From NCBI GenBank assembly GCA_003213275.1, contig QCNH01000001.1, positions 22,196 through 86,195 of the forward strand: a DNA stretch of 64,000 bases, given 5' to 3'. The stretch comes from Prochlorococcus sp. AG-424-M03. Lineage in GTDB: Bacteria > Cyanobacteriota > Cyanobacteriia > PCC-6307 > Cyanobiaceae. Position numbers and translations under genes: made by a program. Positions within the stretch are counted from its first letter, which is position 1; every line of letters starts with the position of its first letter. This document shows positions 1-64,000 of the stretch, one piece after another. Under the pieces are notes generated by a model. That model was not told the origin of the DNA. It ran no database searches and saw only the letters and a program-made list of their open reading frames with translations.

Positions 1-10
1 TTTTTTCTAA

Positions 11-1078
11 ATGATAGGGGGTAAGAAAAAATGTATTGGGTTAATATTTGGCGGGAATTCCAATGAACATGAAGTATCGATATCCTCTGCGAAAACAGTT
101 TATCAAGCATTTAATTCAGAAATAAACAAAGAACGCTTTATAGTTAAAGCCTTTTACATAAACAAATATGGAGACTGGATTGATAGTGATAGCTCAAAAA
201 AAATCCTAATTGATGAAATTAATAACAATAAAACAAAAAAACAAGAAATTTTTAATCAAGAAAAAATTAACTTTCTTGAAGGAATTGAATTTCAAAATGT
301 TGATGTTTGGTTTCCTCTTTTACATGGATTTAATGGGGAAGACGGATCAATTCATGGCTTACTTAGATTTACAAAGAAACCTTTAGTCGGATGTGGAATT
401 ATTGGCTCTGCACTTGGAATGGATAAAATATTGATGAAAACAATTTTCTCAAATCTTAAACTTCCACAAGTTAATTATCTAGTTTTTCAAAATGAAGATC
501 TCAACGATAAGAAAGTAAAAAATAAGTTAATTAATGAAATTTTAAAAAAATTAAATTTTCCTGTTTTTGTTAAACCATCGAACTCTGGATCATCTCTTGG
601 CATCTCCAAAGTCATAAATGAATCAGAAATATTAAAAGCATTAGAAAAGGCTCGGGAAATAGATCCAAGAATCTTAGTAGAGGAAGGTTTAGAGGTAAGG
701 GAGATTGAATGCGGAATAATTGGCAATTCAAAACTTTTAACCTCTGAGGTAGGTGAAGTAAAGTACGAAAGTGATTGGTATGATTACAATTCAAAATATT
801 ACTCAAATAATAAAATCACTATCCCTGCCAAAATAGATTCTAAAATTACAAAAGAAATTAAAGAAATTGCTATTCAAAGTTGTAGAGCACTAAATATTTT
901 CGGTTTTGCAAGAGTAGATTTCTTTTTAGAAAAATCTTCAAATAAAATTTTGTTAAATGAAATAAATACAATCCCTGGTTTCACAAAAAACAGTATGTTT
1001 CCATTGCTTTGGAAAGCTTCAGGTTTAAATATTGAACAACTTGTGGCTAAACTGGTAGATATATCTCTAGATTTATAA
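11..1078 (+). CDS. ddl: D-alanine--D-alanine ligase
   Basis: FGGNSNEHEVS, LHGFNGEDG, GSSLG and EINTIPGFT motifs; lies upstream of ftsQ-ftsZ. Confidence 0.97.
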   Translation: MIGGKKKCIGLIFGGNSNEHEVSISSAKTVYQAFNSEINKERFIVKAFYINKYGDWIDSDSSKKILIDEINNNKTKKQEIFNQEKINFLEGIEFQNVDVWFPLLHGFNGEDGSIHGLLRFTKKPLVGCGIIGSALGMDKILMKTIFSNLKLPQVNYLVFQNEDLNDKKVKNKLINEILKKLNFPVFVKPSNSGSSLGISKVINESEILKALEKAREIDPRILVEEGLEVREIECGIIGNSKLLTSEVGEVKYESDWYDYNSKYYSNNKITIPAKIDSKITKEIKEIAIQSCRALNIFGFARVDFFLEKSSNKILLNEINTIPGFTKNSMFPLLWKASGLNIEQLVAKLVDISLDL

Positions 1079-1088
1079 TTTAAATCAA

Positions 1089-1499
1089 ATGTTGCATGGT
1101 CTTCTTTGGTTACCATTACTATTAATCTTCGTTTTATTAACTGCGCTAGGATGGTTAGAAAGAAGAAGGCAAAATCTTTTTAGGATCTGGGCCAATGGTT
1201 CTGAACTTTGTAAGTTAGATAGTTCAGGTGCAGCATCCTTAAAAGATGGGGAATTAAAGTGGAGCGCATTTGAAGCTGGTACATTTGAAGAAAAAGATAG
1301 TTTCACAATCAAGAAACTAGAATTAGTTGAATTAATGGCCCTAACTTCAGGAGAAGCTCCTCTTACAAATGAATCTCAAGGAAAGTGTAGATTGAGATTA
1401 GTAGGTGATGGGAAAGAGATGGATGTACCATTTTCAGATGCAGAGCAGGCGAGAAAATGGATGGAGCAATTGATGGAAAAAGCTAGATGTGATTTGTGA
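1089..1499 (+). CDS. conserved cyanobacterial hypothetical protein, N-terminal membrane anchor
   Basis: 136-aa ORF with a hydrophobic N-terminus; overlaps the ftsQ start by 4 bp. Confidence 0.8.
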   Translation: MLHGLLWLPLLLIFVLLTALGWLERRRQNLFRIWANGSELCKLDSSGAASLKDGELKWSAFEAGTFEEKDSFTIKKLELVELMALTSGEAPLTNESQGKCRLRLVGDGKEMDVPFSDAEQARKWMEQLMEKARCDL

Positions 1500-2221
1500 A
1501 AAACAAGAACAAAATTAACAATAGAAGCTTTTTATTACTAATTTTATTTTTATTTTCAACAAGCTTAATAAGTCTAAAAACTTTAAAATATTTAAATATT
1601 AAGGATATTAAAATATCTGGTAGTAAATTATTTTCGCAAACTGATTTAGTAAATAATTCATCTTTAAAATTTCCAACTAGGTTAATATTTATCAAAACTA
1701 GGTTTTTAGAACAAGAGTTAAAACAAAATTTATCACTCAAGAATGTTTCGGTAAGTAGACAAATATTTCCTTTTGGTTTAAAAATTCAAGTTAAAACAAG
1801 AACCCCAATAGCTTATGGAGAGAGAATATTAAATGACGAAAAAATATTAGGCTACATTGATGCAGATGGAATTTTTATCAATAAACAAAATGTAGATGAA
1901 AAAAATCTAAATAAATTAACCATTCAAGTTTTTGGATGGGAAGAAAAATTTAAAAAAATATTATCTGAAATTCTTATTGCCCAAGAGAATTATAAATTTG
2001 AGGTAGTTAAGATCACATTTTCACCAAATGGATTTTTGACTATTGAGGAAAAAGATTTAAAAACAATCTTTCTTGGATTTAATCCAAATTTAATCAACTA
2101 TCAATTACAAATAATAGAAAATCTAAAAAATGAATTTCAAAAAAATAACTTTTCTAAAAAAATTGATAATATTGATCTTACTGATCCAAATAAACCAAAA
2201 ATAAAAGTGTTCAAACCCTAA
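1496..2221 (+). CDS. ftsQ: cell division protein FtsQ/DivIB (POTRA)
   Basis: single TM, POTRA-like segment (RQIFPFGLKIQVKTRTPIA), C-terminal IDLTDP; directly upstream of ftsZ. Confidence 0.88.
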   Translation: MKNKNKINNRSFLLLILFLFSTSLISLKTLKYLNIKDIKISGSKLFSQTDLVNNSSLKFPTRLIFIKTRFLEQELKQNLSLKNVSVSRQIFPFGLKIQVKTRTPIAYGERILNDEKILGYIDADGIFINKQNVDEKNLNKLTIQVFGWEEKFKKILSEILIAQENYKFEVVKITFSPNGFLTIEEKDLKTIFLGFNPNLINYQLQIIENLKNEFQKNNFSKKIDNIDLTDPNKPKIKVFKP

Positions 2222-2400
2222 TATTTGGGAATGAATTTAAAATAATTTTTTTTTATTAATGTAGTGTTGATTAGGGTTTAGCATTAAAAACAAAATATTT
2301 ATTAAATAAATATTTTAAGGACTTTCCTCAACAAATTCCTACAGATGAGCTTAGTGAGTTCATAATGCACCCAATACTAGTATTAGATCCTTATTTAGAG

Positions 2401-3516
2401 ATGAGCTTCGGTAACAATCCAAACTTTGATCAATCGAGAGAAATCCTTCCAAGCCAAAATGCCAAAATAGAAGTTATTGGCGTTGGTGGTGGTGGAAGCA
2501 ACGCAGTTAACAGAATGATAAATAGTGATCTTGAGGGTGTATCATTTAGAGTCCTGAATACTGATGCACAAGCACTACTGCAATCTTCTGCTGAGCGTAG
2601 AGTCCAACTTGGACAAAATCTTACAAGAGGTCTTGGTGCAGGAGGCAATCCAAGTATTGGGCAAAAAGCTGCGGAAGAATCTAGAGACGAGCTTCAACAA
2701 GCTTTAGAGGGATCTGATCTAGTATTTATAGCTGCTGGAATGGGTGGCGGGACTGGAACAGGGGCAGCTCCTGTTGTTGCAGAAGTAGCTAAACAAAGTG
2801 GTGCACTAACTGTGGGTATAGTTACTAAACCATTTTCTTTTGAAGGTAAAAGAAGGATGCGTCAAGCAGAAGAAGGAATTGCAAGACTAGCTGAAAATGT
2901 TGATACTCTTATTGTAATTCCAAATGACAGATTAAAAGACGTTATAGCAGGAGCTCCACTTCAAGAAGCATTTAGGAATGCAGATGATGTTTTAAGAATG
3001 GGAGTCAAAGGTATAAGTGACATAATTACTTGTCCGGGATTAGTTAATGTTGATTTCGCTGATGTTAGATCAGTTATGACAGAAGCAGGTACTGCTCTTC
3101 TTGGAATAGGTATTGGTTCAGGTAGATCGAGAGCTTTAGAGGCGGCACAAGCAGCAATGAATAGTCCTTTATTAGAAGCAGCTAGAATTGATGGAGCGAA
3201 AGGTTGCGTTATAAATATTACTGGTGGGAAAGACATGACTTTAGAAGACATGACCTCCGCATCTGAAATTATCTATGATGTTGTTGATCAAGAAGCTAAT
3301 ATAATTGTTGGTGCAGTTGTTGATGAAGCAATGGAAGGAGAAATACAAGTTACTGTGATTGCTACCGGATTTGAAACAAATCAACCTTTAAAACAACAAA
3401 GAATTAAAAACAGACTTTCAAATCAACCACTATATAATATGACTGATAACAAAGAATCTGGAGCTAGTATTCCTGAATTCTTAAGATTGAGACAAAATAA
3501 AAAAGATATAGATTAG
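2401..3516 (+). CDS. ftsZ: cell division protein FtsZ
   Basis: [17 protein letters not shown] tubulin signature, C-terminal IPEFLR; start placed at ATG 2401 (ORF opens at 2365). Confidence 0.99.
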
Positions 3517-3529
3517 TAAGTAAAATAGA

Positions 3530-3627
3530 GTGACTCGGTTATCTCGCCTGCCTCAAGCATCCCTTGTGGCTGCTACCTTCCGGTCCTGACCAGGTTTAGG
3601 CGTTAAAACCGCGAAAGGCCGAGTCAC
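3530..3627 (-). ncRNA. ffs: SRP (4.5S) RNA
   Basis: minus strand contains the conserved TCAGGACCGGAAGGTAGCAGC helix-8 motif; the ends pair (GTGACTCGG/CCGAGTCAC). Confidence 0.95.
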
Positions 3628-3672
3628 AAACATACTAGCAATTCTTGATTAAAAAAGATACATAAATTTCTT

Positions 3673-4446
3673 ATGTTACCTTCAGACCTCGTTAAATATA
3701 AAAAAAAATCTCAAAAAATCATTGCACTAACGGCATGGGACTCTATATCTGGATCCATTGCAGAACAAGCTAATGTAGATCTCGTCTTAGTGGGAGATTC
3801 CTTAGCCATGGTCTGTTTAGGATACCAATCCACATTACCTTTAACTTTAGAAAACATTATTTATCATACTAACGCTGTTTCGAGAGGGTTTAAAAAGAGA
3901 ATTGAAGAACAACCGTTAATAGTTTCTGATATGCCTTTTTTGACCTATCAATGTGGAGAGGACAAAGCTGTGGAGTATGCAGGGAAAATCATTCAAAACA
4001 CTTATGCAAAAGCTGTAAAGGTCGAAGGGGCTGAACCAGAAATACAAAAAGTGATCTCTAGAATAATAAGAATGGGAATCCCTGTTATGGGTCATCTAGG
4101 ACTTACACCACAAAGCTATTTAAATCTTGGATTAAAAAAACAAGGCGAAAGCTTAGAAAGCCAAGAAAAAATCAAAAGAGAGGCATCCATGCTCGAAAAA
4201 TTAGGATGTTTTTCAATAGTTCTTGAACATATTCCTGAGTTGCTTGCTAAAGAAATAAAAAATAATTTATCAATTCCTACAATAGGCATTGGTGCAGGCA
4301 ATTATTGCGATGGGCAAGTAAGAGTTACTGCAGATTTATTAGGCCTTAATGATGATCAACCACCCTTCTGCCAACCGATTATTCAAGGTAAGAAATTATT
4401 TAAGGATACATTAAAAGAATGGGTAGCCTCTGAAAGACTTAATTAA
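3673..4446 (+). CDS. panB: 3-methyl-2-oxobutanoate hydroxymethyltransferase
   Basis: LTAWD, LVGDSLAM, VKVEG, GHLGLTPQ, TIGIGAG. Confidence 0.97.
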   Translation: MLPSDLVKYKKKSQKIIALTAWDSISGSIAEQANVDLVLVGDSLAMVCLGYQSTLPLTLENIIYHTNAVSRGFKKRIEEQPLIVSDMPFLTYQCGEDKAVEYAGKIIQNTYAKAVKVEGAEPEIQKVISRIIRMGIPVMGHLGLTPQSYLNLGLKKQGESLESQEKIKREASMLEKLGCFSIVLEHIPELLAKEIKNNLSIPTIGIGAGNYCDGQVRVTADLLGLNDDQPPFCQPIIQGKKLFKDTLKEWVASERLN

Positions 4447-5662
4447 TCTCAGCCCACCACTTAAACATTGAAATAAGAACTTGATTACTTAGCTCCATAC
4501 CTTTTGGATCACTTAAAAAAAATCTATTCCCATTTCTCAGTAATAATCCACTTTCAAGGAATTTCTCCCATTCTTGAAGCAATTTTATTAAATTACTTTC
4601 AAATTTTTTATTTTCCCAGTTTTGTTCTTTTAAGACTTTAAAGATATCTATACCCTCTTTAAGTCTCAATCCCAACATTATTTTTTCATCCAATTCTTGA
4701 TAAACAAATTTTTTTTTAATTAGCGATGAATCTATATTTAGTGAGCATTGCCTAATCACCCATTCCTTGTATTCTTTACTAACTCTTGGTCTAGTAAGCT
4801 TTTCCCCCCATGGTGAACTAGTGGAGCCTTGACCAAAACTCCACCAGCCTAAACCACTCCAATAAACTTTATTATGTCTCGATTGATGACTTGGGAGACA
4901 ATAGTTAGAAATCTCATATCTTGAGTACCCTGAGCTTTTTAAAATCAAATGAGTTGATTCACTATTTCTAAAAGCTTCTTCATCACTCGGGAGCTGTAAT
5001 TTCCCCAATTTAACTAATTTTTTAAAAACAGTTCCATTTTCAATATTTAAATCGTAAATGGATATATGAGGAGGAGAAAACGTTATTGTTTTTTTTAAGT
5101 CCTCTTGCCATTCTTTAAATCCACTAAGTGGCAAGTTTTGAATTAAATCTAAGCTCCAACTTTTTATTAACCCAGATTTATATACTTTCTTCAACCATAA
5201 ACAAGATTTCTCAGCATCTTCTCTCAAATGCCTTCTCCCTGACTTTTGAAGTATTTGATTATTAAAACTTTGAACTCCCAGACTAAATCTATTTATTCCA
5301 GCATTTATGAATCCATAAAGATCATCTAAATCAAAACTTGCTGGATCAACTTCCATAGTAATTTCAGCACCATAGTCAACTCCATAATTTTCTTTAAAAA
5401 GATCAATTAACTTTTTGATTTGTTGGGGATCCAAAATTGATGGTGTACCACCACCTAAATAAATTGTCGACAGAGGTGATTTATGTTTAATTGACAATAT
5501 TTCTTTGTGTAAAAAGTGCAAATATTCTTTAACAGTATTACTTCCATAACCCCGTAAAGTATCAACTTTATCTCCTAGTGGAATAACAGCAAAATCACAA
5601 TAAAAACACCTTCTATGGCAAAAAGGTATGTGTATATATGCACTTCTAGGAAACTTATTCAT
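4439..5662 (-). CDS. hemW: radical SAM heme chaperone HemW (HemN-like)
   Basis: YIHIPFCHRRCFYCDF (CxxxCxxC), GGGTPS, YEISNY, and HNKVYW (the HemW-type HNxxYW motif). Confidence 0.9.
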   Translation of the reverse strand: MNKFPRSAYIHIPFCHRRCFYCDFAVIPLGDKVDTLRGYGSNTVKEYLHFLHKEILSIKHKSPLSTIYLGGGTPSILDPQQIKKLIDLFKENYGVDYGAEITMEVDPASFDLDDLYGFINAGINRFSLGVQSFNNQILQKSGRRHLREDAEKSCLWLKKVYKSGLIKSWSLDLIQNLPLSGFKEWQEDLKKTITFSPPHISIYDLNIENGTVFKKLVKLGKLQLPSDEEAFRNSESTHLILKSSGYSRYEISNYCLPSHQSRHNKVYWSGLGWWSFGQGSTSSPWGEKLTRPRVSKEYKEWVIRQCSLNIDSSLIKKKFVYQELDEKIMLGLRLKEGIDIFKVLKEQNWENKKFESNLIKLLQEWEKFLESGLLLRNGNRFFLSDPKGMELSNQVLISMFKWWAEIN

Positions 5663-5758
5663 AATCTAAATCGATTTTTAAGCTGCAGAAAGTTATGAAG
5701 GATCGAAAAAAATAAAATCCTTATTTACTCAATTAATAAATCCTAGTAGATTATAGAT

Positions 5759-6868
5759 ATGACAGATATCATAGTATTAATTTTATTTGTATTGTCTGGA
5801 GCTGCTTCAGGTTGGCTCGGGGTTGATTTATTGCCCATAGACATTCTCAAACAGGTATCTAATGTAGAAGGTTTTAGAATTGTTTTAGCAATAATAGGTT
5901 TTTTCATAGGATTAGCTGCTGGTTTTGTATTCCTTCAACTGAGAAAGACGTTTCTTGATCAAATAAGGACAATGCCCACTGATTTATTAATAAGTAGATC
6001 AGTTGGCTTAATATTAGGATTATTAGTTGCCAATCTCCTGCTTGCTCCAATTCTGTTAATCCCCATCCCTAGAGAAGTCTTTTTTGCGAAACCCTTAGCG
6101 GCTATATTAAGCAATATATTCTTTGGGGTACTTGGTTATAAGTTAGCGGATACACATGGTAGGACATTATTGAGATTATTCAATCCAAATAATACTGATG
6201 CATATCTAGTGAATGAAGGAATACTTCCAGCTGCAAGTCCAAAAATTCTAGATACAAGTGTAATTATTGATGGAAGAATAAATGGACTGTTAAGTTGCGG
6301 CTTGTTGGAAGGGCAATTAATTGTTGCTCAAAGTGTAATTGATGAATTACAAACTTTAGCTGATTCAAGCAGTAATGAAAAAAGGTCCAAAGGAAGGCGA
6401 GGTTTAAAATTGTTAAAAGAATTAAGAGATTTATACGGTAGAAGACTTGTAATCAACCCAACAAAGTATGAAGGTAATGGGGTAGATGAAAAGCTCCTTA
6501 AAATAACTGAGGATATGACAGGGACTTTAATTACGGCTGATTATAATCTCTCTCAAATTGCGGAAGTTAAAGAATTAAAAGTTATGAATTTGAGTGATTT
6601 AGTTATTGCTTTAAGACCAGAAGTGCAGCCAGGAGAATCACTAAACATAAAAATTGTAAGAGAAGGAAAAGAAAAAATGCAAGGTATTGGATATTTAGAT
6701 GACGGAACAATGGTTGTTATTGACGAAGCAAAGAATTATGTAGGTAGCAGATTAGATATTGTTATTACAGGAGCATTACAAACTCCCACTGGAAGAATGG
6801 TCTTTGGAAAACTGATAAATAATCCTGAGTCAAACAAATCTTTTAAATCACCAGCGACACAGGGCTAA
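5759..6868 (+). CDS. membrane PIN/TRAM domain protein (YacL-like)
   Basis: N-terminal TM helices, PIN motif LDTSVIIDGR...ELQ...D, TRAM motif GIGYLDDGTMVV...QTPTGRMVF. Confidence 0.92.
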   Translation: MTDIIVLILFVLSGAASGWLGVDLLPIDILKQVSNVEGFRIVLAIIGFFIGLAAGFVFLQLRKTFLDQIRTMPTDLLISRSVGLILGLLVANLLLAPILLIPIPREVFFAKPLAAILSNIFFGVLGYKLADTHGRTLLRLFNPNNTDAYLVNEGILPAASPKILDTSVIIDGRINGLLSCGLLEGQLIVAQSVIDELQTLADSSSNEKRSKGRRGLKLLKELRDLYGRRLVINPTKYEGNGVDEKLLKITEDMTGTLITADYNLSQIAEVKELKVMNLSDLVIALRPEVQPGESLNIKIVREGKEKMQGIGYLDDGTMVVIDEAKNYVGSRLDIVITGALQTPTGRMVFGKLINNPESNKSFKSPATQG

Positions 6869-6908
6869 ATCTAGCTAGAATCAGATCAATCTTAATTTTG
6901 TGATACAA

Positions 6909-7571
6909 ATGACTGTATCTGCTCCTTATTACGGCGAAAACACTGTCATGAGGACCCCGCCCCCTGATCTGCCCTCTCTTTTACTAAAAGAGCGAATTGT
7001 CTATCTCGGTTTACCATTATTTTCAGATGATGATGCGAAAAGACAACTAGGTATGGATGTTACTGAGCTAATCATTGCTCAGCTTCTTTATCTAGAGTTT
7101 GAAGACCCAGAAAAACCTATCTTTTTTTATATAAATTCCACAGGGACAAGTTGGTACACTGGTGATGCGGTTGGGTTTGAGACAGAAGCTTTCGCTATCT
7201 GCGATACTATAAGCTATATTAAACCTCCAGTACATACAATATGTATCGGACAAGCAATGGGAACTGCTGCAGTTATCCTTTCATCTGGTACTAAAGGGCA
7301 AAGAGCGGCTCTTCCTCATGCCTCTATTGTTTTACATCAACCTATCAGCGGGGCAAGAGGTCAAGCAACTGATATTCAAATAAGAGCCGAAGAAGTTTTG
7401 AAAAATAAAAAATCAATGCTAGAGATTCTATCTCGTAATACTGGTAAGACTATTGAAGAATTATCTAAAGACTCAGACCGGATGAGTTATCTCAACCCTC
7501 AAGAAGCATTAGATTATGGAGTTATCGATAGAATACTCACAAGCCAAAAAGATTTACCAAATAACATTTAA
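6909..7571 (+). CDS. clpR: ATP-dependent Clp protease non-catalytic subunit ClpR
   Basis: [18 protein letters not shown]; the catalytic Ser position reads GQAMGTAA, so it is inactive; paired with clpP. Confidence 0.9.
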
Positions 7572-7597
7572 CTCTCACAAAAAACTACTTTAAAATT

Positions 7598-8209
7598 ATG
7601 CCAATAGGAACTCCAAGCGTGCCTTATAGACTTCCAGGAAGTCAATACGAAAGATGGGTTGACATATATACCAGATTAGGTGTTGAAAGAATTCTTTTTC
7701 TTGGACAAGAAGTTAACGATGGGATTGCCAATAGCCTGGTCGCACAAATGCTTTATCTTGATTCTGATGACAATTCCAAACCTATCTATCTATACATAAA
7801 TAGCCCAGGAGGATCAGTAACAGCTGGCTTGGCTATATATGACACTATCAAATACGTAAAAAGCGATGTAGTAACAATATGCGTAGGTCTGGCAGCCTCA
7901 ATGGGTGCATTCTTATTGGCTGCTGGAACAAAAGGTAAAAGAGTTGCTTTGCCTCACAGCAGAATAATGATTCATCAACCCCTTGGGGGAACATCTCAAC
8001 GCCAAGCGAGTGATATTGAAATAGAAGCTAAGGAAATTTTAAGAATTAAAGACATGTTAAACATGTCTATGGCAGATATGACAGGTCAATCATTTGAGAA
8101 AATTGAAAAGGATACAGATAGAGATTATTTTCTAAGTGCAGAAGAGGCAAAAAACTATGGCCTAATTGATAGAGTAATAACACATCCAAGCGAAGCAAAT
8201 CCTTCTTAA
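7598..8209 (+). CDS. clpP: ATP-dependent Clp protease proteolytic subunit (ClpP3-type)
   Basis: YINSPGG, GLAASMG (Ser), MIHQP (His), DTDRD. Confidence 0.97.
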
Positions 8210-8318
8210 ATTTTCTAAATAATATTTTAATTTTAATTTTTAAATTTATGATTTATTGGTTTATTTACACATTTAATGTCTAAAATATTAACTATCAAAT
8301 GCTAAGAAGCTACAACTA

Positions 8319-9308
8319 ATGACCCAACTCTTTTACGACACAGATGCTGATCTAAGTCTTTTAAATAATAAAACAATAGCGATAATTGGATATGGATCAC
8401 AAGGTCACGCACATGCCCTAAATCTTAAAGATAGCGGTATGGATGTAATTGTTGGATTATATAAAGGAAGCAAGTCTGAAAGCAAGGCTATTAGTGATGG
8501 TCTCCAAGTGTTTAGTGTTTCAGAAGCTTGCGAAAAAGCAGACTGGATTATGATTCTCCTGCCAGATGAGTTTCAGAAAAATGTTTACCTAAAAGAAATA
8601 GAACCAAACTTAAAAGAGGGAAAGATATTAAGTTTTGCTCATGGCTTTAATATAAGATTCGGACTTATCAAACCCCCTAGTTTTGTAGATGTTGTAATGA
8701 TTGCTCCAAAAGGACCTGGACACACTGTTCGTTGGGAATACCAAAATGGTCAAGGAGTTCCTGCATTGTTCGCAGTAGAGCAGGATTCTTCTGGAAATGC
8801 AAGATCACTAGCGATGGCTTACGCTAAAGGGATTGGCGGAACGAGAGCTGGGATACTTGAAACGAATTTCAAAGAAGAGACAGAAACTGATTTATTTGGC
8901 GAACAAGCGGTTTTATGCGGAGGCTTATCAGAACTCGTAAAATCTGGCTTCGAAACTCTTGTAGAAGCTGGATATCAACCAGAACTTGCTTACTTTGAAT
9001 GCTTACATGAAGTCAAACTAATTGTCGATCTAATGGTGAAGGGAGGCTTATCTCAAATGAGAGATTCCATTTCTAATACTGCAGAATATGGAGATTATGT
9101 AAGTGGCAAAAGACTTATCAATAGTGATACAAAGAAAGAAATGCAGAAAATTCTAAAAGATATTCAAGATGGAACTTTCGCTAAGAATTTTGTAGAAGAA
9201 TGCGATAAAAATAAACCCTTAATGACAAAACTGAGAGAAGAGAACTCAAAACATGAAATTGAGAAAGTAGGTAAAGGTCTGCGCTCGATGTTCAGTTGGC
9301 TAAAGTAA
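8319..9308 (+). CDS. ilvC: ketol-acid reductoisomerase
   Basis: [34 protein letters not shown]. Confidence 0.98.
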
Positions 9309-10321
9309 ATTTATTTTTAATATTTCTTGGATCAGTTGGTTTTGATTTATTGATCGGAGATCCAAGATTTTTAGTTCACCCTGTTCAAATAATTGGCTTT
9401 TACATAAAAAAAACATCTGATTACCTCAGAAATAATTTTCGAGAAAATAAAAAAATATTATTTTGGAGTGGTTTTATTGTTTCCATATCCACTATTGGAA
9501 TTAGTTTTACTTTAGGTAAATTAATAGAACTAAGTTATTTTCAATTAAGAAATAATTTTTTTTGTGGATTGTTAATTTTTTTGGGACTTTCAAGTTGTAT
9601 AGCGACTAAAGGACTTATTTCAAGTGTGAAAGAGATCGCAAATCTAATAGAACTCAATGAAATTAGTGATGAAAATGAAAGAATAATCAAAGAGAAAGTG
9701 CAAAGAATAGTAAGTAGGGATGTAAGGTCATCTTCTATACAACATCTTTTGAGATCAAGTACTGAGAGTCTTACCGAAAATTCTGTTGATGGAATATTTG
9801 GGCCATTATTTTGGATATTTTTTGGAATTATTTTAATGAATTTTTCAATTTTTTTACCAGGGCCTTTATCACTTGGTTTTTCTTATAAAGCAATAAGTAC
9901 TTTAGATTCAATGATAGGGTACAAATATGATTACTTTAGATATTTAGGTTTTTTCAGTGCGAAAATCGAAGATATTTTTACTTTTATTCCTTCAAGATTA
10001 GTTTTAATAACACTACCTTTAGTTAGTTCTAAATTTAATGAGTATAAATCAATCATAAAAAAAAGTTATCATGATGGCAAAAAGTATGATTCCCCTAATT
10101 CTGGGATTTCAGAAGCTATATTTGCTTATATTTCGGATATTAAATTAGGAGGAAAAAGTAAATATAAAAATAAAATTATTGAAAAACCAATAATCAATGA
10201 AAGTGGAGTTGTTTGCACTGGAGAGAAAATCGACTTAATTTGTAAATTAATTTTGAGATTACAATTTTTATGGATAATAATCTTTGTCTTAATATTTTTT
10301 ATGATTTCGAGTTTAATTTAA
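9296..10321 (+). CDS. cbiB: adenosylcobinamide-phosphate synthase CbiB/CobD
   Basis: GDP...[31 protein letters not shown]. Confidence 0.93.
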
Positions 10322-10366
10322 TAATAAATTAGTTTTAAAACTACTAATATAAATAAAAAAGACTCT

Positions 10367-10612
10367 ATGCAAGAACAAAATTCTCCAATAGAAGATCAAG
10401 ACAATGATTTCACCAATACATCATCATCTAATAATGAATATTCAAAATGGGTAGATAATCAGGGAGATGAAGTAAAGAATGTTTTTGGATTTAATAGCAG
10501 TGCAGAGCTTGTTAATGGAAGAGCAGCAATGGTCGGATTCTTAATGCTCATATTAACTGAGTTGGTTTTTAGCGGAAAACCTGTAACGTCTTCAATCTTT
10601 GGTATTAATTAA
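10367..10612 (+). CDS. hli: high-light inducible protein (Hli)
   Basis: AELVNGRAAMVGF chlorophyll-binding motif followed by one TM helix. Confidence 0.93.
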   Translation: MQEQNSPIEDQDNDFTNTSSSNNEYSKWVDNQGDEVKNVFGFNSSAELVNGRAAMVGFLMLILTELVFSGKPVTSSIFGIN

Positions 10613-10614
10613 AA

Positions 10615-10827
10615 ATGGTAGAAAAAAAGTCTAATCCAATAAAAGTATTCCTATACATATCTGTATGGGTAATAATTTGGGGCACATTAGGTTCTTTGAT
10701 AGATTATCCTCTATATAAAAATAAAATTTATTTAGAAGGAAGCATATATCAGTATCTTACTTTTACAATTACAGCAGTAATTTCCTTCATATGTGCAAAG
10801 TTTTTTTATAAAAAAATTGAGTTATAA
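10615..10827 (+). CDS. small two-TM hypothetical protein
   Basis: 70 aa with two hydrophobic segments; starts 2 bp after the hli stop. Confidence 0.7.
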   Translation: MVEKKSNPIKVFLYISVWVIIWGTLGSLIDYPLYKNKIYLEGSIYQYLTFTITAVISFICAKFFYKKIEL

Positions 10828-11079
10828 AAACTTGTACCTAAATTTCTTAATAATTTTAGCTGGTTCTTTATTGTCATTTGACTCATATAAAATCCACTGA
10901 TGTGTCTCAGTATCATGGTCACAACCATAACTTCCAGTTAAGCTATCATAGCTTGATAGAGTTGAGTGACAATACTGATCTGCCTCAAAAGCAGAGTCAT
11001 AACCAGTTAGAAAATATATCAAAAACAGAACAAGTACTAACAAAAAAAATCCTTGGAAAACTAGATTAATTACCTTCAT
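10822..11079 (-). CDS. small hypothetical membrane protein with a Cys pair
   Basis: TM then ADQYCH...YGCDHDTETHQWILY; start could be 11091. Confidence 0.7.
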   Translation of the reverse strand: MKVINLVFQGFFLLVLVLFLIYFLTGYDSAFEADQYCHSTLSSYDSLTGSYGCDHDTETHQWILYESNDNKEPAKIIKKFRYKFL

Positions 11080-11136
11080 AAGATATCCCAAATTCTTAAT
11101 ATATCATCTATAAAACTTTTCGATCTAAAAATATAG

Positions 11137-11382
11137 TCAACGTCCAATATTTAAAACAAAGTCATGGAATTTTTGATTATTTAGATACAAGATAACTATG
11201 AGTAATAAAATTCCATTCAAGCCAAGTACTATTGATGCAAGAATATTTTGTTGTTTTTTACTTGGCAAAGTATAAGTAATTTTTTTGTCTCTAATAAAAG
11301 AAGGTAAGAATTTATTTTCTTTCTTTACATCTTTTATTTCAGTATCATTATTCACTTCATTATCAGAGAAACCTTTTGACAT
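11137..11382 (-). CDS. small hypothetical protein with C-terminal TM
   Basis: 81-aa ORF with MSKGF start and a hydrophobic C-terminal helix. Confidence 0.7.
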   Translation of the reverse strand: MSKGFSDNEVNNDTEIKDVKKENKFLPSFIRDKKITYTLPSKKQQNILASIVLGLNGILLLIVILYLNNQKFHDFVLNIGR

Positions 11383-11436
11383 TAAAATTTAAATAGCAAT
11401 TTTATAATATTCCAAAAAAAGAAATTATTTTAATAA

Positions 11437-11748
11437 TTAACAATTTTTATTCACATATGGAATCATCAATGAAATTCTTTTCTTGGACAAATTTTTTAAA
11501 AAGTAAGCTTCAATAAGTTCCGACTGCAACCCCAATAAACTTGATTGACACTTGAATCTATTTTGATTAAAAACTACTAATTGAAGTTTTTCTATTTGAG
11601 AAACTAATTCTCTACATATTTGGTTTTGAGAATCTTTAATACATTCACTCGATTGTTTTATAATATTAGATTTTGATGGTATTGTTTCTGCCATAAGGAA
11701 ATTAGATAATAATAAAATTTTTAGGAATAAAATAGTTAAAAATTTCAT
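11437..11748 (-). CDS. hypothetical secreted protein with 4 Cys
   Basis: signal-peptide-like N-terminus; C..C..CQSSLLG..C pattern. Confidence 0.7.
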   Translation of the reverse strand: MKFLTILFLKILLLSNFLMAETIPSKSNIIKQSSECIKDSQNQICRELVSQIEKLQLVVFNQNRFKCQSSLLGLQSELIEAYFLKNLSKKRISLMIPYVNKNC

Positions 11749-11822
11749 TACTTCTGAAGACTTAATATTTGAGATAAGTTATTAAAAGTTTTTAATAGGA
11801 ATGATAGTATTTAATATCGATT

Positions 11823-11851
11823 AAAAAAAAAGATGCTCTACATGAGCACCT
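11823..11851 (-). terminator. rho-independent terminator of the HU gene
   Basis: minus strand AGGTGCTC-ATGTA-GAGCATCT followed by a T-run, about 35 nt after the HU stop. Confidence 0.8.
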
Positions 11852-11885
11852 TATTAGTATTAAGGGAAGAATTAGATTAAAAAGA

Positions 11886-12161
11886 TTATCCTTGAACTCT
11901 GTCCTTAAAAAGTTTACCTGCTGAGAATGTAGGAACTCTTTTAGCAGGTATTGCGATTTTTTCGCCTGTCTTAGGGTTTAATCCCTGTCTTGCAGAACGA
12001 TCTCTTGGCTCAAAAGAGCCAAATCCTAGTATGGAGACTTTTTTGCCTTCCACTACTGAATCAACAATAGTTTCAATAGCTGCATCAACAACTAAAGAAA
12101 CATCCGTTTTTGTGAGCTCGGTACGAGCAGCAACAAGATTTACTAAATCAGCTTTGTTCAT
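11886..12161 (-). CDS. hup: DNA-binding protein HU
   Basis: MNKADLV...GFGSFE...ARQGLNPKTGEKIAIPAKRVPTF; start at 12161. Confidence 0.97.
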   Translation of the reverse strand: MNKADLVNLVAARTELTKTDVSLVVDAAIETIVDSVVEGKKVSILGFGSFEPRDRSARQGLNPKTGEKIAIPAKRVPTFSAGKLFKDRVQG

Positions 12162-12787
12162 TGAATTGTTTATAAAGCAGAGATTCAAAAGACGAGAGTA
12201 TTAATCAAGTCTAAAAACCTCGAACTTGCACATCATATGGAGCAAATACAAATACGGCAACCGAAAATGCCGGCGGCGCAAAGCTTTATACAAATTTTAG
12301 GGACATTTTTAGCTATATTATTTAATTATGAAGCGTCAAATTTTTAATCTATACAAAAACAGCCTATGTCTTTTAAAATAGGCAAAACAATTGGTAATAC
12401 TGGATTTAGCCTTAAAAATTTTAACTTTATTTATCCAACAGCAAAATGTCTAAAGGTAATGAAGTCACGAATTTAAACTATTTATTATTTTTTATTAATT
12501 TTCATATATATTTCCTTCTCATCACATGAAATAGCATAATTTGTATTTTGAAATCAAGAAAAATCTGTTTTCCTCATGATTAAACTTTCTCTGTAAATCA
12601 TGTAATTAACTGAGTAAATGGATGGATAAATTGCAATAAGTTAGAAAATTAATATTATTCTTGATTTAAGGAAGTTGATTAGTGAAACCTTAAATTTGAG
12701 TTTTTTTTGAATTTTGCATCTATTATTCAAATATCAGTAATTTGAATAAAATATCTAAATATTTAACTAATCAATGATAAGTAGACA

Positions 12788-14824
12788 GTGACTCATATCA
12801 ATAAAGGCAAACCATTTCCTTTAGGAAGTTCTCTAACTTCAGAAGGAGTTAATTTTTCCCTAATAGCCACAAATGCAGAATATGTAGAAATCTTATTGTT
12901 TGAGGAAGAGGAATCTATTTCCCCAAAAACCATATTCAAACTAGATCATAATTACCATAATACTGGTCCTTACTGGCATGCTGAAATAAGAAATTTAAAT
13001 GAAGGTTGTATTTATGCTTTTAGAATAAAACAAAAAAATAATGATATTAACAATAACTACGAAAAAAAAGTTTTACTTGATCCATGTTCAAGGGGTATTA
13101 CTGGATGGGGAAATTATAAAAGAGAAAACGCATTAAAAAAGCATGACAATTCCAATTCTTGCCTTAAAAGCGTTGTTTGCGATAGAAAATTATTTAATTT
13201 TAAAGATTATCCAAGACCGAAACATTCTTGGGAAGAAACAATTATTTATGAACTCCATATCAAAGCTTTCACTGAAACAACTGATAAAGATGACAGTTGT
13301 TTTAAGAAATTTTTAAAAAAAATTCCGTATCTCAAAGAACTGGGTATTACGACAATTGAATTACTTCCAATTTTTTGTTTTGATCCAACTGATGCCCCAA
13401 ATGGTCTAAAAAATTTTTGGGGTTATAGTCCAATCAATTGGTTTACTCCGCATTTTGAATATCTTTCAAATGAATCCGCCGAAAAGAATAGAGAGGAATT
13501 TAGAAGATTAGTGGAGGAATGTCATAAAGCAGACATTGAAGTCATCTTAGATGTTGTATATAATCACACTTCTGAAGGAGATTCTGAAGGGCCTGCAATA
13601 TCTTGGAAAGGTATAGATGAAAATCTTTTTTACTTTATTGGAAAAGATAAAAATTATCAGGACGTCTCTGGCTGTGGTAATACTATTGCAGCAAACAGAG
13701 GATTAGTTAGAAAACTAATAATTGAATCATTAAAATGTTGGGCAAGTGAATTAGGAGTTGATGGTTTTAGATTTGATTTAGGAATTGCCCTATCAAGAGG
13801 AGAAAATCTTTCTCCGCTCGATAATCCTCCAATTTTTGAAGATATAGAATCTGAACCAGAACTTATTGATATCAAATTGATAAGTGAACCATGGGATTGT
13901 GGTGGTTTATATAAAATAGGGGATTTCCCATCGAAGAATACTTTTACTTGGAATGGTCATTTTAGAGATGACTTGCGTAGATTCTGGAAAGGAGATAAAG
14001 ATACAGCTTGGAATATGTGCGATAAAATAAAAGGTAGTCCATCAATTTATAAAGAAAATAATATTTTTCCAAAATCAATAAATTTTATTACTTCACATGA
14101 TGGATTCACCCTCAAAGATTTAGTAACATTTAATAAAAAACATAATTTTGCGAATAAAGAACAAAATAGAGATGGTGATAACCATAACAATTCTTGGAAT
14201 CATGGGATTGAGGGCCCAACTACAAACTTATTAATAAATGATTTAAGAAAAAGACAACAAAAAAATCTTCTTCTTAGTTTACTTATCTCTAGAGGAGTTC
14301 CAATGTTACTCATGGGTGATGAAATAGGTAGGTCACAAGGAGGTAACAATAATTCTTGGTGCCAAAATAATTTATTAGGTTGGATGAATTGGGATCATAG
14401 TGAACAAGATTTGGAATTATTAAACTATTTTAAATATGTTATAAAAATTCGAAAAAAACTTATAAACATTTTTAATCCATCGTTATTAACTAACAATGAG
14501 AACGATGAAAACACTCCAAGATATCATTGGCATGGAACAAAATTAGATAGCCCAGATTGGAGTAGCTGGTCTCACACAGTTGCCTTTAGCCTTAACAAAG
14601 GTGACACTAATCCTCTGGTCTGGATAGGTTTAAATGCATATTCAAAAAGTATCGATTTCCCTCTTCCAAAATGTAAATATAATTGGTTAAAGGTTATTGA
14701 TACTAGCATGCCAGAGATTTTTGAACCCAGAACTATTAATCAAAAATCTGTTTTAATAAAGAGTAGAAGCTCTCTATTAATCATTTCACAAGAAATATTT
14801 GGAGAAAAAAATAATATATTCTAA
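12788..14824 (+). CDS. glgX: glycogen debranching enzyme (isoamylase, GH13)
   Basis: GKPFPLG, NFWGY, DVVYNHT, DGFRFDL, EPWD, HDGFTL. Confidence 0.95.
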   Translation: MTHINKGKPFPLGSSLTSEGVNFSLIATNAEYVEILLFEEEESISPKTIFKLDHNYHNTGPYWHAEIRNLNEGCIYAFRIKQKNNDINNNYEKKVLLDPCSRGITGWGNYKRENALKKHDNSNSCLKSVVCDRKLFNFKDYPRPKHSWEETIIYELHIKAFTETTDKDDSCFKKFLKKIPYLKELGITTIELLPIFCFDPTDAPNGLKNFWGYSPINWFTPHFEYLSNESAEKNREEFRRLVEECHKADIEVILDVVYNHTSEGDSEGPAISWKGIDENLFYFIGKDKNYQDVSGCGNTIAANRGLVRKLIIESLKCWASELGVDGFRFDLGIALSRGENLSPLDNPPIFEDIESEPELIDIKLISEPWDCGGLYKIGDFPSKNTFTWNGHFRDDLRRFWKGDKDTAWNMCDKIKGSPSIYKENNIFPKSINFITSHDGFTLKDLVTFNKKHNFANKEQNRDGDNHNNSWNHGIEGPTTNLLINDLRKRQQKNLLLSLLISRGVPMLLMGDEIGRSQGGNNNSWCQNNLLGWMNWDHSEQDLELLNYFKYVIKIRKKLINIFNPSLLTNNENDENTPRYHWHGTKLDSPDWSSWSHTVAFSLNKGDTNPLVWIGLNAYSKSIDFPLPKCKYNWLKVIDTSMPEIFEPRTINQKSVLIKSRSSLLIISQEIFGEKNNIF

Positions 14825-14825
14825 A

Positions 14826-14896
14826 AGCGGGCGGCGGGAATCGAACCCGCATCTTCAGCTTGGAAGGCTGAGGTTTTACCACTAAACCACGCCCGC
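14826..14896 (-). tRNA. tRNA-Gly (TCC)
   Basis: reverse complement GCGGGCGTGGTTTAGTGGTAAAACCTCAGCCTTCCAAGCTGAAGATGCGGGTTCGATTCCCGCCGCCCGCT folds as a cloverleaf, anticodon TCC. Confidence 0.97.
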
Positions 14897-14957
14897 AATA
14901 AGTAATAGAATTACACTTGTAATAATACATTATCAAACAATCAACCAAGTAAAAAGA

Positions 14958-16331
14958 TTGGAAAATTCACACTCAAAAAATATATCGGGATCAAGAACTA
15001 GATTAATGCTTTCCTACGGGCTTGGAGATGCTGGGACAGGGCTTGCTAATGCTCAATTTGGTTTTTACCTCTTCCCATTCTTTACTTGTGCGGCTGGATT
15101 ACCCCCTTGGATAGCAAGTTCCATCTTGATGATAATCAAGCTCTGGGATGCAATTAATGATCCTTTGATTGGCTGGATGAGCGACCATACCCAATCAAGA
15201 TGGGGGCCAAGACTACCTTGGATGATTGGAGCATCACTTCCTTTGGGAATTTTTTTAGCTGCAATGTGGTGGATACCCAATGATTACAGCATCAAAGAAA
15301 AAACTTTTTATTACATATGCACATCAATTTTGTATATGACAGCTTACACATCTGTCAATCTTCCTTACGGAGCATTATCAACAGAAATTAGTGAAGATGA
15401 AAATATAAGAACTAGACTTAACGCAGCCCGATTTACTGGCTCAATATTAGCTTCTTTAACAGGATTAACTGTAGGTGCAATATTTCTAACTAAAGGAGAT
15501 ACTGGTTACCTAACTATGGGAAGAATATCTGGCACGATGGTTATAGTAATAACATTACTTTCTACTTGGGGCCTAGCTCCATATGCAAAGGTCGCAAGAA
15601 AACCTATCAATAAAATACAACCAATAAAAAATCAATTCAAGCGTATTTTAAAAAATAAAGTTTTTATAAAAGTGATATATCTTTATTTACTTCTCTGGTG
15701 TGGACTTCAGTTAATGCAAACAGTTTCATTAATATATTTGCAACAAGTCATGAATGTACCAAGAGGGATATCCTTTTGGATTATCATTCCTTTTCAAATA
15801 AGTGCTCTATTAGGATTGCAAATCTGGAGCTTTTATTCTAATAAATACGGAAGAGTTAAAGCATTAAAAATAGGTGGACTCATATGGATTGGTGGTTGCT
15901 TGATTGCAATGATATTACCTCCATTGTCAAATAATTTTGAAATAAGTAATTTCAATATAGATTCTATAAAAATGTTATTTTTATTTCTAACAATATTATT
16001 TGTTGGTTTTGGTGCATCAACAGCATATTTAATACCTTGGTCTTTATTGCCAGACGCTATTGATCATGACCCAGATAAGGCAGCAGGAATTTATACTGCT
16101 TGGATGGTTTTATGCCAAAAATTAGGTATTGCTTTAAGCGTAGGATTATTTGGCTATCTTCTCACTCTTGCTGGGTTCAAGCAAGCAGGCTGTCAGGGAA
16201 TTATTGATATCACTCAACCAGACTCTGCATTAATAACAGTAAGGATTTGTATGGGTTTAATACCTTCTATACTTGTCTACTGGGGTCTATTAATTATGAG
16301 AAAATGGGATCAAGAATTAATTACGAACTAA
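14958..16331 (+). CDS. GPH/MelB-type MFS sugar:cation symporter
   Basis: YGLGDAG, WDAINDPLIGWMSD, RWGPRLPW, about 12 TM; alternative start at ATG 15006. Confidence 0.9.
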   Translation: MENSHSKNISGSRTRLMLSYGLGDAGTGLANAQFGFYLFPFFTCAAGLPPWIASSILMIIKLWDAINDPLIGWMSDHTQSRWGPRLPWMIGASLPLGIFLAAMWWIPNDYSIKEKTFYYICTSILYMTAYTSVNLPYGALSTEISEDENIRTRLNAARFTGSILASLTGLTVGAIFLTKGDTGYLTMGRISGTMVIVITLLSTWGLAPYAKVARKPINKIQPIKNQFKRILKNKVFIKVIYLYLLLWCGLQLMQTVSLIYLQQVMNVPRGISFWIIIPFQISALLGLQIWSFYSNKYGRVKALKIGGLIWIGGCLIAMILPPLSNNFEISNFNIDSIKMLFLFLTILFVGFGASTAYLIPWSLLPDAIDHDPDKAAGIYTAWMVLCQKLGIALSVGLFGYLLTLAGFKQAGCQGIIDITQPDSALITVRICMGLIPSILVYWGLLIMRKWDQELITN

Positions 16332-16340
16332 TATAGAAAT

Positions 16341-17096
16341 ATGTATTATCCTAGGTTTTTCAAAAGACTCCTAAGCAGCCTAATCATTGGCGGGCAAGCA
16401 ATCAATTTTATCTTTAAAGGTAAAATTTCCAAAAATGATCTCTTTGATCAACTAATGGAGTCAGGTCCGGGAAGTTTGTTAATTGTATTAATTACAGGAA
16501 TTGCTGCGGGTACAGTATTTAATATTCAAGTTGCATCACAACTAACAAGTATGGGTGTTTCAAGTGAAATAGGAGGCTTATTAGCAGTAGGAATGGCGAG
16601 AGAAATGGCTCCTCTTCTAACTGCTACCTTAATGACTGGAAAGGTTGCTACCGCTTATGCTGCTCAACTAGGCACTATGAAAGTTACAGAACAAATTGAA
16701 GCTATAACAATGTTAAGAACTGAACCAGTCCAATATTTGGTAGTCCCAAGGTTACTCTCGATGGTAATAATGTCTCCGATACAGTGTCTTTTGTTTTTAT
16801 CAGTAGCTTTGTGGAGTGGACAAATTTGGAGCACAATATTTTATAAAGTTCCTCCAATAGTTTTTTGGACATCCGTAAGATCAGGTAATGTTAGTTTAAC
16901 CAGCACAGACTTAACTTCAATGTTAATAAAATCTGTAGTATTTGGATTACTTATTTCAATTATTGCTTGCGGATATGGACTTACCACCAAAGGTGGTCCA
17001 AAAGAAGTTGGAACAAGTACAACAGGTGCTGTTGTAATGACTCTCGTTACTGTATCTTTAATGGATGTATTACTAACACAAATTTTATTTGGATAA
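16341..17096 (+). CDS. mlaE: MlaE family lipid ABC transporter permease
   Basis: REMAPLLTA, AAQLGTMKVTEQIEA, YLVVPR, GGPKEVGTSTT. Confidence 0.92.
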   Translation: MYYPRFFKRLLSSLIIGGQAINFIFKGKISKNDLFDQLMESGPGSLLIVLITGIAAGTVFNIQVASQLTSMGVSSEIGGLLAVGMAREMAPLLTATLMTGKVATAYAAQLGTMKVTEQIEAITMLRTEPVQYLVVPRLLSMVIMSPIQCLLFLSVALWSGQIWSTIFYKVPPIVFWTSVRSGNVSLTSTDLTSMLIKSVVFGLLISIIACGYGLTTKGGPKEVGTSTTGAVVMTLVTVSLMDVLLTQILFG

Positions 17097-17100
17097 TTCA

Positions 17101-17505
17101 ATGTTTAACACTAAATCAAAAAAAGAAGAACCAGTAATAATATCACCATCATTTCAATTGCCAATCATTGTAATAGTCTTAAGTTTTATGCTTTTATTTT
17201 TGAATATTGGTTATTGGCCAACTATAATTTCTGCGTCTTTTAGCTTTTTCTTATTGCTTCAGTCTTTTACCTTAAGAATAAAAATAACAAATGATGATTT
17301 CATCGTTTTACAATTAGGGAAAGAAATTAGAACTTTTCCATTCAAGAACTGGATATCATGGAAATTCTTTTTCCCTGTAATCCCAGGTATTTTTTATTTT
17401 AGAGAAAAGTCCAGTCCTCATTTATTACCAATATTATTTAATGCAAAGCAATTAAAAGATGAACTTTTAAAAAAAGTTGAGTCCCTGGAAATTAAAAATT
17501 CCTAA
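17101..17505 (+). CDS. conserved cyanobacterial membrane protein (DUF3119-like)
   Basis: two TM helices plus FPFKNWISW...FYFRE...PHLLPILF; usual position before DUF3086-plsY. Confidence 0.78.
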   Translation: MFNTKSKKEEPVIISPSFQLPIIVIVLSFMLLFLNIGYWPTIISASFSFFLLLQSFTLRIKITNDDFIVLQLGKEIRTFPFKNWISWKFFFPVIPGIFYFREKSSPHLLPILFNAKQLKDELLKKVESLEIKNS

Positions 17506-17540
17506 AACTTAGTGTTTACTTCATCATCAAAATTATTTAA

Positions 17541-18551
17541 ATGACCAATACAGAAAGTCCAAACAATAATCCTGAGAAGGAATTAATACTAGCTAAGTCT
17601 ATTTCAGATGATAAAACCAAACCAATTAGTAAGAACAATACAACGCCAAATAAAAAAACTGCTTTAAAAAAGGACAACCCAAAAAAATCTTTTGATGAAA
17701 TTTCTAATCAGATTTTTAGCGATCTCGTCACAAAAAAAGACTCTTTAGTTAAAGAAATATCAGAGTTAGAAACAAAAAAAAATGAATTAGAAAAAGATAT
17801 TGAGTCAAATTTTAAAGGACAGTCAGATAATATCGCTAAAAGAGTTAAAGGCTTTCAAGAATACTTAACTGGTGCTTTGCAGAATCTTTCACAAAACGTT
17901 GAGAAACTTGAATTAGTTTCTCAACCAATAATCGTAAAGCCATCTCCCCTTGATGAAAAAAAGCAAAACAGTATCACCAATAATGTGGTTAATGTTCCTG
18001 CTCTTTCTGAAACATTTAAACCAGATGAACAGATTATAAAAAGCTGCTTTTCAACTTTCACAGAACAACCTGATTTTTATGCTGAACCTTGGAAATTAAG
18101 AAGAAGCCTTGATTCATCAGATATAGAAATCATGGATGATTGGTTCTTTAATATGGGTGGGAGAGGTTCTCTAGAAAGTAGAGGATCTCGACAAAAAAAT
18201 GCCTTATTATCAGCTGGTTTAATATCTATTCTTGGCGAATTATATGGAGATCAGTTTCAGACTCTTATTTTAGCTTCGCAACCTGAACGTTTAGGAGAAT
18301 GGAGAAGAATTCTTCAAGATTCTCTTGGTCTCACTAGAGATGACTTTGGACCTAATAGTGGGATTGTTCTTTTTGAAAGGCCTGAAGGTGTTATCGAAAG
18401 AGCTGATAGATTAGAAGCCAATGAAGAATTGCCATTTATTATCATTGATGCAGCAGAAACCTCTGTTGAAATTCCAATACTTCAGTTCCCATTATGGGTT
18501 GCATTTGCTGGTTCAGATAGTGAAATTTACGATGATCTTGAATTAAACTAA
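17541..18551 (+). CDS. coiled-coil protein (DUF3086-like)
   Basis: [39 protein letters not shown]. Confidence 0.8.
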
Positions 18552-18556
18552 TCTTT

Positions 18557-19147
18557 ATGAATATCTTAATAATTTTTACAAGTTATCTTTTAGGATCAAT
18601 TCCTACAGGTTTCTTAATTGGAAAATATCTTAAAAATATAGATCTAAGGACTATAGGTTCTGGATCTACAGGTGCCACAAATGTCTTAAGAAATGTTGGG
18701 AAATGGCCAGCACTTTTTGTATTTATAGTAGACGTTGGGAAAGGCCTTATTGCAGTAAAAATTGCTCAATATTACACAGCTCAAGGATTAATAGAAGTTA
18801 TAGCAGGCATATCAGCTATCTCAGGACATATTTGGCCAATATGGCTCAGAGGTAAAGGAGGTAAAGCTGTTGCGACTGGATTAGGTATGTTTTTAGCTCT
18901 TTCTTGGAAAGTTGGACTAGCATCACTTGGCATTTTTTTAATCGTACTAACAAAAACTAAATTTGTTTCTTTATCCAGTATTTCAGCTGCATTCTTACTT
19001 CCTATCTTTATGTTTTTTTACCTGGGTAATTTTATACACTCTTACTTTTTTATAAGTTTAATTGTGGCATTATTAGTAATCTGGAAACATAGAACAAACA
19101 TAACAAGATTGCTCAAGGGAGAAGAATCTAAAATTAATCAGAATTAA
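18557..19147 (+). CDS. plsY: glycerol-3-phosphate acyltransferase
   Basis: [34 protein letters not shown]. Confidence 0.96.
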
Positions 19148-19865
19148 TAGATTTAAATATTGCTATTACAGCTTTATTAGGATCTATAGCTTTTGATATT
19201 GATCTACCAATGACTAATTTAGAAGCGCCATTATCTATAGCTTCATGGGGAGTCATAATTCTATTTTGATCATCTTTATTTTCAATCTTTAACCTGATAC
19301 CTGGTGTAATTAGTTCAAAATTATCCTTATAAATAGATCTCAACATTTTTACCTCCCAAGGGGAACAGACACATCCATCTAATCCAGCATCAAAAGACAA
19401 CTTTGCAAGTCTTAAGACATTTTCTTCAATTGAATTATTTCTATCAAGATCAGTTTGAAAATCTTTAAGAGAAAAGCTTGTTAAAACAGTTATTCCTACA
19501 ACAAAAGGAGGTTTTCCTCTGACTGAGGAGGCTCCTTCCAAAGATGCTTTTTTCGAATCCTTAAGAGCTTTTAGACCTGCTGAAGCATGAATAGAAATAA
19601 TATCAACCCCTAATTTTGAAACTTGGAAACATGCTGCACTCATGGTATTTGGAATATCATGAAATTTTAAATCTAAAAATATTTTTTTATTTAAACTTTT
19701 TAAAATTTCAATAACTCTTGGACCTTCCCTAACAAAAAGCTCTAAACCAACTTTCACCCACTTAATATTAGGACATTTTTCTAGAAGTAATTTTGCTTGA
19801 CTTAAATCTAGTCCATCAATTGCCAATATTATTTTATCTTCTGAATTAAATCTGTTATTCATCAA
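19134..19865 (-). CDS. pyrF: orotidine 5'-phosphate decarboxylase
   Basis: [28 protein letters not shown]. Confidence 0.97.
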
Positions 19866-19868
19866 TTT

Positions 19869-21107
19869 TTAGTTTCCAAACCTCTTAATTATTTTTTTCC
19901 CAATTTGCAAAATTTTTCCTTTCAAATCATTTTTTGAATCAAAAACTAAATCAGGATTTATTACTTTCTGACTATCAATTTTTACACCCCCACCTTTAAT
20001 AGATCTTTTGGATTCGCTGCTTGATTTGAAAAGTTTTAGAGCACTTAGCAAGTAAAAAAACTTAACTGGAAAAACTATTTCTTTTAATGAAATCTCTGGA
20101 ATTTCTCCAACTTTTTCTTTGTGTCCAAGAAATAATTTTTCGCAGTTTGATTGCGCTTTTAATGATTCTTCAGCCCCGTGGAATAAAGTAGTAACTTCTA
20201 AAGCCATTCTTCTCTGTAATTCACGAGGATTTAAGTTTTCAAGCAAACTTAAATCTAATTCAGTAAGTAATTCAAAATAGGTAGGAATTATATTATCGGG
20301 TACTTTTTCTAATTTTGAATACATTGAAAGAGGATCATCAGTCAAACCTACAGTATTAAATTCAGATTTACTCATCTTCTTAATTCCATCTAAGCCTGTC
20401 AAAATTGGCAACAGAACACCAAATTGAGGTTCTTGTTTAAAATGCCTTTGAAGATCTCTTCCTATTGCAATATTAAATTTCTGATCTGTACCTCCAAGCT
20501 CAATATCTGATTGAACAATCACCGAATCGTAACCTTGTAATAGTGGATATAAGAATTCATGCAAAGCAATTGGAACTTGAGAAGTATACCTTTTATTAAA
20601 TTCCTCCTTAGCTAGCATTTGACTCACTGTTGCACTCCCCATTAATTCAATTATCGAATTAAGATCTAATCCTTTTAACCATTCACTGTTATATCTAATT
20701 TCTATTCTATCTTTTGAATCAAAATCTAAAATAGATTCATTAGCTGGTTTACCCATTCCTAGTTGGGTTAAATATGTTTTTGCATTATCCTTAACTTGTT
20801 TTTCCGACAACTGCACTCTTGTTTTGTTTTTTCCAGTTGGGTCTCCAATTTGAGCAGTAAAATCTCCAATAATTAAAACTGCAACATGTCCGTTATCTTG
20901 AAATGCCCTAAGTTTTTTGAACAATATGCTGTGACCAAGATGAATATCTGTTCCAGTTGGATCGATTCCGAGTTTAACCCTTAATTTTTTATTATTTTTT
21001 TTCGCATGATCAATTATCTCCGAAAAAGTTTGATCAGTTCCCTTAATTGGAAAATATTCTTCTATTCCTCTTGACAGCCATGATGGCAATATTAAATTAT
21101 CTGACAT
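19869..21107 (-). CDS. tyrS: tyrosine--tRNA ligase
   Basis: GIDPT...[23 protein letters not shown]-terminal S4 domain. Confidence 0.97.
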
Positions 21108-21126
21108 GAAGTTTTAATAGTTAGAT

Positions 21127-21450
21127 TTAAGAAGTTTTATCAAGTTCATCCTTCATTCTTATTAAGGTTTTATTCATCTGATCGAACATTTGATCAGGAG
21201 TAATCCCAAATTGACTTAACTGTGTCTTTAATTGTTCTACTGTCATTTTGGCTTGAAAATCTTCAGACAATTCAAATCTCTTCATAAAAACCTTATATCG
21301 ATCCATAAGAGATTCCATTTTTTTTATAAACATTTTTTTCCCTTCTCTGTCAAATTTTCCATAATCAGAGCCAAGTTTCATAAGTTCTTGGTAATCTGTA
21401 AAAAGCTTTTTAGCTTCCTCTTGAACGATGTCTGACTCAAAGAATCCCAT
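21127..21450 (-). CDS. conserved cyanobacterial protein (DUF1825-like)
   Basis: FFESDIVQEEAK...YGKFDREGK...FMKRFELSEDF. Confidence 0.8.
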   Translation of the reverse strand: MGFFESDIVQEEAKKLFTDYQELMKLGSDYGKFDREGKKMFIKKMESLMDRYKVFMKRFELSEDFQAKMTVEQLKTQLSQFGITPDQMFDQMNKTLIRMKDELDKTS

Positions 21451-21602
21451 TTTTATTTTTTTTACTTCGCAAAATTAAGTCTCAATTACAAGATAACAAG
21501 AATCTTTTAAATTGATTAGAACATTAATAAATTTTAGTTTATAAATAATTCTTTGATTTATATTTTTTCAGAATTAAATTTAGTAGACATGTTTTATAAA
21601 TA

Positions 21603-22214
21603 TTGGAAAAATTCAACTTAAATAATATTTCAGCCGAAAATAGACAATCTGAATTATTTGGTTCAAATGTAAATACATCAATTAATTTTCAATACTCAAA
21701 TAATCTAAAAATAAAAGGAGAAATCCTAACTGAATGGAGAAATAGAATCCATGATCACCAATTTAAAATTTCAAAAGATGCTCACAATAAAACTTTGCAC
21801 CAAACAAGTCTTCCTATAAATACAATTTCCAATGAAAGAAAAATTGATCCGTTTTCTCTGCAGCCATTATCATTGAACTTTTGGAGAACCAATCAATATA
21901 TACACAATGGTCCAGCAATGTATTTTGTAATTGACTCGATGGAGAGTTCTAAAATAATCCTTTATATAGGAGAAACAAACGTAGCAAATAAAAGATGGAA
22001 GGGAGAACATGACTGTAAAAATTACCTTATGAACTATAAAGAAGCCCTAGCCCATAACAACCTCTCAAGTCATCAAGATATTCGTTTCTTCTTAGATGTG
22101 CCTAAAGAAGTAAAATTAAGACGTAAATTAGAACAGCAACTGATATATTTATGGTTACCACCTTTTAATAAAGAAACCCGAGATAGGTGGGCAACTACTT
22201 TCACTAACAATTAA
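21603..22214 (+). CDS. GIY-YIG nuclease family protein
   Basis: AMYFVID...ILYIGET...KRW...E...PPFN matches the GIY-YIG motif order. Confidence 0.75.
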   Translation: MEKFNLNNISAENRQSELFGSNVNTSINFQYSNNLKIKGEILTEWRNRIHDHQFKISKDAHNKTLHQTSLPINTISNERKIDPFSLQPLSLNFWRTNQYIHNGPAMYFVIDSMESSKIILYIGETNVANKRWKGEHDCKNYLMNYKEALAHNNLSSHQDIRFFLDVPKEVKLRRKLEQQLIYLWLPPFNKETRDRWATTFTNN

Positions 22215-22238
22215 AAGTTAATTAAATCCATTTTACAA

Positions 22239-23711
22239 ATGCAATTTTCCAAATTCCAAAAAAATCTAGATAACTGGCAAGGTGCTTCATTAATTTTTGG
22301 AGTTTTAGAGGAAGAAATTGCAAGCCAACTTGAAAACATAAAATTTGTTGTTGACCCAAAATTATTACTAAAAAAAGTTACTCAAAAAAAATTCAAAGGC
22401 GAAAAAGGGGAAACTCTAAACTTTGAATTTTTAGATCAAAAATTAGAAACTTTAATCATACTTGGTCTTGGCAAATCGAAAGATCTAAATAAAAGTGATA
22501 TAGAAAACTCGATAGGAAATCTAATTAGGAAAACTGTTGATAAAAATGAAAAAATCAGCATTTTGCTACCTTGGGAATTAATAAATTCACAACTAGAAAT
22601 TAATAAATTAGCGGAGTCAGCAAGATTATCTGCATATAAGGACAATAGATTCAACAAGAAAAAAGATGAAGAGAAAGTTCTTAAAGAAATAGAGTTTTTG
22701 AATTTAAGAGAATTTGAGAATATTATCTTTGAAGAAACAGAAAAAATATGTGAAGGTGTAGAACTAGCCAGAAGACTTGTAGCCGCACCTCCAAATAGCC
22801 TAACGCCCCAAGAAATGTCTGTGCAAGCTTCTCAAATAGCTAAAGATCATGGTTTGGAAGTAAAAATTTTAGAGGCAAAAGAATGTGAAGATTTAGGAAT
22901 GGGTGCATATTTAGCTGTATCAAAAGGTTCTGATCTAGATCCTAAATTTATACATCTTACTTTGAAGTCAGAGGGTCCTATAAAAGAAAAGATTGCGCTT
23001 GTTGGGAAGGGTTTAACCTTTGATTCCGGAGGATACAATCTGAAAGTAGGAGCCTCTCAAATTGAAATGATGAAATATGATATGGGTGGAAGCGCCGCAG
23101 TTTTAGGAGCAGCAAAAGCACTTGGAGCAATAAAACCAAAGGGACTAGAAATTCATTTTATTGTGGCAGCTTGCGAAAACATGATAAATGGATCTGCGGT
23201 ACATCCTGGAGATGTAGTTAAGGCATCTAATGGTAAGACAATTGAAATAAATAACACTGATGCAGAGGGTAGACTCACATTAGCTGATGCTTTAACTTAC
23301 GCATCCAATTTGAAACCGGATTCAATAATTGATCTCGCCACTTTAACAGGAGCTATTGTTGTTGCATTAGGGAATGATGTAGCTGGATTCTGGAGCAATA
23401 ATGATGATCTAGCAAATGATCTAAAAGCTGCATCAGCCCAGGCTGGAGAAGAATTATGGCAAATGCCTTTACAAAAATCTTATAGAGAAGGGTTAAAGTC
23501 TCATATAGCTGACATGAAAAATACAGGGCCTAGAGCAGGTGGTTCAATAACTGCTGCTTTGTTTTTAGAGGAATTCTTTGATAAAGAGATTAAATGGGCT
23601 CATATTGATATTGCTGGTACTTGTTGGACTGATAAGAATAAGGGGATTAATCCATCAGGTGCAACCGGTTTTGGAGTTAAAACTCTTGTTCAATGGATTA
23701 AAAATAAATAA
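22239..23711 (+). CDS. pepA: leucyl aminopeptidase (M17)
   Basis: [32 protein letters not shown]. Confidence 0.97.
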
Positions 23712-23723
23712 CTATATTTAAAA

Positions 23724-24326
23724 TCACTTAGTCCAAAGATTTGTTGATCTAGCGTTATCCCCCCATAATTTATCCAACTTCTGATCTCTCCCACATGAGA
23801 ATCTATAGAACTTATATTTTAATTCATTTCTCTCAGCAAAATCCTGATGATATTCTTCAGCCAGCCAAAATTGACCTTTTGATTTTAGTTCTACAGATAT
23901 TTTTTCTAATGGCACTCGCAACTCATTAGAGGCCGAAACAATTGCATTTTTTGCATCACTTTCCTCAGTTTCATCTCTGAAAAAGATCACTGGCCTATAA
24001 GAATCTCCACGATCACAAAATTGACCCTTGGCGTCCAAAGGATCAATATTTCTGAAATAGAGCCTAAGTATCTCGGGTAAAGTTACCAATTTGGAATCAT
24101 AGTCCACCAAAACCACTTCCTGATGTCCTTCATGATTTTCGTAGGTAGGATTTTGTAAATCTCCACCTGCATAACCACTTTGTACAAAATTTACCCCCTT
24201 TAATGACTCTAAATCATGTTCTAAACACCAAAAACAACCTCCTGCAAGAATTAATTCCTCTGCAAAAGTGTTTAGAGGGCTAATAAATATTGAAAGAGCA
24301 ATTATTAAAGGTAAGAAATATTTCAT
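23724..24326 (-). CDS. msrA: peptide-methionine (S)-S-oxide reductase with signal peptide
   Basis: GGCFWC, GYAGG, GQFCDRG, AEEYHQ. Confidence 0.95.
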   Translation of the reverse strand: MKYFLPLIIALSIFISPLNTFAEELILAGGCFWCLEHDLESLKGVNFVQSGYAGGDLQNPTYENHEGHQEVVLVDYDSKLVTLPEILRLYFRNIDPLDAKGQFCDRGDSYRPVIFFRDETEESDAKNAIVSASNELRVPLEKISVELKSKGQFWLAEEYHQDFAERNELKYKFYRFSCGRDQKLDKLWGDNARSTNLWTK

Positions 24327-24342
24327 TTTTTTATTATAAAGT

Positions 24343-25521
24343 TCAAATAATAGAATTAATAATCTCTTTTGCAGCTCTCTGCACTACCCCCTCTTCACCT
24401 AATTCTTTTTTTAAAAAAGCATAACCTTTTTTTATTTTTATTTTTTCTGACTTCCCTTCAAGAATCCTACAAGATTTATAGAAGATTTTATTTTCGTTAA
24501 AGTCTTTCTGTACAAACTCAGGGATTATTAATTTATTAACTAACAAATTTACAGGGGAAATAAATCTTACTTTGAAGTTGAGAATTTTTTTAGCAATAAA
24601 GGCTGTTATCCTACTTACTCTATAACCAACAATCTGTGGTATTCCATACAAAGCTAATTCCATGTTAACTGTCCCAGATTTGCAAAAAGCAATTTTTGTA
24701 AGCGAATAAATGTAAGGCTTTAATCTTGCGTTATCTTTTTGAGAAATCACTTTTCCTTTAACTTGATATTTTCTAAAGGCTTCATTAAATTTTTCATCAA
24801 AAACTTTCCTACAGGAGGGTATATAGACAACTAAACTTGGATATTTTTGTTGTAATTTTCTTGCCGCCATCATAAATATAGGTAATATATATTTCAATTC
24901 TTGAGGTCTTGATGCGGGCATTAAAAGTAGAATATTTTCATTTGTGCGAAGGTTTAGAATAGTTCGGGCATCTTTCTTTATAGGAAGTTTTTTTGTCAAA
25001 TCAATCATTGGATGTCCAACCCACAAAACATTTCCACCCCTCTTTTTATAGAATGCTGCTTCTTTCTTGAAAATCGCAAAAATTTTATCGGAAAAATTTA
25101 TTAAATTTGTCGTACTATTATTTCCTACCCTCCAGGCCCATTCTTGAGGAGCAATATAGTAAAAAATTGGAATTTTAGTCCTAGATCTTTTCAATTTGGT
25201 TCCAATTTTTATATTGGGTCCCATATAGTCAATCAAAATTAAGCAATCTGGAGGATATTTTTTTAATAATTTATAAAATCTTTTCTGAATTATTATCGTT
25301 GGAATAATCAGAGGTAAAGCCTCCCAAATTCCTATTGCACTTATGGAAGTAGTATCTTGAAGAATTTTCACCCCTTCTTTCTTCATCCTTTCTCCACCTA
25401 ATCCGCAAATTTCTAAATCAATAGATTGTTTCTTTGCTTCATCTAATAATGCTTTCGATAACAAACTTCCATGCAAATCACCAGATACTTCTCCGGTGCT
25501 TATAAATATCTTTTTATTCAT
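24343..25521 (-). CDS. lpxB: lipid-A-disaccharide synthase
   Basis: GEVSGD, APQEWAWR, VGHP, PASR, KSGT. Confidence 0.95.
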   Translation of the reverse strand: MNKKIFISTGEVSGDLHGSLLSKALLDEAKKQSIDLEICGLGGERMKKEGVKILQDTTSISAIGIWEALPLIIPTIIIQKRFYKLLKKYPPDCLILIDYMGPNIKIGTKLKRSRTKIPIFYYIAPQEWAWRVGNNSTTNLINFSDKIFAIFKKEAAFYKKRGGNVLWVGHPMIDLTKKLPIKKDARTILNLRTNENILLLMPASRPQELKYILPIFMMAARKLQQKYPSLVVYIPSCRKVFDEKFNEAFRKYQVKGKVISQKDNARLKPYIYSLTKIAFCKSGTVNMELALYGIPQIVGYRVSRITAFIAKKILNFKVRFISPVNLLVNKLIIPEFVQKDFNENKIFYKSCRILEGKSEKIKIKKGYAFLKKELGEEGVVQRAAKEIINSII

Positions 25522-26360
25522 TAATTTACTAAAGGCATTGGACCACGTCTTTCTTTTGATATTGAATCTTTTAAAAAATCACATAATTTTATTGAAGAAA
25601 TATCTAATTTGCCTTTTGATGCCATTCCCAATGCATCAGACATTACATAATTCGACTTAAAAAGTAAATTCCAGGTGCTTTGCAAAAGTTTTAAATCAAA
25701 ATCCTTATTTTCCAGCAATCCACTTCTTTTAATTCCAATCCTATTCAAACCTCTCAATCTTCCTGGATGTCCTTCGGCTAAACAAAAAGGAGGTACGTCT
25801 CTATCGACTCTAGTCATACCTCCAATCATTGCTAAATATCCAATATGTACAAATTGATGAATACCTAAACAGCCTCCAATAATGGCTTTATCTTCAATTT
25901 TTACATGGCCAGCAACTTGAACACTATTTGATAAAACTGTACTATTCCCAAGTTCACAATTATGGCCTATATGAGTATAGGCCATTAACAAATTATTATT
26001 TCCAATAATAGTTTTTTCTCCTTCATCAGTTGCCTTATTAATGGTTACACATTCTCTAAAAGTATTATTGTCTCCAATTATCACCTCAGTAGATGCTCCC
26101 TTATATTTAAGATCTTGAGGATCCAGACCTATAAAAACATTTGGGAAAACCTTATTGTTTTTTCCAATTTGAGTTCTTCCAGTAATAACAGCATTCGGTC
26201 CTATTTCAGTTCCTTCTCCGATAATCGCATCAGGACCAACAATAGCTCCTTTAGAAATAATGACTCCTTCATGTAATTCGGCACTTGAATCAACAAAAGC
26301 GTTTGGGTGCACTTTTGCACCACTAAAGCTTGAATTTAATTGAGTATTTTTATTTTCCAT
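25521..26360 (-). CDS. lpxA: UDP-N-acetylglucosamine acyltransferase
   Basis: hexapeptide repeats, PQDLKY, HIGHNC, GIHQF; start probably 26360. Confidence 0.96.
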   Translation of the reverse strand: MENKNTQLNSSFSGAKVHPNAFVDSSAELHEGVIISKGAIVGPDAIIGEGTEIGPNAVITGRTQIGKNNKVFPNVFIGLDPQDLKYKGASTEVIIGDNNTFRECVTINKATDEGEKTIIGNNNLLMAYTHIGHNCELGNSTVLSNSVQVAGHVKIEDKAIIGGCLGIHQFVHIGYLAMIGGMTRVDRDVPPFCLAEGHPGRLRGLNRIGIKRSGLLENKDFDLKLLQSTWNLLFKSNYVMSDALGMASKGKLDISSIKLCDFLKDSISKERRGPMPLVN

Positions 26361-26364
26361 ATCC

Positions 26365-26823
26365 CTAATCAACTAATGAGAACATTAATTCGCCAGAACA
26401 AGCCAACTTTCCATCAACGTGGGCCTCAGCTGAAACCTTGCCAAATCTCTGTCTTTTAATACTCAATAACTCACAAGAAATTATCAATTGATCTCCAGGT
26501 ACAACAGGTTTTCTGAATTTAACATTATTAATTCCCGCAAAAACGAAGAGTCCTTTAGGGAGATCAGGCATTTGGGTCACTATAATCCCCCCAACTTGAG
26601 CCATTGATTCAACAATAAGAACTCCAGGCATTAAGGGTCTTTCAGGAAAGTGTCCTTGAAATTGAGGCTCATTTATAGTTACATTTTTTATTGCAACAGC
26701 ACGCTTTCCAGGAATATGCTCTATGACTTTATCCACAAGCGCAAAAGGATATCTATGAGGCAATAAACCTAGTATGTTCTCACAAGAGAGTTGATTATTT
26801 TCACTGGATAATTTCTTTTCCAA
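26365..26823 (-). CDS. fabZ: 3-hydroxyacyl-ACP dehydratase
   Basis: [15 protein letters not shown]...MPGVL.VESMAQ. Confidence 0.97.
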
Positions 26824-26840
26824 AACAATTAAAGATAAAA

Positions 26841-27677
26841 TTAATTTTTTAGCGATGAGGCCAATAAAGCATTTAAAGAATGTGATCCTTTATAAACTAA
26901 AATTTGTCCCTTAGGTAACCCTACCAAAGCCAAGTCCCCAATTAGGTCTAAAATTTTATGTCTTATTGGTTCATTATCAAATCTTAATGGTGGATTAACC
27001 CATTTATCACCATCACATACAAGAGCATTTTCTAAACTTCCTCCTTTTATTAAACCTAGTTCACTTAATTCTTGAAACTGATCCTTAAAACCAAATGTTC
27101 TTGCTGGAGCAATCTTTTCAACAAAACTTTTTGGATTTAAATCAATGACAAAAGTTTGATTTCCAATTGCTTTATAGGAAAAACTTATGGTGGATATGAT
27201 TGTAGTTTTTTTAGAGGGGGTCGCTGCAATAACTGAGCCTTCTTTATTTAGAATTATTGATTTATTAATCTCTCGAAAAAAATTATCTGGTTTAGGTGCC
27301 TTTTTTATTCCTACTTCTTCAAAATCTCTAACCCACTGAATAGCCGATCCATCTAAAAGCGGAATTTCTTTACCATCAACCTCAATATGTATATAACTTA
27401 ACCCACACCCAGCTAATGAAGATAATAAATGTTCAATAGTATATAAATTTCTCCCACCTAATTTAACTGCAGTACAAAGCATCGTACTTCCAATTAAATC
27501 TTGAGTTAGCTTAAAAATCTCTTTTGGTTTATCCCTAAAAGAAACATAATATCCTTCTTTTTCATAAGAAGAAATTCTAACTTTTGTTTTTTCTCCACTA
27601 TGAAGCCCTATCCCTTCTCTGGAGATAATACCAGCTAAGGTATAGCAAAAATCGTAATTAGTAGGCCAAGAAAACAC
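26841..27677 (-). CDS. lpxC: UDP-3-O-acyl-N-acetylglucosamine deacetylase
   Basis: [29 protein letters not shown]. Confidence 0.97.
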
Positions 27678-29810
27678 TTAAAACTTCCAACCAACTCCAA
27701 GTGTATATCTCCAATCTCCACTTAAGTCCTTACTTGCAACATCTAATCTTAATGGGCCAATTGGGGTTTTTACTCCAACACCGCCACCTAGTGAAAAACC
27801 TGAACCTGATTTCTGCAACAGTTTTCCGGGCTTACCAGGAACATCCTTTTGAGTACCTAAATCACTTCCTGCATCAACAAATAATGCTCCCGATATCATT
27901 TTCCAAACCGGAAATCTATATTCTACTGTCCCCTCAACAAAACTTTTACTGACAGCTAAGTCACAAGATCCCCATCCTCTAACAGATGATGTTCCTCCCA
28001 TACAAAATGCTTCGTAAGGAGGCAATTCTCCAATAATAGTTCCGGCATTTAATTGAAACCCAATAGCCTGCGGACAGTCTTCGCTATCAGCATTACTAGA
28101 ACGACATGCTTTAGTTAAATTGATTAATTTTGTTGGTATAAAAAAAGAATATGAGGCTTTCATCCTATTAAATGTTGGCGAGTCTCCCCCCATAGAAACA
28201 AACTGTTCAGTAGCAAAGCTAAATTTATTTCCTGCAGTTGGGTTAGTGGAATTGTTCAAATCATTTCTAGAAGTACTGGCGATGACACTTACTAATGTAT
28301 TTTCCGCAGGGCATGAGCCATCACTTGGAGTAAATCCAATGCATATAATATCGCTTATATTACCTGTAGTTGGCGTTATATCGCCATAGGGTTTTTGGTT
28401 GCCATCACCATCTATCATCTTTACTTTCTTAAAATTCATTCCTGCAAGAAGTCTCCATTTAGCTACCTGAAATGGATCTCCACCATTAAGAGGCCTTGAG
28501 AAAGAAAATCCACCTCCTGTATTTTCTAAAATTATTGATGAAAAAGTATCAGAGGTTGAAGTATTTGTATCATTTACAGCATATATCCTTCCATTATTTT
28601 CACTTTTAAATTCTTGAGGATAATCTCTACTCAGAAAAATATTTGTTCTAAAAGAAGTTTTATGTTTATCTCCTTTAATCCATGGATCATATAAAGAGAA
28701 ATTATAGGTTGTTGAATATTCTCCAAAATTAAGATTGAGATTGGTAGACCATGCTCTACCGAATGCATTAGTCTCCTGTAAACCAAGTGTGGCAAAGATA
28801 CCTGAACCACTGCTATAACCAAGGCCTCCAGTTAATGATCCTGTTCTTTGCTCGCTCAAATCTAAGGAAATTATCACTTTGCCAGGATTTAAATTATCAG
28901 GAGCTAGGGATACCTTTACATCATCAAATAATGATGTTGCATAAAGTCGACTTATATCAGCTTCTAAAATTTTTCTGTTAAATATGGTACCTGGTTGTGT
29001 TTTTAACTCTCTTTTAATAACCCAGTCTTTTGTTTTCCCTTTTCTAGGTTTTCCATCAATAAAAGATTCACCATCAGACCCTGGGAATCTTAATTTTACA
29101 TCAGATATAATACCTTCAGAAACAATTAATGTTACTTTTCCGTTTTCAGAGATTCTTTCTGGCCCTTTTATTCTAGCTAAAGAATAACCCTCACTTTCAT
29201 ATCTATTCTTTATTAAATCAATCTTATTTTGAAATTCATTTAGGTTAATAGTTGTTCCATAATAATTCTTAAAAATATTATCGACATATTCATTAGAGAC
29301 TATTGAATTTGTTGGTTTAAGTTCCACTTTTTTTAAAATTGGGTTAGGAACTACTTTTACGATCAGCTTTACTCCTAATGGCCCATCTTGAGGGTTTATT
29401 TTAACTCCTGAGAACCAACCAGTAGCATATATTGCATTAAGGTCTTTTTTTAAAATTTGATTATCAACAATACTGCCTGGCTTTATACTCATCGAATCAT
29501 ATGCAGCCAATTCAAGTTTTCTTCCCTCAGGATGATTTTCCCACCCTTCAATAATTATTTCTGAAATTAGAACACTTTCTTGATTAGTATTTTTTTTATC
29601 CTCTGCAATAAAAAAACTTTTCTCTAAATTTTTATCTAACCCTTGAAATAAACCATTATTAATATTTTTTATTTCTAAAGTTTTTCTTGATTTTTCAACG
29701 TCATTTGGCAAATACTTTGCTGCTAGTTCAGAGTTATTTGATATCAAAATCAATTGAGAACAAGCAATATTTGTTAAAACCTTACTGAATTTTAAAGAAT
29801 GTTTTTGCAT
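27678..29810 (-). CDS. bamA: Omp85/BamA outer-membrane protein assembly factor
   Basis: POTRA repeats, VRGW loop-6 motif, TPIGPLRLD, terminal Phe (GWKF). Confidence 0.92.
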   Translation of the reverse strand: MQKHSLKFSKVLTNIACSQLILISNNSELAAKYLPNDVEKSRKTLEIKNINNGLFQGLDKNLEKSFFIAEDKKNTNQESVLISEIIIEGWENHPEGRKLELAAYDSMSIKPGSIVDNQILKKDLNAIYATGWFSGVKINPQDGPLGVKLIVKVVPNPILKKVELKPTNSIVSNEYVDNIFKNYYGTTINLNEFQNKIDLIKNRYESEGYSLARIKGPERISENGKVTLIVSEGIISDVKLRFPGSDGESFIDGKPRKGKTKDWVIKRELKTQPGTIFNRKILEADISRLYATSLFDDVKVSLAPDNLNPGKVIISLDLSEQRTGSLTGGLGYSSGSGIFATLGLQETNAFGRAWSTNLNLNFGEYSTTYNFSLYDPWIKGDKHKTSFRTNIFLSRDYPQEFKSENNGRIYAVNDTNTSTSDTFSSIILENTGGGFSFSRPLNGGDPFQVAKWRLLAGMNFKKVKMIDGDGNQKPYGDITPTTGNISDIICIGFTPSDGSCPAENTLVSVIASTSRNDLNNSTNPTAGNKFSFATEQFVSMGGDSPTFNRMKASYSFFIPTKLINLTKACRSSNADSEDCPQAIGFQLNAGTIIGELPPYEAFCMGGTSSVRGWGSCDLAVSKSFVEGTVEYRFPVWKMISGALFVDAGSDLGTQKDVPGKPGKLLQKSGSGFSLGGGVGVKTPIGPLRLDVASKDLSGDWRYTLGVGWKF

Positions 29811-29862
29811 AGTTATTGTATCTCTGTATTAAGGCAAATAAATCATTATTAATTAAATTGAG

Positions 29863-30591
29863 TTAAATGAAATTGTTTATTCTGCGATTAATTTCAGTAT
29901 AAGCCTCAATAAGACCACCTAAGTCATTTCTAAACCTGTCTTTGTCTAGACTTACAATTTTATCATTTTCCTGATTAAGATCCCATAGTCTGCAATTATC
30001 AGGACTAATTTCATCACCAAGTATGATATTTTTTTTAAAATCATAACCAAATTCTAATTTAAAATCGACAAGTTGCAATTTAATATTCTTAAAAAAACTT
30101 TTCAGGATTACATTTATTTTTAGAGTTAAATCTATTATTAAATCTAAATCTTTAGAGCTTATTATTTTCATTAATTCAATTCTATCTTTTGTAAGTAGCG
30201 GATCATTAAGTTCATCATTTTTAAGATAAATATCAATTAATGGTTTTGCCAAGATAGTGCCAGATTTAAGGGTCGTTTGTTTACACAAAGAACCATAAGC
30301 ATTATTTCTAAGAACAATTTCTAAGGGAATTATTTTGATCTTTTTTGCAATCATCGTATTCTCATTTTTGAGTTTAATAAAATGAGTTGGAATATTCTTC
30401 TTAATAAGAAGTTCAAAAATTTTTGCACTTATAAGACAATTAAGTTTTCCCTTCCCTTCAAACTTAGCCTTTTTCAAGGCATTAAAAGCTGTAGCATCAT
30501 CTTTAAATTCAATTATTACTTTATCTGAATCATTATGTGTAAATACTTTTTTAGCTTTGCCTTCATAAATTAAGTCATATTTATTATTCAT
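29863..30591 (-). CDS. purC: SAICAR synthetase
   Basis: YEGKAK, FKDDATAF, LVDFKLEFG, DEISPD, DKDRFR. Confidence 0.97.
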   Translation of the reverse strand: MNNKYDLIYEGKAKKVFTHNDSDKVIIEFKDDATAFNALKKAKFEGKGKLNCLISAKIFELLIKKNIPTHFIKLKNENTMIAKKIKIIPLEIVLRNNAYGSLCKQTTLKSGTILAKPLIDIYLKNDELNDPLLTKDRIELMKIISSKDLDLIIDLTLKINVILKSFFKNIKLQLVDFKLEFGYDFKKNIILGDEISPDNCRLWDLNQENDKIVSLDKDRFRNDLGGLIEAYTEINRRINNFI

Positions 30592-30725
30592 GAATTTAAG
30601 TCCCCATTTGATAACTAAAAGTAAGATTTGTAATTAACATATTTATTAGAGATCAACTTTAAAAATAGTTTATTTCATTTTAACTAATTTTTCATCGAAA
30701 CCTCATAACCTTAAAAACCAAATTT

Positions 30726-32057
30726 ATGAGTATTTATTCAAAAACCTCTAAAAGCTTAAGTAAATTAGAAAATATTTTAATAATTGGAAATGGCGGGAGA
30801 GAAAATTCTCTGGCTTGGGCTATTCAAAAAAATGAATTAGTCAAAAAAGTTTATTTAATCCCTGGGAATGCTGGATCGGAAAGGATAAATAAATGTGAAA
30901 GAATAAAAATCGACATAAATAATAAAAATGATTTAGTAGAGAGGCTTGATTTTTTAAAAATAGATTTAATCGTAATAGGACCAGAAATACCTTTAGCAAA
31001 TGGATTAGCTGATTTTCTTCGCAAAAATAAATTTAAAGTATTCGGTCCTGGTAAAGATGGAGCAAAATTGGAATATAGCAAATCTTGGGCAAAGGATTTT
31101 ATGCAAGACGCAAATATTCCAACTGCAAACTTTTGGAAAGTTAATTCTCTGGAAAAAGCCAAAGAAATAATCTATTCATCATCCATTCCAATAGTAGTAA
31201 AAGCGGATGGTTTAGCTTCAGGTAAAGGGGTCTTTATTCCTGATTCAAAAGATGAATGTATCAGAGCAGCAGAATCAATTTTTAATGGGAAGTTTGGGAA
31301 ATCTGGGAATGTGGTAGTTCTAGAAGAAAGAATTCAAGGGCCGGAAGTTTCAGTTTTTGCCCTATGTGATGGAAAGAAATATATATTACTTCCAAGCGCA
31401 CAAGATCACAAACGTCTCAATGAGAATGATAAGGGTCCTAACACAGGTGGGATGGGAGCTTATTCTCCTGCTCCACTATTAACAGAAGATTACCTCGATA
31501 TAATTATCAAAGAGATAATTGAACCAACAATAAATGAACTAAATAAAAAAAATATTGATTATAAAGGCGTAATTTATTTTGGATTAATGATCACAGAATC
31601 TGGACCAAAAGTTATAGAATACAATTGCAGATTTGGAGATCCAGAATGCCAAACAATAATGCCCTTGATGGATCAAAGTTTTGTATTACTTTTAGAAAAA
31701 TGCGCAATGGGAAAATTAACTGGTTTTGAAAAAATTGATACTACTGACAAGGTTAGTGGTTGTGTAATAGCTACCTCAAAAGGTTATCCTCAGGAATATG
31801 AAACTGGTTTTCCAATAAAAATTGGAAAGATTGACTTAACTGATTGTCAAATTTTCGACTCAGGTACATGTTTTAATGAAAATGGGGAATTAATAACTGC
31901 AGGGGGGAGAGTCCTAAGTATTGTTTGCCAAGATAAAGATTTTGATATGGTTTTTGAAAAAGCATATAAAAATTTAAATGAAATAAATTTTGACGGTATT
32001 TATTTCAGAAATGATATAGGCCATCAAGTTAGAAAAAACTTTTCTAAGGAGAATTAA
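30726..32057 (+). CDS. purD: phosphoribosylamine--glycine ligase
   Basis: GGRE, KADGLASGKGV, QDHKR, GPNTGGMG, EYNCRFGDPE. Confidence 0.97.
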   Translation: MSIYSKTSKSLSKLENILIIGNGGRENSLAWAIQKNELVKKVYLIPGNAGSERINKCERIKIDINNKNDLVERLDFLKIDLIVIGPEIPLANGLADFLRKNKFKVFGPGKDGAKLEYSKSWAKDFMQDANIPTANFWKVNSLEKAKEIIYSSSIPIVVKADGLASGKGVFIPDSKDECIRAAESIFNGKFGKSGNVVVLEERIQGPEVSVFALCDGKKYILLPSAQDHKRLNENDKGPNTGGMGAYSPAPLLTEDYLDIIIKEIIEPTINELNKKNIDYKGVIYFGLMITESGPKVIEYNCRFGDPECQTIMPLMDQSFVLLLEKCAMGKLTGFEKIDTTDKVSGCVIATSKGYPQEYETGFPIKIGKIDLTDCQIFDSGTCFNENGELITAGGRVLSIVCQDKDFDMVFEKAYKNLNEINFDGIYFRNDIGHQVRKNFSKEN

Positions 32058-32061
32058 TCTG

Positions 32062-34119
32062 GTGGATGATACCAATAATAACGATAGTGGAGGATATAAG
32101 ATTCCAGATAATGAAGATATTAATTACAACTACTGGAGTAATAGGCTCCTTGCTTGGTGGAGTGGTTTCAGTTTAAGAACCAAATTGCTCGCAATAGCAA
32201 CTCTTGTTGTAAGTCTCCTTATGACAGGAATAACATTTTTTGCACTAAATAGCATTCAAAGAGATGCAGGAATGAATGATACAAGATATGCACGAGATCT
32301 TGGATTATTATTATCAGGGAACGTAACAGAATTAGTTGCTAATAACCAAAAAAAAGAAATCTCAAACGTAGCTGAAAAGTTCTGGAGATCAAGTCGCAAC
32401 CTACGTTATATATTTTTCACTGATGCTGAAGACATCGTTCAACTTGGTATACCTATTAGTGCAACACCAACAAGTTCAGATAGTCAGTTCCAGCTCACTA
32501 GAAGATTAAAACTACCATCAGAATTAAAAAAAAGGCCGCAATTCCCTTTAGTTAGGCAACATGCTACACCTCAGGGGCAAGTTACAGATGTATTTGTTCC
32601 TATGTTATGGAAAGGCAAATATCTTGGAACTTTAGCTTTAGGAGTTACACCTAATAAAAAAGCCCTAGCCAGCGCTGCACTTACAAGAGAAGTTACCATA
32701 GCAGTATTTATATCTATTTGGGTTTTAGTAATACTTGGAGCTGTATTCAATGCACTCACAATTACTAGACCTGTAAGAGAGTTAGTTAGAGGTGTCAGAG
32801 AAATTTCAAAAGGAAACTTTAAATCCAGAATTTCTTTACCTATGACTGGAGATCTAGGAGAACTTCTAAATGGGTTTAACCGAATGGCCACTCAGTTAGA
32901 AAACTATGACGAGGCAAATATTGAAGAACTTAAGGCTGCTCAGATAAAACAACAATCACTAATAGCTACTATGGCTGATGGCGCAATATTATTAGACTCA
33001 CAAGGCAAAATTGTACTTACTAATCCAACAGCAAAAAGATTATTTCGTTGGGAAGGAAGATTTTTAGAAGGTAAATATTTTTTAAATGAAATCCCCGAGA
33101 TTTTATCAAACGACTTACATACAAATATAGAATCAATTTTAAATAGAAAAAAAGAGAAGGACGATTTAAGATTTAGCTTGGGAGAACCAGCTAGAACTTT
33201 AAGAATTGTCTTACAATCGGTTTTAGATACAAACAAAGTTGAATTAAAAGGAATTGCTGTAACAATCCAAGACTTAACAAGAGAGGTAGAACTTAATGCA
33301 GCACAAAACAGATTTATAAGTAATGTTTCGCATGAATTAAGGACACCACTATTTAATATCAAAAGCTATGTTGAGACTTTGCATGATTTAAAAGACCAGC
33401 TATCTGATGAGGAACAAATCGAATTCTTGGGTATTGCGAATTCAGAAACTGATAGGTTAACAAGACTTGTAAATGATGTATTAGATTTATCAAGATTGGA
33501 GTCTGGGAAAATAATTCAACTGGAAGAAATGGACATAAAAGCAGCAATAGAACAAACTCTCAGAAATTACAAGCTTAATGCCTCAGAAAAAAATGTTTCA
33601 TTAGCTCATGACATAGAAGAAACTATTCCTTCTATTCTTGGAAACTTTGATTTACTTTTACAGGTTTTTGATAATTTACTGGGTAATGGATTGAAATTTA
33701 GTCCAAAAAATAGCAACCTTATGATAAGGGCTTATACTTGGCCAGATTCCTGTCCTGCTTTACCTCCAAGCAATAACAATGATGAAGCACCTCAATGTGA
33801 ATTAGTGTCACCATTACCAAAAGTAAGAATTGAGATCGCTGATACAGGTTCAGGGATATCTCAAGCTGATCAAGATAAGATTTTTGATCGCTTTTATAGA
33901 GTAGAGAATGCAGTTCACACTGAGCAGGGCACAGGTTTAGGTTTATCTATAGTTCGAGGAATAATTGAAAAACATGGCGGGAAAATTAGTATGGCTAGTG
34001 AATTAGGAGTAGGAACAACCTTCTGGTTTGATTTAGCCTTAGCACAATCTGATAAAGATGAATTATTGACAAAAGCTATTAATAATAAAGATGCTTTTAA
34101 AGGCTCTGAAATTAGTTAA
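32062..34119 (+). CDS. nblS: sensor histidine kinase NblS/Hik33 (TM-HAMP-PAS-HisKA-HATPase)
   Basis: FSLRTKLLA, MNDTRYARDLG, HAMP, PAS, SHELRTPL, DTGSGI, GTGLGL; between purD and kaiC. Confidence 0.93.
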   Translation: MDDTNNNDSGGYKIPDNEDINYNYWSNRLLAWWSGFSLRTKLLAIATLVVSLLMTGITFFALNSIQRDAGMNDTRYARDLGLLLSGNVTELVANNQKKEISNVAEKFWRSSRNLRYIFFTDAEDIVQLGIPISATPTSSDSQFQLTRRLKLPSELKKRPQFPLVRQHATPQGQVTDVFVPMLWKGKYLGTLALGVTPNKKALASAALTREVTIAVFISIWVLVILGAVFNALTITRPVRELVRGVREISKGNFKSRISLPMTGDLGELLNGFNRMATQLENYDEANIEELKAAQIKQQSLIATMADGAILLDSQGKIVLTNPTAKRLFRWEGRFLEGKYFLNEIPEILSNDLHTNIESILNRKKEKDDLRFSLGEPARTLRIVLQSVLDTNKVELKGIAVTIQDLTREVELNAAQNRFISNVSHELRTPLFNIKSYVETLHDLKDQLSDEEQIEFLGIANSETDRLTRLVNDVLDLSRLESGKIIQLEEMDIKAAIEQTLRNYKLNASEKNVSLAHDIEETIPSILGNFDLLLQVFDNLLGNGLKFSPKNSNLMIRAYTWPDSCPALPPSNNNDEAPQCELVSPLPKVRIEIADTGSGISQADQDKIFDRFYRVENAVHTEQGTGLGLSIVRGIIEKHGGKISMASELGVGTTFWFDLALAQSDKDELLTKAINNKDAFKGSEIS

Positions 34120-34124
34120 ATTAT

Positions 34125-35654
34125 CTAATTTTGATCTAATCCTTTAAAAACATTTTGAACATTATTATCTGGAACAACTCTGTGAGGAGCTCCGCTAAAT
34201 ATTTGTTCAAAATTAGAAAAGGAATCTTTTATTTCTGGGCCTCTATTTGTAATAATAAATTCTCTTATTCGTTTATCATGCCATGACCCCCGCATTTTAA
34301 AAACATTCAAAGCTCTTGCCATCTCACCTTTTATTTCTACATATTGAAGCAATAAAATTGTATCCGTTATTGTTGAGATATGAGAATCAGTTATGGAATG
34401 ACTTCCCATAAATTCTTCAGCAGTATTTGTAAAGAAGCCTGCTATCTCCTCTTGTTTTGTATAACCGGTAACTGCAATCACAAACTGTCTAAATGCATTC
34501 AAACTTACACCTCTGGCTAATGCAGATAGAGAATCAATGGCCATTCTTTTTGGTTTGAATTGATTAATTTGCGTTTTTATGATTTGCAAGTGATCTTCCA
34601 AACCAGTTGATTCAGGATATGCGCAAATAATTTTTAATAATCCATCACTTTCCATCTTTTCAAAATCTATGCCCCAACTAGTAGCATTCCTAAGTAATTG
34701 AGCCCTAGATTCTTCATATGCAAAAAGTATTGCTCTTTCATTATTGTTATAAGCATCTTCAACAAATTTTGATACCAGCATTGTCTTACCAGTACCAGTA
34801 GCTCCTGTGGCGAGGATGATGGAATCTTGAAAATATCCACCACCACACATATCATCAAGATCTTTAACTCCAGAGCTAATCCTAATATTTGAGGATCTTT
34901 GCGTTAATCTCATTGCTCCAAGAGCAAAAACACTTATACCATCCATTCCCATAGTGAATGGATATTCACCTTTCATATGTACAGTCCCTCTTAACTTCAA
35001 AACTTCTAGAGTTCTTCTTCTTTTCTCTGACTCAAGAACATTTCTTAATAAGACAACATTGTCTGATACAAATTCTTCTACTCCATATCTTGCAATTGGT
35101 CCATAATCATCAACCCTTTCTGTAGTCATAACTGTTGTTACACCTATCTCTTTTAATCTTGCTATTAGTCTAAAAATTTCTCTTCTCACAACATAAATGG
35201 CATCATACTGTTGAAAGACTGCAGTTATTGAATCTATTGCAACTCTTTTAGCTTTATATTTTCTAATTGCATAACTAATTCTCTCAATAAGACCAGATAA
35301 GTCAAAGTTACCTGCAACATCCTGACCATCAGGATCAGGAGAAGCATCCAAAATAAAAAGTTTATTTTGATCAATTAATTCTTGTAAATCCCAACCAAAA
35401 CTCGCGGCATTTCTAATAATATCTAAAGGTGACTCCTCAAATGTAATAAAGATCCCAGGCTCATCAAAATTATTAATTCCATGGTGTAAGTATTGCAAAG
35501 AGAAAACAGTCTTACCAGTTCCTGATGTGCCACTAACGAGTGTACTTCGAGAGACAGGCAATCCACCCCTACAAACATCATCAAAACCCTCTATGCCCGT
35601 AGGTAATTTTTGTACTTGCATCTTATTTGATTTGCCAATTTTCTTATTTTTCAT
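34125..35654 (-). CDS. kaiC: circadian clock ATPase KaiC
   Basis: two P-loops (GTSGTGKT, GATGTGKT) and the phosphosite context DSHISTITDT; ORF opens at 35666. Confidence 0.98.
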   Translation of the reverse strand: MKNKKIGKSNKMQVQKLPTGIEGFDDVCRGGLPVSRSTLVSGTSGTGKTVFSLQYLHHGINNFDEPGIFITFEESPLDIIRNAASFGWDLQELIDQNKLFILDASPDPDGQDVAGNFDLSGLIERISYAIRKYKAKRVAIDSITAVFQQYDAIYVVRREIFRLIARLKEIGVTTVMTTERVDDYGPIARYGVEEFVSDNVVLLRNVLESEKRRRTLEVLKLRGTVHMKGEYPFTMGMDGISVFALGAMRLTQRSSNIRISSGVKDLDDMCGGGYFQDSIILATGATGTGKTMLVSKFVEDAYNNNERAILFAYEESRAQLLRNATSWGIDFEKMESDGLLKIICAYPESTGLEDHLQIIKTQINQFKPKRMAIDSLSALARGVSLNAFRQFVIAVTGYTKQEEIAGFFTNTAEEFMGSHSITDSHISTITDTILLLQYVEIKGEMARALNVFKMRGSWHDKRIREFIITNRGPEIKDSFSNFEQIFSGAPHRVVPDNNVQNVFKGLDQN

Positions 35655-35722
35655 AGTTTTTTGCAAAAGAAACTAGATAATAAATTTTAAATTTATCTTT
35701 AAAATTTAAAAGTTTTCTATTG

Positions 35723-36040
35723 TTATTTATCTCCACTATATTCAGTTTCAGCTAATTCATCAAAAAGTAAATCTAAACCAATTAAAACTTTCTCTCTATC
35801 AGAGAGGTCACCAATTATTTTTCTAACTGGTGGAGGTAAAATTTTAGCTAATGTTGGAGTCGCCAAGATCTTATCTTCCTCTGCAAGTTGTGGTTGCTTA
35901 AGTACATCTATAACCTTCAAAGCATAAACTCCTTTAAATTCATTTTCTAAAATTTCTCTTAAAGTATTTAAAGCACGCATGGAATTAGGAGTATTTCCAG
36001 CAACATAGAGTTTTAAAATATATGTTTTTCTTGCTACCAT
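35723..36040 (-). CDS. kaiB: circadian clock protein KaiB
   Basis: [35 protein letters not shown]. Confidence 0.98.
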
Positions 36041-36124
36041 TTTTTTGTCCCCACAAATTGAAATAAAAGATTTAAAACAACCCTTGACTTATTACACTAC
36101 AAAATAAGAAAATAAACAAATCAC

Positions 36125-36169
36125 TATGATCGCTCGTTAGGCTTAATCAAATTAACAATTTGAGCCTAA
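36125..36169 (+). promoter_or_regulatory. putative -10 box and 5'-leader hairpin of rplU
   Basis: TATGAT at 36125-36130, then TTAGGC-TTAA-TCAAATT-AAC-AATTTGA-GCCTAA at 36137-36169. Confidence 0.5.
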
Positions 36170-36184
36170 TAGTGTCTTTAAGAT

Positions 36185-36625
36185 ATGACAAATTCTAAAA
36201 AATCCTCAAACAATTCTTCTAAAGTTAATGAATTGTACGCAATAGCGGAAACTTCAGGTCAACAATTTTGGTTTGAAGTTAATAAATACTATGACATAGA
36301 CAGGTTAGAGGCCAAAGAGAAAGATAAGATAACACTAGAAAAAGTTTTACTTTTAAAGGACAAAGACTCAATTACTATTGGTAAACCTTATGTTAAAGAT
36401 GCAAAAATCGAATTAGAAGTAGTTTCACATAAAAGAGATAAGAAAATCATTGTATACAAGATGCGTCCTAAGAAAAAGACAAGAAGAAAAATGGGTCACA
36501 GACAAGAACTCACAAGAGTTATGGTAAAATCTATATCATTAGGTAAAAGTGCTCCTAAGTCTTCTTCTAAAAAAGAAACTGTTAAAAAGGAAACTAAGCC
36601 AAAATCTGAAAAATCAAAAAATTAA
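36185..36625 (+). CDS. rplU: 50S ribosomal protein L21
   Basis: YAIAETSGQQF, KIIVYKMRPKK..R..GHRQ; Lys-rich tail. Confidence 0.97.
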   Translation: MTNSKKSSNNSSKVNELYAIAETSGQQFWFEVNKYYDIDRLEAKEKDKITLEKVLLLKDKDSITIGKPYVKDAKIELEVVSHKRDKKIIVYKMRPKKKTRRKMGHRQELTRVMVKSISLGKSAPKSSSKKETVKKETKPKSEKSKN

Positions 36626-36634
36626 AAATTTCTA

Positions 36635-36895
36635 ATGGCACATAAAAAAGGAACAGGTTCAACAAGAAACGGTCGAGATTCAAATTCCAAAAGACTAGGC
36701 GTAAAAGCTTATGGTGGAGAGAAAGTAACTGCTGGAGCAATTCTAATTCGCCAAAGAGGTACATCCTTTTTGCCTGGAACTAATGTTGGCAAGGGCAAAG
36801 ATGACACTCTTTTTGCACTCACAGAAGGAACTGTCAGTTTCGAAAGCATTAAAAGAAATTTAAGAAATAGGAAAAGAATTAATATAGTCAACTAA
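36635..36895 (+). CDS. rpmA: 50S ribosomal protein L27
   Basis: [24 protein letters not shown]. Confidence 0.99.
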
Positions 36896-37655
36896 TTTTC
36901 TTGTAGGCTCTTGTAGTTATAAGAATAGGATGAAAAACTTCTAAGAACATTGATTGAAGTGTCTTAAAAAACTTTTCAACAACTTTAACATCGTCGATAT
37001 GGAATGGGTATTCATTTTTTTCTCCCTTATAGAAATACCAATTAAATAAAGCAATAGAATCAGAATCCATAATCTCATTGAAAACCTCTATTTGAGAAGA
37101 TGGATCGGAAAGATGTTCCAAAACATCAAGACAAATTATCGTATCAAATTTCGATATTTGTACTTCTTTAATTGTTTTGCAAAAAGAAAGTTTTTTTTCA
37201 ACTCCTAATTTTTTAGCTCTGAATTCAACAAACTTTCTATTTGTTTGATTAATATCTACAAAAAAAACATGCTCAACTTTTGAAGACATGGCATTAGCTA
37301 AAGCATGCGTTCCAATCCCTCCTCCAAAATCTAAAACAAGATCTCTAGAGAATCTTTGCTGAAGTTTTAAAGTATCAGCGATGTAATCCTTACTTGTAAT
37401 ATGCCATGCAGCTAAATCTGCCACATGTCTATCCCCAACCATCTCAGTATAAAAATCTGAAACATCATTGAGATCATCTCCAGGATGTAAATTTGCCAAA
37501 TTCATCTTTGCATTTGCAAGGAATCCATCTAAATCACATTCTTTAATAGATAAGAATTCCATTAAATGTGATTTCAAATTAAAAGCATTATCTAAAAACT
37601 CTTTTAATATAAAACTATTGTTTTTCAATTTTTTCCTTATAAATTTCCAATACAA
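36888..37655 (-). CDS. class I SAM-dependent methyltransferase
   Basis: VLDFGGGIG motif [14 protein letters not shown]; true start may be a downstream TTG near 37628. Confidence 0.85.
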
Positions 37656-37705
37656 AAATCATAGGATGATGATAAATCTTTATCAAAGTATTCTTAATAT
37701 TAAAA

Positions 37706-38623
37706 ATGGAAAATAAAGATGGATTCTTAGTAATTAATAAAGATAAAGGATGTACTTCTCATGATTGTGTTAAACAAATAAGAAAGTTACTACATACAAA
37801 AAAAGTTGGGCACACAGGAACTCTTGATCCAGAAGTTACAGGTACATTACCAATTGCAATAGGCACTGCAACAAGATTCATTCAATATCTACCTCAAGGG
37901 AAAACTTACATAGGACAAATTAAATTAGGGATAAGTACTAAAACTGATGATATTCACGGAGAAATAATTAATCAAAAGGATTGGCCTAAAATCAGTGATG
38001 AGAAATTAGATCAATATTTGAATAATTTTAGAGGAAAAATTAAACAAATTCCCCCAAAGATATCTAGTGTGCACGTCAATGGTGAGCGAGCTTATCAAAA
38101 ATCTTTTAAGAATGAAAATTTTGAATTAGCACCAAGAGAAGTAAAAATTGACGAACTTATTTTAATGAAATGGGACCAAATGAACGGAATCATAGACATA
38201 AAAATAAAATGTTCCTCTGGTACTTATATAAGATCAATTGCGAGAGATTTGGGTAAAATCCTCAGTACCGAAGGCTGCCTTTTACAACTAAAAAGAATTG
38301 CAGCTTGTGGATTTAATGAAAGGAATTCTGTAAAAATTTCAGATATCGAGAAAGATAAAGAAAATAAAGCAAATTTTATTATTCCAACAATTTCTGCCCT
38401 TGATCATATTTCAACATTAGTTTTAAGTAACGAAGAAGAAATCAACTTTTGGCAAACTGGAAGAGCAGTTAAGATAGATATTATTTACTTAAAAAAAAGT
38501 AATTCTTTTGATTATAAAAAACCGATAAAAGTAATAAACAAGAAAAAAGATCTTCTTGGGATTGGTTTTTTAAATCAAGAGCAAACTAATATAAATCCAA
38601 AATTGGTCCTTAATGCAAGATGA
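37706..38623 (+). CDS. truB: tRNA pseudouridine(55) synthase
   Basis: [24 protein letters not shown]. Confidence 0.96.
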
Positions 38624-38626
38624 TTT

Positions 38627-39802
38627 TTATAAGTAATCTTTTTTAAAAGGTTTAATTTTAACACCTCTATAAAAATACTTTAATATTTTTTCAGCTTTTT
38701 GGCCTCTAGAAGCCATATATTTTGCACCCCATTGACTCATTCCTACTCCGTGTCCAGATCCCTGTCCAAAAACTATTAAACTTTTTTTTACGGGAGATTT
38801 TTTATTTAGTTCGTCTCCAATAAATTTAAATCTCATTAAATTACTATTTAAGTCTAATTTTTTTCTTAGATCAACCCCTGACAATTGATCGGATCCATAA
38901 GCCCCAACAAGTCTTACATTTTTCACCCTCCCAGTACTAGTTATATTTAGAATCTCTATATTATTTATGCCTCCAATCTTTGGGAACAAATTTATTAATT
39001 CTTTATTTGAAAATTTTTTTTGCCATTTAAATTTTGGATTCTTTTTATCAAAATCTTTAACACTTGATAAATACGGATATTGATTCTTCCATACATCTTG
39101 ACTATTTTCTGTCATTCCACCTGAGCTACTATGAAACAAAGCATTAATTAATTTATTTTTATATGTCAAAACTAAAGATCTTGTCTTTCTAACAGCTCTT
39201 GTAGTTTTATAAGTTCTTGACTCCAAGCCATTATATACTTGATTTTTCTGCGTCGAATCTATATCAAAAAGATTATTGCCCTTTTGCTTTAAAGCATAAG
39301 TTCTAGAAGCAATTGCTTGTGCTTTCAATGCCTCAATGGGCCATTTTGTAGGCATCTCTGAACCCACCACACTACTTAGGTATTTTTCAATCCCTAAAAC
39401 ATTCACGACTAATATTTCAGAATCAAGCACATAAAGATTGAGTTTACCTGAAAATCTTTTTTGACCTACCCAGATACCTCTTCCATCTGGAGTTTTAACT
39501 TGAAATTGTTGATAACTTTTTAAGTCGTATTTTTTTTGTTTATTCTTATCAAAATATAAAATCTTTCTATTTTTCTCATTTTTCAAAGTTAACCCTTTTA
39601 TTTTTTTATTTGAGAAAAATTTCCCCTCTATGGTTAAAGGAATTGATTTATCTGATCTAATCCTGATATTGTTATTTTTTGATATCAAAACTCTAATTAT
39701 TGGCTCCTTTGAGGCAAAAACAGTTTCACTCTGAAAAACAAAAAAAAATAAACTACAAATAAGAAAACGTCTACTATAATTTTTTTTTAATTTAAGTATC
39801 AC
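38627..39802 (-). CDS. SpoIID/LytB domain protein (lytic transglycosylase-like)
   Basis: YLSSVVGSEMP, EALKAQAIASRTY, GHGVGMSQWGA. Confidence 0.93.
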   Translation of the reverse strand: MILKLKKNYSRRFLICSLFFFVFQSETVFASKEPIIRVLISKNNNIRIRSDKSIPLTIEGKFFSNKKIKGLTLKNEKNRKILYFDKNKQKKYDLKSYQQFQVKTPDGRGIWVGQKRFSGKLNLYVLDSEILVVNVLGIEKYLSSVVGSEMPTKWPIEALKAQAIASRTYALKQKGNNLFDIDSTQKNQVYNGLESRTYKTTRAVRKTRSLVLTYKNKLINALFHSSSGGMTENSQDVWKNQYPYLSSVKDFDKKNPKFKWQKKFSNKELINLFPKIGGINNIEILNITSTGRVKNVRLVGAYGSDQLSGVDLRKKLDLNSNLMRFKFIGDELNKKSPVKKSLIVFGQGSGHGVGMSQWGAKYMASRGQKAEKILKYFYRGVKIKPFKKDYL

Positions 39803-39890
39803 TTTGTTTAAAAAACAAATTCTTAATTTGCCTAAGTTTGACTAAAAGTCTAGATTTAAGCCAGATATCAAAATAAAAATATCATAAAAA

Positions 39891-40829
39891 GTGAATATCA
39901 CCTTCTTAGGAACTAGTTCAGGAGTGCCTTCCTTATCAAGAAATGTTTCTTCCTTAGCTCTTAAATTATCACAATCTTCAGAAGTTTGGCTTTTTGACTG
40001 TGGAGAGGGAACTCAGCATCAAATAATGAAAAGTAATATTAAATCTTCGCAAATTAAGAAGATATTTATTACACATATGCATGGAGATCATATTTATGGT
40101 TTGCCTGGCCTTTTAGCGACCTTAGGTTTATCAGGTAATAGTAACGGCATTGAAATATATGGTCCTTCACAGCTGAGAGGTTTTATAAATTCTGCTCTGA
40201 GTAACAGTTTTTGCAAATTATCATTTCCATTACATTTCATTGAAGTTGAAAATTTTGCATCAGAAAAAAAATTTTTATTTGAAAACAACACAATAAAAGT
40301 AACTTGCGCGTGCCTTAAACATAAAATTCCTGCATATGGTTATAGAGTAAGCGAAAAAGACAAGCCTGGTATATTTGATATCAGAAAGGCAGAGACTTTA
40401 AAAATATCACCTGGGCCAATTTATTCTGAACTGCAAAAAGGTAAAAAAGTCGTATTAGCAGACGGAAGGTCATTTGACGGGAAAGAATTCTGCGGACCTC
40501 CTAGGAAGGGTGAAAGTTTTGTTTATTGCACAGATACTGTCTTTAGCGAATCAGCAGTTTCATTATCAAAAAATGCCGATTTACTTGTACATGAATCAAC
40601 TTTTTCTCAGGAGGATGAGAGAATGGCATATGAAAAATTACATTCCACAACAATTATGGCTGCCAAAACAGCATTATTATCTAATACAAAAAAATTAATT
40701 ATTACACATTTAAGTCCAAGATACACTAATAAAAATTCAATTACACCAAGCGATTTGCTAAAAGAGGCGCAAAAAGTTTTCCCAAATACTCACCTCGCCA
40801 AAGATTTTCTAACTGCAGAAATTAAATAA
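39891..40829 (+). CDS. rnz: ribonuclease Z
   Basis: FLGTSSGVP, FDCGEGTQ, THMHGDH, HESTF, THLSPRY. Confidence 0.97.
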   Translation: MNITFLGTSSGVPSLSRNVSSLALKLSQSSEVWLFDCGEGTQHQIMKSNIKSSQIKKIFITHMHGDHIYGLPGLLATLGLSGNSNGIEIYGPSQLRGFINSALSNSFCKLSFPLHFIEVENFASEKKFLFENNTIKVTCACLKHKIPAYGYRVSEKDKPGIFDIRKAETLKISPGPIYSELQKGKKVVLADGRSFDGKEFCGPPRKGESFVYCTDTVFSESAVSLSKNADLLVHESTFSQEDERMAYEKLHSTTIMAAKTALLSNTKKLIITHLSPRYTNKNSITPSDLLKEAQKVFPNTHLAKDFLTAEIK

Positions 40830-40915
40830 ACTGCAACAGTTCGTTAGCAGGAGCGCTGTAAATGACCAACCCATGAAATAATAGTCATAGGTTTTTCTAT
40901 TTGATGTCGATCGAA

Positions 40916-41464
40916 ATGGTTACTTTTTTTTCGTTCCTAAATAAGTCTCTGAAAAGACTTTTAATTTTTCTTCCTTTGTTTTTTGGTTTATTATTGAATC
41001 CAATTTCTGCCAATGCACTCTACCCTAGTGATCCCTCATCTGTAGACGTATTGAAAGGGGACCTACATGGTAAGGATCTTCAAAATACTGAATATGTGAA
41101 ATATGATTTATCAGGTCAGGATTTAGGTGAATCTAACCTTAAAGGTGCATATATGAGTGTAACAACTGCAAAAAATGCTAGTTTCAAAGGGGCCAACATG
41201 AGTAATGTAATAGCATATGCTGTTCGCTTTGATAATGCTGATCTTTCAGATGCGAATCTCACAAATGGTGAGTTGATGAAAAGTATTTTTGATGGTGCGA
41301 ACATAGATGGAGCAGACTTTACTGAAGCAAATCTTGATCTTTCTCAGAGAAAAGCATTATGTGAAAGAGCTAGCGGGACTAACTCCAAAACTGGTGTAGA
41401 TACTTTTGAAAGCCTTGAGTGCACAGGTTTATCAGGTTATATACCCGCAACACCTAAAGCTTAA
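40916..41464 (+). CDS. exported (probably lumenal) pentapeptide-repeat protein
   Basis: signal peptide ending in ANA; A(D/N)L/Fxx repeats; LCERASGTN...T.ESLEC Cys pair typical of lumenal Rfr proteins; ORF opens at 40901. Confidence 0.92.
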   Translation: MVTFFSFLNKSLKRLLIFLPLFFGLLLNPISANALYPSDPSSVDVLKGDLHGKDLQNTEYVKYDLSGQDLGESNLKGAYMSVTTAKNASFKGANMSNVIAYAVRFDNADLSDANLTNGELMKSIFDGANIDGADFTEANLDLSQRKALCERASGTNSKTGVDTFESLECTGLSGYIPATPKA

Positions 41465-41476
41465 GCTTTATAAATA

Positions 41477-41845
41477 CTACCTATCTTTAACTGGATAAAT
41501 ATTACCAGGTTCTTTTGAGCCTGGTTTTTTGCTGTACCACCATTCTTGTATATCAGAAGAAAATTTCCTTGAAAAAAGAGTAATAACTGTTTCAACAGGT
41601 TTTGATCCAGGCTCCAAGATCTGAACAGAATAAGAAGGACATTTTCTTGAAGCCATATCTGCTACAAATCTAGAACCTATTCTTCTCCAACTTGGCTCCT
41701 TACTCTTCCAAGCGAGCCTAGAACAAGGCCAAGGTAACTCTTCCCTGTCATATAATCTGCAACATGGCCCTATAACCTCATAGCTATACTGGCCTCCATG
41801 ACTTGATTGAACACTACCAGTTTTAAAGAATTCAAAGTTATTCAT
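41477..41845 (-). CDS. conserved cyanobacterial hypothetical protein
   Basis: GPCCRLYDREELPWPC...KEPSW; start set at ATG 41845 because the upstream GTG lies inside the petF terminator. Confidence 0.8.
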   Translation of the reverse strand: MNNFEFFKTGSVQSSHGGQYSYEVIGPCCRLYDREELPWPCSRLAWKSKEPSWRRIGSRFVADMASRKCPSYSVQILEPGSKPVETVITLFSRKFSSDIQEWWYSKKPGSKEPGNIYPVKDR

Positions 41846-41849
41846 TTTC

Positions 41850-41880
41850 AAAAAAAAAGCCACCGTATATAGAGGGTGGC
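41850..41880 (-). terminator. rho-independent terminator of petF
   Basis: minus strand GCCACC-(10 nt)-GGTGGC followed by 9 T. Confidence 0.85.
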
Positions 41881-41924
41881 AGATATATAATAAAATATCA
41901 ACTTAATTAAGTTAATTTATATAT

Positions 41925-42224
41925 TTAGTACAATTCTTCCTCAGCATGAGTTGTAATTGTTACATCAGAGGTTGGATATGCTACACAAGTAAGTACGAAA
42001 CCAGCTTCTAATTGATCATCATCTAAGAAACTCTGATCTGACTGATCAACACTTCCTGAAGTAACCTTTCCTGCGCATGTTGAACAAGCTCCCGCTCTGC
42101 ATGAATAAGGAAGATCAATACCTTGTTCCTCTGCGGCATCGAGGATATATTGGTCATCAGGCACTTCAATAGTTGAATTGAGACCTTCACTTTCACTGAT
42201 GAGTGTAACTTTGTAAGAAGCCAT
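41925..42224 (-). CDS. petF: plant-type [2Fe-2S] ferredoxin
   Basis: CRAGACSTC...LTCVAYP, C-terminal EEELY. Confidence 0.99.
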
Positions 42225-42358
42225 TTAAAAAAAAAATTGTGGGTAGTTAATACCTAATAAATACATTTTTAACATTGATTGGGTCGATATGTGAGATTTT
42301 GAAGTAAAAAATGACACAATAAAATGTATTAAAGAGTATCCATAAGAAAAACTTATAC

Positions 42359-43270
42359 TTAGGTTAGATTGCTGACTTTTTTGGCAGAAATACAAACCCA
42401 ATCTTTTCTAGATGATACATCCAATAATTTCAAGTTATTTTGAATTAATAATTTGATAATTTCATCTTTTTGTGAATTCAGAATTCCACTGAAAACGACT
42501 TCCCCATTATTTTTTAAACACTCAAAAATATTTGGTATCATTTCTTTTATTACTTCAGCAAGAATATTGCATAAAACAAAATCGAATTGTTTGAGTTTAT
42601 ATTTGTAAATTACCTCATTAAAAGATCCCAAATATGTATTTAGTTTTTTTACATTACCGAAATTTAATTGAAAATTAGAATTAGTAGAATTTATAGCTAG
42701 ATAATCATTATCAACTGCACAGACCTCTATAGCTCCTAGTAATCTTGCAGCGATGCACAAAATACCGCTACCACAACCAATATCTAATACTTTTTTATCA
42801 GAAAATAACATATTCTCCATTTTTTCTAAACATAGATAGGTCGAAGGATGACTGCCAGTTCCAAAGGCTGCTCCAGGGTCAATTTTTATGATTTGTTTAT
42901 CCTTAAATTTTTCATTCAGATTTATCCAACATGGCAATATTAAAAAACCATTTCCTACTAATTCAGGAGACCAATATTTCTTCCAGCTTGTTAACCAATC
43001 CTCTTCTTTAATAATACTCCAGACAAAAAATTGGTTCTTAGAGTCATTAATATTTAGAAGTTTGCTAATTATTTTTTCAAAATCACTTCTAGAAATCTCG
43101 TCCCATTCATTAATTGGAAGCCATATATTCACTTCTTTTTTATTTTCAGTTTTTATCAAATATTCAAATGAAAAACTAAAAATTCCTAGCTCATTTAATT
43201 TCCAAATAATAATTTCTTCTGAATCACCTTCTATCTGAAATGTTACTTTATACCAATCTTTAATTGCCAT
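42359..43270 (-). CDS. prmA: ribosomal protein L11 methyltransferase
   Basis: EEDW...[34 protein letters not shown]. Confidence 0.95.
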
Positions 43271-43288
43271 TTTGTAGAATAAGACTTT

Positions 43289-44875
43289 TTATAAAGTCAC
43301 TGGATTAGCGCTAGTAATTCCCTCTACTTCAATAATGGCGTCAAGTAACTTATTGGGTATTGGATCATCAATACTTAGAACCATAACAGCTTCTCCTCTA
43401 ACAATTTTGCGCCCAACTTGCATAGAGGCAATATTTACATTGTTGCTACCCAACAAAGAACCCAGCTTGCCAATAATACCAGGCATATCTCTGTGCCTAG
43501 TAACCAACATATATCTGCTTGGAGATACGTTAACTGGATATTGATCAATACTTATAATTCTTAATTCTCCATCAGCAAAAATGCTTCCTGCTACGCTATT
43601 GTCGCCATTATCTCCATAAGTAGTTAACTGAAGCGATCCACTAGCAAATTCAGGTCTTGCCTCATCTTTACTCTCAATCACTGAAATACCTCTAGATTCT
43701 GCTTCTAGAGAAGCATTCACATAATTTATTCGATCTCCCAAAGCCTTACTTATTAGACCTTTTAAACTAGCTATTATTAATGGTTGAGAAGGATGTTGAA
43801 CAAATTCACCTTGAAGCTTTACCTCTAGTTTATGAATCTTCCCCCCAGAAAGCTGGCTTATAAGCAGACCCATTGTTTCAGCCAACTGCAAATGAGGTTT
43901 TAGACTGTCCATAATATCAGGACTCAAGCCTGGTATATTTACAGCAGTTCGAGCTGGCAAGCCAAGTAGAACGTCTCTGATTTGTTCAGCAACATCAACA
44001 GCTACATTTTGTTGAGCTTCCCGAGTAGATGCTCCTAAATGAGGGGTAAGAATAAGATTCTTTTCTACTTTCAGAAGTGGTGAATCAGATTCCAGAGGTT
44101 CTTTAGAAAAAACATCTATTGCTGCTGCTGCAATCAAGGATTTATTTAAAGCTTCTGCTAATGCGTCTTCGTCAATTAAACCTCCCCGAGCACAATTAAT
44201 TAACTTTGCACTACTTTTCATACTTTTAAGCACCTCCATATTTACTAAATTCTCCGTTTCTGGTGTGCGAGGCAAATGCAAAGTTACATAATCCGATTGT
44301 TGGAATAAGTCTTCTAGTTCAGAAAGTTTAACTTGTATTTGTTGAGCTCTTTCATTTGAAACAAAGGGATCATATCCGTAAACTTCCATTCCTAATGCAT
44401 TTGCAACTTTTGCTACATGAGCACCAATTTTACCTAAACCTACGACTCCTAATTTTTTCTTGTAAAGCTCATTCCCAACAAATTTCTTTCTCTCCCAATT
44501 ACCTAACGAAGTACTACTATTAGCTAATGGAATATGTCTAGATAATGCCAACATCATTGCTAAGGTGTGTTCAGCAGCAGCTATAGTATTTCCTCCGGGA
44601 GAATTAACAACAAGAACTCCTTTTTGTGTAGCAGCTTTAACATCTACATTATCAACTCCCACTCCTGCTCTTCCAATAATTCTAAGTTTATTTGAAGAGT
44701 TAATAATTTCTTCAGTCACTTGAGTACCAGATCGTATCATTAGGGCATCATATTCTTTGATAATTGATGTTAACTCAGAGTTTGAGATCCCTATCCTCTG
44801 ATCAACCTGAGCAACTTGTGAAAGAATATCTATTCCTGTTTGATCAATTGGATCTGTAATGAGAACTTTTGTCAT
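43289..44875 (-). CDS. serA: D-3-phosphoglycerate dehydrogenase
   Basis: RAGVGVDNVD, GLGKIG, NCARGG, TPHLGAST, ASB and ACT domains. Confidence 0.97.
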   Translation of the reverse strand: MTKVLITDPIDQTGIDILSQVAQVDQRIGISNSELTSIIKEYDALMIRSGTQVTEEIINSSNKLRIIGRAGVGVDNVDVKAATQKGVLVVNSPGGNTIAAAEHTLAMMLALSRHIPLANSSTSLGNWERKKFVGNELYKKKLGVVGLGKIGAHVAKVANALGMEVYGYDPFVSNERAQQIQVKLSELEDLFQQSDYVTLHLPRTPETENLVNMEVLKSMKSSAKLINCARGGLIDEDALAEALNKSLIAAAAIDVFSKEPLESDSPLLKVEKNLILTPHLGASTREAQQNVAVDVAEQIRDVLLGLPARTAVNIPGLSPDIMDSLKPHLQLAETMGLLISQLSGGKIHKLEVKLQGEFVQHPSQPLIIASLKGLISKALGDRINYVNASLEAESRGISVIESKDEARPEFASGSLQLTTYGDNGDNSVAGSIFADGELRIISIDQYPVNVSPSRYMLVTRHRDMPGIIGKLGSLLGSNNVNIASMQVGRKIVRGEAVMVLSIDDPIPNKLLDAIIEVEGITSANPVTL

Positions 44876-44974
44876 TTAAGATTGGTTCTTTAATCTTTTA
44901 CTTTAACTTAATCTATAGTGTATGTATCTTATTTTATTAATTTGAATAACACACAAACATTTGAGGATTGAAAT

Positions 44975-45541
44975 TTGACTAAAAGTATTATGATATTTGA
45001 AGACATTGAGAAATGTATCAAGCTATTTAGTGTTTTCAAAGAAAAATCAGTAATTCTCTCTGAAGCTATTTTGATCCCACCAATTACTGAGAAAATATCA
45101 TCAGATGAAACCGAATTGCTAAATGCAAAAGCAAATATTTTATTTAAATATCAAAAATTTGAAGATATAAGAATCTTAAATCCTAAACTTGATAGAAAGC
45201 TCAGACAAAAAGATATGAGTAAATGGCTAATGCCGTTTGGTTTTATTGCTGGAATAGCTTTTTCTAACATGACAAATTTATCTACTTTCAGCTTTCTTGG
45301 TTTAAATAACATCGGTGAATCCTTAATTGGAGGTCTTTTGGGAATGGTGTCAGGATATTTAGGAAGCGTTTTTGCTTCTGCGAGTATCAACATTAATAGA
45401 AATAAAGAGTTGAGACCAATTATCAACTTAAATAAAGAGGGTAAATGGCTTGTTCTTCTTGAAAATCAAATTGGGACTGAATTACCTTGGGATGTAATAA
45501 AACAATCAGAAGCAAAAGATATAATTTTTTTGGAAGGCTAA
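44975..45541 (+). CDS. conserved hypothetical membrane protein
   Basis: WLMPFGFIAG and Gly-rich TM hairpin; abuts the S4 gene. Confidence 0.75.
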   Translation: MTKSIMIFEDIEKCIKLFSVFKEKSVILSEAILIPPITEKISSDETELLNAKANILFKYQKFEDIRILNPKLDRKLRQKDMSKWLMPFGFIAGIAFSNMTNLSTFSFLGLNNIGESLIGGLLGMVSGYLGSVFASASININRNKELRPIINLNKEGKWLVLLENQIGTELPWDVIKQSEAKDIIFLEG

Positions 45542-46333
45542 ATGATTAACTTAAAAGAAATCTTAATAAATTCAAACTACAAAAAAGAAACTGAGGAATT
45601 AATAAATATTGCTAACTTAGCTTACAAACACTGGGAAACTTATTGGACTGGATTTAGTTCAACCTATATTTGCGAAGAGATTTTAAAAGATTTTGAAAAT
45701 TTAAATGATTTCAAATTTTATGTTTATGGAGGATTCTCCTCTTCTCAAAGATCGAGAATAGCTTGCTTTAGAGGAGATAACATTCCTGAAGAGGATGTGA
45801 TAAAAAGTAATTTTCCAGCACAAGGAATAAAAATTAATGGCAATTTTTTATTTGATAATGCTACACAAGACGACTTTAGATCCCTCTTAATTGAAAATGG
45901 GGTAAATAAAAAAAAAATAGGAGATATATGGACTATTCACGATAGGGGGGCACAAGGGATAATTGATAATTTAGATATTAAGTATCTAAATGAAAATTGT
46001 TTTTATTTGCGAGACGTAAAAGTAAAAATTAATTTAGTGGGTATAGATGAATTACAAATACCTACTGGAAGATCAAAAAAACTTGTTAACACAGTAGAAG
46101 CCTCAACAAGATTAGACGCTATAGCTTCAGCAGGTTTTAGGATATCACGAACCAAAATTATTGAAAGGATAGAAAATGGAATGCTCAGATTAAATGGAAG
46201 CAAAGTTAATAAGCCAACTGTTAATCTAAAAATTGGCGACAAACTGCAACTTGAAAATAAAGGATTTATCGAAATTTTAAATTTAGAAATAACCAAAAGA
46301 GAACGATGGAAAGTTAAATTACTTAGAAAATGA
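45542..46333 (+). CDS. YlmH/Sll1252-type S4-domain RNA-binding protein (PSII S4 domain protein)
   Basis: GNFLFD, IGDIW, EASTRLDAIASAGFRISR, TKRERW. Confidence 0.9.
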   Translation: MINLKEILINSNYKKETEELINIANLAYKHWETYWTGFSSTYICEEILKDFENLNDFKFYVYGGFSSSQRSRIACFRGDNIPEEDVIKSNFPAQGIKINGNFLFDNATQDDFRSLLIENGVNKKKIGDIWTIHDRGAQGIIDNLDIKYLNENCFYLRDVKVKINLVGIDELQIPTGRSKKLVNTVEASTRLDAIASAGFRISRTKIIERIENGMLRLNGSKVNKPTVNLKIGDKLQLENKGFIEILNLEITKRERWKVKLLRK

Positions 46334-46382
46334 AACTCAACCTGCTATTTTCTTATAAGGGGGAATTAAAATTCCTCAAGTT

Positions 46383-46454
46383 GGGCGATTAGCTCAGTGG
46401 TAGAGCACTACCTCGACACGGTAGTGGCCACTGGTTCGAATCCAGTATCGCCCA
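46383..46454 (+). tRNA. tRNA-Val (GAC)
   Basis: full cloverleaf; anticodon stem CTACC/GGTAG, loop TCGACAC; CCA not encoded. Confidence 0.96.
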
Positions 46455-46522
46455 TCCAAATTTTTGATGGCCTAGGTTATATCCACAGAAAATAATTTCA
46501 TTTTTTAGATTATTAAAAAAAA

Positions 46523-47140
46523 ATGAAACTTAATCAAATAATTAATCTTCATAAGGGGCTTACTGCATTTGTAATAGTAGGACTTATGATAATCTTTGAT
46601 AATTTTACAATCGCTCCATATGTTTATTTAGCCCTGCATGGTACTTATGGATTACTTTGGCTACTCAAAGAAAAGATATTTCCGGATCCTTATTTTAAAG
46701 AAAAAATCAATTTTTTAACTTCAGTTACTGGTTTTATTTTCCTTGGAAGTTACTGGATAGCTCCCTACATTCTTATCTCATCACAGAAATCTGTTCCAAA
46801 TATCTTAATAGCTGCATCTATATCAATAAATATAATTGGTGTGTTTTTACACTTTGCTAGTGATGCCCAAAAATATTTTTCTCTTAAATTTAAAAGAGAT
46901 CTAATTAAAGAAGGGTTTTTCAAACATATAAGGAATACAAATTATCTAGGTGAAATACTAATTTATCTATCATTCGCCATACTTTCAATGAGTTTCATTC
47001 CATTCTTAATTCTTGCAATATTTTTCTTTATAGTTTTTCTACCAAGAATGATAAAAAAAGATAAATCGCTCACAAAATACGCTTCATTCGATGAATACAA
47101 GAAAAAAACTGGTCTTATTTTACCTAAATTAAATGGTTGA
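46523..47140 (+). CDS. steroid 5-alpha-reductase/DUF1295-like membrane protein
   Basis: multiple TM helices; SDAQK and GFF..IRNTNYLGE motifs. Confidence 0.75.
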   Translation: MKLNQIINLHKGLTAFVIVGLMIIFDNFTIAPYVYLALHGTYGLLWLLKEKIFPDPYFKEKINFLTSVTGFIFLGSYWIAPYILISSQKSVPNILIAASISINIIGVFLHFASDAQKYFSLKFKRDLIKEGFFKHIRNTNYLGEILIYLSFAILSMSFIPFLILAIFFFIVFLPRMIKKDKSLTKYASFDEYKKKTGLILPKLNG

Positions 47141-47684
47141 AAATAACTTACCAAGTTGGAGGCAAGACTTAAAATCTTCTAGAAAAAAAGAGGGTAAATC
47201 TCCCTCTGCTAGATGGATTCAGCTTGCAACAGTTAACGAAAAAAATGAGCCAAGATTAAGAACAGTTGTTTTCAGAGGATGGAATAAGGATAGTTCAATG
47301 ATTATTTTTACAGATAGAAGGAGTAAAAAAATTGAGCATTTAAAATCTAACCCTAATGCAGAAATATTATGGTTTTTTCTGAAAACCAAATCACAATATA
47401 GATTTAAGGGAAAAATAAGTAAATTAAGTGATAACAACAATTATTGGGATACATTATCTGAAAAATCAAAATCCTCTTGGTTCTGGGGATCTCCTGGAGA
47501 AAAAATTAACCCAAAAGTGCAATCTGCTTATAAAGTATTATCAAATCTACCCAAGTCAGACAATTTTGTAGTTCTAAATTTTGAAATCTATTCAGTAGAT
47601 CTTCTTAAATTAGAACAGCCTATTCATAAAAGATATCTATGGGAAAAGATTAAGAAATGGAAAAAAATAGAAATTAATCCCTAA
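47133..47684 (+). CDS. pyridoxamine 5'-phosphate oxidase-related FMN-binding protein
   Basis: IQLATV...PRLRTVVFRG, FTDRRSKK, QYRFKG. Confidence 0.85.
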   Translation: MVENNLPSWRQDLKSSRKKEGKSPSARWIQLATVNEKNEPRLRTVVFRGWNKDSSMIIFTDRRSKKIEHLKSNPNAEILWFFLKTKSQYRFKGKISKLSDNNNYWDTLSEKSKSSWFWGSPGEKINPKVQSAYKVLSNLPKSDNFVVLNFEIYSVDLLKLEQPIHKRYLWEKIKKWKKIEINP

Positions 47685-47758
47685 ATATTTCTAAATTGTA
47701 TACTTAGGTTGAAAAACATATAGTGATCGGTCAGTTTAAAAAAAGAAATATTATTCAT

Positions 47759-47941
47759 ATGGATTTCTCAGAAATTCCAGAAAACCCTTTTATCTTTTTA
47801 TCTTGGGTGACTGCTATAGGACTTTTTTTAAGTATTTCTGAAGCAACGATTAAGCTTAAACTCAAGAAGAGAAATAGTTATCGAAAAAGGGTAGCACTAA
47901 TAAATAGTCTTTATCCTAAAAAATTAGCTTCAAATATCTGA
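47759..47941 (+). CDS. small single-TM hypothetical protein
   Basis: TM plus a basic tail; ATG at 47759 (ORF opens at 47723). Confidence 0.5.
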   Translation: MDFSEIPENPFIFLSWVTAIGLFLSISEATIKLKLKKRNSYRKRVALINSLYPKKLASNI

Positions 47942-48478
47942 AAAGATATTTTCCTGAAGGAATTGAAATAAACCACCTTTATTTCTTTCTTCTTTGATTT
48001 GAGATTCCTTAGAAGACGATTTTAATTTTGTTGAAGAAATACTTTCTTCTTCATCGTCTAATTTTAGGATTCTAATGATAACTTCATCCAAAGAGAAGTT
48101 ACCAGGCCCTGTCAAAGCAATTGAACTTGCTGAAGCAAAATAAAGAAGTAAAAGCTCAAGTAAAAAAATATTAAAACCTGAAGTTACAAGCGCGTGATAT
48201 ATGGCAACAGAAATTGTTCCAACAATAGCTAAAGCTCCGAATCTTGTAGCTAAACCGATAATTAGTAACCAACTACCTCCTATCTCCGAAAATGCTGCGA
48301 CGTATGATAAAAATATTGGGAATGGTAGATGTAATGGTCTGACAAAAGCATCAGCAAAATTTTCTATATTTGCTAATTTCTCATAACCATGGTGAATAAG
48401 AACAGTACCAGTTATAACTCTAAGAATTAATAAAGCAGTATCTTTGCTAAGCGACTTGGTAAGAATGGTTGAAAGCAC
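47930..48478 (-). CDS. DoxX family membrane protein
   Basis: LLILR...HHGYEKL...EIGG..LLIIGLATR...GPGNFSLD. Confidence 0.9.
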   Translation of the reverse strand: MLSTILTKSLSKDTALLILRVITGTVLIHHGYEKLANIENFADAFVRPLHLPFPIFLSYVAAFSEIGGSWLLIIGLATRFGALAIVGTISVAIYHALVTSGFNIFLLELLLLYFASASSIALTGPGNFSLDEVIIRILKLDDEEESISSTKLKSSSKESQIKEERNKGGLFQFLQENIFSDI

Positions 48479-48618
48479 TATAAAAAAATTATCCTTAAGT
48501 AAAAATAACTAGTCACAGTATTCATCGTGGATTAAACACCAAAAGTTGTGCCTAATTAAGTATTTATACTTAATTGCCTAAAGATTTCTTTTTTTTTCTT
48601 TTTAAGAATTTGCCTAAA

Positions 48619-49773
48619 TTAGAAATTATTTTTTGAATAATTTTCGGATATTCTTTGATTAATTTTGGGAATGTTTTCTTTAAATTTAAAAAACCCTTTT
48701 TTGGCAAATTTCCAAGCAAATAAATCTTCATCCCTCACAAGATTAAATATATTTTTATTGTGTAAATTTTTAAACTCAATTATGAAATCATAATTTTCTC
48801 CTACTCTAGGATAAATAATGTCTATTTCATTAATATTTTTAAAAGTAACTGCTATTGAATATGGATCTATCTGTTCAACATTATCAAATTGTCCTACAAA
48901 TTCAGTGACCAAATCTTGTTTGAATCTCAAAACAGATTCAGATAATTTAATTTGTCTTTGTTCATTCTTTAGAAGGATAATAAATACTTTTTTATAGCTT
49001 GGAAGTAAATTTTTGAGGGTTGCAAGGTGCAGATCATTTTCAAACATAATCAGATAATCTGATTTAGGATCCATATTATTTTTATAAATCTCATCTTCTA
49101 ATGGTATTTGATTGGATTCCTCAAGAAAAATTTGTTTATTAATTATTTTTTCTGCATTAAATCTATTATTTGAAAATTTTCTGAGGTTTGATGATGAAAA
49201 AAGATATTGCTTCCCCTTAGTTTGTAATCCTCCTACCCATCTCCAGCTAAGGAGATTAGATGAAGCATCACCATCAAAAAGATATTTAAAGAAAAACTTT
49301 GCTCCCAATTGCCATGGGAGGCCTAAATTAAATATCCATGTACTCGCGAACCACATTCTCGTATGGTTATGCAAATAGTTGTACTGCTTTAATTCATGGA
49401 CCCAAGAATTAAAAAAATCTATTTCTGTATTGCCATTAATTGCACTTTCATATAGTTCATAATCAAAATCAAGATTTTCTTCTGAAATAAAATTTCGCCA
49501 AACTTTAGGTCTATTTTCCATCCACCCTTTCCAGTAAACTCTCCAAAATATTTCTTCAACGAATTTAGTTGAATTTTTGATTTTGTACTTACTTCTAATA
49601 TCATGAATCAGATCATATTCCGATAATATTCTATGCGTAATGAAAGGTGATAATTTTGAAACTGAACTTTCGTTATTTGGACCAAAATCAAAATTTCTTA
49701 ATTTTGTATAATCATTAATTTTATTTTGCGCAAAATTGTCCCAAATACTTTTAGCTTTTAATAAAAATGACAT
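48619..49773 (-). CDS. photolyase-family protein with the FAD domain at the N-terminus (inverted-topology class)
   Basis: SKLSPFI, EIFWR, YLHNHTRMWFAS, DGDASSN..SWRW in the N-terminal half; alpha/beta-like C-terminus; ATG at 49773. Confidence 0.85.
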   Translation of the reverse strand: MSFLLKAKSIWDNFAQNKINDYTKLRNFDFGPNNESSVSKLSPFITHRILSEYDLIHDIRSKYKIKNSTKFVEEIFWRVYWKGWMENRPKVWRNFISEENLDFDYELYESAINGNTEIDFFNSWVHELKQYNYLHNHTRMWFASTWIFNLGLPWQLGAKFFFKYLFDGDASSNLLSWRWVGGLQTKGKQYLFSSSNLRKFSNNRFNAEKIINKQIFLEESNQIPLEDEIYKNNMDPKSDYLIMFENDLHLATLKNLLPSYKKVFIILLKNEQRQIKLSESVLRFKQDLVTEFVGQFDNVEQIDPYSIAVTFKNINEIDIIYPRVGENYDFIIEFKNLHNKNIFNLVRDEDLFAWKFAKKGFFKFKENIPKINQRISENYSKNNF

Positions 49774-50047
49774 TTTTCTGTTAACTTTAAAGAATTTTTC
49801 ATTTGATAGAAATTTCAAAAATTAGCCTTCAAATTAATCCTTAAATTTTTATGTTTCACTTTTAAGTAAATATGTTTGATTGAAGTATTGAATTTAAACT
49901 CCTAATCCGTACATTTTATACTCTTAAATCGCGCACTGCGTAAGATGATATTTTATTGTCAATTACTTTTTAAATCTAGTTTGAATTTTCAAATCTTTAT
50001 TTAGATGATTTTTTCTAAAAGATTTCTAAATATTTATCAAAATTAAT

Positions 50048-50800
50048 ATGAATAATTTATTAGTTAGAGATATTAAGTATCTAGATGAACAATACAGATT
50101 AGGTGAAGGCATAATTTCCGATGATGCATTTAAGCAACTTCAGAAGCTTTTTATACCTGTTAATCCAAAATCTGACTATTTTAATCCAAAAAATAAATAT
50201 ATACTTTTGCCAAAATTAGCTAAAGGAAACTATAGAGAATTTTTGGGAAGTTTATTACCAAAAACAAGATTAAGCATTCAACCAAAAATTGATGGCTGCG
50301 CTATTGCAATTAGATATACAAATGGCAATTTTAAAAAAGCTATTACAAAAAAAGGATTTGATGTCTCAAGCAAAATTAAACAAATTAAAAATGTCCCCGA
50401 TTGTATTCCTATCAAACGAGATTTTCAAATTAGAGGTGAACTATACGCTACAAACCAATTTGCCAGAATTTCCCAAAGAATTACAAGAGAATACCTCAAT
50501 GATAAGAAAGGGATTGGAGAAAGTCTCAGCTTTTGCTGTTTCCAAATACTTAATGGAAGAATTAATCAATATGAAACCCTTAACTATCTTAAAAAATGTG
50601 GCTTCAGCACCCCTGAAAGTTACTTCACAAATCATACAAGCGAAATCCAAATATATAAAAAAAATTGGTTAGAGAGAAAAATATTTGCAAAATATCCAAC
50701 TAATGGGATAGTTATTAAAATAAATAGTAGGAAACTAAGGTTACTTAGAGAGACAAGTTTATCTCAAAATAATGAATGGCAATATGCAATTGAAAAATAA
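50048..50800 (+). CDS. stand-alone NAD-dependent DNA ligase adenylation domain (truncated LigA-like)
   Basis: domain-Ia-like YR.G..IISDD.F, motif I KIDG, motif III RGE, motif IV-like NGIVIK; ends before the OB/Zn/HhH/BRCT domains. Confidence 0.85.
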   Translation: MNNLLVRDIKYLDEQYRLGEGIISDDAFKQLQKLFIPVNPKSDYFNPKNKYILLPKLAKGNYREFLGSLLPKTRLSIQPKIDGCAIAIRYTNGNFKKAITKKGFDVSSKIKQIKNVPDCIPIKRDFQIRGELYATNQFARISQRITREYLNDKKGIGESLSFCCFQILNGRINQYETLNYLKKCGFSTPESYFTNHTSEIQIYKKNWLERKIFAKYPTNGIVIKINSRKLRLLRETSLSQNNEWQYAIEK

Positions 50801-50908
50801 TATTAAATAGTACCTTCAAAAAGAGCTCACGATACTGACTTCGAGTATTTACAGTGGAAAAGTAATTAAATTTTGGTTAAATCCCAAAGCAATTTGCATG
50901 ATTACTAA

Positions 50909-51838
50909 ATGACTGCCACTATTTCAAGACCTAAAATTTCTAACTGGGGAACTTCTAATATTCCAAACCTTACAGGTAAAACAGCACTAATTACTGGTGC
51001 AAATAGTGGTCTTGGATACTACACAGCAAAGGCCTTAGCAGAAAAAAATGCTCATGTAGTAATAACTTCTAGATCGATTGAAAAAGCTAATCAAACCATC
51101 AAAAAACTTAAAGGTCTTAACCCTGAAGGAATATTTACACCTTTAGAATTAGATTTGTCAGATTTAAAAAATGTTGTTGAAGTTCGGTCCAAAATTTTTG
51201 ATGATTTTGAAAATTTGGATTTACTAATCAATAATGCAGGCATAATGCATCCGCCAAAAACACTTAGTGCCCAGGGATATGAAATACAATTTGCAGTGAA
51301 TCATCTGGCTCATATGCTTTTGACCCTAAAGCTTCTTCCAATTATTGAAAAAAAAGAGGAATCGAGAATAGTGACAGTTACTTCTGGTGCACAATTTTTT
51401 GGCAAAGTTGGTTGGGGAAATCTGAAAGCAGAGAACTATTACAACAAATGGGAATCTTACTCCAATAGCAAATTGGCAAATGTAATGTTTGCTTTGGAAC
51501 TAAATGAGAACTTAAAACACAAAAATATACTTTCATTAGCTGCTCACCCAGGAATTGCAAAAACAAATCTTTTTACTGCTCAAAAACCTAAACCTAGTCC
51601 AATTGAAACATTCTCCATGAAATTATTTAGCCCTATTTTTCAATCTGCTGAGATGGGTGCTTTACCTCAACTTTTTGCAGCTACTTCACCAGATGCAAGA
51701 GGCGGTGATCATTATGGTCCTAAGTTTAGTTTCAGAGGTCATCCAAAACTATCCCCTACCTCTCCTTTCGCAATTAACAAAAAAGAAAGGAAAAATTTAT
51801 GGGGAAAAAGCCTTGAAATACTTAGTAAATTCTTATAA
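50909..51838 (+). CDS. short-chain dehydrogenase/reductase (retinol-dehydrogenase-like)
   Basis: TGANSGLG, NNAG, VNHLAH, YSNSK (YxxxK), AHPG. Confidence 0.92.
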   Translation: MTATISRPKISNWGTSNIPNLTGKTALITGANSGLGYYTAKALAEKNAHVVITSRSIEKANQTIKKLKGLNPEGIFTPLELDLSDLKNVVEVRSKIFDDFENLDLLINNAGIMHPPKTLSAQGYEIQFAVNHLAHMLLTLKLLPIIEKKEESRIVTVTSGAQFFGKVGWGNLKAENYYNKWESYSNSKLANVMFALELNENLKHKNILSLAAHPGIAKTNLFTAQKPKPSPIETFSMKLFSPIFQSAEMGALPQLFAATSPDARGGDHYGPKFSFRGHPKLSPTSPFAINKKERKNLWGKSLEILSKFL

Positions 51839-52099
51839 ATTTTTCATTTTTACTAACTTTAAAAAATACTTCAAGATATGTAATTCACTCTCTGAGAGTT
51901 TCATAAATTCTATTAAGGCATCATAATTTTTTTCATCAATTTTTTTTGATAATTGAATAAAACTATCATGGTTTTCATTAACAAAGCGCTCAGCAATCTG
52001 AGATGGAGTTAAACCCTTTTCTATTAATTCACCTGGAGCATTTTTCTCCCACTTTTCATAAAACCAAGAAAACCAATATTTTGCAGTATTATCTTTCAT
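51833..52099 (-). CDS. hypothetical protein, paralog of 62518-62835
   Basis: 88-aa ORF that aligns by eye with the 105-aa ORF at 62518. Confidence 0.75.
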   Translation of the reverse strand: MKDNTAKYWFSWFYEKWEKNAPGELIEKGLTPSQIAERFVNENHDSFIQLSKKIDEKNYDALIEFMKLSESELHILKYFLKLVKMKNL

Positions 52100-52199
52100 T
52101 AATTAACTTTTATTTGGCGAATTCTATAAATGCTGAAGAAAGATCTCATGATTGAATTAACCCTAAAACACACTTAAGATAAGTGCAATTATAAATTTA

Positions 52200-53636
52200 A
52201 TGATAGATAATAATCATTCAAGTAAAAGAAAAAATATTAATCTTATAATTGGATTAGGTAAATCTGGATTTTGGGCTGCCAAGTATTTGAGAAGCATCAA
52301 TAAGAGAGTAATTGTTTGGGAAAGTAAAGATGGGATAGAAATGTTAGAAAGGAAAAAAGAATTGGAAGAACTTAATATACTAGTTTCTCTGAATAAAGAA
52401 TTTGTATTTGAAGAAATTCATCCTTTTCTAAAAGAGATTGAATCTGTTGTTGTAAGTCCATCAATACCTTATGACCATAAAACTATTATTAAATTAAAAA
52501 AAAAGGGAATTAAAGTAATTGGAGAAATTAATGTTGCATGGGAAATTTTAAAAGACACAAATTGGATAGGTATTACTGGAACTAATGGCAAGACTACTGT
52601 TACTCATTTACTAAGCCATATACTCTGCCAGACTGAATTATATGCTCCTTTTGCTGGAAATATTGGGACACCTTTATGTAAATATGCTTACTCCAAAAAA
52701 CACGAAAAAATTGATTGGGTTGTAGCTGAATTAAGTAGTTATCAAATAGAAATATCTCCAGAAGTAAAACCTAATATTGGAATCTGGACAACCTTCACAG
52801 AAGATCATCTTGAAAGACATAAAACACTTGAAAAATATTTCAATATAAAAAAAAGCTTGCTAGAAAAATCAGATTTTAGAATTTATAATTATGACGATAA
52901 AAATCTAAGAAATCACTATAGTTCACTATCAAGAGGGGTTTGGATAACAACTAGTTTTAATAAATCAAATTTTATTCAATGCGATTATTGGATAGATGAT
53001 CAAGCATACATTGTTGAGAGAGGAAAGAAACTATTCAAACTTGAACATTTTTCTTTAAAAGGAATGCATAATCTTCAAAATCTTTTATTGGTAATAGCAG
53101 CAGCAAGAAAAGTTGGATTATCTGGGAAGAATATTAAGGATTCTTTATCTAATTACAAACAATTACCGCATAGGATGGAAACAATTTATAAAAATAATGA
53201 TCTGGAAATAATTAATGATAGTAAAGCTACAAATTTTGATTCATCTATTGCAGGAATAAATTCAATTGAAGGGCAAATAATAATTATTGCTGGGGGCAGA
53301 TTAAAAGGCAATGAATATAGTGAGTGGATAAAAGTTTTAAAGAAAAAAGTTAAATGTGTTTTCCTTTTTGGAGAAAGCTCAAAAATCCTAAAAATGGCAC
53401 TTATTAATGAAGGATTTAAAAAAGATATTTTTGAATGTTCAGAACTCAAAGAGCTTTTAAATTTTGTTTTTAATTATTTAGAAAATAACAGGGTAGGAAC
53501 ATTAATATTCTCACCTTCATGTTCTAGTTTTGATCAATTTAAAAATTATGAAGAGCGTGGTGATTATTTCAAAAAACTAATAAGTGAAAAATTAAAGGTT
53601 AATAAAACCATTTTTTGTTCAAATATCATTTCGTAA
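52200..53636 (+). CDS. murD: UDP-N-acetylmuramoylalanine--D-glutamate ligase
   Basis: [42 protein letters not shown]. Confidence 0.97.
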
Positions 53637-53722
53637 TTTTCAGGTCGGTCATCACAACCGTCTCCCCTCTAGCAAATATTCACTTATTTAGTTAGATTTT
53701 GACTATAAATTAACTACTAGCA

Positions 53723-54040
53723 ATGAGTGAATCTAACAATTTACCTCAAGCAATAAGTCATAGAAAATTAAGTTACTTGATGCTTAAGGCACAAAAAGAT
53801 TATCATTTTTCTGATGAATCAGCAGAAACAGAAAGTCCCGAGAAAAGAGAATTTGAAGAGTTAATAAACAATTGGGAAGCTTCAACTAAGAAAGTAATTA
53901 ATGAGTTATCAAAAAGAAAAGAGAATTTACTAAAAGATAAATCACCAAATTCTTTAATTGCTCTTGGTGCGATGGAAGTTCACCTTAATATGGCTTTGCA
54001 TGCCTTAAATGCATTTAATAAAGGAGTTGATGGGGAATAG
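53723..54040 (+). CDS. hypothetical helical protein
   Basis: 105-aa ORF with ATG start and coding-like composition. Confidence 0.7.
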   Translation: MSESNNLPQAISHRKLSYLMLKAQKDYHFSDESAETESPEKREFEELINNWEASTKKVINELSKRKENLLKDKSPNSLIALGAMEVHLNMALHALNAFNKGVDGE

Positions 54041-54051
54041 AAACAGATAAA

Positions 54052-54783
54052 CTATAAGGAAGGCATCGAAAATAAGAGAAAATCTAGGTCTTTTTCAGTA
54101 TCCATAGAGATATCATCATAATAATTAACTTCAAATCCTAAGCCATCTCCAGAAGAGAGACTAATATTTGAATTAACGTCTTTACTTTTTAATAAAAGAT
54201 TACCTTCTATTATTTGTATCCAATTATATGTGTCGATTTTTAATGGCAATTTTTTTTCTTTAATAGGTTTATATTTACAACGCCATAAAGAGATATCTTG
54301 ATTTATTAAAAGTTTATTTTCCCCATCTAAGTAATCAATAATGAGATTATCTCCTATGCCATTTTTAAATGATTTTTGCTTATAGGCAGGCTTAAGATTA
54401 CTTTTTTTTGGATAAATCCAAATCTGAAATAACTTACAGGGTTTATTCTCTTCATTTTTCTCACTGTGTGAAATCCCAGTGCCAGCTGACATAACTTGAA
54501 CTTCATTTTCATAAATTTTTCCTGAATTATTTAATGAGTCCCGATGAGTAATTGCACCTTTTGTTACAACAGTAATTATCTCCATATCAGAATGAGAATG
54601 CATATTAAAGCCAGAATTTGGAAAAATAGTATCTTCATTTATGACTCTAATATTCCCAAAATTATCCCATTTTGGATCCCTATGCTCTGCGAAAGAAAAT
54701 GTATGCATTGAATGCAGCCAATCTCTTCTTGATAAAAATCTATCTTTGGATTTTCTTAGTTTAAGAATATTAATAACCATCAA
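54052..54783 (-). CDS. pirin family protein (YhhW-like)
   Basis: WLHSMHTFSF, RVINED, HSHSDMEI, HRDS, MSAGTGISHSE, FQIWI. Confidence 0.93.
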   Translation of the reverse strand: MMVINILKLRKSKDRFLSRRDWLHSMHTFSFAEHRDPKWDNFGNIRVINEDTIFPNSGFNMHSHSDMEIITVVTKGAITHRDSLNNSGKIYENEVQVMSAGTGISHSEKNEENKPCKLFQIWIYPKKSNLKPAYKQKSFKNGIGDNLIIDYLDGENKLLINQDISLWRCKYKPIKEKKLPLKIDTYNWIQIIEGNLLLKSKDVNSNISLSSGDGLGFEVNYYDDISMDTEKDLDFLLFSMPSL

Positions 54784-54865
54784 AATTTTGAAAGAATTCT
54801 AAAAAATTAGAAAAATATTTGTAAAAAATTTTTTTATAAATTATTTCTAAAAAAAAATATCGAAT

Positions 54866-54994
54866 TTAAAAATTTATTTTACTCTGAGCTTTAGTAGCCT
54901 TTATCAATATTTTTTTTGCTTCATCTCTTGTAAGGCATTTTTCTGCTTTTACATTTAGATTTTTAAGTTTTTGCAGTTGCTTTGAGTTACTCAT
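54866..54994 (-). CDS. 42-aa hypothetical microprotein (not in the ORF track)
   Basis: hand translation MSNSKQLQKLKNLNVKAEKCLTRDEAKKILIKATKAQSKINF. Confidence 0.6.
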   Translation of the reverse strand: MSNSKQLQKLKNLNVKAEKCLTRDEAKKILIKATKAQSKINF

Positions 54995-55057
54995 AATTTA
55001 ACTCGTTCATAAAGCCATCTTAACATAAATTTAAATTAATTGCCTAAAACCTTTGCA

Positions 55058-55600
55058 TCAAATCATTTTTGCCGCTTTAAGAATGGAATTATCAGAGCAA
55101 TATAGAGGATGTATTGGATTATCTTTGATTGTTTTCTTAATTAAAAGCGGTCCAAGAGGATTATCAAAATTATTGTTCCTAATTAAATTATATTGCATTA
55201 TTTTTTTTGATATTTTTGTATTTCTATTTAGAAATTTCCCTTTATTACCCCAACCTAACCATAAATCACAATTTTTATTTTCAGACCAGTGTTTTAAGTT
55301 TTTATAAATATGATTATTGTTTAGATACCCAACAGGTTTTTTGTGATTATAAAGTTTTTCTGGATTACTTGAAATTAAAGCAAATAGATTAATTAATTTT
55401 ACTTTGCCATAATTATGTTTTTCTGAAATTTTGATTATCTTTTTTGTTGTATTATCCAAAAAAACTGCATCTGATAATGAAGGATTTAAACCAATAAAAA
55501 TTATTTCTTTTTTAGATTTAGAAATCTCATAACTTAAACTCCATCTATATAATTTGTTCGCGCTTATTAAACAATTTCTCTCTAGAAATAATTTTTTCAA
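55058..55600 (-). CDS. DUF1643 family protein
   Basis: YRWSL, FIGLNPS..D...D.T, NLFA, WGN.G, P.HPLY. Confidence 0.85.
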   Translation of the reverse strand: MKKLFLERNCLISANKLYRWSLSYEISKSKKEIIFIGLNPSLSDAVFLDNTTKKIIKISEKHNYGKVKLINLFALISSNPEKLYNHKKPVGYLNNNHIYKNLKHWSENKNCDLWLGWGNKGKFLNRNTKISKKIMQYNLIRNNNFDNPLGPLLIKKTIKDNPIHPLYCSDNSILKAAKMI

Positions 55601-56082
55601 CCTAAACCTACACCTCTAGCCATAAGAGTTGCAAACAATGGTATGGTTGCAAAGCCCACTAATTCTGTAGTAATAATAAGTCTAAACCTTTTAACAAGGT
55701 TCTCTGAAATTTCAGGTAGCTTATTTTTACTTAATGGAATTGCCCAGAGAATATATGTTGTTGTTGGGTATAGAGAAAGTAGTCCTACCAAAATATAAAG
55801 AGAGACCTTTATCCAAAACACAGGATTACCTGTATAAAAATCACCCCCTTGACCAAAATACTTAACACGCAATATACCAGTAACCAAAATTGCGACTCCC
55901 GCCAAACCGTAAACGACATCAGCAATTATCATTGAGATTGTCTCGTTTCTATTAAGATCTACTTTGAGAGTCAATCTTTCAAACAATAGAGATCCGAAAC
56001 ATAATATGATTCCTAAATAATGTACATATGCTACCAATGCACTTTTAGCAATTTCCCCTGTTAATAAAGTTCCAATTAACAT
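55597..56082 (-). CDS. DUF2214 family membrane protein
   Basis: AYVHYL, D.VYGLA, G.G..FY..NPVFW.K, SLYPT, ATLMARGVG. Confidence 0.85.
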   Translation of the reverse strand: MLIGTLLTGEIAKSALVAYVHYLGIILCFGSLLFERLTLKVDLNRNETISMIIADVVYGLAGVAILVTGILRVKYFGQGGDFYTGNPVFWIKVSLYILVGLLSLYPTTTYILWAIPLSKNKLPEISENLVKRFRLIITTELVGFATIPLFATLMARGVGLG

Positions 56083-56169
56083 TTTCTAGTCAAAATTTAT
56101 ACAATACTAACCACCAAATTAAGAATTTGTTTAGAAATAGATTAATAATTTAAGAGCAAAGTATTGAAT

Positions 56170-56919
56170 CTAAGAATCTAAATACCTTTTTTGACCATCT
56201 TCAAAAAAATCTTTTTTATTCCATACTTCGATTACATCTGGGAAATGTTTTTCCATGCAAGTATCACAAACCCCATGACTAAATCTAATATCACTTATTT
56301 TCGAAAGATATTTTTCCAAATGCATCCAATCGCCCTCCTTATTTTTTACTTCTCTGCAATATGAACATACAGATAAAATTCCTTCCTGTTTATGCAAATT
56401 AGACAATGCATCTAGCAAGTTTAATGATTTTTTTCTAAGCTCTAAAAATGAAACTATTTGATTAGATAATAATTCCATAATAGTGAATTGTTGGGGAGTG
56501 AGATTTCCTGGCTTTCTATCTATTACACAAAGAGTTCCAAGTTTATTACCTTCACTATTTCTAAGAGGAAAACCTGCATAAAAACGAATCTTTGGATCTC
56601 CTGTTACCAATGGATTATTTATAAATCTTTCATCTTGGAAAGCGTCATGAATTATTAATGGATTATTTTCTTTTATTGCATGGGTACAAAAAGACCAATC
56701 TCTTCTAGTTTCTGATATTTGAAGTCCTACTTTGGATTTAAACCATTGTTTATCTTTGTCTACCAAAGTCATTAAAGAAATAGGCACATTACAGGTTGCA
56801 GCAGCAATTTGTGTAATATCGTCATAACATGATTCTGGCTTGGTTCCCAAAATCCTGTATTCTGCCAAAGCTCTTAATCTTCTTTCCTCTTCTTCTTTTT
56901 TTGATACAGGATTCTGCAT
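56170..56919 (-). CDS. GAF domain protein with a C-terminal Cys4/His putative metal-binding domain
   Basis: EERRLRALAEYRIL, QWFKS, SFCTHAI, IRFYAGFPL, LGTLCVID; C-terminal CSYC...SHGVCDTC. Confidence 0.88.
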   Translation of the reverse strand: MQNPVSKKEEEERRLRALAEYRILGTKPESCYDDITQIAAATCNVPISLMTLVDKDKQWFKSKVGLQISETRRDWSFCTHAIKENNPLIIHDAFQDERFINNPLVTGDPKIRFYAGFPLRNSEGNKLGTLCVIDRKPGNLTPQQFTIMELLSNQIVSFLELRKKSLNLLDALSNLHKQEGILSVCSYCREVKNKEGDWMHLEKYLSKISDIRFSHGVCDTCMEKHFPDVIEVWNKKDFFEDGQKRYLDS

Positions 56920-57004
56920 TACACTTCACCAATAATTCAAACTCTAAAATTAAAGCCTCTTTCAAAAACTTTTTCCTTCTAATACTTAATAAAAAAAGAT
57001 AAAT

Positions 57005-58252
57005 TTATTGATTTATTAATTTATGATTTAAATTCGAGATTGCCATCCCAGCGATCCATCCACTTGTCCAACAATGTTGAAAATTAAATCCACCTGTGAT
57101 CCCATCAACATCTAAAACTTCTCCAGAAAAAAATAATCCTGGACAAATTAAGCTCTCCATACTTTTAAAATTAACTTCATTAATTTTTACGCCTCCAGAA
57201 GTAACAAATTCCTCTCCAAAAGGACCTTTGCTAGAAATTATATATTTGTCCCTCATAATAATATTTATCAATTTGTCTCTTTCATCCGCAAGTAGATCAG
57301 CCCACTTCTTCTCTTTATCAATACCTATTTTATTTAATAAAAAAATCCATAATCTTTTTGTTAATAATGGCACAGGTCTACTGTTTATTAAATTCACCTT
57401 CCCTTTATTTAATCTTAAAAAGTTAATTTTTTCTTTTAACTCCTCATAACTTAAAACTGACCATTTAATGATTAGATTAAATTTATATTTTTGGCTAAAA
57501 AGTTCCCTTGCTGCCATTGATGAAAGTTTTAACACCGCTGGTCCACTAAAACCCCAGTGAGTAATTAGTAAATCTCCTCTATTTTGAAAGGTCTTATTGT
57601 TTAATTTAATTTCTAGATCTATTCCCTTTATCGATACGCCACTACATTCATCCAGATTTGGTTCTTTTGTAGAAAAAGTAAACAGTGATGGAACAGGTTT
57701 AACTATGCTGTGTCCAAGATCTTGAGCCAATTTATAGCCACTTGGGTGGCTACCACTAGAAAGAACTATATTTTTTGTAATTACCTTTTCTTTTTTAAGA
57801 CTAAAAATATTAAATAAATTTTCTGGAGTTTTGGAAATTTCCTTTACAAAAAATTTTGTAAATATCTCTACATTCTTTGATAAAGCACTTTTTCGTAAAC
57901 AATCAATCACATCTGAAGAAGAATTAGACACTGGGAATACTCTTAGATCTTCTTCAATTTTTAATTTCAAACCTTTTTTCTCAAACCAATCAAATACATC
58001 TCCCGCCGCAAAACGATTAAATGATTCTAAGAGCTGAATACCACCTCTAGGATAATTCTCAACTAGTTCATTTGGTATCCATGTCGCATTAGTTACGTTA
58101 CATCTCCCCCCTCCACTAATCCTTACTTTCTCCATAAGTTTTGAAGTGCCTTCAAGAATTATTATTCTTTTTACTCCATTTTCAGCAGCAGTTATTGCTG
58201 TCATAAAACCAGCAGCACCGCCTCCTATAACTGCTAAATCAAAAGAGTCCAA
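57005..58252 (-). CDS. HI0933/BaiN family flavoprotein
   Basis: GGGAAG, KVRISGGGRCNVTN, VTSGGV, GEVLDVDGITGGFNFQ. Confidence 0.93.
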   Translation of the reverse strand: MDSFDLAVIGGGAAGFMTAITAAENGVKRIIILEGTSKLMEKVRISGGGRCNVTNATWIPNELVENYPRGGIQLLESFNRFAAGDVFDWFEKKGLKLKIEEDLRVFPVSNSSSDVIDCLRKSALSKNVEIFTKFFVKEISKTPENLFNIFSLKKEKVITKNIVLSSGSHPSGYKLAQDLGHSIVKPVPSLFTFSTKEPNLDECSGVSIKGIDLEIKLNNKTFQNRGDLLITHWGFSGPAVLKLSSMAARELFSQKYKFNLIIKWSVLSYEELKEKINFLRLNKGKVNLINSRPVPLLTKRLWIFLLNKIGIDKEKKWADLLADERDKLINIIMRDKYIISSKGPFGEEFVTSGGVKINEVNFKSMESLICPGLFFSGEVLDVDGITGGFNFQHCWTSGWIAGMAISNLNHKLINQ

Positions 58253-58478
58253 AAACTTATCCTTTAATATTCTTTAGTCTGATAATAGCAAGGCTATAAA
58301 AAGAAAAATTATTCAAAAAAAATATATAAATACTTAAGAAACTACATAATAAATAGTAGTAATTTAATAAAGTTTTGAATCTTCTACAAAAATCAACGCA
58401 GTCGTTATTTATATGCTTTATTTTAACTTAATGAGTCTAATATTTTCTTACGTTAAATATTCTGAGGCCAGCTTTCCT

Positions 58479-58706
58479 ATGACGGGCCAATACACAGCTC
58501 TTCTTTTAATAACTTCTTTTATTTGGGTTTTACTTTGGTTTGGATATAGACAAAATAAGATAAATGATGAGATCAAGAAAAAAGAAAAAGAAGAAAGAAT
58601 TAATGCAAAAGTTCAAAGAAGAAAAAAGTTAGAAAGTCTTTACCCTAGTAGAAACAAACAGTTTAAAATTAAGAAATTATCTTCATATAAATATGAAAAA
58701 AAATAA
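58479..58706 (+). CDS. small single-TM protein with basic coiled-coil tail
   Basis: start probably ATG 58479 (ORF opens at 58413). Confidence 0.55.
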   Translation: MTGQYTALLLITSFIWVLLWFGYRQNKINDEIKKKEKEERINAKVQRRKKLESLYPSRNKQFKIKKLSSYKYEKK

Positions 58707-58813
58707 TTTACAATCTCTAATTAACTACTTACCAGGAATCTTGATTCTTATTTATGTATTCTTTTTAGCATTTACTCAATTTATAAAATAAAATTTTCTA
58801 AAAATTATTTGTT

Positions 58814-59686
58814 TTGATTGGAATCCTTTCTGCTTTTGGAGCCGCTACATCTTGGACTTATGCATGCTTTATTTGGCGATCGCAAACTCAAAAATACAAA
58901 TCAATAGATATTAATTTAATAAAAAATATAATAGCTTTTATTGTTTTTCTACCTGCTTTTATTAATCTCAGTTCTGCAACTGAATTAAAATATATATTTG
59001 TCTTACTATTTAGTGGAATAATAGGTATAGGTTTAGGTGATACCTTCTACCTAAAATCATTACAAACAATTGGCACAAGAAAAACTCTATCTTTAGAAAC
59101 TCTTTCTCCTTTAATGGCTGCTTTCTTGGGGAAGATTTTTATTAATGAAAATTTAACCCCCAAATCATGGATTGGAATAATAATAGTATCCATTTCGCTT
59201 TTCATAATTCTGAAAAAAGAGGTTTATTTTAAGGAGGGAAACTCCCCTTTCTCAGGAAAACATAACTTTAAGATTTATGCATTTCCTTTTTTATCAGTTT
59301 TATGTGCTGTTTTAGGAGGTCTTTCCTCAAGGATAGTTTTCCTTCAAAGTAATTTATCTCCTTTCCTTACCACTGAGATTAGATTATTAGGTGCAATAAT
59401 CTTTTTAATTACTTTAAAAAGATTTAAAATTAATTTTTTCTTAAACAATATAGAAAAAAATCAACAAAAAAGATTTTTGCTTTCAATATTTCTTGGAACC
59501 AATGTAGGAATATTTCTACAACAAATTGTATTTAAAACTCTCCCAATAGGAATAGGATGGGCTTTATTAAGTACATCACCAGTAATTTCTTTATTTTTTG
59601 CTAAGAAAGAGGAAAGAGAAATTAACAAAAAAATAATATTTTTTACTTGTTTTTTATTTTCTGGCTTAACATTAATAATTCTCTAA
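58814..59686 (+). CDS. DMT/EamA family transporter
   Basis: about 10 TM helices in two repeats; SGIIGIGLGDTFY, LSP, STSP. Confidence 0.88.
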   Translation: MIGILSAFGAATSWTYACFIWRSQTQKYKSIDINLIKNIIAFIVFLPAFINLSSATELKYIFVLLFSGIIGIGLGDTFYLKSLQTIGTRKTLSLETLSPLMAAFLGKIFINENLTPKSWIGIIIVSISLFIILKKEVYFKEGNSPFSGKHNFKIYAFPFLSVLCAVLGGLSSRIVFLQSNLSPFLTTEIRLLGAIIFLITLKRFKINFFLNNIEKNQQKRFLLSIFLGTNVGIFLQQIVFKTLPIGIGWALLSTSPVISLFFAKKEEREINKKIIFFTCFLFSGLTLIIL

Positions 59687-59763
59687 TATTGGAGTTAATG
59701 TAATAAATACTCATGTTAATAGAAATAACATTAAATAAAATTATTCTATAAATAATCAGAATA

Positions 59764-59880
59764 ATGAAAACCTTAAAGAAAAAAAAACTAGGTACTCTTC
59801 AAGTTTATGTTATTTTTCTAAGCTGTATTTATGCAGGATTTATAGGTTATAAATCTTTATTGAATGTTTTATTTACTTAA
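59764..59880 (+). CDS. 38-aa single-TM microprotein (not in the ORF track)
   Basis: MKTLKKKKLGTLQVYVIFLSCIYAGFIGYKSLLNVLFT. Confidence 0.45.
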   Translation: MKTLKKKKLGTLQVYVIFLSCIYAGFIGYKSLLNVLFT

Positions 59881-59886
59881 AATTAA

Positions 59887-60021
59887 TTAATTAATTGTTT
59901 GGGCTGATTTAATCAACTTACCTCCATCTTGGTCATCATCATCATTTGAGGCAAAAAATAAAATATATATACCAAGAGAAGCTATAGATAAAGAAATTGA
60001 TAATACAGAAAGCTCATCCAT
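59887..60021 (-). CDS. 44-aa TM microprotein with poly-Asp-GG tail
   Basis: MDELSV...YILFFASNDDDDQDGGKLI; ATG at 60021. Confidence 0.65.
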   Translation of the reverse strand: MDELSVLSISLSIASLGIYILFFASNDDDDQDGGKLIKSAQTIN

Positions 60022-60141
60022 AAATTTAATTTTTTTTAATAATAAAGGGGAAAAGATAAAAGACAGTAAACAAATACACATTCTCAAAAATAAAAATTTC
60101 TTTTATTTGTAAAATAAAGGGAAATATATTCGAACTATTTT

Positions 60142-60417
60142 GTGAAAGTTCTAATCACTTCTCCTTGTAGTGCAAGCGTAATAATTCAGTATGGAATAAA
60201 AAGTTGGCCTATTTGGGAATGTGAGCCAAGCAAATTTCAATGGAATTACGATGACAAGGAAATTTGCTTAATTATTGAAGGCCAAGCTACTATAAGCACT
60301 CAAAAAGGTGATATTTATGTAATTAAAGCAGGAGACCTAGTTGAGTTTCCAGCTGGGCTTTACTGCAAGTGGGAAGTAACCAAGAGTCTTAAAAAACATT
60401 ATCGGTTGGGTAGCTAA
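60142..60417 (+). CDS. cupin domain protein (DUF861-like)
   Basis: WPIWECEP..F.W.Y...E.C..IEG, AGDLV.FPAG...W.V....KHY. Confidence 0.88.
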   Translation: MKVLITSPCSASVIIQYGIKSWPIWECEPSKFQWNYDDKEICLIIEGQATISTQKGDIYVIKAGDLVEFPAGLYCKWEVTKSLKKHYRLGS

Positions 60418-60509
60418 ATATAAGAAAAAAGATTTTTTCTTGTTTTATTATTAAGCCAATGCAGATAAAATATAGTTAATAAATAATTTTCAAAAGGAAA
60501 ACTAATATT

Positions 60510-60677
60510 ATGCATTTTACTGATCAAGAATATTTTGAGGTTATCGAGAAAAACGAAACAGTAAAAGAAGCCTATGAAAAGATTAAGCAAATTTGCATTG
60601 ATTTACAAAAACAAACAAATTGTCCTGAAGAGGACTTAAAAGATTTTCTTGAATTTATTTCTAGACAATGGAATTAA
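60510..60677 (+). CDS. 55-aa hypothetical microprotein (not in the ORF track)
   Basis: MHFTDQEYFEVIEKNETVKEAYEKIKQICIDLQKQTNCPEEDLKDFLEFISRQWN; AAGGA upstream. Confidence 0.65.
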   Translation: MHFTDQEYFEVIEKNETVKEAYEKIKQICIDLQKQTNCPEEDLKDFLEFISRQWN

Positions 60678-60747
60678 GTAATAATAAACAAACCCCTAAT
60701 CAATAGGAGATTTAACCTCTCAATTTATTTTTCTGACTGAAAAAGTT

Positions 60748-60879
60748 CTAATCTAATTCTTTTTTTGGCTTAGTATTGATACTTGAAGTTCCCTTAGCAG
60801 CAGAAACAAAGAAAAAGAAACCTACAATGCCTGATATACCAAATATCGCAGCCAAAGGATCAAAAGAGAAAGAAAACAT
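60748..60879 (-). CDS. 43-aa single-TM microprotein (not in the ORF track)
   Basis: MFSFSFDPLAAIFGISGIVGFFFFVSAAKGTSSINTKPKKELD. Confidence 0.6.
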   Translation of the reverse strand: MFSFSFDPLAAIFGISGIVGFFFFVSAAKGTSSINTKPKKELD

Positions 60880-61157
60880 AGAATTTTAAAATAAAGATAA
60901 ATAATAGTTTTTGAATCAAAATTGCACAATTATTGTTAAGTATAAAAAATAACAATCTCACGATTCATTAAGTCATTATTAGTTTCTAGTAGGTAAAAGT
61001 AAATTATTATTCAAATTCATATTTAAAATAAAAATATAAATATATACCTAAGATTTATTCTTATGATTGAAAAAATTATAAAAAATATTTATAGAAATCT
61101 AGAATACTAATACCTAACAGATCCACAATTGTTATTTCTTTTGATTAATATCAAGAA

Positions 61158-61340
61158 ATGATAGATTTATTCTCAGCTTCTTCCTCAGTAAGTCCTTTAA
61201 CAGCTATACTTTGGTGTTTTTACCCAATATCTGTACTTTTAATAATTGAGTTACTTCTCGGAGGAGGGTTTGATGACGATAATAATGACGATGAAGATGG
61301 TGGCATGCTAATTCCGGCTTATTCAAGATCTAACGTTTAA
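61158..61340 (+). CDS. 60-aa TM microprotein with poly-Asp-GG tail
   Basis: SPLTAILWCFYP...ELLL...DDDNNDDEDGGMLIPAY. Confidence 0.75.
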   Translation: MIDLFSASSSVSPLTAILWCFYPISVLLIIELLLGGGFDDDNNDDEDGGMLIPAYSRSNV

Positions 61341-61380
61341 TTTAAATTTTAAATTTAAAGCCCTTAATAAAGTCAATTAA

Positions 61381-61521
61381 ATGGTTAATGATATTGATAC
61401 CACTCTTATATCCCTAATTACACTTACAATTATTCTTATATCTTCTCTCTCCTGGCTAGCCCTAAAGACCCTCAAAGAAGGTAGAAAAGCGCTTAAAGAA
61501 ATAAATAAAGATTCATTATAA
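61381..61521 (+). CDS. 46-aa single-TM microprotein (not in the ORF track)
   Basis: MVNDIDTTLISLITLTIILISSLSWLALKTLKEGRKALKEINKDSL. Confidence 0.55.
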   Translation: MVNDIDTTLISLITLTIILISSLSWLALKTLKEGRKALKEINKDSL

Positions 61522-61944
61522 ATAGCAAAAGAACTTATAATAATGGAGAGTTTTTCGATTGGTATTAATCATCTTTTAGCTTTATAAGTTTGACTAACTT
61601 AAATATATGCCTAAAAAATAACGACTTTTCTTTAATGGAAGGTTTGCAAATTCATAAAAAGACTAAATAAATATTAGAATTTAAAAATATTAAACTAAAC
61701 AATTCTCAATTTACATTTATTACTTTTGTTTTAATAGTTTTCTTTCCCATAATTACCTTCATAAATCAATATGCATCTAAATTCTTTAATTTATATTTGT
61801 TCTATCTCTTTATTCATTTACATAATGGCACTATTTTGGAGAGACATGCCTAATCATAAACAGTAAATAAATAATATTAATTTTGTTGCCTAACAAAATA
61901 AATTAGGTTATTAATTTAATATTGGCTCTAATTTTTCTATATAA

Positions 61945-62109
61945 ATGCTAAAGGAAACTTCAAATAACCATAATAAAAATACATTCTCAGAAACTAAAAA
62001 TATTGAAAAAGAAAAGATAATTTGCAAAGACGGATTCTGCTCCTTACCAAATCAAAAAGAGATCCCAAAACAAAATACGAATGATATGAATCTATTTGAT
62101 CCTATTTAA
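61945..62109 (+). CDS. 54-aa microprotein with CKDGFC motif (not in the ORF track)
   Basis: MLKETSNNH...IICKDGFCSLP...MNLFDPI. Confidence 0.55.
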   Translation: MLKETSNNHNKNTFSETKNIEKEKIICKDGFCSLPNQKEIPKQNTNDMNLFDPI

Positions 62110-62167
62110 CACATAATTAATATTCTGATGGCTTCAACTTTATATTAATAAATTCTCTGAATTGTAA

Positions 62168-62506
62168 TTGATGCTTAAGGAATTTTTAAATGCATATCAA
62201 GAGTTTTGGATTAAAGCTACTGACTTCAAAGGATGCACATCACGAAAGGACTGGTGGTTCGTTCAATTAGCAAATCTTATAATTTCGTTCCTAACTTTCC
62301 CAATAGTTTTAAAGATGTTTGGTTTCAATGCTTATGGAATAGTTTGCATCATTCCTCAAATAGCTATTGATATAAGAAGAATCAGTGATTTTGGAAAGGA
62401 TTGGAAATGGATCTTTATAAATTTAATACCCGTTTTCGGATGGATCTTGTGGTTCATCTGGTTAGGCTTTGGCAAGACCGGTAATGGGAAAAATAAACTT
62501 TTATAG
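62168..62506 (+). CDS. DUF805 family membrane protein
   Basis: DFKG.TSR.DWW, P.IAI.IRR..D.GK.W.WI.I.LIP..G. Confidence 0.88.
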   Translation: MMLKEFLNAYQEFWIKATDFKGCTSRKDWWFVQLANLIISFLTFPIVLKMFGFNAYGIVCIIPQIAIDIRRISDFGKDWKWIFINLIPVFGWILWFIWLGFGKTGNGKNKLL

Positions 62507-62517
62507 AAATTAACCCT

Positions 62518-62835
62518 TTATTTTTTTCTTTTTTTAAAATCTACAAATCTTATCTTTTTTCTTAACGCTATTTGTTTTTCAAGGATTCTAAACACATGCA
62601 TCTCGCATTCTGTTAATTTAAGAAACTGATCTAGTGTATCTTTATCTTCTTCATCAAAATTTTCGAAAACTTCTGAAATAGCGCTACTATTTCTAGAAAT
62701 AAACTCCTCTGCAACATCTTCTGGTTTTTTACCTGAGTCGAAATCCTGAAAAGCTTCATAAGAATTAAGTTCTCTTGTTAGCCATTTAAACCATGGCTCA
62801 TTGTTTTTAAATTTTTTATTTATGATTTTCTTCAT
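62518..62835 (-). CDS. hypothetical protein, paralog of 51833-52099
   Basis: WFKW...PEDVAEEF...FLKLTECEMHV. Confidence 0.75.
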   Translation of the reverse strand: MKKIINKKFKNNEPWFKWLTRELNSYEAFQDFDSGKKPEDVAEEFISRNSSAISEVFENFDEEDKDTLDQFLKLTECEMHVFRILEKQIALRKKIRFVDFKKRKK

Positions 62836-63029
62836 GAATAAATTTTTACTTATTTAATCATTATTAGTTATGCATTCTTTGACAGCTGTACAATTACTTA
62901 TTTTTATAAATTTAATTAAAGTTAAACCTTGATTTTTTATTTTTTCATAATAACTAAAATTATTACCTATCAAATTTTTTAGAGAATAAGTATCTATTAC
63001 TCATTTTTTAGTTTAAGAGATACCTAAAA

Positions 63030-63250
63030 TTGAATTTCATTAGAGAAAATTATCAATCCCATTTTATGACTTTGCTTCATCTCCAATTTTAATTATTGGT
63101 GCCTTTGGAATTGCAGTAGCAATACTAATCTTTTTTGTCGTATATCAAAAATATTTCAATTCGCCTTTTTAACAAAGAGCCTTCAGACAAAAAATCCTTC
63201 ACTAAGGAACGAAAAGAATTAAATTAAAGATTAGAAAAAATAAAATTTAA
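63030..63250 (+). pseudogene. possible frameshifted small membrane-protein gene
   Basis: TM-coding frame YDFASSPILIIGAFGIAVAILIFFVVYQKYFNSPF (63065-63172) has no in-frame start; T-runs at both ends suggest slippage. Confidence 0.35.
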
Positions 63251-63345
63251 AAAATTTATAAAAAATTACTTCTATGAAAATGACTTAATGATCTCGAATT
63301 CAAGACCTTAATCTTTCAAACGGAAATTCTGGTCTATAACGAATT

Positions 63346-63501
63346 ATGGATAAAGATCATCTTATTGAGTTAATTTCTAATAGCCTTCTTTACGAGAGTA
63401 AAGATTCTGAATCAACTAAGAATCTTAGTGATTTTAAGAATTACCTAGAGAGATTAAATCTAGATCAATTGAGAACTATGTCTAAAGAATTTATTCTTTA
63501 G
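63346..63501 (+). CDS. 51-aa hypothetical microprotein (not in the ORF track)
   Basis: MDKDHLIELISNSLLYESKDSESTKNLSDFKNYLERLNLDQLRTMSKEFIL. Confidence 0.6.
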   Translation: MDKDHLIELISNSLLYESKDSESTKNLSDFKNYLERLNLDQLRTMSKEFIL

Positions 63502-63583
63502 TAGAATATATTAATATTGGTTTTATTTAGTTAATAATAAATACTTTTAAAATTTGTTATCTTCATTAAACAATCATGGAAAT

Positions 63584-64000
63584 ATGCTAAAAGTAAATAG
63601 AAGTGATTTTTTAATCAAGCCATTTATAAAAAGAGATAATTTTAGAGCTTTCTATCAAATTATTTCTACCATAATCCCAATAATTTCTCTTTGGTTAATT
63701 GTTTACCAAATAATAAATCATCCTTTTTCATTATTAATAAAAGGATTCTTATTGATACCTATTGTTTGTCTTCTAACGCTTTTCTCTTCTAGAACATTCT
63801 CATTAATGCATGATTGCGGTCATAATTCTCTTTTTACAAAGCGTAAATTAAATCGTTCTTTTGGATTTTTACTTGGTTTAGTAAATGGTATTCCCCAGAA
63901 ATCATGGTCAATTGATCATGCATTTCATCATAGAAATAATGGGAATTGGGAAATTTACAAAGGTCCTATCGATGTTTTAAGTCTCGAAGATTATAATTCT
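63584..64000 (+). CDS. membrane fatty acid desaturase, 5' part (runs off the window)
   Basis: open frame from ATG 63584 with TM segments and the His boxes HDCGH and HAFHH. Confidence 0.9.
   Translation, partial: MLKVNRSDFLIKPFIKRDNFRAFYQIISTIIPIISLWLIVYQIINHPFSLLIKGFLLIPIVCLLTLFSSRTFSLMHDCGHNSLFTKRKLNRSFGFLLGLVNGIPQKSWSIDHAFHHRNNGNWEIYKGPIDVLSLEDYNS

Follow-up and report, generated by a model that had tools for sequence, protein, structure and literature searches.

The described proteins closest to the one discussed here are pentapeptide-repeat proteins of oxygenic phototrophs. Rfr32 of Cyanothece sp. 51142 (2F3L/2G0Y) combines a signal peptide, a short right-handed quadrilateral beta-helix and a C-terminal helix cap, and the product of our gene, which we call gene X, is predicted to be built in the same way. 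What sets gene X apart from Rfr32 is its leader and promoter region, both derived from psbV, its location in the psbV slot of the chromosome, and its membership in a subgroup found only in Prochlorococcus. TL15 of Arabidopsis (At2g44920, 3N90) offers a second point of comparison, as a soluble lumenal pentapeptide protein with a conserved pair of cysteines near the C-terminus, traits that the gene X product would share. Yet the two are only 32% identical and superpose poorly at the global level, and TL15 has a bipartite plastid targeting signal and no tie to the gene of a lost photosystem II (PSII) subunit. Further pentapeptide proteins of the Arabidopsis thylakoid lumen are TL17 and TL20.3.

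The third system is PsbV (cytochrome c550) itself. Gene X occupies the same chromosomal slot as psbV and has a homologous spacer, a homologous start codon and homologous codons for the first 28 residues of the leader, but it lacks the cytochrome domain, and the mature parts of the two proteins are unrelated in sequence and in fold. That most Prochlorococcus lost psbV and psbU has been read as plain streamlining of the genome, both genes being reported only in the MIT9313 clade, in a study that leaves the pentapeptide gene unmentioned (Kettler et al. 2007, PMC2151091). CyanoQ has been reported as undetected in Prochlorococcus (PMC4180030). In a full-text search of the literature for Prochlorococcus together with psbV, pentapeptide, lumen or signal peptide, we found no description of the chimera, and the databases name its protein generically.

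New here are a lumenal pentapeptide-repeat protein with the captured regulatory region and leader of a lost PSII subunit, and the identity of the gene family that donated the mature part. The locus is a clean natural example of the capture of a bacterial signal peptide and promoter, with a junction mapped to one codon. It also gives a specific and abundant candidate, open to experiment, for the way in which Earth's most numerous phototroph operates PSII with so reduced a donor side, and possibly a first handle on the function of lumenal pentapeptide-repeat proteins, from cyanobacteria to plants.

The psbV slot and its occupants

The window, that is, the whole stretch of 64,000 nucleotides that we analysed, comes from contig QCNH01000001.1 (positions 22,196 to 86,195 of the forward strand) of Prochlorococcus sp. 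AG-424-M03, an assembly that is 63% complete (G000). Within it, gene X is encoded on the plus strand at 40916-41464 (182 codons, with the stop codon at 41462-41464). Upstream lies rnz (tRNase Z; 39891-40829, plus strand), recognised by the Pfam families Lactamase_B_2 and Lactamase_B_4. Downstream, and all on the minus strand, follow a conserved cysteine-rich hypothetical gene (41477-41863), whose convergent stop is 12 nt from that of gene X, then petF (41925-42224), a 2Fe-2S ferredoxin gene with a Fer2 match at E 3.6e-27, and finally prmA and serA. The first-pass annotation had given this same order of genes, and the strands and coordinates bear it out. It had placed the start of the feature at 40830, immediately downstream of the rnz stop codon; the ATG homologous to that of psbV lies at 40916.

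The product of gene X matches the Pfam pentapeptide family PF00805 in two stretches, with an E-value of 4e-14 and 52.3 bits against a cut-off of 20.2, and NCBIfam has no specific family for it. Its translation contains two cysteines and no CxxCH motif, as had been claimed, and a search of the protein with the cytochrome c550 family (PF14495) gave no match. The first 34 residues are those quoted earlier and are organised like a Sec signal peptide, with a long and charged n-region, then a hydrophobic core and, directly before LYPSDP, an A-x-A motif. This 34-residue arrangement is conserved in 18 orthologues.

The order serA-prmA-petF-hypothetical-psbV-rnz-spoIID is common to seven relatives, of which two are LLIV-like (G016, G046), two are Synechococcus-like (G005, G012) and three are further relatives (G034, G084, G014). 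Their psbV sits in the exact position of gene X, on the same strand relative to rnz. The placement of psbV between rnz and petF, which the first reading of this DNA had put forward, is therefore seen in all seven genomes. The flanks of the slot are conserved to different degrees: the relatives' orthologues of rnz, directly upstream of psbV, are 54-56% identical, those of the hypothetical gene, which adjoin psbV, are 55-70% identical, and petF, our synteny anchor, is 88-95% identical.

The hypothetical gene encodes 128 residues, with several conserved cysteines, and no Pfam or NCBIfam family matched it. It adjoins either psbV or gene X in all the genomes examined, with the exception of G015, where it abuts rnz directly. 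Its distance to psbV is below 100 nt in the Synechococcus-like G005 and G012; in the LLIV genome G016 the two genes are separated by about 1.4 kb without a convincing open reading frame (locus ~5737-7112). In the window, a terminator-like hairpin with a T-run is found at 41504-41525 (plus strand), 40 nt past the stop of gene X and within the 3' coding end of the convergent hypothetical gene, and it may act as a bidirectional terminator.

The two occupants of the slot exclude each other. Among 401 genomes of the family, psbV was called in 272 (at E <=1e-30) and a gene-X-type match in 104 (at E <=1e-42), and the only genome in both lists is the LLIV genome G016, whose copy has its own leader. 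There are thus 103 genomes with the fused gene and without psbV, and none of the 401 with psbV and the fused gene together, a combination that had been named beforehand as evidence against the replacement. In 102 of the 103 genomes the match begins at residue 1-3 or, for truncated matches, a little further on. Neither gene was found at these thresholds in 26 of the 401 genomes, and those listed are incomplete assemblies. The loss of PsbV that the first-pass annotation took as established agrees with our searches: PF14495 was not found in the 63%-complete G000, nor in any of 29 same-genus genomes, most of which are at least 99% complete. Together with the homologies described below, this shows that the psbV locus has been overwritten rather than emptied, and that its regulatory region and export signal are kept under selection in every sampled psbV-less genome holding gene X.

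Leader, spacer and junction

The leader of gene X had been described as PsbV-like. An HMM built from 18 distinct PsbV leaders and searched against the 13,282 six-frame open reading frames of at least 30 residues in the genome of the window gave gene X as its sole match (E 7e-5, 22.5 bits), the next sequence being at 0.35. When single PsbV leaders were used as queries, four ranked gene X first (E 0.001-0.06), and three more diverged ones did not find it. In the opposite direction, a profile of 18 aligned gene-X leaders was searched against whole genomes, and its only significant match was the N-terminus of PsbV (E 2.6e-12 in G080, 1.4e-10 in G046, 1.6e-10 in G016 and 2.4e-3 in G005), with the next-best matches at 0.19 or worse. 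Apart from PsbV and gene X themselves, no lumenal protein matched in either direction, and the leaders of the other lumenal pentapeptide paralogues were absent from both. The resemblance is thus far beyond chance, with unique top matches in genome-wide searches both ways. It is strongest between the PsbV leader of G084 and the gene X leader of G028, which are identical at 25 of the first 28 residues. The PsbV leaders of G034 and G084 are among those closest to the gene X leader.

The homology extends to the DNA and beyond the coding sequence. The spacer of about 110 nt that follows the rnz stop can be aligned across the two kinds of locus, psbV and gene X, and contains several conserved blocks; the alignment continues through the start codon into the leader. 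The corresponding intergenic region of the window (40830-40915, plus strand), which presumably carries the psbV promoter and 5'UTR, has conserved blocks at 40831-40844 and 40870-40883; a scan of the spacer for consensus sigma-70 promoters found nothing upstream of the ATG. As query of a formal DNA search we used 186 nt of G084, made of the last 96 nt of the spacer and psbV codons 1-30. This query uniquely matches the 5' region of gene X in G030 (83% identity, E 1.7e-48), G028 (80%), G001 (77%), G018 (76%) and G021 (71%), and all its other matches have E-values of 0.17 or worse. This homology of the spacer and of codons 1-28 in the low-light orthologues supports the earlier suggestion that gene X inherited the promoter, leader and targeting signal of psbV.

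The match with the G084 query always stops at position 179-180, which corresponds to psbV codon 28. Past this codon, PsbV has a c-region of its own and then the cytochrome, which begins QWDAETLTV, and gene X has P-x-S-x-x-A followed by LYPSDP. The c-region and mature start of gene X resemble, in the alignment, those of G015 and of a pentapeptide gene of LLIV genomes, which belongs to what we call group A (see below). In the window, codons 1-28 (40916-40999), encoding the n- and h-regions of the signal peptide, are the part derived from psbV according to the leader profiles in both directions, the end of the DNA match and the alignment. Codons 29-34 (41000-41017) encode the c-region with the A-x-A motif and a predicted cut after Ala34; here PsbV and gene X diverge, and the likeness is to G015 and the LLIV sister gene. 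Because PsbV and gene X part ways after codon 28 and gene X resembles group A from there on, the crossover lies within the signal peptide, and the cleavage site probably came from the incoming gene. The in-frame replacement of mature c550 that had been proposed thus stands, refined in that the junction falls after codon 28 and brings the cleavage site with the pentapeptide gene. At the other end, the 3' flanks of psbV, gene X and LLIV group A, each of which has its own hairpin, share no common sequence, and for this reason the 3' junction cannot be mapped.

The DNA argument is carried by the low-light orthologues, because drift towards AT has wiped out the DNA signal in the window's high-light copy, where blastn with the psbV 5' regions of G084 and LLIV finds only the 14-nt block at 40831-40844. 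As its own DNA likeness is no longer significant, the window copy is linked to psbV by the protein profile (E 7e-5) and by a chain through the low-light copies, with which it is connected by full-length orthologues at 57-85% identity and by the same synteny.

One might object that two hydrophobic signal peptides came to look alike by convergence or chance, and that gene X merely landed beside rnz. Signal peptides are compositionally biased, the leader of the window matches PsbV leaders at only 13-14 of its 34 residues, and the DNA around it has no significant blastn match to the psbV 5' region, all of which would be expected under such a scenario. Nevertheless, we give it next to no credence. 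It does not account for unique matches in six-frame searches of whole genomes in both directions, for a match that ends sharply at codon 28, or for identical synteny, and the low-light genes on which the DNA comparison relies are orthologues of the window gene by 57-68% identity over the full length and by shared synteny. The scenario is ruled out by the 71-83% DNA identity between the spacer and psbV start of G084 and the low-light gene X, since this identity spans about 178 nt, of which about 95 nt are non-coding spacer.

We consider it very probable, judging from these comparisons of sequences, that gene X is a chimera made in situ at the psbV locus. What it would have retained of psbV is the rnz-psbV spacer (promoter and 5'UTR), the start codon and codons 1-28. 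Everything downstream, the haem-binding domain among it, would have given way in frame, from within the leader c-region onwards, to a lumenal pentapeptide gene of the Prochlorococcus-specific group A.

The incoming gene and its history

Picocyanobacteria encode several secreted pentapeptide paralogues. In a tree of the mature domains, 20 gene-X sequences group with the gene of two LLIV genomes in a single clade (94/98), distinct from paralogue C and from paralogue B, which is ubiquitous in picocyanobacteria. Group A is probably a diverged offshoot of the paralogue found in all of them. The group-A gene of LLIV is 132-148 kb from psbV, between unrelated genes, and has its own, different leader; LLIV-like genomes thus still keep group A at a separate locus. 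The sampled Synechococcus yielded no group-A member, and neither did G034, G082 and G084, which have kept psbV.

The mature part of gene X (41018-41461) is a pentapeptide-repeat domain of 148 residues, for which AF2 gives a model with a pLDDT of 87.4 and predicts a right-handed quadrilateral beta-helix of the Rfr32 type, followed by C-terminal helices. Compared by Foldseek with 2G0Y and 2F3L, the model reaches TM scores of 0.81 and 0.90, with an rmsd of 0.5 A over about 120 residues and 41% identity, and every one of its top matches is a pentapeptide protein. When PDB sequences were searched with a profile, 2f3l came first (E 4.9e-29) and the Arabidopsis lumenal TL15 was also retrieved (3N90, E 7.5e-17). 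The cysteines at mature positions 115 and 135 are invariant in the alignment of orthologues, in a region with predicted helices at 108-117 and 129-132. The dN/dS ratio is 0.02-0.11 for the mature part and 0.14-0.60 for the leader. Gene X is thus functional and under purifying selection. Contigs from four marine metatranscriptome studies cover it, which attests to its presence in RNA libraries and not to a start site, a strand or a level of expression.

These elements can be assembled into a working view of how the gene arose and acts. The loss of psbV and the fusion would be a single event of deletion or recombination. The chimera would be transcribed from the old psbV promoter, and its product exported by Sec along the route of PsbV to the thylakoid lumen and cut after Ala34. 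The mature protein, of about 15 kDa, would be soluble, a disulfide-stapled beta-helix that continues a presumed protein-binding role of group A. The event would then have placed an existing lumenal protein under PSII-type expression signals, rather than created a purpose-built substitute for PsbV.

A second type of junction is found in G015 (C6, 546-1106, minus strand). This genome has the same spacer, but its psbV-derived stretch comprises codons 1-14, after which come an ATG, a different hydrophobic leader and then an ordinary gene-X mature domain. The inner leader matches, in whole-genome searches, only the N-terminus of LLIV group A (E ~6e-5, 50% identity), which implies that the incoming gene originally came with a start codon and a leader of its own. 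A model that fits both types of junction has an entire group-A gene placed after the psbV leader, with two redundant hydrophobic cores as the outcome; each of the two lineages would later have deleted a different one. The G015 cassette adjoins a tRNA gene and lexA, and the rnz-hypothetical slot of this genome (C5, 1426-2931) is empty, with a spacer of 90 nt. This hybrid should be treated with caution as a singleton: in a collection of 5.8 billion proteins its leader was found only in G015's own protein, and among JGI metagenome contigs there was neither an exact 20-mer of its junction nor a relative.

The history of the fusion is not clean in other respects. In trees of rnz, of serA and of BamA+NblS, the psbV-keeping G034, G084 and G082 interleave with gene-X lineages; the basal branching of these trees is not resolved, and a single change is enough to satisfy all their strongly supported branches. 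High-light gene X, LLIV group A and paralogue B share a segment of seven residues, NSKTGVD (window ~41381-41401), which all low-light gene X sequences lack, with identical boundaries. This pattern is hard to explain by one deletion on the accepted phylogeny and fits poorly with one simple vertical history. It could plausibly have arisen through exchange of alleles, with homologous recombination acting across the conserved flanks. Taking together the second junction of G015, the interleaved psbV keepers and the indel, one origin and several origins are both compatible with the data.

Cellular location and a possible role at photosystem II

From the origin of its leader and from its closest solved relatives, we infer that the product of gene X resides in the thylakoid lumen. 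In cyanobacteria, Sec leaders by themselves do not discriminate between lumen and periplasm, and the type of leader would suit equally a protein exported mainly to the periplasm, with a function in the envelope unrelated to photosynthesis. We find this destination rather unlikely, as the leader comes from a bona fide lumenal subunit of PSII, the closest solved relative was deposited as a lumenal protein (titles of 2G0Y/2F3L), and the next is TL15 of the Arabidopsis thylakoid lumen (3N90). Granted a lumenal location, the protein might go further and substitute for PsbV, with its mature part docked at the vacated site, or close to it, on the lumenal side of PSII, where it would shield the Mn cluster. 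This is possible, although we would not count on it; the same tentative standing applies to the site itself, which would be formed by loop E of CP43 and the C-termini of D1 and D2, in lineages without PsbV, PsbU and CyanoQ. The inheritance of the expression and targeting signals of PsbV is in favour of such a role, as are the 103 genomes with the fused gene and none with psbV, and the strong purifying selection. The psbU slot points the same way, because it was cleanly emptied (see below), so that the retention of a gene at the psbV slot was not automatic. On the other hand, LLIV carries PsbV and the group-A protein together, which means that the protein is older than the loss of PsbV and serves a separate role, and lumenal pentapeptide proteins are absent from a 2025 review of the extrinsic subunits of PSII.

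The suggestion of a replacement near the donor side of PSII, made when the locus was first annotated, is therefore still conjectural, and co-folding moved it only slightly. CP43 and D1 were taken from G257, whose gene X is 98% identical, because the G000 assembly, at 63% completeness, lacks psbC and psbA. The co-fold of CP43, D1(1-344) and mature gene X gave an ipSAE of 0.54, against 0.00 for the best control, which weakly favours binding (0.56, 0.54 and 0.54 in the separate runs, with a contact agreement of at least 82% and a partner pLDDT of at least 78). In the calibration, the mark was reached by 58 of 80 solved complexes and by 2 of 110 mismatched pairs, but at values of 0.60 or less only 7 of the 80 solved complexes passed, along with both mismatches. 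By this measure, passes at such a score are more often false than true, except where binding was already probable on other grounds. Moreover, no interface was reported for the co-fold, CP43 and D1 were folded without alignments, and the paralogues were not among the controls.

There is a partial parallel in the green lineage, where PsbV and PsbU were replaced by PsbP and PsbQ. There too, a lineage with a chlorophyll a/b-type antenna lost a cytochrome-type extrinsic subunit and non-haem lumenal proteins took over at the donor side, an analogy that concerns the functional hypothesis only. PsbP and PsbQ are demonstrated subunits of PSII encoded elsewhere in the genome, whereas gene X physically overwrote psbV and its binding to PSII is hypothetical. 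In its most general form, which we put forward as a speculation with the odds against it, the idea is that the gene X protein is an unrecognised extrinsic subunit of PSII in all Prochlorococcus without PsbV, PsbU and CyanoQ, one that binds CP43 and D1 at or near the site of c550 and protects the Mn cluster. If true, the cluster would be protected without the cost of haem iron, and the lumenal pentapeptide-repeat family would have its first assigned function.

The fate of psbU differs from that of psbV. In G034, G084 and G016 the psbU slot is located between genes of about 490 and 260 residues. The same two genes abut in the genome of the window (contig C36, ~6491-8640), where both end at ~7909. 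There, psbU is a clean deletion, with nothing in its place. The genomes G034, G084 and G082, which keep psbV, are small (1.3-1.9 Mb) and low in GC (41-44% at the G034 and G084 loci), and G034 and G084, among the genomes tested, also keep psbU. The presence of both genes in G034 and G084 goes beyond their reported restriction to the MIT9313 clade among Prochlorococcus-like genomes.

Follow-up and report, generated by a model that had tools for sequence, protein, structure and literature searches.

Within the window, that is, the whole stretch of 64,000 nucleotides of Prochlorococcus sp. AG-424-M03 analysed here, a gene at 50048-50800 (+) resembles the adenylation half of the NAD+-dependent DNA ligase LigA. 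We read it, with a probability of about 0.6, as a vertically inherited, domesticated member of a mobile family, the product of which is most likely a nucleotide-binding pseudoenzyme and not a ligase, and in which a second product is apparently encoded. This gene and its orthologues are called class A below; class B designates a 249-aa paralogue, and island copies are those relatives that are borne on genomic islands.

Genes of this kind have been described before, under the name ND-Lig tr, as truncated NAD-dependent ligases of high-light Prochlorococcus (Hjerde, Williamson et al., 2020, bioRxiv 10.1101/2020.05.11.089284), and class A genes encode the same proteins: they are under 260 aa, comprise the Ia and nucleotidyltransferase (NT) parts only, form a clade separate from full-length LigA, and occur in genomes that have ATP-dependent ligases and no full LigA. 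According to this preprint, high-light Prochlorococcus without full LigA use ATP-dependent ligases, and the place where ligA used to be is taken by an ATP-dependent ligase; the truncated proteins were insoluble in E. coli. Since the findings of Hjerde et al. are reproduced here, what the first-pass annotation had noticed is already in the literature. The most abundant phototroph, high-light Prochlorococcus, is known for the peculiarity of replicating without LigA, and the truncated ligase belongs to this picture. New here are the separate, mobile-element-related family, the core synteny, the purifying selection, the loss of catalytic residues and the embedded +1 frame; residue decay, selection measures and embedded frame are absent from the preprint. 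The first-pass annotation, for its part, had overlooked the origin from mobile elements, the embedded frame and the presence, in the same genome, of paralogues that are catalytically intact.

The gene and its two neighbours are as follows.
48619-49818 (-): gene with a photolyase FAD-binding domain, upstream, divergently transcribed, conserved synteny partner
50048-50800 (+): class A stand-alone LigA-like gene (Ia-like helices and nucleotidyltransferase domain), 250 aa and stop, from ORF, profile and fold
50909-51838 (+): short-chain dehydrogenase gene, downstream, conserved synteny partner

The frame runs through 250 uninterrupted codons before its stop. Residues 73-231 belong to Pfam PF01653 (DNA_ligase_aden), with 69.4 bits for a gathering cut-off of 27. 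The model of full LigA, TIGR00575, gives 61.2 bits, far below its curated cut-off of 444.45, and over model positions 95-284 only; taking TIGR00575 and NF005932 together, the full-length models are matched only from about 95 to 290, with scores a seventh of their cut-offs, so that the protein does not count as a LigA. An AF2 model of the 250-aa protein (pLDDT 80.9, pTM 0.79, with the Ia segment of low confidence, below 50 for residues 1-22) retrieves, in a Foldseek search, crystal structures of LigA adenylation domains with E about 1e-14 and TM 0.62-0.70. As in the bacterial adenylation domains (PDB 1b04, 1ta8, 3jsl, 2owo), the fold, motifs I, III and IV and the position of motif V are present; in contrast with them, class A is about 65 residues shorter: Ia is reduced, and stretches are missing after R136 and in the region of E. 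coli residues 181-197. The C-terminal WQYAIEK aligns with LigA motif V and the ORF stops there; the short forms all end 0-2 residues past the motif V lysine site. No OB fold, Zn finger, HhH or BRCT domain follows the NT domain in the 50048-50800 ORF. Thus, the first-pass description of an intact 250-aa frame that ends around motif V and has none of the later LigA domains was accurate. That description had also named a nearby frameshifted ligA remainder as an observation that would count against its reading; a 108-bp spacer and then the dehydrogenase gene follow position 50800, and therefore no such remainder lies downstream. A promoter and terminator scan around the gene gave what chance would give in such AT-rich DNA. 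As for the photolyase-family neighbour, its FAD-binding domain corresponds to residues 85-215 of 399 and the N-terminal antenna domain is missing; between clades, this neighbour is 67-70% identical and the ligase-like gene 65-67%, an about equal evolutionary rate.

Class A belongs to the core genome and is syntenic. Photolyase-like and dehydrogenase genes flank it at 27-28 of 30 class A loci, as well as in a clade only 65-67% identical, and class B is likewise syntenic across the genus. This is contrary to the preprint, in which ND-Lig tr lie in genomic islands without synteny between strains (bioRxiv 10.1101/2020.05.11.089284); here, only the 251-aa copies are island-borne. In a metagenome collection, the 90%-identity cluster of class A has 2633 members, mostly of 249 aa. 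Among 51 genomes, class A is intact in 43, broken in six and cut by contig ends in two. Three of the six breaks are A7-to-A8 insertions in the run given below, one is another frameshift and two are nonsense codons. Because 12% of the orthologues are broken, selection on class A is weak or conditional. Class B, for comparison, is intact in 23 of 23 genomes, with a dN/dS of 0.19 and all catalytic residues kept.
50347-50353 (+): A7 homopolymer inside the class A gene; A8 in three genomes (G031, G072, G067), splitting the ligase-like frame (orthologue alignment)
In frame, this run reads A_AAA_AAA_G, a classic slippery heptamer, at which a predicted -1 shift would terminate two codons later.

Rates were compared in 20 genomes, each carrying all four genes. 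Class A shows dN 0.028, dS 0.078 and dN/dS 0.36; class B, 0.038, 0.21 and 0.18; the dehydrogenase neighbour, 0.019, 0.16 and 0.12; and the photolyase-like neighbour, 0.028, 0.17 and 0.17. The ratio of class A is thus high because its dS is low and not because its dN is high. On ten independent pairs, pN/pS is 0.37 and neutrality is rejected (P 2e-10); moreover, the alignment of orthologues shows a conserved stop position. The first-pass annotation had proposed to check dN/dS and the stop across strains and had foreseen, for a pseudogene, a ratio near 1. The deficit of synonymous change is concentrated in the middle of the gene, pS being 0.118 over codons 1-90, 0.032 over codons 91-207 and 0.109 from codon 208 to the end; class B has no such central dip (pS 0.19). 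Outside codons 91-207, class A is under purifying selection, with pN/pS between 0.2 and 0.4: within the clade the values are 0.33 (codons 1-90) and 0.23 (208-end), and between clades, where over 50% of the synonymous sites differ, 0.39 and 0.18.

The silent centre of the gene coincides with a second open frame.
50322-50672 (+): conserved ORF shifted by +1 nt, 116 codons and TAG (50670-50672); its second in-frame ATG, at 50361, begins a 103-codon core (orthologue comparison)
The 103-codon core is open in all 34 intact orthologues examined. Over nucleotides 272-619 of the CDS, the +1 frame is free of stops, with the same ATG and the same stop, in 30/30 close and 4/4 distant orthologues, and other members of the family show 10-23 stops in the corresponding frame. 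When each ligase-like protein was held fixed and its synonymous codons were redrawn, about six +1 stops were expected in the class A overlap, where none is observed (P(stop-free) <= 2e-4); outside this stretch, observed and expected numbers agree (10-11). Stops occur just 5' of the second ATG in several genomes, and none downstream of it. A database version of the embedded ORF that is only 47% identical has the same start and stop.

The pattern of substitution points in the same direction. Over the 3.7-kb locus, nucleotide diversity reaches its minimum inside the class A gene, at 50405-50704, and synonymous change in the ligase frame is 2-3.5-fold lower within the overlap. Sites were then classed by their effect in each frame, comparing the two class A clades: those silent in the ligase frame and replacing in the +1 frame evolve at a rate of 0.30 in the overlap, versus 0.49 and 0.62 in the flanks and 0.79 in class B, and those replacing in the ligase frame and silent in the +1 frame at 0.345. 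For the +1 frame, pN/pS is 0.44 within the overlap but about 0.8-1.1 elsewhere in the gene; for the third frame, it is about 1 within the overlap. Reduced synonymous change together with an open frame suggests a candidate overlapping gene, and part of the conservation of class A may serve the embedded frame instead of the ligase-like protein. We give even odds to the proposal that the central third is dual-coding, with a +1 ORF of 103-116 codons overprinted on the nucleotidyltransferase domain and selected across high-light Prochlorococcus, and with class B holding its decaying remains. In the corresponding stretch of class B, the +1 frame has 0-2 stops (P 0.01-0.03), and that of the island copies has 10; it looks as if the class B frame was once open and then lost. 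The product of the +1 ORF would be a small protein restricted to this lineage, Lys- and Leu-rich and predicted to be helical. Its AF2 model is poor (pLDDT 55.7, pTM 0.27); all 48 database matches correspond to the same locus, with no homologues elsewhere, and Pfam gives no match. The few +1 stops of class B genes, far fewer than expected (e.g., L063, 4995-5744 (-)), are mostly one shared stop at codon 148 of the alternative frame.

Other sources of the synonymous constraint were considered and set aside. An RNA structure finds no basis in the folding energy (MFE z-score +0.47 for 50319-50672) or in Rfam, where only a chance, sub-threshold match was obtained. The antisense -1 frame is open only over nucleotides 394-618 (shuffle P 0.085) and misses the synonymous trough at codons 101-120; it is therefore ranked below the +1 frame. 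A +1 frameshift fusion at the A7 run is disfavoured by a +1-frame stop between the run and the second ATG in at least five genomes.

This dual use of the DNA raises the question of what the locus is kept for. It is conceivable, but in our opinion improbable, that the ligase-like frame is a slowly decaying, functionless relic and that the embedded +1 ORF, or some other nucleotide-level element, is what holds the locus in place. The embedded 103-codon core is intact in four of the six genomes in which the ligase frame is broken, and the occurrence of frameshifts or nonsense codons in 6/51 orthologues, a whole-gene dN/dS two to three times that of the neighbours and the stepwise loss of catalytic residues (see below) would all be expected of such a relic. 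However, the 90 N-terminal and 43 C-terminal codons that lie outside the overlap have stayed open, under the constraint measured above both within the clade and across clades whose synonymous sites have diverged by more than half. The conserved stop also argues against a relic, as does absolute dN, in which class A stays below the intact paralogue. The reading that we prefer, that of a selected pseudoenzyme, would make the gene non-essential yet still selected, and the low synonymous divergence of its centre would be due to the second, +1-frame product apparently encoded there. If this frame is translated, the locus would be one of the rare instances in which overprinting of a gene is well supported in a free-living bacterium with a streamlined genome, and the retention of a half-dead enzyme gene would be explained. 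The possible dual coding of the class A centre is the part worth following up.

The residues of the window copy were compared with those of E. coli LigA (K-12 record) by alignment.
50075-50143 (+): Ia-like segment, residues 10-32, from alignment and a low-confidence model; equivalents of Y22 and D32 kept, Y35 replaced by Phe and D36 by Lys
50285-50296 (+): motif I, KIDG; K80 corresponds to Lys115, and the Gln that precedes the motif replaces Glu113
50432-50440 (+): motif III, RGE, residues 129-131; E131 corresponds to E173
50702-50719 (+): motif IV, NGIVIK; N219 stands for Asp285 and K224 corresponds to Lys290
50777-50797 (+): motif V-like C-terminus, WQYAIEK; Glu249 is aligned to the Lys314 site

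Lys115 of E. coli LigA is the adenylated lysine, and Glu113 contacts the adenine. The retention of KIDG and RGE and the Asn in place of Asp in motif IV (PTNGIVIK) had been read correctly at first pass. This Asp-to-Asn change is not, however, the sole deviation: the equivalents of D36, R208, K314 and E113 are changed too, which makes five replacements (D36K, R208N, D285N, K314E and E113Q), and the set of LigA catalytic residues is incomplete even if the equivalents of K115, D117, G118, E173 and K290 remain. The set comprises K115, D117, E173, R200, R208, D285, K290 and K314 for motifs I, III, IV and V, and Y22, D32, Y35 and D36 as the residues of Ia that bind NMN. LigA needs D36, R208, E113, K314 and D285 for its reaction with NAD+ and for adenylyl transfer. 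In the mutagenesis of Sriskanda and Shuman and of Zhu and Shuman, positions of the D36, R208, D285, K314 and E113 type reportedly proved essential, an essentiality that refers to E. coli LigA and may not transfer to the compact class A domain.

These replacements are ordered in the family. R208N and E113Q are present in all class A genes, D36K and K314E/Q were added in the clade of the window copy, and D285N in an inner subclade of it, so that motif IV has Asn in 30/30 close orthologues and Asp in more distant ones. The losses would thus be successive, beginning with R208 and E113, continuing with D36 and K314 and ending with D285. Such a stepwise decay of the active site, taken together with continued purifying selection, would be the signature of a pseudoenzyme. 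The class A protein retains the LigA fold as well as motif III, the nucleophilic lysine and the counterpart of Lys290, and it is most likely an NAD+/AMP-binding pseudoenzyme or scaffold in which self-adenylylation is feeble at best; catalysis would have been lost, and a binding or regulatory role would remain. It might be noted that Asn for Asp, and a Lys located one position past the motif V site, could still permit some chemistry.

Alternatively, class A could be an active NAD+-dependent adenylyltransferase working in trans, either as part of a split ligase, as in T5-like and PR1 phages, or as an end-adenylating or capping enzyme. We regard this as unlikely. T5-like phages do carry, side by side, a subunit A of 323 aa and a subunit B of 259 aa, and the solved PR1 heterodimeric ligase matches the AF2 model (9hu3_E). 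Isolated LigA adenylation domains self-adenylylate in vitro. The lysine nucleophile with KxDG, RGE and the Lys290 equivalent are all there in class A, and since no catalytic residue is missing from the island and class B copies, enzymatic activity is probable for the whole family; the equivalents preserved in island, class B and viral copies are Y22, D32, Y/F35, D36, K115, D117, G118, R136, E173, R208, D285, G286, K290 and K314. But the window copy has lost D36, R208, D285 and K314 from this set, no DNA-binding fold was recognized in a conserved neighbour, and the separate adenylation polypeptide of the phages (PDB 9hu3/9i5i), 26-28% identical over the whole query, has its subunit B encoded next to it, whereas no subunit B was found in high-light Prochlorococcus. 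In a positive-control genome that has full LigA, a T5-type subunit B query recovered the C-terminal half of this ligase; the own genome and three others of the same genus, near-complete (99-100%), gave no match. At E<=1, the LigA OB domain (PF03120) is missing from five genomes, namely the own one and those of four relatives that are near-complete (99-100%). The DNA-binding partner in trans that the first-pass annotation had envisaged was thus searched for among LigA-type proteins and not found. Its broader suggestion of a repurposed NAD-binding or adenylating protein fits better than a relic does; with four to five catalytic residues lost, however, efficient transfer of the adenylyl group is not to be expected. 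Having neither OB, Zn, HhH and BRCT parts nor a partner in the genome that provides them, the class A protein is probably unable to seal DNA.

The ligases of these genomes were surveyed as well. The own assembly (1.12 Mb, 63% complete) contains three short ligase-like genes and no long one. Full-length LigA was not found in 18 genomes of the genus, three complete ones included; two ATP-dependent ligases are present in 26/26 genomes, and every sampled cyanobacterium from other families has a full LigA. The statement that high-light Prochlorococcus rely on ATP-dependent ligases and have no full LigA is therefore borne out, and the suggested search for another ligA in the genome ended without a full-length one. 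In the family Cyanobiaceae, short forms occur in all sampled genomes of the same genus and in genomes of about 1.9 Mb that also keep a full LigA; elsewhere they are sporadic.

The origin of class A was approached by a search of 1.84 billion representatives, which gave 774 matches. The best are dozens of clusters (defined at 50% identity) of stand-alone proteins of 210-280 aa, down to 25% identity, and full-length LigAs enter this list only from E about 1e-14. The short proteins share internal deletions relative to LigA. In a maximum-likelihood tree, one clade (100/99) unites the full-length LigAs, among them those of E. coli, Synechococcus and low-light Prochlorococcus, and no short form falls within it; class A is itself monophyletic (100/99), its sister being a group in which the class B core copy and the island copies are each other's sisters. 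Inside the short family, a 100/99 clade joins class A with class B and the island copies, as expected from common descent. Since the tree separates full LigA from the short forms, the class A gene is not the stump of the cell's own ligA. An in-place truncated remnant of the replicative ligA, which would suit only the domain content and the lack of ligA in high-light genomes, is already contradicted and hardly conceivable, given this separation from picocyanobacterial LigA, the several internal deletions common to the whole short family, the coexistence of full LigA and short forms in low-light clade genomes, and the ATP-dependent ligase at the former ligA position (bioRxiv 10.1101/2020.05.11.089284). 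The earlier idea of a decaying relic of ligA is, as it was put, not supported by the tree, by the 43/51 intact and syntenic copies or by the purifying selection.

The mobile side of the family is visible in the surroundings of the island copies. Ligase-like genes of 251-254 codons overlap by 4 bp the stop of genes for tyrosine integrases of 405-420 aa (L001, L068, L069, L099), and island copies adjoin capsid-protease fusions or an HmaA defence helicase; further members of the short family sit beside VapE or DUF3987 primase-helicases, and a scan of viral contigs for a ligase-like gene returned one locus. The integrase-linked copies are genes of PICI-like tycheposons, among the hallmark genes of which a 'lig' is listed (Hackl et al., bioRxiv 10.1101/2020.12.28.424599). 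The tycheposon 'lig' belongs to the same family as class A, and the own genome has such a copy behind an integrase on contig 59; unlike it, the window copy stands outside an island, has no adjoining integrase and does not lie directly downstream of a recombinase, and has lost catalytic residues that island copies keep. Class A would accordingly descend from a stand-alone 'Ia + nucleotidyltransferase' family whose mobile members are the tycheposon 'lig' genes behind tyrosine integrases, and would have been inherited vertically and domesticated, and not left over from the cell's own ligA. If so, the 'half ligases' would be proteins of a mobile-element family whose translation is coupled to that of integrases in PICI-like islands and which entered the core genome by domestication at least twice, once as the catalytically intact class B and once as class A, drifting to a pseudoenzyme. 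The island copy, class B, class A of two clades and the degenerate copies of low-light genomes would then form a natural series for asking what an adenylation module does without its DNA-binding half. A role in defence systems was considered for three ligase-like copies and rejected, since no PADLOC model matched any of the three; only the helicase next to the copy on contig 59 was recognized, as HmaA.

Several related loci complete this description. On contig 59 of the own genome (L001), a 417-aa integrase (38-1291) is followed, with the 4-bp overlap, by a catalytically intact 251-aa ligase-like gene (1288-2043) and, at 2140-2847, by the start of the SNF2 helicase HmaA of the Hma defence system, a PICI-like/tycheposon module. 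On contig 65 (L002), a third ligase-like copy, of class B type and with the motif IV Asp kept, lies at 1285-1992 and is cut by the contig end; a further ligase-like fragment of 38 codons is at the start of contig 18. Two chromosomal short copies conserved in low-light genomes are even more degenerate than class A. A pair of degenerate short genes, of 210 and 228 aa, is conserved on opposite strands, about 4.5 kb apart (in L096 of genome G130, 1498-2130 (-) and 6177-6863 (+)), with the same layout in nine genomes of about 1.9 Mb that still carry full LigA, and both genes have lost the motif I Asp, the motif III Glu, the motif IV Asp and the motif V Lys. In the window itself, a tRNA-Val(GAC) gene is located at 46382-46458 (+), 3.6 kb upstream of the class A gene. 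Since tRNA genes are integration sites of tycheposons, the block from tRNA-Val(GAC) to the dehydrogenase gene could be an old, fixed island.
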